A program made the position numbers and the translations under genes. This document shows, one piece after another, positions 1 to 64,000 of a stretch of 64,000 nucleotides of DNA. Within the stretch, counting starts at the first letter, position 1. The number at the start of each line of letters is the position of its first letter. The DNA is from Eledone cirrhosa. Taxonomy: Eukaryota. Below the pieces are notes generated by a model. That model saw nothing but the letters and a program-made list of their open reading frames with translations, did no database searches and was not told the DNA's origin. Where the stretch lies: assembly GCA_964016885.1 (NCBI GenBank), contig OZ024742.1, forward strand, positions 19,530,001-19,594,000, written 5' to 3'.

Positions 1-88
1 CCCACTAACACCCCACTCTCCAGAGCGTGAAATTAATAAACATTCGTTGTACTGCCTCTCTGTTTTGTCCCTGTTCAAATTTTTCCAT

Positions 89-90
89 TA

Positions 91-158
<68 letters not shown>

Positions 159-377
159 TGTATATATACATACATATATATATATATATATATATGCATG
201 TATATATATATACATATATATTTATATATACTTACATATGTATGTGTATATATATGTGTACATATATATGTGTGTATATATATGTATATAAATATATATA
301 TATACTTATATATACATATATATACACATATATACACACATATATATATATTTACAAATATATATATATATATATTA
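89..377. repeat. (TA)n microsatellite, degenerate
   Basis: Direct reading; source of the IYIY ORFs. Confidence 0.95.
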
Positions 378-532
378 CATTTGGAATTGAAACCTATTTT
401 TAATCGAAGTTGCAAAATAAGAAGTATCTATGTGTCTGTTTATCACTTTAAATATTGAATTGTTAGAATAATAAACCTGTCTTTATTATCCCCTAAATTG
501 GGGGGGGGGGGGCCTTACTCCGTTTGGGTTTG

Positions 533-716
533 ATAATTGTTTCTACTTTTGGCACAAGGCCAGCAATTCACCAGTACATTACTGGTACTTTATTTTATCG
601 ACCACGTAGGGATGTAAGGCAAAGTTAACCTCGGCAGGATTTGAACTCAGTTCGTAAAGGGACGTAACTGTGCTGCAAAGCATGACGTCCGACCCTCCAC
701 CGATACTGCCAATCCA
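533..716 (-). mobile_element. tRNA-derived SINE, family A (probably Meta-domain type)
   Basis: Reverse complement of the copy at 53795-53980: TGGATTGGCAGTATCGGT A-box head, GAGTTCAAATCC B-box, GGTTAACTTTGCCTT..GGTCGATAAAATAAAGTACCAG body, GTAGAAACAATTAT tail. Confidence 0.85.
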
Positions 717-1010
717 GGTTTAATAATGAAGCTATGTCTCTTTATTCTCCCCTAAATTGGAGGGGGGTACTCCGTTTGGGTTTAATAATGAAGCTATATG
801 TCTTTATTCTCTCCTAAATTGGAGGGGGGTACTCCGTTTGGGTTTAATAATGAAGCTATATGTCTTTATTCTCCCCTAAATTGGAGGGGGGTACTCCGTT
901 TGGGTTTAATAATGAAGCTATATGTCTTTATTCTCTCCTAAATTGGAGGGGGGTACTCCGTTTGGGTTTAATAATGAAGCTATGTGTCTTTGTTCTCCCC
1001 TAAATTGGGG
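717..1010. repeat. ~62-bp tandem repeat, ~4.5 copies
   Basis: Unit GGTTTAATAATGAAGCTATATGTCTTTATTCTCCCCTAAATTGGAGGGGGGTACTCCGTTTG; a further partial unit lies at ~478-535, before the SINE. Confidence 0.9.
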
Positions 1011-1133
1011 TTTACCCCGTCTGTTCAACTATAATATCTCCCTTACATCACACCTATTACAGTAATCTGCTAAGATATTTACCAGATTAGATTATTACGC
1101 CTACATCCTTAATGCATTAATTGTTTTACACAT

Positions 1134-3805
1134 TATCATCACCATCACCATCACCATCACCACCATCACCACTACCGCCATCACCATCAGCATCACTACC
1201 ACCACTACCACCATCACCACTAGCACCACTACCGCTATCGCCACTACCAACACCACCACTACCAACACCACCACTACCAACACCACCACTACGACCATCA
1301 CCACTAGGACCACTACCGCCATCGCCACTACCAACACCACCACAACCATCCACAAACACTACCAACAACACCACTACCAACACAACCACCACTACCAACA
1401 ACACCAGTACCAACACCGCCACTACCAACACCACCACTACCACCATCACCACTACCAACACAACCACTACCACTACCACCACTACCACCACCACTACTAC
1501 CAACACCACCACTACTAACATCACCACTACCTCCACCACCATTACCAACACCACTACTACCAACACCACCACTACCAACACTACCACTACCAACACCACC
1601 ACTACCAACACCACCACTACCAACACCACCACTACCAGCACCACCACTACCAACACCACCACTACCAACACCACCACTACCACCATCGCCACTACCGCCA
1701 TCGCCACTACCAGCACCACCACTACCAACACCACCACTACCACCACCACCACTACCAATACCACCACTACCAACACCACCACTACCAACACCACCACTAC
1801 CAGCACCACCACTACCAACACCACCACTACCAACACCACCACTACCAATACCACCACTACCACCACCACCACTACCAACACCACCACTACCAGCACCACC
1901 ACTACCAACACCACCACTACCAACACCACCACTACCACCATCGCCACTACCGCCATCGCCACTACCAGCACCACCACTACCAACACCACCACTACCACCA
2001 CCACCACTACCAACACCACCACTACCAACACCACCACTACCAACACCACCACTACCACCATCACCACTACCAACACCACCACTACCACCACCACCACTAC
2101 CAACACCACCACTACCAACACCACCACTACCACCACCACCACTACCAACACCACCACTACCAACACCACCACTACCAACACCACCACTACCACCATCACC
2201 ACTACCAACACCACCACTACCACCACCACCACTACCAACACCACCACTACCAACACCACCACTACCAACACCACTACTACCAACACCACTACTACCAACA
2301 CCATCACTACCAACACCACCACTACCACCACCACCACTACCAACACCACCACTACCACTACCAATACCACCACTACCACCACCACCACTACCAACACCAC
2401 CACTACCACCACCACCACTACCAACACCACCACTACCACCATCACCACTACCACCACCACCACTACCAACACCACCACTACCAACACCACCACTACCACC
2501 ATCACTACTACCAACACCACCACTACCAACACCACCACTACCAACACCACCACAACCAACACCACCACTACCACCATCACCACTACCACCACCATCACTA
2601 CCAACACCACCACTACCAACACCACCACTACTAACACCACCACTACCACCACCACCACTACCAACACCACCACTACCAACATCACCACTACCAACACCAC
2701 CACTACCAACACCACCACTACCACCATCACCACTACCACTACCAACACCACCACTACCAACACCACCACTACTAACACCACCACTACCACCACCACCACT
2801 ACCAACACCACCACTACCAACATCACCACTACCAACACCACCACTACCAACACCACCACTACCACCACCACCACTACCACCACCATCACTACCAACACCA
2901 CCACTACCAACACCACCACTACTAACACCACCACTACCACCACCACCACTACCACCATCGCCACTACCAACATCACCACTACCAACACCACCACTACCAA
3001 CACCACCACTACCACCATCACCACTACCACCATCACCACTACCAACACCACCACTACCAACACCACCACTACCAACACCACCACTACCACCACCACCACT
3101 ACCACCATCACCACTACCAACATCACCACTACCAACACCACCACTACCAACACCACCACTACCACCATCACCACTACCACCATCACCACTACCAACACCA
3201 CCACTACCACCACCACCACTACCAACACCACCACTACCAACATCACCACTACCAACACCACCACTACCAACACCACCACTACCACCACCACCACTACCAC
3301 CACCATCACTACCAACACCACCACTACCAACACCACCACTACTAACACCACCACTACCACCACCACCACTACCACCATCACCACTACCAACATCACCACT
3401 ACCAACACCACCACTACCAACACCACCACTACCACCATCACCACTACCACCACCATCACTACCAACACCACCACTACCAACACCACCACTACTAACACCA
3501 CCACTACCAACACCACCACCACCAACACCACCACTACCAACACCACCACTACCAACACCACCACTACCACTACCACCACCACCACTACCAACACCACCAC
3601 TACCAACACCACCACTACCAACACCACCACTACCAACACCACCACTACCACCATCGCCACTACCGCCATCGCCACTACCAACACCAACACTACCACCACC
3701 ACCACTACCAACACCATCACTACCAACACCACCACTACCAACACCACCACAACCAATACCACCACTACCAACACCACCACTACCATCATAATCACCATCA
3801 TCTCC

Positions 3806-3839
<34 letters not shown>

Positions 3840-3980
3840 TCATCACCACCACCACCACCATCATCACCATCATGCTCGTCACCAGCACCACTACCACCAC
3901 CACCATCAACCACCACCATCGCCACCACCACATCCCTTACCACCACCACCACCACATCCCTTACCATCACCGCCGCCACT
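1134..3980. repeat. Trinucleotide-based 15-bp minisatellite (ACCAACACCACCACT)n
   Basis: Direct reading; yields poly-T, poly-V and poly-G ORFs in several frames. Confidence 0.95.
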
Positions 3981-4139
3981 GATAACATCATACTGAAAAG
4001 AACTTCCAGCAAAACATTTCACGATTAAATTAAATTTGTTTTAAAAAGGAAACTTGAATTGTTTTGATAATCTTTTATCTATTTATATATATATTTATTT
4101 ATATGTATTTATTTATAAATATATATATTTATATATATA

Positions 4140-5172
4140 TAACTTTGAATAACTTTGAAATGTTTTGGCCAGTATTGGCCCAGGCCATGTCTAACTTAAT
4201 AGCACCACCTGGCGAAGTCTTTCAATTCAGGATTTGGGCACCATGGCCCATTCGAGAAGAGAATTACTGTTTGCGGAGACATATCCGGGTGTGGGTGGTT
4301 TGTCCGGGATTACTTGGAGGAATTTGTCCAAAGACTTCTTGAATTTTGTGTGGTCAGTTTCTGTTTTGACGTGTCCTGGTGTGATGTTGAAGAGAGCAGG
4401 GCCAATTGAGGTGAAATAAGTGTGCCGTATTGTTGTTATGAGTTGCGATTTAGATTTTTGTATGGGACGGATAGCACGGGGCCCAAGCCTTGGGTGTATC
4501 TTGAAGGCGATGCCAACATCATTTGGGCAGTGATGATGGAACATTTTCCACATCATGCAGATAATATAACGCTCACGGCGACGTTGGAGTGAGTAAAGTT
4601 TCAGCTTTTCTAGTCGACCCCAGTAGTCAAGGTCTGACATGCCATCTATCTTTTTCGTGATTGCCCTTTGAGGAGCTTCAAGTTTCATGATACTTTGTTT
4701 CGTGTGGGGAGACCACAGTGGACAACAGTATTCAAGGTGTGGTCGGGCAAAAGTAGAGAAGAGAAGGATAATGGTGTGGGAATCTCTCGACTGGAAGGTT
4801 CTGAGGATCCAGGAACACATTCTGCGGGCCATGTCAACTTTGCTGCTTATATGCGTGGCCCAGCTTATGTTGCTGTCCACGGTTACTCCCAAGTCTCTGA
4901 TGTTGTTAGATGCCACGAGAGTTTCCCCGGAGTGAAGGGAGTACGGGAGTTTCAGAGCATCCTCTTTTCCAAAGTGGATCAGTTCGAATTTGTCTTCGTT
5001 CAGTAACATGTTGTTCTTTTCCGCCCATTGGGTAACAGCCAGTAGGTCTGACTGAAGGCTTATCCGGTCATCCACGCCATTGATGACCTTTTGGAGCTTG
5101 GAATCATCAGCGAAAATTTTAATGTTGCTGTGTTTGATGATGTCAGTGATGTCATTAATATAGATGATGAAA
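4140..5172 (-). mobile_element. 5'-truncated CR1/L2-group LINE (RT C-terminal half and 3' UTR)
   Basis: The frame of ORF 4227-5075 extends upstream as FIIYINDI...IKIFADDSKL; it contains RDLGV, RPHLEYCCPLWSP and LYSLQRRRER; the 3' end has a duplicated TTCAAAGTTA tail. Confidence 0.9.
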
Positions 5173-5214
5173 TTAACGAAGAGAAAATAATGTAAAGTTA
5201 AGGTTTGTATATTG

Positions 5215-5385
5215 AAGGGTTTAATAATATGTGCGATGAAAAGAAATTGTTAATATGTATTAAGAATAATATTTAAGGGTTTAATAATATGTGCGATGGA
5301 AAGAAAATGTTAATATGTATTAAGAATAATATTTAAGGGTTTAATAATATGTGCGATGGAAAGAAAATATTGATATGTATTATTA
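5215..5385. repeat. 60-bp tandem repeat, ~3 copies
   Basis: AAGGGTTTAATAATATGTGCGATG recurs at 5215, 5275 and 5335. Confidence 0.9.
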
Positions 5386-5807
5386 AAAAAACAAAAGTAA
5401 TGTAAGTACGGATATATTGTGAGATGAGTTAGATGAAAGGGAGAAAAAAATAATGAATTGAGGATGAATAATCTAACGTCAAAAAAATGTGTTTATGTTT
5501 ACGAAGGATTTTTTCAAGGTGATATAAAGTAAGAATATATTGTATAGTGTAATAATTGTTTCTATGTTAGGCACAGTGAGAAAAAGGTACAGATTAGGGG
5601 TTAGAAATTAAAAGAAAAAGAAAAGGAAAAGGAAAAGGAAGAAAGGGAAGTGATAAATAGGAGTGATATAGAATGAGTAACAAGTATTATATAATGTATA
5701 ATAAATAACTTTGAAATAAGGTAGAAAGATGGGTATATTTTTAAAGAAGTATATATATAAATATGTGCCTTTGAGAAAAGGATTCTAAATTGATAAAGTA
5801 TTGGATA

Positions 5808-6408
5808 TTAGCTGTATACTTTATGGAATGTTCTGTGGAATTTATGCAAGCAGAGAGAAAACAAGTCAGTGCGTCTGTTTATTATAGAATTTAAATTAGA
5901 TATAATGGTAAATGTTTCATTTAGACAGAGATTGCAAGTCTTGGATAGAGAACTGTTCAAGTAGAGAGAAGCAGAAGAAACCTTTTTCCAAGAGATGTTA
6001 TATTTAATATTTTTGTCTTTCAAGGACCATATGAGTTCTGAGAAAGCCGTGTTGGTTCTTTTAAGTTGGTATTTAAAAGACGAATGATGATTATAAAGAC
6101 GAGCTTTAAAGGAGGTGGAAGTGGAGCCAAAATAGGTGAAGGAATTGGTGTCAGTTATAACTTTACATTCGTAGATTAAGTTTTTATCAAGACAATGGTT
6201 GTTGAGAGGACATTTATTTTTAACAGGGCAATTGCAATTGCGATTAGAGAGATTATTAACGAGTGACCTAGTGTTATCTATAGAAGGAATTGGATTGGAG
6301 AAGTTATTTGCGATAGGAATAATAGTTTCTTGATTTAGAATGGGATTAAGAACATTTAGCGAAGTTGTGTTTGACGTTGTATTTGGGTTTGCAGAAATTA
6401 ACCTAGAG
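5808..6408 (-). mobile_element. Truncated Penelope-like element, GIY-YIG endonuclease domain (probably Hydra clade)
   Basis: CNCx5CPLxxxC-LIY..YFGST..FKARLYNH..IWSLK..CNLCLNE..NRR..CLH pattern; clade assignment is from recalled motifs, not a tree. Confidence 0.75.
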
Positions 6409-7310
<902 letters not shown>

Positions 7311-8070
7311 CTTATCTATTTATCTTTTTTTGTTTATTATTTTATTATATTTATATATTTTATTTTTATTTTTCTCATTAAATCTTTGCGTTTCCGTTCT
7401 ATTATTAAACAGCGGGTTTCTCTTTGTTCTTAATTCATTGTTGTAGAAGGAGTAAATGTCTTTTGAAGAGCCGGATAATTTTGTTAAGGCTAGCCTTGCC
7501 TCGAGTCTTTTAAGTCAGTCTTAGTAGGAGCAAACATCGACCGAGTAATGTAATTATGTGCAGCAGCTAGCTAAATTAACCTTGCCTGGGGTCTACCAGT
7601 GTTGGTATGAACAGACATTGACAGAGCTATGTCACAACGTGCAGCTAAATCTGTATTCTGTCTTTTTTGTCAGTCGTGATATGAGCAGATATCGGCAGAG
7701 TAATGCAACAATGTGCTGGTGGCCAGCCTTTCCTCACGTCCATCAAGTATGTCGTAGCATGAACAGATATCTACAGAATTATGTCACATTATGATGCTAG
7801 CTATCTCTGTCTTGGTATGAACAGGTATTAACAAAATTATGTCACAATGTACAGCTAGCTCTCTTTGTCTTTTCTATGAACAGTCATCTACATACCAGAA
7901 GGTGCAGTTGTCTAAGCGTTGGTATAAGCAGGCAATGACAAAGCTATGTCACAATATTATGCCTGCTGACTATCTTGGTATGAGCAGACATTGATAAGGC
8001 TAAGTCTTGGTGGGATGTTAACTGTCTCTGTTTTGGTATGTGCAGGAATTGACAAAGTTATGTTACAATA

Positions 8071-8239
8071 TAATTGTTTCTACTTTTGGCACAAGGCCAG
8101 CAATTATCCAGTACATTACTGGTACTTATTTTATCGATGAAAGGCAGAGTTAACCTCGGCGGGATTTGAACTCAGAAGGGAAAGGGCCGTAACTCTATGC
8201 GTCAAAGCATGGCGTCCGACGCTCTACCGATACTGCCAA
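8071..8239 (-). mobile_element. SINE family A
   Basis: Matches 533-716; flanked by ATGTTACAATATAAT direct repeats. Confidence 0.85.
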
Positions 8240-8250
8240 ATGTTACAATA

Positions 8251-8313
8251 TAATTGTTTCTACTTTAGGCACAAGGCCAGCAATGACCCAGTTCATTACT
8301 GGTACTTTATTTT
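8251..8313 (-). mobile_element. SINE family A, 5'-truncated
   Basis: Tail portion only, same flanking repeat. Confidence 0.8.
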
Positions 8314-9987
8314 ATGTTACAATATAATGCTTGTTGTCTCTATCTTTATATGAACAAACCTCGTCAGAGCGAAGTGACAATGTGATAATACTAGCTGTCT
8401 CTATCTTTCTATGAACAAACCTCGACAGGATAAGGCCCAATGTGATACTAGCTGTCTCTATCTTTCTATGAACAAACCTCGACAGGATAAGGCCCAATAT
8501 GATACTAGCTGTCTCTATCTTTATATGAACAAACCTCGTCAGAGCGAAGTGACAATGTGATACTAGCTATCTCTATCTTTCTATGAACAAACATCGGCAG
8601 AGCTATGCAACAATTCGCTGCAGCTTTAATTTTTTATGTACCACCGCATTCCTTTAACATCATCGACAAAACATAAACCAGCAGGTGGTAGAACAATCTC
8701 AACTGTATCAACCCTTACACATGATATTCTGGTTTATCTAAAAACCAGCATACAGCTTCTTCCAGCAACATTTTTATGACTTAATTGAAAACATCAAAAG
8801 TATTTAGGCAAAACACCACACACATTCACATATACACATTTCAAAGTTATGTTTGAGGATATATATATTTATATTTGCGAATATATATTTATGTCTGTGA
8901 ATAGAATTTTGGTATTTTCATTTAACTCCCAATGTCATGTTTATCAGTTTAAACAGCAAAGTTTAACATTTCACATAGAATAATACAGAGCAGTGAATAA
9001 AGACGGATGCCGGGATGTTTTTCTACATAAATAGCTGATTAGAAATCTCTTCAACTCTCCAAGCATATGTTTACTGAGTCAATATTTCATTGGATCTACT
9101 GCTTCACCTCTTTTCTATTATCCCACTATAAACGGACACCTAGGGATTTGTCAGAAACATTACGAGGAAGTCTGCTTAAATCATTTACTAATCCTCGCTG
9201 AAGAAACACTGGAAATAATTTTTATTATATCATTTTTTTCCTCGTGTAAGTGACCGTAGAGTTAATACGTGAGACAAAATCTGGAATAAATGAATAAAAA
9301 GAATTGTAAGAAATACTCGAGTAAAAATAACATCATCGCCAACTTGGCAATAACTTTCTATCTTTCCTGAAGTATCCCTTAGTTTTATGATCCTCCCCGG
9401 TTTACTTCCCATGGTAAATTCCCAGATTCTCGTTGGGTTTTCTACATGTTTTCAAAGTATTATAACCGCCAATATTTATCTAAGGCGTCTGGAAAATAAA
9501 CATTCCGTTATCTTATCTAAGTTGAGGTAAAGCCATTAGTACAAGACAATGTCCAGAGTTAAGGAAACAAACTATACTATGTATTCACTGTGTGGCTTTA
9601 TGTTGGTTAATATTTAGAATATAAATATTATCTGTGGAGCCGGCATAGTGGTAGTGTACGGCTGTAGCACCACAACTGTCATCGTATTGAATAACTCCAC
9701 AGATTCCAATCCCTGGTAGAATCCCCTCACTTAACAAATAGATAGATAGAAAAACAGACAGATAGACAGACAGACAGATGGACAGACAGATAGATAGTGA
9801 GAAAGAAAGAAAGAAAGAAGGGTGGTGTGTTAGGAGACGTGGATAAATATCAGGTTTGGTGTTTTTACAACAATAATTTGTCATTTTTTATCAACTTTCA
9901 AATTGAAATTTAACTGTAGTTTACATGTCGGAGATGGTTGACATAAAATAGATACCTGTAATATACTGAGGTCAATCTAATTAACAA

Positions 9988-12900
9988 TACCCATACATAC
10001 ATACACCTCTTATACACATACATACACCTTTTATACACACACACACATACACATCTTATACACACACATACATACACCTCTTATACCCATACATACACCT
10101 CTTATACACATACAAACATACACCTCTTATACACACACATACATACACCTCTTATACACATACATAGATACACCTCTTATAACCACACATACACCTCTTA
10201 TACACACACATACATACACTTCTTATACACACACATACATACACCTCTTATACACACACATACATACACCTCTTATACACATACATAGATACACCTCTTA
10301 TAACCACACATACACTTCTTATACACACACATACATACAGCTCTTATACACATACATACATACACCTCTTATAACCACACATACACCTCTTATACACACA
10401 CATACATACACCTCTTATACACATACATAGATACACCTCTTATAACCACACATACACCTCTTATACACACACATACATACACTTCTTATACACACACATA
10501 CATACACTTCTTATACACACACATACCTACACCTCTTATACACATACATAGATACACCTCTTATAACCACACATACACCTCTTATACACACACATACATA
10601 CACCTCTTATACACATACATACATACACCTCTTATACCCACACATACATACACCTCTTATACACATACATACATAAACCTCTTATACCCACACATACATA
10701 CACCTCTTATACCCATACATACATACACCTCTTATACCCACACATACATACACCTCTTATACCCACACATACATACATCTCTTATACACATATATACATA
10801 CACCTCTTATACCCACACATACATACACCTCTTATACACATACATACATACACCTCTTATACACATACATACATACACCTCTTATACCCACACATACATA
10901 CACCTCTTATACACATACATACATTCACCTCTTATACACACACATACATACACCTCTTATACACACACATACATACACCTCTTATACCCACACATACATA
11001 CACCTCTTATACACACACACATACATACACCTCTTATACACATGCATACATACACCTCTTATACACATACATACATACACCTCTTATACACATACATACA
11101 AACACCTCTTATACCCACACATACATACACCTCTTATACACATACATACACCTCTTATACACACACATACATACACCTCTTATACACACACATACACCTC
11201 TTATACCCATACATACATACACCTCTTATACCCACACATACATACACCTCTTATACACATACATACATACACCTCTTATACCCACACATACATACACCTC
11301 TTATACACATACATACACCTCTTATACACAAACATACATACACCTCTTATACACACACATACACCTCTTATACCCATACATACATACACCTCTTATACCC
11401 ACACATACATACACCTCTTATACCCATACATACATACACCTCTTATACCCACACATACATACACCTCTTATACACATACATACATACACCTCTTATACAC
11501 ACACATACATACACCTCTTATATCCACACATACATACATCTCTTATACACATACATACATACACCTCTTATACCCACACATACATATACATCTTATACAC
11601 ATACATACATACACCTCTTATACACATACATACATACACCTCTTATACCCACACATACATACACCTCTTATACACATACATACATACACCTCTTATACAC
11701 ACACATACATACACCTCTTATACACACACATACATACACCTCTTATACCCACACATACATACACCTCTTATACACACACATACATACACCTCTTATACAC
11801 ATACATAGATACACCTCTTATAACCACACATACACTTCTTATACACACACATACATACACCTCTTATACACATACATACATACACCTCTTATAACCACAC
11901 ATACACCTCTTATACACACACATACATACACCTCTTATACACATACATAGATACACCTCTTATAACCACACATACACTTCTTATACACACACATACATAC
12001 ACCTCTTATACACATACATACATACACCTCTTATAACCACACATACACCTCTTATACACACACATACATACACCTCTTATACACATACATAGATACACCT
12101 CTTATAACCACACATACACCTCTTATACACACACATACATACACTTCTTATACACACACATACATACACTTCTTATACACACACATACATACACCTCTTA
12201 TACACATACATAGATACACCTCTTATAACCACACATACACCTTATACACACACATACATACACCTCTTATACACATACATACATACACCTCTTATACCCA
12301 CACATACATACACCTCTTATAGCCATACATACATACACCTCTTATACCCACACATACATACACCTCTTATACCCACACATACATACATCTCTTATACACA
12401 TATATACATACACCTCTTATACCCACACATACATACACCTCTTATACACATACATACATACACCTCTTATACACATACATACATACACCTCTTATACCCA
12501 CACATACATACACCTCTTATACACATACATACATTCACCTCTTATACACACACATACATACACCTCTTATACACACACATACATACACCTCTTATACCCA
12601 CACATACATACACCTCTTATACACACACATACATACACCTCTTATACACATGCATACATACACCTCTTATACACATACATACATACACCTCTTATACACA
12701 TACATACAAACACCTCTTATACCCACACATACATACACCTCTTATACACATACATACACCTCTTATACACACACATACATACACCTCTTATACACACACA
12801 TACACCTCTTATACCCATACATACATACATCTCTTATACCCACACATACATACACCTCTTATACACATACATACATTCACCTCTTATACACACACATACA

Positions 12901-15665
12901 TACACCTCTTATACACACACATACATACACCTCTTATACCCACACATACATACACCTCTTATACACACACATACATACACCTCTTATACACATGCATACA
13001 TACACCTCTTATACACATACATACATACACCTCTTATACACATACATACAAACACCTCTTATACCCACACATACATACACCTCTTATACACATACATACA
13101 CCTCTTATACACACACATACATACACCTCTTATACACACACATACACCTCTTATACCCATACATACATACACCTCTTATACCCACACATACATACACCTC
13201 TTATACACATACATACATACACCTCTTATACCCACACATACATACACCTCTTATACACATACATACACCTCTTATACACACACATACATACACCTCTTAT
13301 ACACACACATACACCTCTTATACCCATACATACATACACCTCTTATACCCACACATACATACACCTCTTATACCCATACATACATACACCTCTTATACCC
13401 ACACATACATACACCTCTTATACACATACATACATACACCTCTTATACCCACACATACATACACCTCTTATACACATACATACATACACCTCTTATACAC
13501 ACACATACATACACCTCTTATATCCACACATACATACATCTCTTATACACATACATACATACACCTCTTATACCCACACATACATATACATCTTATACAC
13601 ATACATACACCTCTTATATACATACATACATACACCTCTTATACCCACACATACATACACCTCTTATACACATACATACATACACCTCTTATACACACAC
13701 ATACATACACCTCTTATACACACACATACATACACCTCTTATACCCACACATACATACACCTCTTATACCCACACATACATACACCTCTTATACACATGC
13801 ATACATACACCTCTTATACACATACATACATACATACACCTCTTATACACATACATACATACACTTCTTATACCCACACATACATACACCTCTTATACAC
13901 ATACATACACCTCTTATACACATGCATACATACACCTCTTATACACATACATATATACACCTCTTATACACATACATACATACACCTCTTATACACACAC
14001 ATACATTCACCTCTTATACACACACATACACCTCTTATACCCATACATACATACACCTCTTATACACATACATACATACACCTCTTATACCCACACATAC
14101 ATACACCTCTTATACCCACACATACATACACCTCTTATACACATACATACATACACCTCTTATACACATACATACATACACCTCTTATACACACACATAC
14201 ATACACCTCTTATACACACACATACACCTCTTATACCCATACATACATACACCTCTTATACACATACATACATACACCTCTTATACACACACATACATAC
14301 ACCTCTTATACACACACATACACCTCTTATACCCATACATACATACACCTCTTATACACACACATACATACACCTCTTATACCCACACATACATACACCT
14401 CTTATACACATACATACATACACCTCTTATACACATACATACATACACCTCTTATACACACACATACATACACCTCTTATACACATACATACATACACCT
14501 CTTATACACATACATACATACACCTCTTATACCCACACATACATACACCTCTTATACCCACACATACATACACCTCTTATACCCACACATACATACACCT
14601 CTTATACACATACATACATACACCTCTTATATCCACACATACATACACCTCTTATACACACACATACATACACCTCTTATACCCATACATACATACACTT
14701 CTTATACACACACGTACATACACCTCTTATACCCACACATATATACACATCTTATACACATACATACATACACTTTTTATACCCACACATACATACATCT
14801 CTTATACACATACATACATACACCTCTTATACACATACATACATACACCTCTTATACCCATACATACATACACTTCTTATACCCACACATACATACACCT
14901 CTTATACCCATACATATATACACTTCTTATACCCATACATACACATATTATACCCACACATACATACACCTCTTATACACATACATACATACACCTCTTA
15001 TACCCACACATACATACACCTCTTATACCCACACATACATACACCTCTTATACCCATACATATATACACTTCTTATACCCATACATACATACACCTCTTA
15101 TACCCACACATACATACACCTCTTATACCCATACATATATACACTTCTTATACCCACACATACATACACCTCTTATACCCACACATACATACACCTCTTA
15201 TACACATACATACATACACCTCTTATACCCACACATACATACACCTCTTATACACATACATACATACACCTCTTATACCCACACATACATACATCTCTTA
15301 TACCCATACATACATACACCTCTTATACACATACATACATACACCTCTTATGCACATACATACATACACCTCTTATACCCACACATACATACACCTCTTA
15401 TACCCACACATACATACACCTCTTATACCCACACATACATACACCTCTTATACACATACATACATACACCTCTTATACACACACATACATACACCTCTTA
15501 TACCCACACATACATACACCTCTTATACACATACATACATACACCTCTTATACCCACACATACATACACCTCTTATACACATACATACATACACCTCTTA
15601 TACACACACATACATACACCTCTTATACCCATACATATATACACTTCTTATACCCATACATACAC
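9988..15665. repeat. 25-bp (with 21-bp variants) minisatellite ACACCTCTTATACACACACATACAT, ~5.7 kb
   Basis: Direct reading; source of the HTYTSY ORFs. Confidence 0.95.
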
Positions 15666-15900
15666 CTGCTGAGGCCCTAAGTTATATGAAATTCGAGGAC
15701 CCTCTCTAAAAAGATTCGAGTATAAACATTTTATATAATTATACATGATTATTATTTATTAATGATTACAAAATTAAATTAGTTACAAAATGTTCCTTTT
15801 AACAAATTAATTGATTTATTCCATTTGTCGCATAGAAAAATTAGAATATTTTTTTTTAATAAGTTATAGTTTATTTAGCTTATAGGTAAGTCCAGTACTG
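15662..15900 (-). mobile_element. hAT-like MITE family M, partial
   Basis: Ends match copies at 39173-39786, 43253-43911 and 55306-56244 (CAGTACTGGACTTACCTAT terminus). Confidence 0.7.
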
Positions 15901-15976
15901 TCTCTGAGGTCTGTCCCTAGGCGGCAGTCTACTTAGCCTTAACTGTAGCGCCGGTCCTGCGTACATATATCTAGAG

Positions 15977-16163
15977 CAGCGTTTCTCAACGGTGTTCCCC
16001 AGAACCTGATGCGTCCGCAAGAGGTCGCTAGGGATTCCGCGAGAAACAGAAAAAGATGTATGAGTTACTTACAATGGTGTGTAATAATTTTTATGAAGGA
16101 GTTCCCTAAGACATAAAAACTATTTCAAGAGTTCGACAAGGGTAAAAAGGTTGAGAAGCGCTG
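15977..16163. mobile_element. hAT (Charlie-like) MITE
   Basis: TIRs CAGCGTTTCTCAAC / GTTGAGAAGCGCTG; flanks ATCTAGAG / ATCTAATG resemble an 8-bp TSD. Confidence 0.8.
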
Positions 16164-16255
16164 ATCTAATGAGCTAATCTATTTCTGTTTGTGAATTTTT
16201 AATAAACATAATTTTTTTTAAAATTATTTTTGTTTGTGTCTGAAACAATTATAGA

Positions 16256-16625
16256 AATCATCATCATCATCATTATCAAATTCATCATTATCATCATCAT
16301 TGAAATTATCATTATCATCACCATTATCAACATGATTATCACAGTAACCATTATCATCAACTTCACATTCACCATTTCTTCACACCGTCATCATCAGCCT
16401 CACCTTCATGTCACCATTTCTTTACACTGTCATCATCAGCATCATCATCATCATCAGCATCACCATAACGTCACCATTTTCTTTACACTGTCATCATCAT
16501 CAAAACCATTATTTTATCATTGCCGTTGCCATCAGCATTTTCATCACAATCATCATCATCATCATCATTATCACACTCACCATTATCATCACAATCATCA
16601 TCACAATCACCATTATCATCGTCAT
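16256..16625. repeat. (ATC)n degenerate microsatellite
   Basis: Direct reading. Confidence 0.9.
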
Positions 16626-16627
16626 TG

Positions 16628-19600
16628 TGAAGGCACATGGCTTTATGGTTAGGGTGTACGGCTCACAATCGTAAGGTCGTGAGTTCGATTCTCAACGTCG
16701 CGTTGTCTCCTTAAGCAAGACACTTTATTTCACGCTGCTCCAGTCCACTGTCTCTAAAGCAAGACACTTTATTTCACGCTGCTCCAGTCCACTGTGTCCT
16801 TAAGCAAGACACTTTATTTCACGCTGCTCCAGTCCACTGTGTCCTTAAGCAAGACACTTTATTTCACGCTGCTCCAGTCCACTGTGTCCTTAAGCAAGAC
16901 ACTTTATTTCACGCTGCTCCAGTCCACTGTGTCCTTAAGCAAGACACTTTATTTCACGCTGCTCCAGTCCACTGTCTCTTAAGCAAGACACTTTATTTCA
17001 CGTTGCTCCAGTCCACTGTCTCTTAAGCAAGACACTTTATTTCACGCTGCTCCAGTCCACTGTGTCCTTAAGCAAGACACTTTATTTCACGCTGCTCCAG
17101 TCCACTGTGTCCTTAAGCAAGACACTTTATTTCACGCTGCTCCAGTCCACTGTCTCTAAAGCAAGACACTTTATTTCACGCTGCTCCAGGCCACTGTGTC
17201 CTTAAGCAAGACACTTTATTTCACGCTGCTCCAGTCCACTGTGTCCTTAAGCAAGACACTTTATTTCACGCTGCTCCAGTCCACTGTGTCCTTAAGCAAG
17301 ACACTTTATTTCACGCTGCTCCAGTCCACTGTGTCCTTAAGCAAGACACTTTATTTCACGCTGCTCCAGTCCACTGTCTCTTAAGCAAGACACTTTATTT
17401 CACGTTGCTCCAGTCCACTGTCTCTTAAGCAAGACACTTTATTTCACGCTGCTCCAGTCCACTGTGTCCTTAAGCAAGACACTTTATTTCACGCTGATCC
17501 AGTCCACTGTCTGTTAAGCAAGACACTTTATTTCACGTTGCTCCTGTCCACTGTGTCCTTAAGCAAGACACTTTATTTCACGTTGCTCCAGTCCACTGTG
17601 TCTTAAGCAAGACACTTTATTTCACGTTGCTCCAGTCCACTGTGTCCTTAAGCAAGACACTTTATTTCACGTTGCTCCAGTCCACTGTGTCCTTAAGCAA
17701 GACACTTTATTTCACGCTGCTCCAGTCCACTGTCTCTTAAGCAAGACACTTTATTTCACGTTGCTCCAGTCCACTGTGTCTTAAGCAAGACACTTTATTT
17801 CACGTTGCTCCAGTCCACTGTGTCCTTAAGCAAGACACTTTATTTCACGTTGCTCCAGTCCACTGTGTCTTAAGCAAGACACTTTATTTCACGTTGCTCC
17901 AGTCCACTGTGTCCTTAAGCAAGACACTTTATTTCACGTTGCTCCAGTCCACTGTGTCCTTAAGCAAGACACTTTATTTCACGCTGCTCCAGTCCACTGT
18001 CTCTTAAGCAAGACACTTTATTTCACGTTGCTCCAGTCCACTGTGTCTTAAGCAAGACACTTTATTTAACGTTGCTCCAGTCCACTGTGTCTTAAGCAAG
18101 ACACTTTATTTCACGTTGCTCCAGTCCACTGTGTCCTTAAGCAAGACACTTTATTTCACGCTGCTCCAGTCCACTGTGTCTTAAGCAAGACACTTTATTT
18201 CACGTTGCTCCAGTCCACTGTGTCTTAAGCAAGACACTTTATTTCACGTTACTCCAGTCCACTGTGTCCTTAAGCAAGACACTTTATTTCACGCTGCTCC
18301 AGTCCACTGTCTCTTAAGCAAGACACTTTATTTCACGTTGCTCCAGTCCACTGTGTCTTAAGCAAGACACTTTATTTCACGTTGCTCCAGTCCACTGTGT
18401 CCTTAAGCAAGACACTTTATTTCACGTTGCTCCAGTCCACTGTGTCCTTAAGCAAGACACTTTATTTCACGTTGCTCCAGTCCACTGTGTCCTTAAGCAA
18501 GACACTTTATTTCACGTTGCTCCAGTCCACTGTGTCCTTAGGCAAGACACTTTATTTCACGTTGCTCCAGTCCACTGTGTCCTTAAGCAAGACACTTTAT
18601 TTCACGCTGCTCCAGTCCACTGTGTCTTAAGCAAGACACTTTATTTCACGTTGCTCCAGTCCACTGTGTCCTTAAGCAAGACACTTTATTTCACGTTGCT
18701 CCAGTCCACTGTGTCCTTAAGCAAGACACTTTATTTCACGTTGCTCCTGTCCACTGTGTCCTTAAGCAAGACACTTTATTTCACGCTGCTCCAGTCCACT
18801 GTGTCCTTAAGCAAGACACTTTATTTCACGTTGCTCCAGTCCACTGTGTCCTTAAGCAAGACACTTTATTTCACGTTGCTCCAGTCCACTGTGTCCTTAA
18901 GCAAGACACTTTATTTCACGCTGCTCCAGTCCACTGTCTCTTAAGCAAGACACTTTATTTCACGTTGCTCCAGTCCACTGTGTCCTTAAGCAAGACACTT
19001 TATTTCACGCTGCTCCAGTCCACTGTCTCTTAAGCAAGACACTTTATTTCACGTTGCTCCAGTCCACTGTGTCCTTAAGCAAGACACTTTATTTCACGTT
19101 GCTCCAGTCCACTGTGTCCTTAAGCAAGACACTTTATTTCACGCTGCTCCAGTCCACTGTCTCTTAAGCAAGACACTTTATTTCACGTTGCTCCAGTCCA
19201 CTGTCTCTTAAGCAAGACACTTTATTTCACGTTGCTCCAGTCCACTGTCTCTTAAGCAAGACACTTTATTTCACGTTGCTCCAGTCCACTGTCTCTTAAG
19301 CAAGACACTTTATTTCACGCTGCTCCAGTCCACTGTCTCTTAAGCAAGACACTTTATTTCACGCTGCTCCAGTCCACTGTCTCTTAAGCAAGACACTTTA
19401 TTTCACGTTGCTCCAGTCCACTGTGTCCTTAAGCAAGACACTTTATTTCACGTTGCTCCAGTCCACTGTGTCCTTAAGCAAGACACTTTATTTCACGCTG
19501 CTCCAGTCCACTGTCTCTTAAGCAAGACACTTTATTTCACGTTGCTCCAGTCCACTGTCTCTTAAGCAAGACACTTTATTTCACGTTGCTCCAGTCCACT

Positions 19601-22600
19601 GTCTCTTAAGCAAGACACTTTATTTCACGTTGCTCCAGTCCACTGTCTCTTAAGCAAGACACTTTATTTCACGCTGCTCCAGTCCACTGTCTCTTAAGCA
19701 AGACACTTTATTTCACGTTGCTCCAGTCCACTGTGTCCTTAAGCAAGACACTTTATTTCACGCTGCTCCAGTCCACTGTCTCTTAAGCAAGACACTTTAT
19801 TTCACGCTGCTCCAGTCCACTGTCTCTTAAGCAAGACACTTTATTTCACGTTGCTCCAGTTCACTGTGTCCTTAAGCAAGACACTTTATTTCACGCTGCT
19901 CCAGTCCACTGTCTCTAAAGCAAGACACTTTATTTCACGTTGCTCCAGTCCACTGTGTCCTTAAGCAAGACACTTTATTTCACGTTGCTCCAGTCCACTG
20001 TCTCTTAAGCAAGACACTTTATTTCACGTTGCTCCAGTCCACTGTCTCTTAAGCAAGACACTTTATTTCACGTGGCTCCAGTCCACTGTATCCTTAAGCA
20101 AGACACTTTATTTCACGCTGCTCCAGTCCACTGTCTCTAAGACACTTTATTTCACGCTGCTCCAGTCCACTGTCTCTTAAGCAAGACACTTTATTTCACG
20201 CTGCTCCAGTCCACTGTCTCTTAAGCAAGACACTTTATTTCAAGTTGCTCCAGTCCACTGTGTCCTTAAGCAAGACACTTTATTTCACTCTGCTCCAGTC
20301 CACTGTCTCTTAAGCAAGACACTTTATTTCACGCTGCTCCAGTCCACTGTCTCTTAAGCAAGACACTTTATTTCACGCTGCTCCAGTCCACTGTCTCTTA
20401 AGCAAGACACTTTATTTCACGCTGCTCCAGTCCACTGTCTCTTAAGCAAGACACTTTATTTCACGCTGCTCCAGTCCACTGTCTCTTAAGCAAGACACTT
20501 TATTTCACGCTGCTCCAGTCCACTGTGTCCTTAAGCAAGACACTTTATTTCACGCTGCTCCAGTCCACTGTCTCTTAAGCAAGACACTTTATTTCACGCT
20601 GCTCCAGTCCACTGTGTCTTAAGCAAGACACTTTATTTCACGCTGCTCCAGTCCACTGTCTCTTAAGCAAGACACTTTATTTCACGTTGCTCCAGTCCAC
20701 TGTCTCTTAAGCAAGACACTTTATTTCACGTTGCTCCAGTCCACTGTCTCTTAAGCAAGACACTTTATTTCACGTTGCTCCAGTCCACTGTCTCTTAAGC
20801 AAGACACTTTATTTCACGCTGCTCCAGTCCACTGTCTCTTAAGCAAGACACTTTATTTCACGTTGCTCCAGTCCACTGTCTCTTAAGCAAGACACTTTAT
20901 TTCACGCTGCTCCAGTCCACTGTCTCTTAAGCAAGACACTTTATTTCACGTTGCTCCAGTCCACTGTGTCCTTAAGCAAGACACTTTATTTCACGTTGCT
21001 CCAGTCCACTGTCTCTTAAGCAAGACACTTTATTTCACGCTGCTCCAGTCCACTGTCTCTTAAGCATGACACTTTATTTCACGCTGCTCCAGTCCACTGT
21101 CTCTTAAGCAAGACACTTTATTTCACGCTGGTCCAGTCCACTGTCTCTTAAGCAAGACACTTTATTTCACGCTGCTCCAGTCCACTGTCTCTTAAGCAAG
21201 ACACTTTATTTCACGCTGCTCCAGTCCACTGTCTCTTAAGCAAGACACTTTATTTCACGCTGCTCCAGTCCACTGTCTCTTAAGCAAGACACTTTATTTC
21301 ACGCTGCTCCAGTCCACTGTCTCTTAAGCATGACACTTTATTTCACGCTGCTCCAGTCCACTGTCTCTTAAGCAAGACACTTTATTTCACGCTGGTCCAG
21401 TCCACTGTGTCCTTAAGCAAGACACTTTATTTCACGCTGCTCCAGTCCACTGTCTCTTAAGCAAGACACTTTATTTCACGCTGGTCCAGTCCACTGTGTC
21501 CTTAAGCAAGACACTTTATTTCACGTTGCTCCAGTCCACTGTGTCCTTAAGCAAGACACTTTATTTCACGTTGCTCCAGTCCACTGTCTCTTAAGCAAGA
21601 CACTTTATTTCACGCTGCTCCAGTCCACTGTCTCTTAAGCAAGACGCTTTATTTCACGCTGCTCCAGACCACTGTCTCTTAAGCAAGACACTTTATTTCA
21701 CGCTGCTCCAGTCCACTGTCTCTTAAGCAAGACACTTTATTTCACGCTGCTCCAGTCCACTGTCTCTTAAGCAAGACACTTTATTTCACGCTGCTCCAGT
21801 CCACTGTGTCTTAAGCAAGACACTTTATTTCACGTTGCTCCAGTCCACTGTCTCTTAAGCAAGACACTTTATTTCACGCTGCTCCAGTCCACTGTATCCT
21901 TAAGCAAGACACTTTATTTCACGTTGCTCCAGTCCACTGTGTCCTTAAGCAACACACTTTATTTCACGCTGCTCCAGACCACTGTCTCTTAAGCAAGACA
22001 CTTTATTTCACGCTGCTCCAGTCCACTGTCTCTTAAGCAAGACACTTTATTTCACGCTGCTCCAGTCCACTGTCTCTTAAGCAAGACACTTTATTTCACG
22101 CTGCTCCAGTCCACTGTCTCTTAAGCAAGACACTTTATTTCACGCTGCTCCAGTCCACTGTCTCTTAAGCAAGACACTTTATTTCACGCTGCTCCAGTCC
22201 ACTGTCTCTTAAGCAAGACACTTTATTTCACGCTGCTCCAGTCCACTGTCTCTTAAGCAAGACACTTTATTTCACGCTGCTCCAGTCCACTGTGTCTTAA
22301 ACAAGACACTTTATTTCACGTTGCTCCAGTCCACTGTCTCTTAAGCAAGACACTTTATTTCACGCTGCTCCAGTCCACTGTATCCTTAAGCAAGACACTT
22401 TATTTCACGTTGCTCCAGTCCACTGTGTCCTTAAGCAAGACACTTTATTTCACGCTGCTCCAGACCACTGTCTCTTAAGCAAGACACTTTATTTCACGCT
22501 GCTCCAGTCCACTGTCTCTTAAGCAAGACACTTTATTTCACGCTGCTCCAGTCCACTGTCTCTTAAGCAAGACACTTTATTTCACGCTGCTCCAGTCCAC

Positions 22601-25600
22601 TGTGTCTTAAGCAAGACACTTTATTTCACGTTGCTCCAGTCCACTGTCTCTTAAGCAAGACACTTTATTTCACGCTGCTCCAGTCCACTGTATCCTTAAG
22701 CAAGACACTTATTTCACGTTGCTCCAGTCCACTGTGTCCTTAAGCAAGACACTTTATTTCACGCTGCTCCAGACCACTGTCTCTTAAGCAAGACACTTTA
22801 TTTCACGCTGCTCCAGTCCACTGTCTCTTAAGCAAGACACTTTATTTCACGCTGCTCCAGTCCACTGTCTCTTACGCAAGACACTTTATTTCACGCTGCT
22901 CCAGTCCACTGTGTCTTAAGCAAGACACTTTATTTCACGTTGCTCCAGTCCACTGTCTCTTAAGCAAGACACTTTATTTCACGCTGCTCCAGTCCACTGT
23001 ATCCTTAAGCAAGACACTTTATTTCACGTTGCTCCAGTCCACTGTGTCCTTAAGCAAGACACTTTATTTCACGCTGCTCCAGACCACTGTCTCTTAAGCA
23101 AGACACTTTATTTCACGCTGCTCCAGTCCACTGTCTCTTAAGCAAGACACTTTATTTCACGCTGCTCCAGTCCACTGTCTCTTAAGCAAGACACTTTATT
23201 TCACGCTGCTCCAGTCCACTGTCTCTTAAGCAAGACACTTTATTTCACGCTGCTCCAGTCCACTGTCTCTTAAGCAAGACACTTTATTTCACGCTGCTCC
23301 AGTCCACTGTCTCTTAAGCAAGACACTTTATTTCACGCTGCTCCAGTCCACTGTCTCTTAAGCAAAACACTTTATTTCACGCTGCTCCAGTCCACTGTCT
23401 CTTAAGCAAGACACTTTATTTCACGCTGCTCCAGTCCACTGTGTCTTAAGCAAGACACTTTATTTCACGTTGCTCCAGTCCACTGTCTCTTAAGCAAGAC
23501 ACTTTATTTCACGCTGCTCCAGTCCACTGTATCCTTAAGCAAGACACTTTATTTCACGTTGCTCCAGTCCACTGTGTCCTTAAGCAAGACACTTTATTTC
23601 ACGCTGCTCCAGACCACTGTCTCTTAAGCAAGACACTTTATTTCACGCTGCTCCAGTCCACTGTCTCTTAAGCAAGACACTTTATTTCACGCTGCTCCAG
23701 TCCACTGTCTCTTAAGCAAGACACTTTATTTCACGCTGCTCCAGTCCACTGTCTCTTAAGCAAGACACTTTATTTCACGCTGCTCCAGTCCACTGTCTCT
23801 TAAGCAAGACACTTTATTTCACGCTGCTCCAGTCCACTGTCTCTTAAGCAAGACACTTTATTTCACGCTGCTCCAGTCCACTGTGTCTTAAGCAAGACAC
23901 TTTATTTCACGTTGCTCCAGTCCACTGTCTCTTAAGCAAGACACTTTATTTCACGCTGCTCCAGTCCACTGTGTCCTTAAGCAAGACACTTTATTTCACG
24001 CTGCTCCAGTCCACTGTGTCCTTAAGCAAGACACTTTATTTCACGCTGCTCCAGTCCACTGTGTCCTTAAGCAAGACACTTTATTTCACGCTGCTCCAGT
24101 CCACTGTGTCCTTAAGCAAGACACTTTATTTCACGCTGCTCCAGTCCACTGTCTCTTAAGCAAGACACTTTATTTCACGTTGCTCCAGTCCACTGTCTCT
24201 TAAGCAAGACACTTTATTTCACGCTGCTCCAGTCCACTGTGTCCTTAAGCAAGACACTTTATTTCACGCTGCTCCAGTCCACTGTGTCCTTAAGCAAGAC
24301 ACTTTATTTCACGCTGCTCCAGTCCACTGTCTCTAAAGCAAGACACTTTATTTCACGCTGCTCCAGGCCACTGTGTCCTTAAGCAAGACACTTTATTTCA
24401 CGCTGCTCCAGTCCACTGTGTCCTTAAGCAAGACACTTTATTTCACGCTGCTCCAGTCCACTGTGTCCTTAAGCAAGACACTTTATTTCACGCTGCTCCA
24501 GTCCACTGTGTCCTTAAGCAAGACACTTTATTTCACGCTGCTCCAGTCCACTGTCTCTTAAGCAAGACACTTTATTTCACGTTGCTCCAGTCCACTGTCT
24601 CTTAAGCAAGACACTTTATTTCACGCTGCTCCAGTCCACTGTGTCCTTAAGCAAGACACTTTATTTCACGCTGATCCAGTCCACTGTCTGTTAAGCAAGA
24701 CACTTTATTTCACGTTGCTCCTGTCCACTGTGTCCTTAAGCAAGACACTTTATTTCACGTTGCTCCAGTCCACTGTGTCTTAAGCAAGACACTTTATTTC
24801 ACGTTGCTCCAGTCCACTGTGTCCTTAAGCAAGACACTTTATTTCACGTTGCTCCAGTCCACTGTGTCCTTAAGCAAGACACTTTATTTCACGCTGCTCC
24901 AGTCCACTGTCTCTTAAGCAAGACACTTTATTTCACGTTGCTCCAGTCCACTGTGTCTTAAGCAAGACACTTTATTTCACGTTGCTCCAGTCCACTGTGT
25001 CCTTAAGCAAGACACTTTATTTCACGTTGCTCCAGTCCACTGTGTCTTAAGCAAGACACTTTATTTCACGTTGCTCCAGTCCACTGTGTCCTTAAGCAAG
25101 ACACTTTATTTCACGTTGCTCCAGTCCACTGTGTCCTTAAGCAAGACACTTTATTTCACGCTGCTCCAGTCCACTGTCTCTTAAGCAAGACACTTTATTT
25201 CACGTTGCTCCAGTCCACTGTGTCTTAAGCAAGACACTTTATTTAACGTTGCTCCAGTCCACTGTGTCTTAAGCAAGACACTTTATTTCACGTTGCTCCA
25301 GTCCACTGTGTCCTTAAGCAAGACACTTTATTTCACGCTGCTCCAGTCCACTGTGTCTTAAGCAAGACACTTTATTTCACGTTGCTCCAGTCCACTGTGT
25401 CTTAAGCAAGACACTTTATTTCACGTTACTCCAGTCCACTGTGTCCTTAAGCAAGACACTTTATTTCACGCTGCTCCAGTCCACTGTCTCTTAAGCAAGA
25501 CACTTTATTTCACGTTGCTCCAGTCCACTGTGTCTTAAGCAAGACACTTTATTTCACGTTGCTCCAGTCCACTGTGTCCTTAAGCAAGACACTTTATTTC

Positions 25601-28600
25601 ACGTTGCTCCAGTCCACTGTGTCCTTAAGCAAGACACTTTATTTCACGTTGCTCCAGTCCACTGTGTCCTTAAGCAAGACACTTTATTTCACGTTGCTCC
25701 AGTCCACTGTGTCCTTAGGCAAGACACTTTATTTCACGTTGCTCCAGTCCACTGTGTCCTTAAGCAAGACACTTTATTTCACGCTGCTCCAGTCCACTGT
25801 GTCTTAAGCAAGACACTTTATTTCACGTTGCTCCAGTCCACTGTGTCCTTAAGCAAGACACTTTATTTCACGTTGCTCCAGTCCACTGTGTCCTTAAGCA
25901 AGACACTTTATTTCACGTTGCTCCTGTCCACTGTGTCCTTAAGCAAGACACTTTATTTCACGCTGCTCCAGTCCACTGTGTCCTTAAGCAAGACACTTTA
26001 TTTCACGTTGCTCCAGTCCACTGTGTCCTTAAGCAAGACACTTTATTTCACGTTGCTCCAGTCCACTGTGTCCTTAAGCAAGACACTTTATTTCACGCTG
26101 CTCCAGTCCACTGTCTCTTAAGCAAGACACTTTATTTCACGTTGCTCCAGTCCACTGTGTCCTTAAGCAAGACACTTTATTTCACGCTGCTCCAGTCCAC
26201 TGTCTCTTAAGCAAGACACTTTATTTCACGTTGCTCCAGTCCACTGTGTCCTTAAGCAAGACACTTTATTTCACGTTGCTCCAGTCCACTGTGTCCTTAA
26301 GCAAGACACTTTATTTCACGCTGCTCCAGTCCACTGTCTCTTAAGCAAGACACTTTATTTCACGTTGCTCCAGTCCACTGTCTCTTAAGCAAGACACTTT
26401 ATTTCACGTTGCTCCAGTCCACTGTCTCTTAAGCAAGACACTTTATTTCACGTTGCTCCAGTCCACTGTCTCTTAAGCAAGACACTTTATTTCACGCTGC
26501 TCCAGTCCACTGTCTCTTAAGCAAGACACTTTATTTCACGCTGCTCCAGTCCACTGTCTCTTAAGCAAGACACTTTATTTCACGTTGCTCCAGTCCACTG
26601 TGTCCTTAAGCAAGACACTTTATTTCACGTTGCTCCAGTCCACTGTGTCCTTAAGCAAGACACTTTATTTCACGCTGCTCCAGTCCACTGTCTCTTAAGC
26701 AAGACACTTTATTTCACGTTGCTCCAGTCCACTGTCTCTTAAGCAAGACACTTTATTTCACGTTGCTCCAGTCCACTGTCTCTTAAGCAAGACACTTTAT
26801 TTCACGTTGCTCCAGTCCACTGTCTCTTAAGCAAGACACTTTATTTCACGCTGCTCCAGTCCACTGTCTCTTAAGCAAGACACTTTATTTCACGTTGCTC
26901 CAGTCCACTGTGTCCTTAAGCAAGACACTTTATTTCACGCTGCTCCAGTCCACTGTCTCTTAAGCAAGACACTTTATTTCACGCTGCTCCAGTCCACTGT
27001 CTCTTAAGCAAGACACTTTATTTCACGTTGCTCCAGTTCACTGTGTCCTTAAGCAAGACACTTTATTTCACGCTGCTCCAGTCCACTGTCTCTAAAGCAA
27101 GACACTTTATTTCACGTTGCTCCAGTCCACTGTGTCCTTAAGCAAGACACTTTATTTCACGTTGCTCCAGTCCACTGTCTCTTAAGCAAGACACTTTATT
27201 TCACGTTGCTCCAGTCCACTGTCTCTTAAGCAAGACACTTTATTTCACGTGGCTCCAGTCCACTGTATCCTTAAGCAAGACACTTTATTTCACGCTGCTC
27301 CAGTCCACTGTCTCTAAGACACTTTATTTCACGCTGCTCCAGTCCACTGTCTCTTAAGCAAGACACTTTATTTCACGCTGCTCCAGTCCACTGTCTCTTA
27401 AGCAAGACACTTTATTTCAAGTTGCTCCAGTCCACTGTGTCCTTAAGCAAGACACTTTATTTCACTCTGCTCCAGTCCACTGTCTCTTAAGCAAGACACT
27501 TTATTTCACGCTGCTCCAGTCCACTGTCTCTTAAGCAAGACACTTTATTTCACGCTGCTCCAGTCCACTGTCTCTTAAGCAAGACACTTTATTTCACGCT
27601 GCTCCAGTCCACTGTCTCTTAAGCAAGACACTTTATTTCACGCTGCTCCAGTCCACTGTCTCTTAAGCAAGACACTTTATTTCACGCTGCTCCAGTCCAC
27701 TGTGTCCTTAAGCAAGACACTTTATTTCACGCTGCTCCAGTCCACTGTCTCTTAAGCAAGACACTTTATTTCACGCTGCTCCAGTCCACTGTGTCTTAAG
27801 CAAGACACTTTATTTCACGCTGCTCCAGTCCACTGTCTCTTAAGCAAGACACTTTATTTCACGTTGCTCCAGTCCACTGTCTCTTAAGCAAGACACTTTA
27901 TTTCACGTTGCTCCAGTCCACTGTCTCTTAAGCAAGACACTTTATTTCACGTTGCTCCAGTCCACTGTCTCTTAAGCAAGACACTTTATTTCACGCTGCT
28001 CCAGTCCACTGTCTCTTAAGCAAGACACTTTATTTCACGTTGCTCCAGTCCACTGTCTCTTAAGCAAGACACTTTATTTCACGCTGCTCCAGTCCACTGT
28101 CTCTTAAGCAAGACACTTTATTTCACGTTGCTCCAGTCCACTGTGTCCTTAAGCAAGACACTTTATTTCACGTTGCTCCAGTCCACTGTCTCTTAAGCAA
28201 GACACTTTATTTCACGCTGCTCCAGTCCACTGTCTCTTAAGCATGACACTTTATTTCACGCTGCTCCAGTCCACTGTCTCTTAAGCAAGACACTTTATTT
28301 CACGCTGGTCCAGTCCACTGTCTCTTAAGCAAGACACTTTATTTCACGCTGCTCCAGTCCACTGTCTCTTAAGCAAGACACTTTATTTCACGCTGCTCCA
28401 GTCCACTGTCTCTTAAGCAAGACACTTTATTTCACGCTGCTCCAGTCCACTGTCTCTTAAGCAAGACACTTTATTTCACGCTGCTCCAGTCCACTGTCTC
28501 TTAAGCATGACACTTTATTTCACGCTGCTCCAGTCCACTGTCTCTTAAGCAAGACACTTTATTTCACGCTGGTCCAGTCCACTGTGTCCTTAAGCAAGAC

Positions 28601-31600
28601 ACTTTATTTCACGCTGCTCCAGTCCACTGTCTCTTAAGCAAGACACTTTATTTCACGCTGGTCCAGTCCACTGTGTCCTTAAGCAAGACACTTTATTTCA
28701 CGTTGCTCCAGTCCACTGTGTCCTTAAGCAAGACACTTTATTTCACGTTGCTCCAGTCCACTGTCTCTTAAGCAAGACACTTTATTTCACGCTGCTCCAG
28801 TCCACTGTCTCTTAAGCAAGACGCTTTATTTCACGCTGCTCCAGACCACTGTCTCTTAAGCAAGACACTTTATTTCACGCTGCTCCAGTCCACTGTCTCT
28901 TAAGCAAGACACTTTATTTCACGCTGCTCCAGTCCACTGTCTCTTAAGCAAGACACTTTATTTCACGCTGCTCCAGTCCACTGTGTCTTAAGCAAGACAC
29001 TTTATTTCACGTTGCTCCAGTCCACTGTCTCTTAAGCAAGACACTTTATTTCACGCTGCTCCAGTCCACTGTATCCTTAAGCAAGACACTTTATTTCACG
29101 TTGCTCCAGTCCACTGTGTCCTTAAGCAACACACTTTATTTCACGCTGCTCCAGACCACTGTCTCTTAAGCAAGACACTTTATTTCACGCTGCTCCAGTC
29201 CACTGTCTCTTAAGCAAGACACTTTATTTCACGCTGCTCCAGTCCACTGTCTCTTAAGCAAGACACTTTATTTCACGCTGCTCCAGTCCACTGTCTCTTA
29301 AGCAAGACACTTTATTTCACGCTGCTCCAGTCCACTGTCTCTTAAGCAAGACACTTTATTTCACGCTGCTCCAGTCCACTGTCTCTTAAGCAAGACACTT
29401 TATTTCACGCTGCTCCAGTCCACTGTCTCTTAAGCAAGACACTTTATTTCACGCTGCTCCAGTCCACTGTGTCTTAAACAAGACACTTTATTTCACGTTG
29501 CTCCAGTCCACTGTCTCTTAAGCAAGACACTTTATTTCACGCTGCTCCAGTCCACTGTATCCTTAAGCAAGACACTTTATTTCACGTTGCTCCAGTCCAC
29601 TGTGTCCTTAAGCAAGACACTTTATTTCACGCTGCTCCAGACCACTGTCTCTTAAGCAAGACACTTTATTTCACGCTGCTCCAGTCCACTGTCTCTTAAG
29701 CAAGACACTTTATTTCACGCTGCTCCAGTCCACTGTCTCTTAAGCAAGACACTTTATTTCACGCTGCTCCAGTCCACTGTGTCTTAAGCAAGACACTTTA
29801 TTTCACGTTGCTCCAGTCCACTGTCTCTTAAGCAAGACACTTTATTTCACGCTGCTCCAGTCCACTGTATCCTTAAGCAAGACACTTATTTCACGTTGCT
29901 CCAGTCCACTGTGTCCTTAAGCAAGACACTTTATTTCACGCTGCTCCAGACCACTGTCTCTTAAGCAAGACACTTTATTTCACGCTGCTCCAGTCCACTG
30001 TCTCTTAAGCAAGACACTTTATTTCACGCTGCTCCAGTCCACTGTCTCTTACGCAAGACACTTTATTTCACGCTGCTCCAGTCCACTGTGTCTTAAGCAA
30101 GACACTTTATTTCACGTTGCTCCAGTCCACTGTCTCTTAAGCAAGACACTTTATTTCACGCTGCTCCAGTCCACTGTATCCTTAAGCAAGACACTTTATT
30201 TCACGTTGCTCCAGTCCACTGTGTCCTTAAGCAAGACACTTTATTTCACGCTGCTCCAGACCACTGTCTCTTAAGCAAGACACTTTATTTCACGCTGCTC
30301 CAGTCCACTGTCTCTTAAGCAAGACACTTTATTTCACGCTGCTCCAGTCCACTGTCTCTTAAGCAAGACACTTTATTTCACGCTGCTCCAGTCCACTGTC
30401 TCTTAAGCAAGACACTTTATTTCACGCTGCTCCAGTCCACTGTCTCTTAAGCAAGACACTTTATTTCACGCTGCTCCAGTCCACTGTCTCTTAAGCAAGA
30501 CACTTTATTTCACGCTGCTCCAGTCCACTGTCTCTTAAGCAAAACACTTTATTTCACGCTGCTCCAGTCCACTGTCTCTTAAGCAAGACACTTTATTTCA
30601 CGCTGCTCCAGTCCACTGTGTCTTAAGCAAGACACTTTATTTCACGTTGCTCCAGTCCACTGTCTCTTAAGCAAGACACTTTATTTCACGCTGCTCCAGT
30701 CCACTGTATCCTTAAGCAAGACACTTTATTTCACGTTGCTCCAGTCCACTGTGTCCTTAAGCAAGACACTTTATTTCACGCTGCTCCAGACCACTGTCTC
30801 TTAAGCAAGACACTTTATTTCACGCTGCTCCAGTCCACTGTCTCTTAAGCAAGACACTTTATTTCACGCTGCTCCAGTCCACTGTCTCTTAAGCAAGACA
30901 CTTTATTTCACGCTGCTCCAGTCCACTGTCTCTTAAGCAAGACACTTTATTTCACGCTGCTCCAGTCCACTGTCTCTTAAGCAAGACACTTTATTTCACG
31001 CTGCTCCAGTCCACTGTCTCTTAAGCAAGACACTTTATTTCACGCTGCTCCAGTCCACTGTGTCTTAAGCAAGACACTTTATTTCACGTTGCTCCAGTCC
31101 ACTGTCTCTTAAGCAAGACACTTTATTTCACGCTGCTCCAGTCCACTGTATCCTTAAGCAAGACACTTTATTTCACGTTGCTCCAGTCCACTGTGTCCTT
31201 AAGCAAGACACTTTATTTCACGCTGCTCCAGACCACTGTCTCTTAAGCAAGACACTTTATTTCACGCTGCTCCAGTCCACTGTCTCTTAAGCAAGACACT
31301 TTATTTCACGCTGCTCCAGACCACTGTCTCTTAAGCAAGACACTTTATTTCACGCTGCTCCAGTCCACTGTCTCTTAAGCAAGACACTTTATTTCACGCT
31401 GCTCCAGACCACTGTCTCTTAAGCAAGACACTTTATTTCACGCTGCTCCAGTCCACTGTCTCTTAAGCAAGACACTTTATTTCACGCTGCTCCAGACCAC
31501 TGTCTCTTAAGCAAGACACTTTATTTCACGCTGCTCCAGTCCACTGTCTCTTAAGCAAGACACTTTATTTCACGCTGCTCCAGTCCACTGTCTCTTAAGC

Positions 31601-34600
31601 AAGACACTTTATTTCACGCTGCTCCAGTCCACTGTCTCTTAAGCAAGACACTTTATTTCACGCTGCTCCAGTCCACTGTCTCTTAAGCAAGACACTTTAT
31701 TTCACGCTGCTCCAGTCCACTGTCTCTTAAGCAAGACACTTTATTTCACGTTGCTCCAGTCCACTGTCTCTTAAGCAAGACACTTTATTTCACGCTGCTC
31801 CAGTCCACTGTCTCTTAAGCAAGACACTTTATTTCACGCTGCTCCAGACCACTGTCTCTTAAGCAAGACACTTTATTTCACGCTGCTCCAGTCCACTGTC
31901 TCTTAAGCAAGACACTTTATTTCACGCTGCTCCAGACCACTGTCTCTTAAGCAAGACACTTTATTTCACGCTGCTCCAGTCCACTGTCTCTTAAGCAAGA
32001 CACTTTATTTCACGCTGCTCCAGACCACTGTCTCTTAAGCAAGACACTTTATTTCACGCTGCTCCAGTCCACTGTCTCTTAAGCAAGACACTTTATTTCA
32101 CGCTGCTCCAGTCCACTGTCTCTTAAGCAAGACACTTTATTTCACGCTGCTCCAGTCCACTGTCTCTTAAGCAAGACACTTTATTTCACGTTGCTCCAGT
32201 CCACTGTCTCTTAAGCAAGACACTTTATTTCACGCTGCTCCAGTCCACTCTGTCCTTAAGCAAGACACTTTATTTCACGCTGCTTCAGTCCACTGTGTCC
32301 TTAAGCAAGACACTTTATTTCACGCTGCTCCAGTCCACTGTGTCCTTAAGCAAGACACTTTATTTCACGCTGCTCCAGTCCACTGTCTCTTAAGCAAGAC
32401 ACTTTATTTCACGCTGCTCCAGTCCACTGTGTCCTTAAGCAAGACACTTTATTTCACGCTACTCCAGTCCACTGTGTCCTTAAGCAAGACACTTTATTTC
32501 ACGCTGCTCCAGTCCACTGTCTCTTAAGCAAGACACTTTATTTCACGCTGCTCCAGTCCACTGTCTCTTAAGCAAGACACTTTATTTCACGCTGCTCCAG
32601 TCCACTGTGTCCTTAAGCAAGACACTTTATTTCACGCTGCTCCAGTCCACTGTGTCTTAAGCAAGACACTTTATTTCACGTTGCTCCAGTCCACTGTGTC
32701 CTTAAGCAAGACACTTTATTTCACGCTGCTCCAGTCCACTGTCTCTTAAGCAAGACACTTTATTTCACGTTGCTCCAGTCCACTGTGTCCTTAAGCAAGA
32801 CACTTTATTTCACGCTGCTCCAGTCCACTGTCTCTTAAGCATGACACTTTATTTCACGTTGCTCCAGTCCACTGTGTCCTTAAGCAAGACACTTTATTTC
32901 ACGCTGCTCCAGTCCACTGTCTCTTAAGCAAGACACTTTATTTCACGCTGCTCCAGTCCACTGTGTCCTTAAGCAAGACACTTTATTTCACGTTGCTCCA
33001 GTCTACTGTCTCTTAAGCAAGACACTTTATTTCACGTTGCTCTAGTCCACCGTGTCCTTAAGCAAGACACTTTATTTCACGCTGCTCCAGTCCACTGTGT
33101 CCTTAAGCAAGACACTTTATTTCACGTTGCTCCTGTCCACTGTGTCCTTAAGCAAGACACTTTATTTCACGCTGCTCCAGTCCACTGTCTCTTAAGCAAG
33201 ACACTTTATTTCACGTTGCTCCAGTCCACTGTCTCTTAAGCAAGACACTTTATTTCACGTTGCTCCAGTCCACTGTGTCTTAAGCAAGACACTTTATTTC
33301 ACGTTGCTCCAGTCCACTGTGTCCTTAAGCAAGACACTTTATTTCACGTTGCTCCAGTCCACTGTGTCCTTAAGCAAGACACTTTATTTCACGTTGCTCC
33401 AGTCCACTGTGTCCTTAAGCAAGACACTTTATTTCACGCTGCTCCAGTCCACTGTGTCCTTAAGCAAGACACTTTATTTCACGCTGCTCCAGTCCACTGT
33501 CTCTTAAGCAAGACACTTTATTTCACGTTGCTCCAGTCCACTGTGTCCTTAAGCAAGACACTTTATTTCACGCTGCTCCAGTCCACTGTATCCTTAAGCA
33601 AGACACTTTATTTCACGCTGCTCCAGTCCACTGTATCCTTGAGCAAGACACTTTATTTCACGCTGCTCCAGTCCACTGTATCCTTAAGCAAGACACTTTA
33701 TTTTACGTTGCTCCAGTCCACTGTCTCTTAAGCAAGACACTTTATTTCACGCTGCTCCAGTCCACTGTCTCTTAAGCAAGACACTTTATTTCACGCTGCT
33801 CCAGTCCACTGTCTCTTAAGCAAGACACTTTATTTCACGTTGCTCCAGTCCACTGTGTCTTAAGCAAGACACTTTATTTCACGCTGCTCCAGCCCACTGT
33901 GTCCTTAAGCAAGACACTTTATTTCACGTTGCTCCAGTCCACTGTGTCTTAAGCAAGACACTTTATTTCACGCTGCTCCAGTCCACTGTGTCCTTAAGCA
34001 AGACACTTTATTTCACGTTGCTCCAGTCCACTGTGTCTTAAGCAAGACACTTTATTTCACGCTGCTCCAGTCCACTGTGTCTTAAGCAAGACACTTTATT
34101 TCACGCTGCTCCAGTCCACTGTGTCCTTAAGCAAGACACTTTATTTCACGTTGCTCCAGTCCACTGTGTCTTAAGCAAGACACTTTATTTCACGCTGCTC
34201 CAGTCCACTGTCTCTTAAGCAAGACACTTTATTTCACGTTGCTCCAGTCCACTGTCTCTTAAGCAAGACACTTTATTTCACGCTGCTCCAGTCCACTGTG
34301 TCTTAAGCAAGACACTTTATTTCACGTTGCTCCAGTCCACTGTGTCCTTAAGCAAGACACTTTATTTCACGTTGCTCCAGTTCACTGTGTCTTAAGCAAG
34401 ACACTTTATTTCACGCTGCTCCAGTCCACTGTGTCTTAAGCAAGACACTTTATTTCACGTTGCTCCAGTCCACTGTGTCCTTAAGCAAGACACTTTATTT
34501 CACTTTGCTCCAGTCCACTGTGTCCTTAAGCAAGACACTTTATTTCACGTTGCTCCAGTCCACTGTGTCCTTAAGCAAGACACTTTGTTTCACGCTGCTC

Positions 34601-35181
34601 CAGTCCACTGTATCCTTAAGCACGACACTTTATTTCACGCTGCTCCAGTCCACTGTCTCTTAAGCAAGACACTTTATTTCACGCTGCTCCAGTCCACTGT
34701 GTCCTTAAGCAAGACACTTTATTTCACGCTGCTCCAGTCCACTGTATCCTTAAGCAAGACACTTTATTTCACGCTGTTCCAGTACACTGTGTCCTTAAGC
34801 AAGACACTTTATTTCACGTTGCTCCAGTCCACTGTGTCCTTAAGCAAGACACTTTATTTCACGCTGCTCCAGTCCACTGTGTCCTTAACAAGACACTTTA
34901 TTTCACGCTGCTCCAGTCCACTGTGTCCTTAAGCAAGACACTTTATTTCACGTTGCTCCAGTCCACTCAGCTGGAAAGAAATAAGTTGTACCTGTAATTA
35001 GAAGAGACAGCATTGTCATATTTTGTGTCACGCTGATCTCCCCAAGAATTACGTTAAGGGTACGTACACGTGTCTGTGGAATTCTCAGCCACTTGCACTT
35101 GTGGAATGCTCAGCCACGAGCAGGCTGTTGTGTTGATCATACCAACTGGAACACTCGTCGTCGCAACCGACGGAATGCCAG
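16628..35181 (+). mobile_element. Single tRNA-derived CORE-type SINE split by an internal satellite expansion
   Basis: Head 16628-16704 (TGGCTTTATGGTTAGG A-box, GAGTTCGATTC B-box); tail 34968-35181 matches the tails of copies at 38960-39135 and 43157-43250. Confidence 0.85.
16705..34967 (+). repeat. 44/45-bp satellite, ~410 units, 18.3 kb
   Basis: Units GTGTCCTTAAGCAAGACACTTTATTTCACG(C/T)TGCTCCAGTCCACT (45 bp) and GTCTCTTAAG... (44 bp); copy number estimated from length. Confidence 0.97.
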
Positions 35182-35209
35182 TTATCATTGTCATAATTAT
35201 CACGAAATC

Positions 35210-35400
35210 ATTACTTGGTTTGGCAAAGACGTTAGAGCGTCGGATGAAATATATGGCAGTATTTCACTACGACACAGTAGGTTGTGAGTTCGAATCCCGT
35301 CCAGGTAAAATATTTCCCTTTCATCCTTCAAAGCGTCGACTGTAAAATAGAATCCCAGTCATGTACTGGGGTAGATTTAATCGACTTTGGCACACCTCTA
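35210..35400 (+). mobile_element. Diverged SINE related to family A
   Basis: TGGTTTGGCAAAGACGTTAGAGCGTCGG head, GAGTTCGAATCCCG, CCTTTCATCCTT body. Confidence 0.65.
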
Positions 35401-35472
35401 TATTGCAGCCCTATATATATATATATCACATAAGAAACGGAGAATCAGTGTTGCGACGAATAAAATTTATTA

Positions 35473-35567
35473 GACATATTACGATCGTTTCTCTGGCGAC
35501 CAGCTCGAGGGACGATTGATGTAATGATCGAACCTGACTCCGAAATCGCAAGGTCGTCAGATACGTC
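35473..35567 (-). ncRNA. Type I minimal hammerhead ribozyme, 62-nt stem II region
   Basis: GACGUAU-CUGACGA-[62 nt]-GAAA-CGAUCG-UA-AUAUGUC; 7-bp stem I, palindromic stem III; base of stem II is imperfect. Confidence 0.75.
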
Positions 35568-35572
35568 TCGAT

Positions 35573-35626
<54 letters not shown>

Positions 35627-35766
35627 ATATATATATATATATGCATATATATATGCATATATACATATGCATATATATATGCATATATACATATATATAT
35701 ATATATATCTACATATACACACGCATATGTATATACCATTTTGTTATAAACATATACATATATATA

Positions 35767-35908
35767 ACGAAGGAAGTGTGGTAAGGAACCAGGTGGACCA
35801 TAACGCACCCGAGTACTCGATACTGTGGGTAGTAGAGTGGGTAATAGGGAAAGATTCAGGACCCCGACGGCAGAGCTCTGGCCCTTTCAACAGCTTGTTC
35901 AGAACTAT
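35767..35908. mobile_element. Family X element
   Basis: Homology to 43992-44197. Confidence 0.8.
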
Positions 35909-35983
35909 ATGTCTTTGTATATATATATTGTGTATGTATATATTATATATGTATATGTATGTATGTATATATATCTATATATC

Positions 35984-36048
<65 letters not shown>

Positions 36049-36122
36049 GTGTATGTATGAATATATGTATATATGTAACATATATGTGCATGAGTATGTA
36101 TGAGTCTGTCTATCAATCTATC

Positions 36123-36235
<113 letters not shown>

Positions 36236-36774
36236 CTTATATATATAAAGACAACTAGCATAATGTTGTTTTAACGAAAGTTTTTTTTTCTTTATGTTCA
36301 CGTCTATTTCCTTTACTACCACCACTACTACTACTACCACTACTACTACTACTGTCGATCCTTTCATTCTCGTCACACCAGTGTAGTGTTTATTATGACT
36401 GGTGTTGTTCTTACTGTACGCCACTAGGCCTGTGGTCGCCTGTTTCTGCAACAGGCAACATATCCACCCTAACAAACCACGTTGTTAGACACAAGGTTGA
36501 GGGTTTTAGCTGTTGTTTTGTGGTCAGGTGCAGTAATATATAGGGGGTGGGTTAATATAGAGACAAGAAGCACAGCTTCCTTCTCTCTCACCCTCTCTCT
36601 CACCCACTCTCTCTCTCTCTCCTACTATACATACATACTTCTTACGTCTAACTCTTCCTTACTATATATGTGTATACACACAACACAACTGTTCTCACTC
36701 TCTCTTCGGTTTATGCATATATATATATATATATATATATATAACTTGACGTTACTATCCCTAAAATCTCTCTC

Positions 36775-36832
<58 letters not shown>

Positions 36833-37480
36833 GACACTTGTCTAATTCTTCCGTATTAAACACACACACATACATACACACCCACGGCACTAAGAGAATA
36901 AACGTCGAGGAAGGAGGGATTCATTTATCTCCTCCTCCTCTCACCCACTCTATACACACACACACATACACATACACACATTTATATATGTATATATAAA
37001 GATATATTGCAGTTAATTTGTTTGTTTTAGACAAACATGTGGAGAAGGTGGAGGCTTGGACAATGATATTTCCCGCTTTATATAATATTGGTGAAACAGA
37101 GCAACTCTCTTAAACAGTGTCTATATAGACTCAGAAGACACAAACACAGACACATATATATAGAGAGAGAGACTTATATACTACATATATATAGTTATGG
37201 AGTTCAATACTAGCTTACGGCTTTTTAACATTATCCTTTTATTGTTTCTTACAAACTTCCAGGTAAGTTTACCTTTCATTCATATTATCTTTCCTTTATT
37301 TATTTCTATTTGTCTTTCTCTCTTTCTATCTTTTCTTCTTCTAATTTTCTGTCTCTTTCGAAACTTTCTGTTTGTTTTCTTTATCTCTTTCTTCTTTCTT
37401 ATCTTCTTTATTTCTTAGTTTATTTACTTCGCTGTCTCTTTTTCTTTCTCTGTAACGTTCTCCCTGTGTGTGTGTATGTT

Positions 37481-37513
<33 letters not shown>

Positions 37514-37710
37514 AGTAAGATTGCTTGGATGCGTCCATAGGCGGTATGCCGGTTGAGCACTCAATGCGCTTTCGGAGCAGAGTATGATAATATGGAAAAC
37601 TAAGAATCAGTGATGCATCGGAACACAATTTATTACGTATTACAAAATACGTATAAATTTGTGTTCCGACGCATCACTGATTCTTCGTTTATATATATAT
37701 ATATATATAT

Positions 37711-37900
37711 AATGTGAGTGCCGGGTTCAATCGGGGGTAACCACAGTAAGTAAGGTACTCAATACATTAGTAGAGTGTAAACATTATGTTTCATACAGAA
37801 CTAGAACTATTTCATTAAAAAATAAATCTTCAGGAAAGCCTGAAGATTTTTTTTTATGAAACAGTTCTAGTCCTGTAGAAGCCAGTTCTATATTAAACAT
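37711..37900. mobile_element. Family Y (TA)n-inserted fold-back element with hammerhead-like cores on both strands
   Basis: Homologous to 57327-57475; TCTTCAGG-AAAG-CCTGAAGA inversion centre; CTGAAGA..GAAACAGTTCTAG. Confidence 0.65.
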
Positions 37901-38135
37901 GATATATAATGTAATCACATATAAACGTGCTTGCACATACAATTTAGTTATATTGTGATTAATATATATTAATTAGTATTTAATGATATTTAATTGTATT
38001 GGATAACAGATAATTGATATAGGTGTTAGTAAAAGTATGAATGTTATCATATTCAAATTTACAGTCCATTGCCGGGATAAACCCCCAGCTATTGCTGTTT
38101 TTTTTTTTGTTTTTTTTTAACTGAGTATATATGTG

Positions 38136-38370
38136 GAGACGCGTGGCCTAGTGGTAAAGGTGTCGGACTAGTGACATAATGTCGTGGGTTCGAATCCTGG
38201 GCTGGGTTGTGTATTGTGTTCTTGAGCAATACACTTCATTTTTAAGTTGCCCCAATATACTCGGCTGAAAAGAAAATTAATACCAGCAATAGTTGGGGTT
38301 TTAACCCTGTGATGGACTGGTGTCCTGTCCAGGGGGCCGTTATGTCACGGAAACTGGAATAAGTTCCGGG
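38136..38370 (+). mobile_element. tRNA-derived CORE-type SINE, family C
   Basis: TGGCCTAGTGGTAAAGG A-box, GGTTCGAATCC B-box, TGTGTTCTTGAGCAATACACTT core, CCCTGTGATGGACTGG tail. Confidence 0.8.
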
Positions 38371-38404
38371 CTTGAGACAGACTTTAGATATGTCTATGAA
38401 GGGC

Positions 38405-38610
38405 GGTGGATTAGCGGAATTGGTAGATCGTCTGACAACATATAGTTACGGCCTTTTATGTTCTGAGTTCAAATCCCGTCGAAATTAGCTCTGCCTTTCA
38501 TCTTTACGGAGTCGATAAAATAAAGTACCAGAAATGCACTGGGGTCGATTTAATCAACTTTCCCCTTCCCTTCAAATTTGTGGTCATGTGCTAAGAGCAG
38601 AAACTATTAT
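38405..38610 (+). mobile_element. SINE family A variant
   Basis: GAGTTCAAATCCCG..GCCTTTCATC..GTCGATAAAATAAAGTACCAG. Confidence 0.8.
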
Positions 38611-38823
38611 ATGCCTATACGTTCTAGAGTTCAAACCCCACTCAGTGGGTGCTAGTTTGTCTCCCATCCCAACGAAAGTGGACAAAATAATTACGAATCA
38701 TATATTGGGATAGGTTTAATCGAATACACCCTCACCCACCACCGTTGTAATTTAAATAGTTAGCACACACGAACCAGTTCCAAATCTTAACTGAACAGAA
38801 ATATATCTAACATAGGCCTGTTG

Positions 38824-39135
38824 GTGCAGTATGGCCGAATGGTTAAGGAATTCCCTTCACAATCATTAGGTTCACGTTTGTAGCCCACGGATCGACCCAT
38901 GACTTATCAGTAAAATTGGGTCTACGAAAACTGTGAGGAAGCCCGTCGGATACATTATACTTGTAATTCAAAAGCCAGTCATGACACACGCTGTGTCCCG
39001 CTGAATCTCTCTGCGATTTATATTAAGGGTACATGTATATGTGGAATGCTCAGCCACCTACACGTTAGTTTCATGTGCTGGTTGTTCCATTCATCAAACA
39101 ACTGGAATAGTAAACAACGAGACTGACGGAGATCC
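38824..39135 (+). mobile_element. Diverged SINE sharing its tail with the satellite-bearing SINE
   Basis: TGGCCGAATGGTTAAGG head; GCTGAATCTC..AAGGGTACA..GTGGAATGCTCAGCCAC..GACGGAG tail. Confidence 0.65.
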
Positions 39136-39172
39136 ATTCATTCATTATTTTAACTAATAGTGATACTGAAAG

Positions 39173-39385
39173 CAGTGCTGAACTTACCTATGAACTAAGC
39201 TAAGCTAAAGCTTAGGGTCACACACCCCCGGGGTCTTATTTTTTTTAAATATATCTTTTCTTAATCATTAGTTGTTTTATTCTTTAATACTAAATAATCT
39301 CGAATTATATATAACAAAAATACCTATACTCTCCCAATGTATTGAGTTCTCTTTAACTGTGGTTACTACCCGACACAACTCGGGA

Positions 39386-39458
<73 letters not shown>

Positions 39459-39562
39459 AAGAGTCAGGTCCTGACTCTTTTCCTATTACCCACTCTACTT
39501 CTCTATGTATCGAGTACTCTGGTGAGTTATGGTCCACTTGGTTTCTTACCACACCTTCTTTG

Positions 39563-39640
<78 letters not shown>

Positions 39641-39786
39641 ATGTGTGTACATTATTTAATTTCGTAATCATTAATAAATATTAATCATATATAATTATTT
39701 TAAAAGATTTTTACCCTAATGGTTTTTAAAGAAGGGCCTCAAATTTCATACAGTTTAGGACCTCAGCTGAAGAAAGTCCGACCCAA
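39173..39786 (+). mobile_element. hAT-like MITE family M with nested insertions
   Basis: 8-bp flanks ACTGAAAG / GCTGAAAG; contains a family X element at 39457-39565. Confidence 0.75.
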
Positions 39787-40073
39787 GCTGAAAGAACAAA
39801 TTAGAAAATAGACTTGAGATCGGCTCGCAGCCTCCGTTTATCTGATTGGGATAGATTCAATCGAATATACCCCCTTCCCTCGCTATCACTGTAGTTTAAA
39901 TAGTAAGCACCTACCACAAGTATTAACACCACAACATCACAACAAATACTATTGTTTGTTTGTTTTTTTCTTTTTTCAACTTATTTTCAGTGAGTCGTGA
40001 GTTCAAAGTTCGAGGTTCAAATCCATTGTAGAATAACCTTAGCCTCTTCTTAGTTGCCCTTACTTCCTATAAC

Positions 40074-40107
<34 letters not shown>

Positions 40108-40601
40108 CATACTCTGGTTTCACTCACGAGGTTGTGGCCATGCTGGATCACCGCCTTGAATTAGTCTGGATCTTATCGACATCAATACTTTCTTTATCGA
40201 TCCCAGTTTTGTGAATCCGCTAATTTACTGGACACACACACGCACACACAGACATACACACACCTCTGCAGTTTCCGTCTACCACGTCCAAACTATTGGT
40301 CAACCCTATACTTCAGTAGGGAACACTTGTCCAAGGTGCCGCGTAACAGGACTAAACCCAGAATCAGACAGTTACAAAGTGAACACCTTAACCACACATG
40401 CCTGCTCATATATATCTTTATCCCTTCATATATAAATGACTTCTACAGAACTAGAACTGTTTCATTCGTATGAAATCATCAGGATTTTCTTTGTGATTTC
40501 ATAAATATACCTTTGCTCTACTAACGTATTGAGAAACCTTTTTTAACTGTCGTCTCCTCCTGATACCTATCGGGAATCCACCTATAATTATGTGTATATA
40601 T

Positions 40602-40792
40602 CAGACCTGTCAACACTCCCCCTCCGACGGGGAGATCTCCCACCCACTTTAGTGTGGGTGAGAGATGTCTTCTCTTGTGAAATGAGTATAGCTTTTATTA
40701 TGTAAAATCTCCCCATTTTGCCTCATTTCTCCCCGTTTTCGGGCACTTTTCATGGTATTCCCCGTTTGGGTTTTTAGAGGTTGGCAGGTCTG
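40602..40792. mobile_element. hAT-type MITE
   Basis: TIRs CAGACCTGTCAAC / GTTGGCAGGTCTG; flanks GTATATAT / CTATATAT. Confidence 0.8.
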
Positions 40793-40820
40793 CTATATAT
40801 ATATATATTTATATATATAT

Positions 40821-40940
40821 AGAAGGACTAGCGTCCGAAACGTTAAGACCCTCTTCCTGCCATATCAAGCAGCGTTAACCTAATATATCCCTTCCATATA
40901 CTGTACCGATTGTGTTGTTATTTCTGTTTACCTTTTACAT
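40821..40940 (+). mobile_element. (TA)n-flanked fragment starting with a 5'-truncated hammerhead
   Basis: AGAA-GGAC-TAGC-GTCC-GAAACGTTA; the CTGA part of the core is missing. Confidence 0.5.
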
Positions 40941-41439
40941 ACATATATATTATATATATATATATACTGTATATATATATATATATATATATAACGAAGT
41001 GGAAGGGGGGCTGAAAAGTTAATATGAGGGGGGATTATTCGCGACCCTAGATAAATTAATTAGATTTCCATTTTTAATAAATTGAAACTGAAACAACACT
41101 GTTTTCAATATCTCGAATGTGAAACAACAAATAATGTCAAATGTAAACAAAATGTATTTATACACTTAGTCAAATGTCAACGAAATGTATTTATATATCT
41201 AAAAATAAAGTATTACAGCTGTAAATCCCGTTACCCTGAAACGATGTGACTGTGCGCTTTAAAAGTTCGTTTTTAAAGCATGTGGTCCCGGGATCGTTCC
41301 CACTGCATGGCACACATGTGCAAAGTTTTCAGCTTTAACCACCATTTTGTTCACAGCCTTGTGTGTGAAATATGGTAGATGGGAACTCTGTAAAAGCTTG
41401 CCGTGTGTATTTGTTTACGTCTACAGTTTCGAAACAGTG

Positions 41440-41660
41440 TCTTCTTTTCCTTTTTTCTTCGCCCACTTAGTCTTGAATATCGTGTGGGGACAGTCCTCAG
41501 ACACTCCTTCTAACGGCTCCTGTCAGAAGCCATGCAGCCGTCTCCAATTGATTCGACTGGATCCCTAAGCGAGACCAGCCAAGCTCATGGATGTTATCCA
41601 ACCTTCTTGCTGGGGGGGGGAGTCTGGCCCTGGGTCTCCTGTCCCTTGGTTTCGCCCTTA
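41440..41660 (-). mobile_element. RTE-clade LINE 3' fragment
   Basis: Homologous to 45625-45830 (RRPRAR..WITS); (AAG)-rich tail. Confidence 0.7.
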
Positions 41661-42159
41661 AAATAATGTCTGATTTTAAAATAAATTTAATTGGAAGTTG
41701 TTTTTTATATATATTTTTTTCTTTTTTTATTAAGATTATGAACTTTTAATGATCAAAAAATAAAAATCCCAAGATTATTTTATATTTCCGTCAACCCCCC
41801 ACCCCCACCCCCTAAAAAAACCAACAAACCAAAGAAAATTTAGAGGGAGTTTTCGAATGTCCACGCTAAAACGAAAAACTGCCACGACCGGCACCTCTTC
41901 GTTAACTATTTTCTAATGCTTAAAATAATTGTTGCCATGGCCGTCTTCAGATGTAAGCCCCAGAAGGTGGAGTGACTGTTCCAGTGTGTCTCCCTCACCG
42001 TCCTCCGAGGTAATGTATTCTCAATCCTGTCGGTCGGAACCCAGAAGCGGGGGGGGGGGGGAGCAAGTTAGTTGGTAGTGAAGGATACTCATTCGTATGT
42101 CACTTCACACATGTATTGAGTGGCTTTTATCTGTTGTATAAATAACATTCTAAAGTCTA

Positions 42160-42413
42160 AAGTCTGTCTCGTGACTGGAGGCACATCAGGCCGGTGCTTA
42201 TCCCGGTTTCTGTGGCATGAAGCGACTGAGAGTACAAGACTCCCCCTGGAGAGGATGTCAGTCCATCACAGGGTTAAACCACCAAATATTGCTGGTACTC
42301 ATTTTCAGCTAAGTATACTGGAGCAACTAGAAATGAGGTGTTTTGCTCTAAAACACAACACACAACCCGGGAATCGAACCCACGACATTATGGTCGTAAG
42401 TCCAATACACTAA
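42160..42413 (-). mobile_element. CORE-type SINE, family C
   Basis: Reverse complement of 38136-38370 (GGGAATCGAACCCACGAC). Confidence 0.8.
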
Positions 42414-42493
42414 TAGGTCACAAAGGATAAAAATATATTACAAATCATATAACTGAAATATAGTGGAGAGTTCAGAGAGAGGTTACTATGTTT

Positions 42494-42800
42494 GGTGGAT
42501 TGGCAGTATCGGTAGAGGGTCGGACGTCATGCTTTGATGCATAGAGTTACCGCCCTTTCCAGTCTGAGTTCAAATCCCGCCGAGGTTCAAATCCCGCTGA
42601 GTTCAAATCCCGCAACTTTGCCTTTCATCTTTACGGGGTCGATAAAAAATAAAGTACCAGTAATGTACTGGGATAATTGCTGGCCTTGTGCCACAAGTAG
42701 AAACAATTATTACATCCTTGATGGACTGGCAGAATCGGTCAAGTACCAGTAATGTACTGGGTAATTGCTGGCCTTGTGTCACAAGTAGAGACAATTATTA
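42494..42800 (+). mobile_element. SINE family A followed by an internally deleted second copy
   Basis: Full copy with triplicated B-box segment, then head TGGACTGGCAGAATCGGT fused to tail AAGTACCAG. Confidence 0.8.
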
Positions 42801-43036
42801 CATCTTTGATGGTGAGTGAAACATCTGTTGAATGTACTTTATTGTTTCTAAGTAAGACCGTATCACACCTGAAGAATTTTACAGCTACATATAACACAAA
42901 TTTACATAATCTCGAGCCTAGTAGATCTTTTTGATCAAAGCCGTTCCAGTCGTGACCATCACGTCTTTTTTGTAGACCCAGAAATATATTCATGAGTGAG
43001 TCTTTATTTTTTTCTGTTTTGAATTTGTGTGAAGTG

Positions 43037-43250
43037 AAGACACGTGATGGATTGGTTAAGGTGTTCAGCTCACTGTCTTAAGTCGTGAATTAGATTTGCG
43101 GTGGTGTGTTGTGTCATTGAACAAAAACACGTTATTGCATGTTGTTCCAGTTCACACAGCTGACAAAAATGTGTTCTATTTTGTAATTCAAAGGACCAGC
43201 CTTGTCATACACTGTCTCACGCTGAATCTCCCTGAAAAATATATTATAGG
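43037..43250 (+). mobile_element. Unexpanded relative of the satellite-bearing SINE
   Basis: Single diverged unit GTGTCATTGAACAAAAACACGTTATTGCATGTTGTTCCAGTTCACA followed by CAGCTG; a matching tail segment lies at ~44308-44420. Confidence 0.75.
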
Positions 43251-43252
43251 TT

Positions 43253-43625
43253 AAGGCCGGACTTTCACCTGCTGGGGCTCTAAGCTATGTGAAATTAGAG
43301 ACCCTTCGCTAATTAAAACAAAAGTTGGGGAAAAAATAATTTAAAATAATTATACATGATTATTATTTTTAATGTTAAAAATGGTTTCTTATATAGGCAC
43401 AAGGCTATCAATTTTGGGAGAGAGGAAAGTCGATTAAATCGACCCCAGTGCGTGACTGGTACTTTATTTTATCGACCCCGTAAGGATGAAAGGCAAAGTT
43501 AACCACGGGGCGATTTGAACTCAGATCATAAAGGGCCATAACTCTATGTTGCAAAGCATGGCGTCCGACCTTCTACCGATACTGCCAATCCACCGTCCTA
43601 TTTTTAACGTTAATAATAAAAATAA

Positions 43626-43694
<69 letters not shown>

Positions 43695-43711
43695 GTGCGT
43701 GTGTGCGTGTG

Positions 43712-43795
<84 letters not shown>

Positions 43796-43911
43796 ATATT
43801 TTATGATTTAGTGTTAAAGAATAAAAACTAAATATTTTATTAAATGAGCCCCCCCGACGGTGTGTGACCCTAAGCTAGAGCTTATTTAGCTTGTAGGTAA
43901 GTCCACCACTG
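43253..43911 (-). mobile_element. MITE family M containing a SINE (43381-43594) and (GT)n/(GCGT)n
   Basis: Both ends match the other family M copies. Confidence 0.7.
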
Positions 43912-43952
43912 GATGGAGGATCCAGCGATTTATGAAGTTATATCTATCTATT

Positions 43953-43991
<39 letters not shown>

Positions 43992-43993
<2 letters not shown>

Positions 43994-44192
43994 CGAAGGA
44001 ATTGTGGTAAGGAACCAGCTGGACCATAACGCACCAAAGTACTCAATACTTAGGGTAGTAGAGTGGGTAATAGGAACGAGTAGGACCCTGACGGCTGAGC
44101 TCAAGCCGTTTCGACGGCTAATTCTGGACTAAATTTAGTCCAGAATTAGCTGTCGAAACGGCTTGAGCTCAGCCGTCGGGGTCCTACTCGTT

Positions 44193-44197
<5 letters not shown>
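43992..44197. mobile_element. Family X element with a 128-bp spacer-less palindrome (44070-44197)
   Basis: Centre CTAAA|TTTAG at 44133/44134; two mismatches between arms. Confidence 0.85.
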
Positions 44198-44230
<33 letters not shown>

Positions 44231-44499
44231 AGGCTGAAAGGTTCACAGGCTGACAAAGATACCCTCATGGAATGACCTTAGCTTACAGGTAAGTCTAGGA
44301 ATGTTGAGGGTACACGTGAGTGCGGAATATTCAGCCACTTAGATAGCAATTTAACGAGTAGGCTGCTCTATTGATTTAATAAACTGGAAGACCTATCATT
44401 GAAACCGACGGAGATCCAATTATTTCCATTGGAACCGTTATAGTAGATTGGTAAACTTGGTAGATTCCAGTTAAAATGCCTTGTGCTACATCCCTTTAT

Positions 44500-45100
44500 G
44501 TTCGATGCGACCACACTGTAACATTCCTGACAAAGTCTCTCCACAATTCACGATATTCTATTGCTCCTGACAACTGCTCCCTACTGACGTTCTATCGTCT
44601 GAGAGTTGATCAATGAAGGTTCAAGAAGATCTTTCTTTACTGTGTCCCCCATGTATTGGCACCCACAATAGTAACTTGTATATAACTTCCTGCTTTTTTC
44701 TCCAGCAGTTTTATGCTAACCATAAACATCTTTGAGCAATTGCAGTTGTAATCTTGAGCAAGTTTCCGTATAAACTTTCATTTGTAATAAATTGACACCA
44801 ATTTGTTTTGTACAACCCCAAGTATTTTAGTGTATGTATCATCTAGTTTCTTCTCGTGTGTTTGTGAGAGGATCCATGTACCTGATCCATACAACAACAC
44901 TGACTCAAATGATTGTGTTAGGGTCCAAGTACTTGATCCATACAACAACACTGACTCAAATGATTATGTTAGGGTCCAAGTACTTGATCCATACAACACT
45001 GACTCAAGTGTTTGTGTCAGGGGTCCATGTACCTGATCTGTACAAAACTGACTCAACAGATGTTCTGAAGAATGATATTTTGATTTATCTGCGTACGAAA
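44500..45100 (-). mobile_element. Degenerate RTE-like LINE 3' fragment with local ~57-bp tandem duplication
   Basis: Minus strand reads ESVLLYGS.TW repeatedly. Confidence 0.55.
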
Positions 45101-45624
45101 TAGTACTATGTTAATACTTGATAGTACTATGGTACTAAGGAATACTAGTATGGTACTATTGAAAACTACTGTGGTTATACGTAATAGGGATGTGGTAATA
45201 TTCAATAATACTATTTATTCTGGCTAGTAATACGGTGCTCACTATTAGACCTAAAGGAAAGTGTTAGCACTAATGATGATTATTATGTTCTCCTCATTAG
45301 TGCTAATTACAGTATGGAGTACTTAGTTACTCATCATTAATGCTAATTACAACGCACGGTAATTAAAACATAATTCAATCTCATTTATATATTATCCCAA
45401 TACCACAAACTCCACCTACACTGTCGCCACCACCACCAACACCATCACCACCAACACCATCACCACCAACTCCAACACCGCCGACGCCACCATCACCACA
45501 CACGCCAGAAATAACTTAACACTTGTCCCTGTCATCGCCATATGATGTATTGAAAAACTATAAAACTTTGTTGGTCTCTTTAGATAACAGAAAGATTTTA
45601 AAATATCGTTATTTTCTTCTTTTT

Positions 45625-46108
45625 ATTACACTTTTTCTTTTTCTTCTTCGCCCACATACTCCTGAGAGGGTCGTGGGGGAAGAGTCCTCAAACACTCCTT
45701 CCCGTGGGTCCTGTCAGAAGCAACCGTCTCCGATCCGGCTGGATCCCCAGGACGAGACCAGTCGAGCTCAAAGATGTCATCCAACCATCTTCCTTGGGGT
45801 CTACCCCTGGGTCTTTTGCCGGTTGGTTTTGACTGTAAAATCTGTCCAGTGATTCTTTCCTGAGACATTCTAACCACATGCTCTTAGAATTCGGAGAAGT
45901 AACGACTCTACCTGGAGTGACTCTCTGATATCTGAACTATACACTCTATCGAGTAACGTTATTCCAAAGACCCTCGGGAGGATCCCCATTTCGGCCGCTC
46001 GTATTCGCAAGCTTATCTTTCGGTCATTACCCAAGATTCATGACCATAGGTAAGAGTTGGCATGAATACTGAATTGAAGAGAGTGAGTTTGGTTTCTACA
46101 CCTACCTT
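45625..46108 (-). mobile_element. RTE-clade LINE 3' fragment
   Basis: TLFNSVFMPTLTYGHESWVMT..RAAEMG..GKRPRGRP..W motifs; A/GAAG tail. Confidence 0.8.
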
Positions 46109-46281
46109 TACATTTCATGTGCTGCTTGTAGTAAGTTATTGTTCAGAGAGAAAGAGAGAGAGAGTATCACAGCTACAGTAAAGAACAATAAGGCTGTGAA
46201 AGAGAGAAAGGAAGAGTGTGTGAGAAAGAGAGAGATAGGGATGGTTAAGATATTCGATTTGCAGCTACGTAATTTCAGGTT

Positions 46282-47729
46282 AATTGAGGTCTTGTTTAAG
46301 AGTTGCCACAAACTGGGTAGTTTCACATTGTCAAAAGCTTTTGTGAAATCAATGAAGGTGATGTGCACAGGGTTGTTGAATTCTATTAATTTCTCAATGA
46401 TTTGTTCAATAGCTAGGATCTGCTCAATTGTTCCTCTTCCAGGTTGATACACAGCTTTTGTTTCAGGAAATGAGGCGTAAAGATCTGACTTTACTCGTGC
46501 TGCAATGATACTCATGAAAAGCTTGTAAACTTGACTCAATAGGCTGATAGGACGATAGTTTCCACAATCAAGTCTGCTACCTTTTTTGTAGAGTACAACT
46601 ATCAATGCTTTCTTGAACATGCCTGGGCTTTTTTCCTGTAGTGATAATACAGTTAAAGAGATGTTGAAGTGCTTTGATAATTGGTTCACCTCCAGCTTTG
46701 ATGAATTCTGAGCATAAAAATACATCAACCTACTGAAAAAAATTTACACCAACTCAACAGCATATATCAAAACAGATTTGGGAACTACACGCTGTATAGA
46801 CATCTTGAAGGGAGTTAAGCAGGGGGGGGGGGGTGTACTATTAGAACTTCTTTTCTGTATAGTTACAACTGCATTTATCTACCAAACTGAAGAAGAATGC
46901 TCCTCTGGCTATCAAATAGGAGGTAAAATCCTATGAAATCTTAGCTATGAAGACATCTAGTCATCATGAGTTACTCTAGAACTGATCTGCAAGACTTTCT
47001 GAATGTACTGGCCAAACATTCGCTGGAGGCTGGCTTACACATCAACATCTCCAAAACAAAGTGTATGACAACTGATAAAAACAATGCCAATCTCGAACTC
47101 ACAATCTACAACCAGCAAATTGCTCAAGTTACGGAGTTTGTATATCTCGGTTACAAACTATCATCAAAGAACAATGGAATGGTTGCTGCGCAGTATCGCA
47201 TCGCTCTAGGTTGCGCAGCTTTCAACAAGAACAAGGAAGTACTAACATCAACACCAGTTTCCTATCATTTGAAGGCTAAGATCTTTGATACTTACATCCT
47301 ACCAGTTGTGTTATTTGGTCTTGACTGCTAATTGGACGACAAGGTCACTTCAGAAGCTCTCTACATTCCAGAACCACATTTTGAGACTTATGACTGGCAA
47401 GCGACTCAACGATCGTATCTGTATCAGTGAGCTGCTCAACATTACCAAACTTAGACCAATTACATCAATTGTCAAGTCAAGAGTACTCAAACTATACGGT
47501 CATATAAAAAGATCAACTCGTGGTGTGAGTAAGTTATGCCTGGGCGGTAGGTTGGCTGGTAAGAGAAGCAGGGGCCGGCAGCCAAAACGATTGGCTTGGC
47601 AATGTCAACTTATGGACTGGACTTGATCTTTGCTCTTTAAACTCTGCTGCTGGTGATTGAACTTTGTGGAGAAAAATATCTCATGTTGATGCGCAGTCTG
47701 CAACCGGCGGAGTTTAGCGTGACAAGAAG
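46282..47729 (+). mobile_element. RTE-like LINE with an inverted 5' segment (46282-46713 on -), frameshifted
   Basis: Minus part KKG..NYRPISLL..FIDFTKAFD..TSIN continues on plus as KKYINLLK..KGVKQG..FVYLG..GKRSRGR; TSD AATTTCAGGTT at 46271-46281 and 47730-47740. Confidence 0.9.
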
Positions 47730-47825
47730 AATTTCAGGTTCAATACCACTATATAAGACGTTAGCCAAGAGACTTCTTCTATAACCTCAAATGAAATTTG
47801 CTTGACGGAAACTATGCGAAAGCCC

Positions 47826-48462
<637 letters not shown>

Positions 48463-48649
48463 GTAGATAAATCTACCAAGAGTTTACGGTAGTGTCCAAT
48501 CCGTATGAAGAACTCAATGTATTCCGGATATCATGGAAAGAAGAGATGTAATGAAAATCACTTTCGGTGAAAGATAAACGGTATACAGAGTCAAGATAAA
48601 ATATTAAACAAATAATGAATAAACAATTCCTTATATTAAACAAAAAAAG

Positions 48650-48804
48650 TTCATTATTTAACGATCGTTTCTAGGGTATATATGTGTTATAATTGGTATG
48701 CATATTCAACAGATCTATGTACAAAATTATACAAAATTATACAAATTATCAAGATTAAATATACATACCTAACACATATATACGCCGTCTTCAGAAATAA
48801 TGAA
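48650..48804 (-). ncRNA. Type I hammerhead ribozyme, 116-nt stem II region
   Basis: Mirror copy of 50322-50476. Confidence 0.8.
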
Positions 48805-50321
48805 GTATATTTATTGATAATAACAACAATTCAAAATATCAGTTCAAAATTGACCAATGAAAACACAAAGGGTTAAAAGCAGTTCGGTGTGTGTATATAC
48901 ATGTAAAATCCTTACACATATTTTACAAAAATGTGTGTATAATTTGTATACGCATACTAAAAAGATGGATGCAAACACAAAATTTCAAGGTTAATATCTC
49001 TGTAAGCTTAATGCGCTGATAAGATGCGCATTGATACTTATGGAGTCAAGCATATAAATATATTTTTTCATACTCACACATATCAGTATAATCACACATA
49101 CATGCGCGTATATGCATAAATATACACATAACCACGAACATACAAACACACACACTCTCCCACTCACATTTATATATGTGGATATAAAATCATAAGCACA
49201 TAGAAATTAAGTCACTCACATAAAACACTGGCACACACATTTCAAGATCAAGATACAGAAATTAGGTGGGAGGGGGGGGAGGGGTCAGTATTCAATTGTC
49301 TGAGCAGACTGCCTAATATAAATGTATCTATAAATTAAGAAAAATAAAAAAATAAAACAATAAAATATAATAAATATAATATAATATACATACACATACA
49401 GATATATATACACATACATACATGTACGCGCACATAGAGATATTTACGCATACACACATACACACATACATATACAGTCATACACACACATACACTTACA
49501 CGAACATACACATACATATATAAAAAGATATATATATACACACACACACACGCGCAACACATATGTGTTGCGCGTGTGTGTGTGTGTATATATATATCTT
49601 TTTATATATGTATGTGTATGTTCGTGTAAGTGTATGTGTGTGTATGACTGTATATGTATGTGTGTATGTGTGTATGCGTAAATATCTCTATGTGCGCGTA
49701 CATGTATGTATGTGTATATATATCTGTATGTGTATGTATATTATATTATATTTATTATATTTTATTGTTTTATTTTTTTATTTTTCTTAATTTATAGATA
49801 CATTTATATTAGGCAGTCTGCTCAGACAATTGAATACTGACCCCTCCCCCCCCCTCCCACCTAATTTCTGTATCTTGATCTTGAAATGTGTGTGCCAGTG
49901 TTTTATGTGAGTGACTTAATTTCTATGTGCTTATGATTTTATATCCACATATATAAATGTGAGTGGGAGAGTGTGTGTGTTTGTATGTTCGTGGTTATGT
50001 GTATATTTATGCATATACGCGCATGTATGTGTGATTATACTGATATGTGTGAGTATGAAAAAATATATTTATATGCTTGACTCCATAAGTATCAATGCGC
50101 ATCTTATCAGCGCATTAAGCTTACAGAGATATTAACCTTGAAATTTTGTGTTTGCATCCATCTTTTTAGTATGCGTATACAAATTATACACACATTTTTG
50201 TAAAATATGTGTAAGGATTTTACATGTATATACACACACCGAACTGCTTTTAACCCTTTGTGTTTTCATTGGTCAATTTTGAACTGATATTTTGAATTGT
50301 TGTTATTATCAATAAATATAC

Positions 50322-50476
50322 TTCATTATTTCTGAAGACGGCGTATATATGTGTTAGGTATGTATATTTAATCTTGATAATTTGTATAATTTTGTATAAT
50401 TTTGTACATAGATCTGTTGAATATGCATACCAATTATAACACATATATACCCTAGAAACGATCGTTAAATAATGAA
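50322..50476 (+). ncRNA. Type I hammerhead ribozyme, 116-nt stem II region
   Basis: UUCAUUAUUU-CUGAAGA-[116 nt; GUAUAUAUGUGUUA pairs with UAACACAUAUAUAC]-GAAA-CGAUCG-UU-AAAUAAUGAA; 10-bp stem I. Confidence 0.8.
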
Positions 50477-50530
50477 CTTTTTTTGTTTAATATAAGGAAT
50501 TGTTTATTCATTATTTGTTTAATATTTTAT

Positions 50531-51380
<850 letters not shown>

Positions 51381-51799
51381 GTAGATAAATCTACCAAAAT
51401 ATACGGTAGTGTCCAATCCGTATGAAGAACTCAATGTAATCCAAATATCATGAAAAGAGAAGATGCATTCAAAAATTTTCGATGAAAATCACAGGAAAAA
51501 AGAATCAAGATAAATTAATAAATACAATGAATAAAAACAAAGAACATATTCCTTATATTAAAAAAATCATCATTTTACGATCGTTTCTAGGATATATATG
51601 TGTGTTGGTATGTATATCATATAGATCTATGTAAAAATTTTACAAACTATCAGAGGCAATATACATACCTTCACATATATATGGTGTCTTCAGAAATAAT
51701 AATAAATTATACATACCAACACGCATATATATCCTAGAAACGATCGTAAAATGATGAATTTTTTAATATAAGGAACTTGTTCTTTGTTTTTATTCATTG

Positions 51800-51800
<1 letters not shown>
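51381..51800 (-). mobile_element. Family Z fold-back element, diverged paralogue of 48463-50530
   Basis: Shares terminus GTAGATAAATCTACCAA..TACGGTAGTGTCCAATCCGTATGAAGAACTCAATGTA; 51708-51799 is an inverted copy of ~51526-51616. Confidence 0.85.
51567..51702 (-). ncRNA. Type I hammerhead ribozyme, 99-nt stem II region
   Basis: UUAUUAUUU-CUGAAGA-[99 nt]-GAAA-CGAUCG-UA-AAAUGAUGA. Confidence 0.8.
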
Positions 51801-51848
<48 letters not shown>

Positions 51849-53094
51849 GTGGGAGTGGGGTGTCTGTGCGTTCTCTGTTTTCTATGTCCCGTATTCTAGC
51901 GGTTTGACAAATAGTGATCGATAAAATAAGTGCCAGACTTGAAAACAAAATGAGTTCTGAACACGATATGATCGATTATATCCCTTGGAGATCATGCCCC
52001 AACATGGGCCTAGTCTAATTACTGAAATCAAGTAAAAGAAGGAAAGAATAAGGGAATACATAGTGAGAGAATCGCTATCACATCACTTAGAGTTTAAAGG
52101 TCTGTTTGTTGTTTTAGAAGGTGAAATACAAGGAGGTAGAGGTGGTGGTGGTGGTGGATGTTGTGGAGGTGGTGGTGGTATTGGAGGTAGTGGTGGTGGT
52201 GTAGGTAGAGGTAGTGGTGGTGGTGGTTGTGGTGGCATAGAAACTAGTTATTCATCTAATGTTTCATCCGTCTAGGTTTAATACAATATCAGAGGCTAAC
52301 TGGGAGTTGGTGGTTAAAATTAGTTGAAAAGATGAAAGGTTTCTCCAGTTGTTTAACAAATGGTGTGGAATATCTTCATTTATTTTAATTACTTCGCGGC
52401 AATTTCATTTGATCAAATAAAAAAGCAGTGGTTTACAAAACAAGAGGGGCGTTTAAGTAAAGAACACCAATTAATTATCTTGCAAACTTGCTAATTATTC
52501 GCTACCTAATTAATAAAAAAAGCATAAAACATAAGGAATACGTTTGAACTAAGTAATTCTTCCTTCAACACATATAAAGGAAGTGTGAATCATAACGGAG
52601 TACTTTTTAACTATTTCTATAATTTCTTCCATCAATGCATGACAGAGAGAGAATTAAAGACTGTTTCCTTTCTTAAACCATAAAATATTGACAATTCTCC
52701 ATTCTTTGAAAATATTTATTATTACTCACCAAAATAATTCTTCAAAACATAATTAGTTGCAGCGGATGTGGCTGACTTCTCATTGCATTGCTATCGCCAT
52801 CTTGTCCGCGGGGCACATTGTGATATACTGCCTAGCTAAGGGTGCAGAGATTGCTCTGTGATATGGAAGGGCTGATGCAGTGGATGGCACTGGCTATTGC
52901 CCAAGGCAATGCTATCGCCATCTTGTTAACGGGGCACAGCTAGCTAAGGGTATAGAATTTGCCCGCTCCTCTCCTTTTGTTTTAATTATTTAATATTTTC
53001 TCTTGGTCCCCGGGATTTGTGGAAGGGGAAATTGTCCTGGTAGAGGTGTTATTGATAACTGAACAATTCTGGTCTCTTGGGGGTACTAGTTCAG

Positions 53095-53360
53095 TCTTCT
53101 TCCTTGAGTATAAGGTAGGTGTTAGTTGGTGGAACGGTGGGGGAGTGGTCCCTCCTTCTTCCTTGAGTATATAGTAGGTGCTAATTGGTGGAAGAGTAGG
53201 AGATTGGTCCCTTCTTCCTTGAGTATAAGGTAGGTGTTAGTTAGTGGAAGGGTAGAGGAGTAGTCCCTTCTTACTTGAGTATAAGGTTAGTTGGTGGCAG
53301 GGTAGGGGAGTGGTCCCTCCTTTTACCTTGAGTATAAAGGAGGTGTTAGTTGGTGGCAGG
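53095..53360. repeat. ~55-bp tandem repeat, ~5 copies
   Basis: CTTGAGTATAAGGTAGGTGTTAGTTGGTGG recurs. Confidence 0.85.
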
Positions 53361-53520
53361 GGTGCCACTAGATTACTCATTCTTATTTCATGTCCAATGT
53401 TCCAACATTCAGGTTCTCTATATTTACAGTTTAATTTCCTGTTTGTTTAGCCTCCCAACATCGCATTGGTTCTCCCTCATTTCTCTCTTGATGGATGCAT
53501 GTGTGTGCGCGTCTATATAT

Positions 53521-53594
<74 letters not shown>

Positions 53595-53611
53595 GCTGGA
53601 TATATGGAGAG

Positions 53612-53644
<33 letters not shown>

Positions 53645-53794
53645 TGGACGTATATATGTGTATATGGACATACATAGGTATATCATGTATTTAGGTATGG
53701 GTATAAGTATCTAAGTACACACGCACGTGTGTGTGTCTGTCTGTATGTGTGTGTTCTAGTTTTATTATTTTATAAAGGGTTTTATTTTCAGGGT

Positions 53795-53980
53795 GGTGGA
53801 TTGGCAGTATCGGTAGAGGGTCGGACGCCATGCTTTGCAGCATAGAGTTACGGCCCTTGCCATTCTGAGTTCAAATCCCGCCGAGGTTAACTTTGCCTTT
53901 CATCCTTATGGGGTCGATAAAATAAAGTATCAGTAATACACTGGGTAATTGCTGGCCTTGTGCCAAAAGTAGAAACAATT
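53795..53980 (+). mobile_element. SINE family A, full length
   Basis: Complete head, body and tail. Confidence 0.85.
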
Positions 53981-54058
53981 ATTTTATAAATTTTCGCCAA
54001 TAGAGCGAAAGAGCCGGTTTCTAACATAGAAACAAGACTCTTTCATTGTAATTTAGAC

Positions 54059-54397
54059 CAGGTTCTCTCACCCTGGTCCATGTGGACCACTAGTGGTCCA
54101 CAGGAAAATTCAGGTGGTTCACAGAAAATTTTCAATAGCAAATTTTTTTTTGCTCCATGCATTTGACTTAAAGCGCTGTTCTTATTCTTCGCATAAGTAC
54201 GACTTCAACTGTTTATTTGCGTAGATTTTTAGGCACTGCGACATGATAATAGCATTTTCTAATTCATTAAAAAAAAACATCTACTGATGCTTATAAGTAG
54301 TAGTTCTATTACAAAAGATTTAAAAGTTTAGGTGGTCCACAGGAAACAAATTACTTATTTTGGTGGTCCACAGCGAAAAAAAGGTTGAGAACCCCTG
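54059..54397. mobile_element. hAT (Charlie-like) MITE
   Basis: Imperfect TIRs CAGGTTCTCTCACCCT / AGGTTGAGAACCCCTG; perfect 8-bp TSD ATTTAGAC. Confidence 0.85.
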
Positions 54398-54696
54398 ATT
54401 TAGACAGCATCAACTCGGTAAATACGTATGTCTGCATGTAATTTTGTGTATATGAGCAGGTATGGGTGTTATTTTGTGTGGAAGTGTATGTTTTGAATTA
54501 CATGTGCACACGTGTATATGTTTTTGTATCTGTACATGTGTACATTGCAGCTATTACATGCTGAATTTCTGAAATATTTTACATATTTTTACCTGTTCCA
54601 TTAAAGAATTGTACTTGTAATTTCCTAACAAGCCGTGTTCTTTCTGGTTCTGTAAAGCCTAGTTTCTCAAGATTTGTACTTTTCTTGTCATCACAG

Positions 54697-54864
54697 GCGG
54701 CTCGCCTTACTGAGGCGTCAAGTGATGCCTGTGAGGGTGCCTGGTTGTTTCAGTGCCTTAGCCTCACCATCACCCGTGCTAATGTTGCGATCATGTTGGC
54801 TTGCCTCAGTGTTCCGTTGACTCTTATGATGTGCAGCCGATTGTCGCACTTGGTGGTGAATTGA
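54697..54864 (+). pseudogene. Probable C-terminal fragment of a CRE-type (restriction-like endonuclease) non-LTR element
   Basis: Translates to AARLTEASSDACEGAWLFQCLSLTITRANVAIML, resembling the recalled xxLFQRLSxAIxRGNA terminal motif. Confidence 0.5.
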
Positions 54865-55594
54865 TGGTCGTTTTTTTTAATCTTATATATTTGTGTATTG
54901 ACTATATTATTCGTGTCTATTTTCATTCTATAAGAATTATAAATAATTTGTAATGTTATTTATACAACAATAAAGGATTGGTTTGCTAAAAAAGTTGATA
55001 ATATATTCAAGAGCCCCAATTACCATAGGTACAAATCTAAAGGAATCTATGTTGACAAAAATAGGGGTTCTTTAATCTTACTTATTTCTGAGTATGGAAC
55101 CTGTGTTGATTTCTAGAAATATCATCAGTCCGAGTTTCAAATCTGTGTGAAACCAAGTCCTCATCTATTCCTGCTCTAAAATATCAAACAAATATTTTTC
55201 GTATCATATTCTACCGCAACAACTTGGATATTTAATCCCCTACCGTCACAAAAATACACCCCTTTTCCACATCAAGTGTTGCACTGAGATTGTCATGGTC
55301 ATAAGCAGTACTGGACTTACCTATAAACTAAATAAGCTCTAGCTTAGGGTCACACACCCTCGGGGGCCTCATGTTTTAAAATATTTTTATTTTATCATTT
55401 ATCATTAGTTTTTATTCTTTAACACTAAATCATAAACAATTACACACACACACACACATACACACACACACATTTATGAGTAAATTTTACTCATTTACTA
55501 GATGTATTTTAGGATCAGGCACAGCCAATATGTAGTAAATATATATATATATATATAATATAAGATCAAAAGATGGTTAAAGGAGTTCCATGTA

Positions 55595-55661
55595 TTTTAT
55601 TATGCGCATTTCAAAAACAAACATCATCATGCAATAATATTTGTCTTTTCATCAGATAAAA
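55595..55661 (-). ncRNA. Type I minimal hammerhead ribozyme
   Basis: UUUUAU-CUGAUGA-AAAGACAAAUAU..AUGUUUGUUUUU-GAAA-UGCGCA-UA-AUAAAA. Confidence 0.85.
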
Positions 55662-55897
55662 CAGGAGAACATGATATGAAGGCTAAAAAACACTTGTGGA
55701 TAGTGCAGTTTTAAATCAACATATCAACATATCATTGCATGATGATGTTTGTTTTTGAAATGCGCATAATAAAATACATGGAACTCCTTTAACCATCTTT
55801 TGATCTTATATTATGCATACTCCAGTCCTACAAACTGTAGAGTGCTTCTTATCCGATATCTGCATTGCTTTATTGTACTACAATAAAACTCACCTCC

Positions 55898-55963
<66 letters not shown>

Positions 55964-56006
55964 GACGAAACATAAGTCAATTGCATGAACTCATAATCCT
56001 TTATTT

Positions 56007-56062
56007 ACTGCTATATATATTTCGATGATAGCCATTGAATGGCTATGACCTCATCAGGCAGT
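56007..56062 (-). ncRNA. Type I minimal hammerhead ribozyme
   Basis: ACUGC-CUGAUGA-GGUCAUAGCCAU-UCA-AUGGCUAUCAUC-GAAA-UAUAUA-UA-GCAGU. Confidence 0.88.
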
Positions 56063-56934
56063 TAGTCAGTTCTTAGATATGCCAGCTCTGTGTTTATAGT
56101 GTTGATGGTATCAGAGCCTTGGGACATATATATATATATTATTTATACTTTATCATTACCATTAATAAAAAAAAATCTAAATTTTTTGAGAAGGGCCCCA
56201 AATATTATATAGTTTAGGGTCTCAGCAGGGGAAAACCAGCCTTTGTCGTAGGTCTATCTTCTGTAACAGGGTTTGATCTGGGGCTAAATAACCTAAGCAA
56301 GCCGTATGTTTTTATCCCCACTGTCTCAAAAATACGTCTTTTTCCACATCTCCATGTGTTTCCAATTCTACTTCCACTTGATGATAAATACAGATTTATC
56401 ATTTTCAAGAGAACCTGGCTCTCCCTTCTGGTATAAAACCAAGTAGATATTCTTGTCAAACTTTATAAAACCCATGTTTTATGTCTGTTTAGTCTTATCA
56501 TATTTTCTCTCCTCAAACACAGTTATCTTATATAAGCTACCTAATCTAAAATATTCAGTTTAATTGACAATGGCGTCTTGTACAAGGTTTCTTTTCCCTG
56601 TTAATTTCTCCTGGTCCTATCTGTTCCACCCCTTAACTGTGGTACTTAACTGAACAGTTCTCTAAAATTATAAACGTCATCAGAATCTGAAAGTTAAGAT
56701 TTATTTTCAAAATAACACTTGATAACAGTTCCTTAATGGAATTATAGTACATTTCAATACAGTAATATCCCTCATTTCATGCGATTTCTGATAAGAAACC
56801 TCCATATCACTGGAGATATAACCACGGCCCTTGTAACCTTCAGTAGCAACAGCAGAACAGCTTGAAAACGATTATTTTGGTTTGTCTTTTTGTTTCCAGG
56901 TCTTATTATGAATTGGCAATATAGGGAGGTGGAT

Positions 56935-57050
56935 TGGTGGATTGGCAGAATCGGTGGAGCATCGAACATGTTTTATGGCATAGTTACCGCCCTTTACGTT
57001 CTGAGTTCAAATCCCGCCGAGGTTAACTTTGCCTTTCATCCTTACGGGAA
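56935..57050 (+). mobile_element. SINE family A, 3'-truncated
   Basis: Head, B-box and start of body. Confidence 0.8.
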
Positions 57051-57105
57051 TGATGAAATGAAATAATAATAACTAGGCACAACAACATTTGTCAAATACA
57101 GCGAT

Positions 57106-57144
<39 letters not shown>

Positions 57145-57238
57145 TATAGAGAAAAATACTGCAGGTAGCACATGGATAACATGTAATAAAATAAGTCCCT
57201 CATCAGTGATTTGCCGAAGATCATAGATATTTCATTGC

Positions 57239-57269
<31 letters not shown>

Positions 57270-57326
57270 CGTGCGCGTGCGCGCGCGTGTGTGTGTGTAC
57301 ACAAGTGAGGGTCAGAGAGAGAGAGT

Positions 57327-57475
57327 CCCGGTTTCAATAAGGGGTAACAACAGTAAGTAAGGTACTCAATACATTAGTAGAGTGTAAACAACCAGTTTAA
57401 TATAGAAATTACTTCTACAGGACTAGAACTGTTTCCTTCGAAAGGAATCATCAGGATAGCTTCCTGGTGAATTCT
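57327..57475 (-). mobile_element. Family Y element with a hammerhead-like core (~57417-57460)
   Basis: CUGAUGA-UUCCUUUCGAAG-GAAA-CAGUUC-UA; stems are weak; a similar core lies at ~40444-40490. Confidence 0.6.
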
Positions 57476-57515
57476 ATATATATATTATATATAGAATTAG
57501 CTTCTACAGGACTAG

Positions 57516-57556
<41 letters not shown>

Positions 57557-57688
57557 GTAAGAGTTCTATTTAAATTGTTGGGATACAACAAGCAAATGTT
57601 TTTATAACTGATATAAAGCACTCAACAAATATTTGGAGTAAACATACGATATTAACAAATGGAAACTATATTTATAAAACCATATTTA

Positions 57689-57749
57689 TTTCATTATACA
57701 TATTTCAAGGGCACCAAGTTAAATTATGGTGTGCTTTCATCAGATAAAA
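57689..57749 (-). ncRNA. Type I minimal hammerhead ribozyme
   Basis: UUUUAU-CUGAUGA-[30 nt, CACCA/UGGUG]-GAAA-UAUGUA-UA-AUGAAA. Confidence 0.8.
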
Positions 57750-57833
57750 TATAATATAGATCAGTTTTATAAATAAATATTGACATCCCCTTAAGAATGA
57801 ACCAATACTAGATTAGCGACAACTCCGGATAGT

Positions 57834-58033
57834 NNNNNNNNNNNNNNNNNNNNNNNNNNNNNNNNNNNNNNNNNNNNNNNNNNNNNNNNNNNNNNNNNNN
57901 NNNNNNNNNNNNNNNNNNNNNNNNNNNNNNNNNNNNNNNNNNNNNNNNNNNNNNNNNNNNNNNNNNNNNNNNNNNNNNNNNNNNNNNNNNNNNNNNNNNN
58001 NNNNNNNNNNNNNNNNNNNNNNNNNNNNNNNNN
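57834..58033. other. Assembly gap (200 N)
   Basis: Run of N. Confidence 1.
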
Positions 58034-58091
58034 ATATATATATATACATATATATATATACATATATATATATATATGTATATATATATAC

Positions 58092-58235
<144 letters not shown>

Positions 58236-58270
58236 TATGTATATACATATATATATATATATATATACAC

Positions 58271-58304
<34 letters not shown>

Positions 58305-58340
58305 GTATATATATACATATATATATACATATATATATAC

Positions 58341-58377
<37 letters not shown>

Positions 58378-58378
58378 G

Positions 58379-58429
<51 letters not shown>

Positions 58430-58625
58430 ATATTTGGGGAGGGTCATATTTGCGTAATATTGCCAGAATTAATAACAGAACACACTCACTGTTTGGTTGG
58501 TTTTCGCTTCTCGCTGTCTTTTATATATATATATCTGCGATCTAACTTACTCGGTCCTCAATGTTGCCATTGACTGACCGGCGGTCAAAAATAATACAGA
58601 TACAATATAGACAAACACATATATA

Positions 58626-58680
58626 TATAGTTTACATAAATCTTTCGTTGCACATCTGCAACATCGTCAGTGGTGTTATA
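58626..58680 (-). ncRNA. Hammerhead ribozyme in the PLE pseudo-LTR
   Basis: CA-CUGACGA-U-GUUGCA-GAUG-UGCAAC-GAAA-GAUU-UA-UG; stem I is short or interrupted. Confidence 0.7.
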
Positions 58681-58937
58681 TTCATTGTTCCTCCTGTTGT
58701 GTTGTATGTCTACGCCATTTTTTTTGTTCAGTCTGTCTATATATTTATTTATTTATTTGCTTGTTTGTTTATCTTATTTTATTTTGTCTTCTTTGCGCAT
58801 GCGTTTGCGTGTGTGTATAGTGTGTGATGTGTGACTAGTGTGTATAGTGTTGTGTCTGCTGGGTGACTAGTGTGTGTTTATGTGCTTGTGTATGTATTTA
58901 TTTATCTTATTTTATTTAATTTAATTTACTTATTTAT

Positions 58938-61900
58938 TTATACTTCTCTTAGGTCAGTGTTGTTTGTTTGGGTGTTGTTGTTGTTCCACTCATTCTTTCT
59001 GTTTAGCTTTGGTCTTCTAATTTCTATTTCACTGGCCTCTCTGATTTGCCTATCTGCTGGGTCATTCCTATGTTTAGATATTATTCTAATTTCTATGTTG
59101 TCTATGTTACCGTCATGATGTTGTCTAGCATGTTCGTATAGTACTGACCCGTTTTTTCGTCCTTTTAGTTCCCCCCAGTGTTGGTCTATCCTTTCACCTA
59201 TGCTACGAGCTGTCTCACCTACGTATGTTGTTGTCGTGTTTCTGCAAGTACCCTCTGTACATCTTATGCTATAGACTACGTTTCTAGTTTTACAGTTTAT
59301 CCGGGGGTTCACCTTACATATGATACATTTCCTATTGGTACAGTGGGTTTTCTTAAAAGGGTAGGTTTTGCTGATCAGGGATTTTATGGTGGTTCCTGGC
59401 TTTTCTACCACCTTTATTTTTAAGTGGGTCTTTCTCAGGGCCTTTCTACACTGGTTAGCTAATTTCCCTCCAGGGGTGGCGTCCACAAACATGACACTCT
59501 GATATCTCCTCTGGTTGTCGTACCATGATGTGGCCTTCCCTATCTTATGTCTAGCCCTATCTAAGCTATTCCATGATTTGCTCCTGTATAGTGGGTAAAT
59601 TCCTTTCATGTCCAGTTCTATGAGGGTCTTATACTTTTCCATGGCTCCTTCGTATACTCTGACTCTGTCTCTTTGGTTGTAGCCAGAGAACTGCATGCGG
59701 TTGATGAAGTGTTGGATGTGTCCTTCCATTTCTGTTGGGTCGCACATGCTGGACACATTCTTCATCACTCGTACCAAATCTGCGATCAGAATATTAAACT
59801 TAGCACTACTGGACATTGCTGAGTTTTTGAGTATCAGGTATTTGGAGGCCATGGGTTTAGCATAGTGTGAGTGGAGAATTTGGGCTCTCTCGTCTATAGT
59901 GTTAATCCAGAGTTCTGTGTCTAATACAGGTAGTCTATTGTTAGGGTGTTTGGAAGGGAAGTCTATAGTTACAGTTATACTCTGGTGTATGGAATTAGCT
60001 ATCTGCTGGATGCTTTCCATCGTGCTACGTTCTAAATCAAACTTGTTAGTGCTCTCTAGTGGGGGTGTTCTTATAACTATATTGATATCGTCTACATAAC
60101 GAGAGTACATGATGAGGTCTATGGAGCTTTCATTAAGGAGATCTTTAAGTCTCCTTTCCCACCATACCATGAAAAGGTTGGCAACATCGCCAGCTATGCT
60201 GACGCCGATGGCTGCTCCCTCATTTTGGGTGTAGATTTTCTCATTGAACTTAAATATGTGGCCCTTTAGGGTAGTTTTGATACTAGCCCCTATTGCATGT
60301 GCGACCATTTTTCTTACCTGATCAGTGTTTTGGGGGGTCCGTATAGCTTTGGTCCACCCAATCCACCTTCCTATGGGAGTCTTTTTAGCCATTGAGGTTA
60401 TGGTGGGGGGTCTACCTCTTATAGGTCTACTAGGGCAGAAACATCTAAGGTCATGGCTGTCTAGGTAGTCAGTGTCGTAGGTAAGTCTAAGTAGGAGGCC
60501 CAGTTCGTCCGTGTCGACGTCGCAGAACTCCACCTCACTCTCAATGATCATCTCCACACATCTTTTCACAGCAAAATCAATGTTAATGGATGGGTACAGT
60601 GACACCACATCCATGCTGCCTATTATGCAGTTGGATAGGCTCCTGTTTTTGTTGCACTCACTGATTCTGCTGAGGAGGTCCTCTGTACTTTCACATACAT
60701 CTGGGGACATCTTGATTATGGGGCGTATAACCATTGAGAGGAAGTAGGAGATCCTGTAGTTGCTAGCTATATTAGCTCCGCATACAGGTCTTGTTGGTGG
60801 TCCTATTGTCGGGTCGTCGACTGTCTTGTGGTCTTTGCGGAGCCCATACAAGGGTGGTATGCCATTGTTAGACGCCTGGAAGTTGTTGGCAGTGCGTCTG
60901 CTTGGCTTTAGGATGTCAGTCCACATCATCATGTGAGCGTTGAGGATTTTTTCTCTCCCATCGTGTGTTAGTTGTGCAACTTCGCTCGTGTTGGTGATGT
61001 GGGGTTGCATTGCCTCGATGTAGTTCGGCATGCTATCTATTGACATCCTACCAGACTTATCTGTGGGTAGACACACTACCTCACCATCCCTTGTGCGCTG
61101 CTTGAGGCTAACCAAGCCTTCTACAGGTTTTATCCCAAGTTGTTGGGCCTCTGGTCTGCTCTGTCTCATAGTGTACCTGTCTACTACTTGTCTAATCTTA
61201 TTTCTAGCTATGGTGAACTGTGCCTCCGTCTCGTCATCTATTTGTTGTGGTATGCAAACTCTTTTATTAAAGGGTAACCTCGTAGGATAGATATTACCCA
61301 TCTTATATGTTTTGTCAGCTGGGTTGAAAAATAGTTTCTCTAAGGGGTTGTCGTTATTTCTATCGTCATAGTTGTGTGTGTTGCTATTATTGTTATCATG
61401 GTGGTTGTTGTTGTTTCTATCCTTAGCATTAATATTATTATTGTTATGATTGCTAGATGTATTGTTGTTTACTTCACCGTTATTGTTGTTGTTACTGCTA
61501 TTTCTACCATTGTGGTTGTTACTATTATTATGTTTCTTGTTTTTGTTGATGTTGCTACATGTACTATTTCCATTATTACCACTGTGGTTATTGTTGTTGT
61601 TGTTGTTCGTATTGTTACCGTTATTACTACTGTGGTCACTGTTGCTGTGTCTGTGGTTAACGTTTCTATTATTATTATTATTGTGGTTGTTGTTGTTCTG
61701 TCTATCGCTAGTATTATTACCATTATCACTATTTCTCACTTTCCTGCCATTGTTATGGTTATGGCTGTTATTTCTATACCCAGAGTTATTGTTTATATTA
61801 CTACTACCGTTATTATTGTTGTTGTTGTTTACCTTTGCATTCCAACGTATTTTTGTGAAACACTTTTCCAGCTCCGTTTTGCATTCCATAGGATTAATCT

Positions 61901-62570
61901 TTTTGTAGATGGCAAATTTTGGTGGTAACTTTAGGATTTGTTGTTCTTGTTCACTGATTAAAGTGTTCCCATAGATATTTACTGTGTGGTCATTGGTAAA
62001 TTCTTCCGGTAGTTTTACATCACTCATACGGATGTTGTCGATGTTATCTGGGTATTTTTGAGAATATTCGATTTTCCTTTCTTGTAGTTTTTTCTTATTC
62101 ATCCATTCTAATTTCTTCTTGAAATGCCTACAGCATTCGTTTTGAGCATATTTCGTTTCGCGTCGGATGACGCTCATGAAGTCATCTCTCTCGTTTGCTG
62201 TGATGAGATTTCGGATTTCCTTACCGTTGATGCGTTTTTGTCTGTAGAGTGCGTTGACTTTTGTGTATGTTGTTCTTTTCATATTAACTGTTATTGTGTG
62301 TTTTAGCCGTTCAGCTTGTGTTTTGTTCAATAATAAATTATTTACTTGTTTTGATATGTTTGTTGTGTATGTTTTGGAGGAAACACAGTGTTTTAAGAAG
62401 CGGATTTGTTCTGTTGTTATTGTAGTTTTTATATAACAGAAAACAGTGTCTTTCAATAACCTTTCAGCTTGGCACAAGCTAATGCCATAGCGGCGATGAA
62501 TTAGTTTTGCGAGGTTTTTTATATGAAATCGTGTGTCGAAACAGATATTGTTATATTTGGGGAGGGTCAT
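58938..62570 (-). CDS. PLE polyprotein: reverse transcriptase plus C-terminal GIY-YIG endonuclease, 1210 aa
   Basis: LYGLRKDHK..RPV, SMDVVSLYPSI, QNEGAAIG, YSRYVDD, LPVLD; Cys linker CxxxxCxxC; VVYSIRC..C..YVGET..R..H..H..E..LN. The linker suggests Neptune/Nematis rather than Penelope/Poseidon. Confidence 0.95.
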   Translation of the reverse strand: MTLPKYNNICFDTRFHIKNLAKLIHRRYGISLCQAERLLKDTVFCYIKTTITTEQIRFLKHCVSSKTYTTNISKQVNNLLLNKTQAERLKHTITVNMKRTTYTKVNALYRQKRINGKEIRNLITANERDDFMSVIRRETKYAQNECCRHFKKKLEWMNKKKLQERKIEYSQKYPDNIDNIRMSDVKLPEEFTNDHTVNIYGNTLISEQEQQILKLPPKFAIYKKINPMECKTELEKCFTKIRWNAKVNNNNNNNGSSNINNNSGYRNNSHNHNNGRKVRNSDNGNNTSDRQNNNNHNNNNNRNVNHRHSNSDHSSNNGNNTNNNNNNNHSGNNGNSTCSNINKNKKHNNSNNHNGRNSSNNNNNGEVNNNTSSNHNNNNINAKDRNNNNHHDNNNSNTHNYDDRNNDNPLEKLFFNPADKTYKMGNIYPTRLPFNKRVCIPQQIDDETEAQFTIARNKIRQVVDRYTMRQSRPEAQQLGIKPVEGLVSLKQRTRDGEVVCLPTDKSGRMSIDSMPNYIEAMQPHITNTSEVAQLTHDGREKILNAHMMMWTDILKPSRRTANNFQASNNGIPPLYGLRKDHKTVDDPTIGPPTRPVCGANIASNYRISYFLSMVIRPIIKMSPDVCESTEDLLSRISECNKNRSLSNCIIGSMDVVSLYPSINIDFAVKRCVEMIIESEVEFCDVDTDELGLLLRLTYDTDYLDSHDLRCFCPSRPIRGRPPTITSMAKKTPIGRWIGWTKAIRTPQNTDQVRKMVAHAIGASIKTTLKGHIFKFNEKIYTQNEGAAIGVSIAGDVANLFMVWWERRLKDLLNESSIDLIMYSRYVDDINIVIRTPPLESTNKFDLERSTMESIQQIANSIHQSITVTIDFPSKHPNNRLPVLDTELWINTIDERAQILHSHYAKPMASKYLILKNSAMSSSAKFNILIADLVRVMKNVSSMCDPTEMEGHIQHFINRMQFSGYNQRDRVRVYEGAMEKYKTLIELDMKGIYPLYRSKSWNSLDRARHKIGKATSWYDNQRRYQSVMFVDATPGGKLANQCRKALRKTHLKIKVVEKPGTTIKSLISKTYPFKKTHCTNRKCIICKVNPRINCKTRNVVYSIRCTEGTCRNTTTTYVGETARSIGERIDQHWGELKGRKNGSVLYEHARQHHDGNIDNIEIRIISKHRNDPADRQIREASEIEIRRPKLNRKNEWNNNNTQTNNTDLREV

Positions 62571-62748
62571 ATTTGCGTAATATTGCCAGAATTAATAACA
62601 GAACACACTCACTGTTTGGTTGGTTTTCGCTTCTCGCTGTCTTTTATATATATATATCTGCGATCTAACTTACTCGGTCCTCAATGTTGCCATTGACTGA
62701 CCGGCGGTCAAAAATAATACAGATACAATATAGACAAACACATATATA

Positions 62749-62803
62749 TATAGTTTACATAAATCTTTCGTTGCACATCTGCAACATCGTCAGTGGTGTT
62801 ATA
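62749..62803 (-). ncRNA. Hammerhead ribozyme, second PLE unit
   Basis: Copy of 58626-58680, ~180 nt upstream of the ATG at 62570. Confidence 0.7.
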
Positions 62804-63060
62804 TTCATTGTTCCTCCTGTTGTGTTGTATGTCTACGCCATTTTTTTTGTTCAGTCTGTCTATATATTTATTTATTTATTTGCTTGTTTGTTTATCTTAT
62901 TTTATTTTGTCTTCTTTGCGCATGCGTTTGCGTGTGTGTATAGTGTGTGATGTGTGACTAGTGTGTATAGTGTTGTGTCTGCTGGGTGACTAGTGTGTGT
63001 TTATGTGCTTGTGTATGTATTTATTTATCTTATTTTATTTAATTTAATTTACTTATTTAT

Positions 63061-64000
63061 TTATACTTCTCTTAGGTCAGTGTTGTTTGTTTGGGTGTTG
63101 TTGTTGTTCCACTCATTCTTTCTGTTTAGCTTTGGTCTTCTAATTTCTATTTCACTGGCCTCTCTGATTTGCCTATCTGCTGGGTCATTCCTATGTTTAG
63201 ATATTATTCTAATTTCTATGTTGTCTATGTTACCGTCATGATGTTGTCTAGCATGTTCGTATAGTACTGACCCGTTTTTTCGTCCTTTTAGTTCCCCCCA
63301 GTGTTGGTCTATCCTTTCACCTATGCTACGAGCTGTCTCACCTACGTATGTTGTTGTCGTGTTTCTGCAAGTACCCTCTGTACATCTTATGCTATAGACT
63401 ACGTTTCTAGTTTTACAGTTTATCCGGGGGTTCACCTTACATATGATACATTTCCTATTGGTACAGTGGGTTTTCTTAAAAGGGTAGGTTTTGCTGATCA
63501 GGGATTTTATGGTGGTTCCTGGCTTTTCTACCACCTTTATTTTTAAGTGGGTCTTTCTCAGGGCCTTTCTACACTGGTTAGCTAATTTCCCTCCAGGGGT
63601 GGCGTCCACAAACATGACACTCTGATATCTCCTCTGGTTGTCGTACCATGATGTGGCCTTCCCTATCTTATGTCTAGCCCTATCTAAGCTATTCCATGAT
63701 TTGCTCCTGTATAGTGGGTAAATTCCTTTCATGTCCAGTTCTATGAGGGTCTTATACTTTTCCATGGCTCCTTCGTATACTCTGACTCTGTCTCTTTGGT
63801 TGTAGCCAGAGAACTGCATGCGGTTGATGAAGTGTTGGATGTGTCCTTCCATTTCTGTTGGGTCGCACATGCTGGACACATTCTTCATCACTCGTACCAA
63901 ATCTGCGATCAGAATATTAAACTTAGCACTACTGGACATTGCTGAGTTTTTGAGTATCAGGTATTTGGAGGCCATGGGTTTAGCATAGTGTGAGTGGAGA
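63061..64000 (-). CDS. C-terminal part of a second PLE ORF, running off the window
   Basis: The track's 304-aa translation is identical to the C-terminus of the 1210-aa ORF. Confidence 0.9.
   Translation of the reverse strand, partial: LHSHYAKPMASKYLILKNSAMSSSAKFNILIADLVRVMKNVSSMCDPTEMEGHIQHFINRMQFSGYNQRDRVRVYEGAMEKYKTLIELDMKGIYPLYRSKSWNSLDRARHKIGKATSWYDNQRRYQSVMFVDATPGGKLANQCRKALRKTHLKIKVVEKPGTTIKSLISKTYPFKKTHCTNRKCIICKVNPRINCKTRNVVYSIRCTEGTCRNTTTTYVGETARSIGERIDQHWGELKGRKNGSVLYEHARQHHDGNIDNIEIRIISKHRNDPADRQIREASEIEIRRPKLNRKNEWNNNNTQTNNTDLREV

Follow-up and report, generated by a model that had tools for sequence, protein, structure and literature searches.

Stem II, the middle arm of the hammerhead ribozyme, is usually 10-25 bases long, whereas 99-116 bases are predicted at one locus of Eledone cirrhosa. 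The locus therefore raises the question of whether such an insert is a genuine stem II, and what kind of element carries it. We analysed a 64,000-nt stretch of the genome (the window), in which a type-I hammerhead motif lies at 50322-50476 (+). The motif consists of a 10-bp stem I (5' strand 50322-50331, 3' strand 50467-50476), the core CUGAAGA (50332-50338), a 116-nt stem II insert (50339-50454), and a segment at 50455-50466 holding GAAA, the palindromic stem III ACGAUCGU and a GUU triplet, with the cut predicted at 50466/50467. According to the predicted fold and the subfamily alignment, the insert comprises a C.A junction, 2 bp, a conserved C.C mismatch, an irregular helix of ~30 bp, a conserved apical internal-loop motif and two apical 10-nt tandem units. 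The predicted folding energy was -44.1 kcal/mol for the 116-nt hairpin and -48.2 kcal/mol for the whole motif (z -6.73), and none of 200 shuffled sequences was equally stable. The long irregular hairpin that had been predicted for the longest inserts was thus borne out for 50322-50476.

Scanning the window for type-I hammerheads, defined by a stem I of at least 5 bp plus a stem III, returned seven motifs with spacers of 27, 30, 36, 62, 99, 116 and 116 nt, compared with a mean of 0.15 (maximum 1) in 40 block shuffles; at a stricter cut-off there were six motifs, and none in the shuffles. The 27-, 30- and 36-nt motifs lie at 56007-56062 (-), 57687-57751 (-) and 55593-55663 (-), and pattern counts assign the last of these to a high-copy family. 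The 62-nt motif at 35472-35568 (-) belongs to a multi-copy family with a C.A junction and U.C at pair 4, and the 99-nt motif at 51566-51703 (-) has a GUA site and one broken basal G-C pair. These spacers agree with the original prediction, and each comes with complete type-I anatomy. The second 116-nt motif, at 48650-48804 (-), is an identical mirror copy inside a near-perfect inverted repeat (48591-50535) that contains both 116-nt motifs, and is therefore not independent of 50322-50476; the repeat was taken from the inverted-repeat list only, the general repeat search being swamped by (TA)n. A 17-nt spacer had been listed as well, and the cores at 62793 (-) and 58670 (-) have that length but fail the type-I detector. 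They accompany the full-length Penelope-like element (PLE) ORF P0001 (58938-62591, -; DKSG motif, canonical clade), which is unrelated to the parent of the long motifs. A further hammerhead-like family, absent from the original list, was seen at 37833 (-), 37840 (+), 40482 (-) and 57454 (-), its spacers being 11-13 nt long and its stem III looped.

Inverted-repeat and copy comparison resolved the 116-nt pair into a head-to-head insertion. Its right arm (49563-50530, +) is the 3' part of the element and ends in (TA)n at an end point 65 nt after stem III (+65), and its left arm (48460-49562, -) likewise holds that element's 3' part, here with the end point at +202. An assembly fold-back artefact was rejected as the source of the palindrome, since head-to-head pairs with unequal arm ends recur genome-wide. 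Beside it lies a short copy of the sister 99-101-nt subfamily (51378-51708, -; 78% identical to the 116-nt element), followed by a short inverted arm with the 3' half of the 99-nt motif (51708-51770, +). The (TA)n target tracts at 47820-48470 and 50530-51380 are punctuated by TAGA/TGTA repeats resembling the 3'-terminal letters of the element, as if short terminal pieces had been added repeatedly.

We counted genome-wide matches to the exact pattern CUGANGA-spacer-GAAACGAUCGU against a reversed-pattern control. Matches and controls were 128 and 9 for spacers of 9-39 nt, 123 and 12 for 40-70 nt, 3738 and 5 for 71-101 nt, and 9335 and 14 for 102-132 nt. Spacers of 71-132 nt thus gave 13,073 exact core matches (19 controls), and those of at least 71 nt made up 13,073 of the 13,324 matches with this stem III. 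The pattern for the 27-36-nt types (24-40-nt spacers) gave 71,202 exact matches, most with the pair-4 mismatch, and nine controls; this is comparable to the 126,247 hammerheads reported for axolotl, among the largest counts in the literature consulted. An apparent 65-nt family proved to be a 20-nt family with a CCGAUGA core, which the pattern had caught because a variable CUGANGA lies upstream; some of the 40-70-nt matches are consequently false, and a switch of cores is no longer proposed there. Members of this 20-nt family (L068, L077, L142, L144, L286, L287) often carry CCGAUGA instead of CUGAUGA (U4C), possibly an ancestral CpG state. In run X1 the DNA depth of the pLTR unit exceeded that of the ORF start ~50-100x. 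Low-share coverage of parts of the motif in runs of organisms B and C was not taken as support.

Whether the insert is a stem II was examined in an alignment of 15 representatives, 13 of them drawn from 26 clusters of 105 distinct sequences and two being the window copies. Paired cells accounted for 95.1% of this alignment, in which three rows are misaligned in the upper helix. Eight of 39 pairs changed on both sides, in 22 cells compared with 8.4 after shuffling (0 of 500 shuffles reached the observed value), although these counts ignore kinship; slid controls gave at most two such pairs. The predicted stem II hairpin therefore covaries across subfamilies and closes on the core, closure being one of the points on which the original prediction was staked. 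CUGANGA and GAAA occur together with A15.1-U16.1 and H17, and stems I and II close the junction. The pairing had also been described as kept between the diverged copies at 50322 and 51567. This holds in part: in the basal register one pair differs by full compensation (G-C/A-U) and another by a change on one side only (G.U/A-U), but within the first 16 pairs the 51567 copy has G-C replaced by C.C and U-A by A.A. The real covariation support comes from the genome-wide subfamilies and not from this pair. The RNAalifold consensus chose the inactive pairing described below, not stem I.

The basal pairs were surveyed over 25 clusters with at least two distinct sequences (spacers 20-116 nt), after 31 singleton clusters had been dropped. 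Pairs 2, 3 and 5 were formed in 24, 23 and 23 of the 25 clusters, with mixed pair types. Pair 4 was formed in 3 and unpaired in 22, with C.C in 15. Pair 1 (10.1-11.1) was formed in 14; the 62- and 99-116-nt families have C.A there and not G10.1-C11.1. U.U mismatches have been reported at this position in natural hammerheads. The pair-4 mismatch is a candidate for a tertiary contact between stems I and II. The apical internal-loop motif is common to the subfamilies and nearly invariant, at 65-79% stem II identity to the 116-nt form. Among five subfamilies the core is identical except at N7, with flanks 47-86% identical, a comparison that is partly circular in that the core itself served to find the subfamilies. 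Of 30 copies retrieved by DNA similarity, 23 pass a strict core test and the core of two more is intact on inspection.

The original prediction placed the long motif in small elements derived from the window's full PLE. This was not upheld: the long motif belongs to a separate, autonomous Hydra-like PLE. P0001 was rejected as parent, its best local match to the actual parent ORF, P0002, being 27% over 67 aa (E 0.006); because the 17-nt motif belongs to P0001, the spacer series as originally drawn mixes families. Searching the 3.0-Gb genome with a 201-bp query gave 574 candidates; all 40 that were scored were 100% identical, and many stood in tandem ~6.6 kb apart. In five of seven fetched tandem regions an uninterrupted 830-codon frame lies between two ribozyme copies 6.5-6.9 kb apart; in the remaining two regions the copies are inverted or partial. 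One unit measures 6559 bp, with its ATG 488 nt after CUGA, and the ribozymes lie in the pLTRs flanking the RT-EN ORF, as for dimeric PLE hammerheads. The 3.6-kb 3' UTR (L032:3466-7000) is largely microsatellite, yet 96-99% alike between copies.

P0002 is an 813-aa ORF with RWR, DKT, a CxCx5C linker (CNCRNKTNC), YIG and CxxC-E-N-CxH (CRLC-E-N-CNH). It thus has the motif set by which the Hydra clade is described, namely RWK-like, DKT, CxCx5C plus a GIY-YIG at the C-terminus with CxxC/CxH around E and N (PMC8557442), and by eye its N-terminus resembles Hydra-1_Obim. Hydra-like insertion traits, (TA)n preference and inverted 5'-truncated copies, are present. A length below 3 kb and a canonical hammerhead are usual in the clade, not diagnostic of it; here the element is 6559 bp long and its stem II is non-canonical. 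A Naiad identity was rejected, the endonuclease being C-terminal. Pfam gave no significant match for P0002 or P0001, and of 104 homologues of P0002, 103 are unnamed and one bears an unrelated host-gene name. Judged by its sequence, the carrier is an autonomous, recently amplified Penelope-like retrotransposon with Hydra-clade motifs, very young and apparently still active. Members of the 99-105-nt subfamilies sit 0.7-1.4 kb downstream from ORF ends that share 74-86% identity with P0002. Since insertions are nested, a tie between Hydra ORFs and the 20-63-nt and 95-97-nt families is no more than suggestive; the 36-nt family has its end joined, in inverted orientation, to a Hydra-like endonuclease fragment (5808-6443 of the window). 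This fragment (5808-6600, -) is 38% identical to P0002 and is interrupted downstream by a LINE-type RT fragment (4227-5249). P0001 (58938-62591, -), which lacks a Pfam match, has a long asparagine-rich insert comparable to those described in rotifer Penelopes (PMC3846280).

As had been predicted, standard models miss this variant. Rfam gave no match over the whole window at gathering score, and the six matches obtained over 50200-50600 at E<=10 included no hammerhead family; the published PLE hammerhead descriptor allows a spacer of 7-17 nt (PMC8557442). The accompanying statement that PLE hammerheads usually have a very short stem II was too strong, since helix II in metazoan PLEs is given as 7-8 bp, larger than usual (PMC4209133), yet that is still far shorter than here.

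Folding predictions suggest that the motif would act as a dimer. The stem III palindrome ACGAUCGU has a loop of 0 and cannot form within a monomer; as a duplex it is worth -10.0 kcal/mol. For a monomeric RNA beginning 7 nt before CUGA (-7), an inactive fold is predicted in which UUUCU pairs with AGAAA and sequesters GAAA (P 0.80-0.94). A double hammerhead (-99.2 kcal/mol) is 5.8 kcal/mol better than two monomers (-93.4), but a strand-swapped dimer (-106.0) beats it by 6.8, so that activity would probably need a chaperone. A need for a chaperone has been reported for the Anolis PLE ribozyme (PMC11167929).

We further compared the ends of 44 copies taken from the pattern lists, flanks disregarded. 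The 5' ends lay 1-9 nt upstream of CUGA in 22 copies, 13 of them at -7, and the 3' ends lay at +202/203 after stem III in 19 and at +65 in 14. Since 3733 copies run through -10, -7 is not the sole boundary. At -8 genome-wide, 1730 copies have a letter other than C, 428 of them G, as against 5 G among 100 copies listed at -7. By eye, 27 G junctions divided into 13 in which G was not templated by the opposite arm, 10 in which it was, and four in duplicated filler. An extra 5' G can be the trace of a copied cap, as known from L1 work; a literature search on this point found no paper. The -7 ends, often after an extra G, suggest a capped start there. In the window this position is the A at 50325, which sits in TCATT; short genomic copies begin at this A more often than anywhere else, and it is the putative transcription start. 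An Inr-like TCACT, close to this TCATT, is noted in a rotifer pLTR (PMC3846280), and an internal TATA-less promoter is described for Penelope of D. virilis (PMC2377424).

Head-to-head pairs provide a second view of the 5' end. Median half-gaps were 65, 67, 30, 9 and 6 nt for spacers of 20, 36, 63-65, 99-101 and 114-116 nt, one of the three pairs in the 63-65-nt bin being mis-binned. Gap and spacer were correlated at rho -0.65 over 35 pairs, which are pseudoreplicated over ~7 families. Half-gap thus falls as the spacer grows, so that the distance from 5' end to GAAA stays near 90-130 nt, with a single 95-nt pair as exception; a pairwise comparison of upstream extent was noisy. One subfamily (L163, L165, L180) has AGACG at +28 to +32 from the putative start, the usual DPE position; it is absent in other subfamilies. 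Copies starting at the predicted cut numbered three of 30 sampled among 587 matches, and all three are also explicable by microhomology or snap-back through stem I. Such starts being rare, most templates would have been uncut. At L320 and L340 the antisense core passes directly into the sense sequence that follows the cut site; cDNA snap-back through stem I, or the capture of a cleaved fragment, would be expected to leave such a junction.

Taken together, we consider it reasonably probable that the motif is a slow ribozyme close to the cap, gated by dimer formation, with the leader enclosed in its stem II. Pol II would start 7 nt before CUGA, so that a ~100-nt leader, upstream of the core in the short-stem relatives, would be enclosed in stem II here. 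Stem II would thereby have grown into the predicted 99-116-nt hairpin at the putative capped 5' end, and selection on its pairing would hold the junction shut. A lone ribozyme would rest in the inactive fold, and cutting after GUU/GUA would occur only once its palindromic stem III had found a partner in a second copy, supplied by the 5' and 3' pLTRs of a tandem transcript or by two RNAs. Cutting would probably be slow and helped by the element's protein at the C.C or apical motifs, which conservation favours as contact site. Most RNAs would be reverse-transcribed uncut from internal start points +65/+202, and the products would be thousands of head-to-head copies in (TA)n, 210-350 bp long and holding the ribozyme only. 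Several results speak against this cap-proximal scheme: C.A in place of the conserved G-C at 10.1-11.1, the U17 of the 116-nt family, the RNAalifold consensus, the scarcity of starts at the predicted cut, the copies running through -10, the advantage of the strand-swapped dimer, and two 95-97-nt families whose stem II branches (two hairpins on an 8-9-bp base) and which have neither the C.C mismatch nor the -7 boundary. The branched loci are L160-L162, L167, L102, L127 and L168. A bolder proposal, which we offer only tentatively, is that a Penelope hammerhead subclass with C.C at pair 4 dominates the genome (>80,000 copies), and that in its extreme lineage the 5' half may have moved to the cap and the promoter-bearing leader may have been swallowed into stem II, yielding a protein- and dimer-gated switch between capped and cut RNA.

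Other explanations have to be weighed against the cap-proximal ribozyme. Stem II might simply be a tolerated expansion: an ordinary dimeric PLE hammerhead would have lengthened it by slippage because its core is indifferent to stem II length, function would depend on the basal pairs alone, and the distal hairpin would be idle. The apex does lengthen by 10-nt tandem units (105-, 115- and 126-nt forms have 1, 2 and 3), internally deleted copies exist, and engineered hammerheads tolerate long stem II inserts. However, the distal helices stay paired, the apical motif is nearly invariant across subfamilies, and the forms of at least 71 nt make up nearly all matches with this stem III, so that we regard mere tolerance as unlikely. 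The reverse view, in which a catalytically near-dead ribozyme retains its structure because the element's protein binds or lands there, or because it serves at the DNA level as an internal promoter, draws on C.A at 10.1-11.1, the U17 of the 116-nt family, the dominant inactive monomer fold and the few copies beginning at the cut site. It also gains from the Anolis PLE, whose hammerhead is described as dispensable for insertion in vitro, with no reads from its cut site (PMC11167929), and from the internal promoter of D. virilis Penelope (PMC2377424). Yet the flanks diverge while the core nucleotides, the pairing of stem I, the palindrome and H17 are all retained, and a DNA promoter would make compensatory base pairs unnecessary; we consider this account quite improbable. 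Finally, the hairpin could be a substrate for small-RNA processing or A-to-I editing, released by the ribozyme, as its ~30 bp AU-rich irregular duplex might suggest. The original prediction had raised small RNAs too, and the analyses made found no support for them. Two miRNA-precursor models match weakly (14.7 and 17 bits against gathering scores of 101 and 67), but at chance level, and private stem II changes show no A>G excess (12 per 4635 A, compared with 12 T>C per 6015 T), making such a role very improbable.

Compared with known systems, the motif shares most with the Hydra-clade PLE hammerheads (Craig et al. 2021, PMC8557442), in which a pLTR location near the 3' end, type-I topology, a short near-palindromic stem III, common U17 or A17, a frequent core-adjacent mismatch, (TA)n targets and the same ORF motifs are described. 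In contrast, all 26 Hydra/Repbase rows of File S2 of that work have a stem II of 3-7 bp with loops of 3-10 nt, against 99-116-nt inserts here, and lack a C.C internal mismatch; the elements are generally below 3 kb, whereas the present one measures 6.56 kb. In File S2 stem II is longest in two plant PLE-X elements (~45-55 nt, marked non-canonical; PMC8557442). The minimal dimeric PLE hammerheads (Cervera and de la Pena 2014, PMC4209133) are likewise described with a palindromic stem III needing a dimer, dual opposite-strand motifs close together, mostly solo truncated copies and low expected activity, but their consensus has a bulged nucleotide, G10.1-C11.1 and a 3-8-bp helix II, as against the C.A junction, conserved pair-4 mismatch and ~30 bp helix here. 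The Naiad 'HHR_half_core' cases (PMC8557442) also have core halves beyond descriptor reach (35-50 nt); they are reported as non-canonical leftovers with no structure given, whereas here a covarying hairpin closes a full junction. Non-LTR retrozymes (PMC7229834; bioRxiv 10.64898/2026.07.22.740005) are similarly short non-coding hammerhead units from PLE pLTRs, but are described as head-to-tail tandem repeats; here the short copies seen are dispersed or head-to-head and the autonomous parent is apparently active. Head-to-tail short arrays were not the pattern among our 44 sampled copies. The discontinuous Clec2 hammerhead described in 2008 by Martick reportedly also has core halves far apart; it is said to be type-III, with an unstructured insertion in another stem and in a host mRNA, unlike the mobile element here. 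In viral hammerheads, a 'long helix II' is reported as 6-8 bp. The PLE hammerhead literature searched, whose scope excludes Lunse 2017 and Arkhipova 2017, which may describe either, showed no comparable stem II and no C.C mismatch. The predicted mode of working is like that of known dimeric PLE hammerheads; the stem II length and the G10.1-C11.1 features differ.

On comparative grounds, the long-armed hammerhead motif is real, high-copy and conserved, a new variant of a kind already known. Because hammerhead censuses use short-stem-II descriptors, a single animal genome holds at least 13,000 copies that are invisible to them. It is with these descriptors, too, that some Penelope clades have been claimed to be ribozyme-less, and such claims can now be re-examined. 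Through their sharp 5' and 3' ends, genomic copies also show at which points PLE transcription and reverse transcription begin, and the natural stem II series of 20-126 nt with one conserved mismatch provides a direct way to ask what PLE ribozymes do. If the proposed switch is true, Penelope clades now called ribozyme-less would hide similar long-armed hammerheads.
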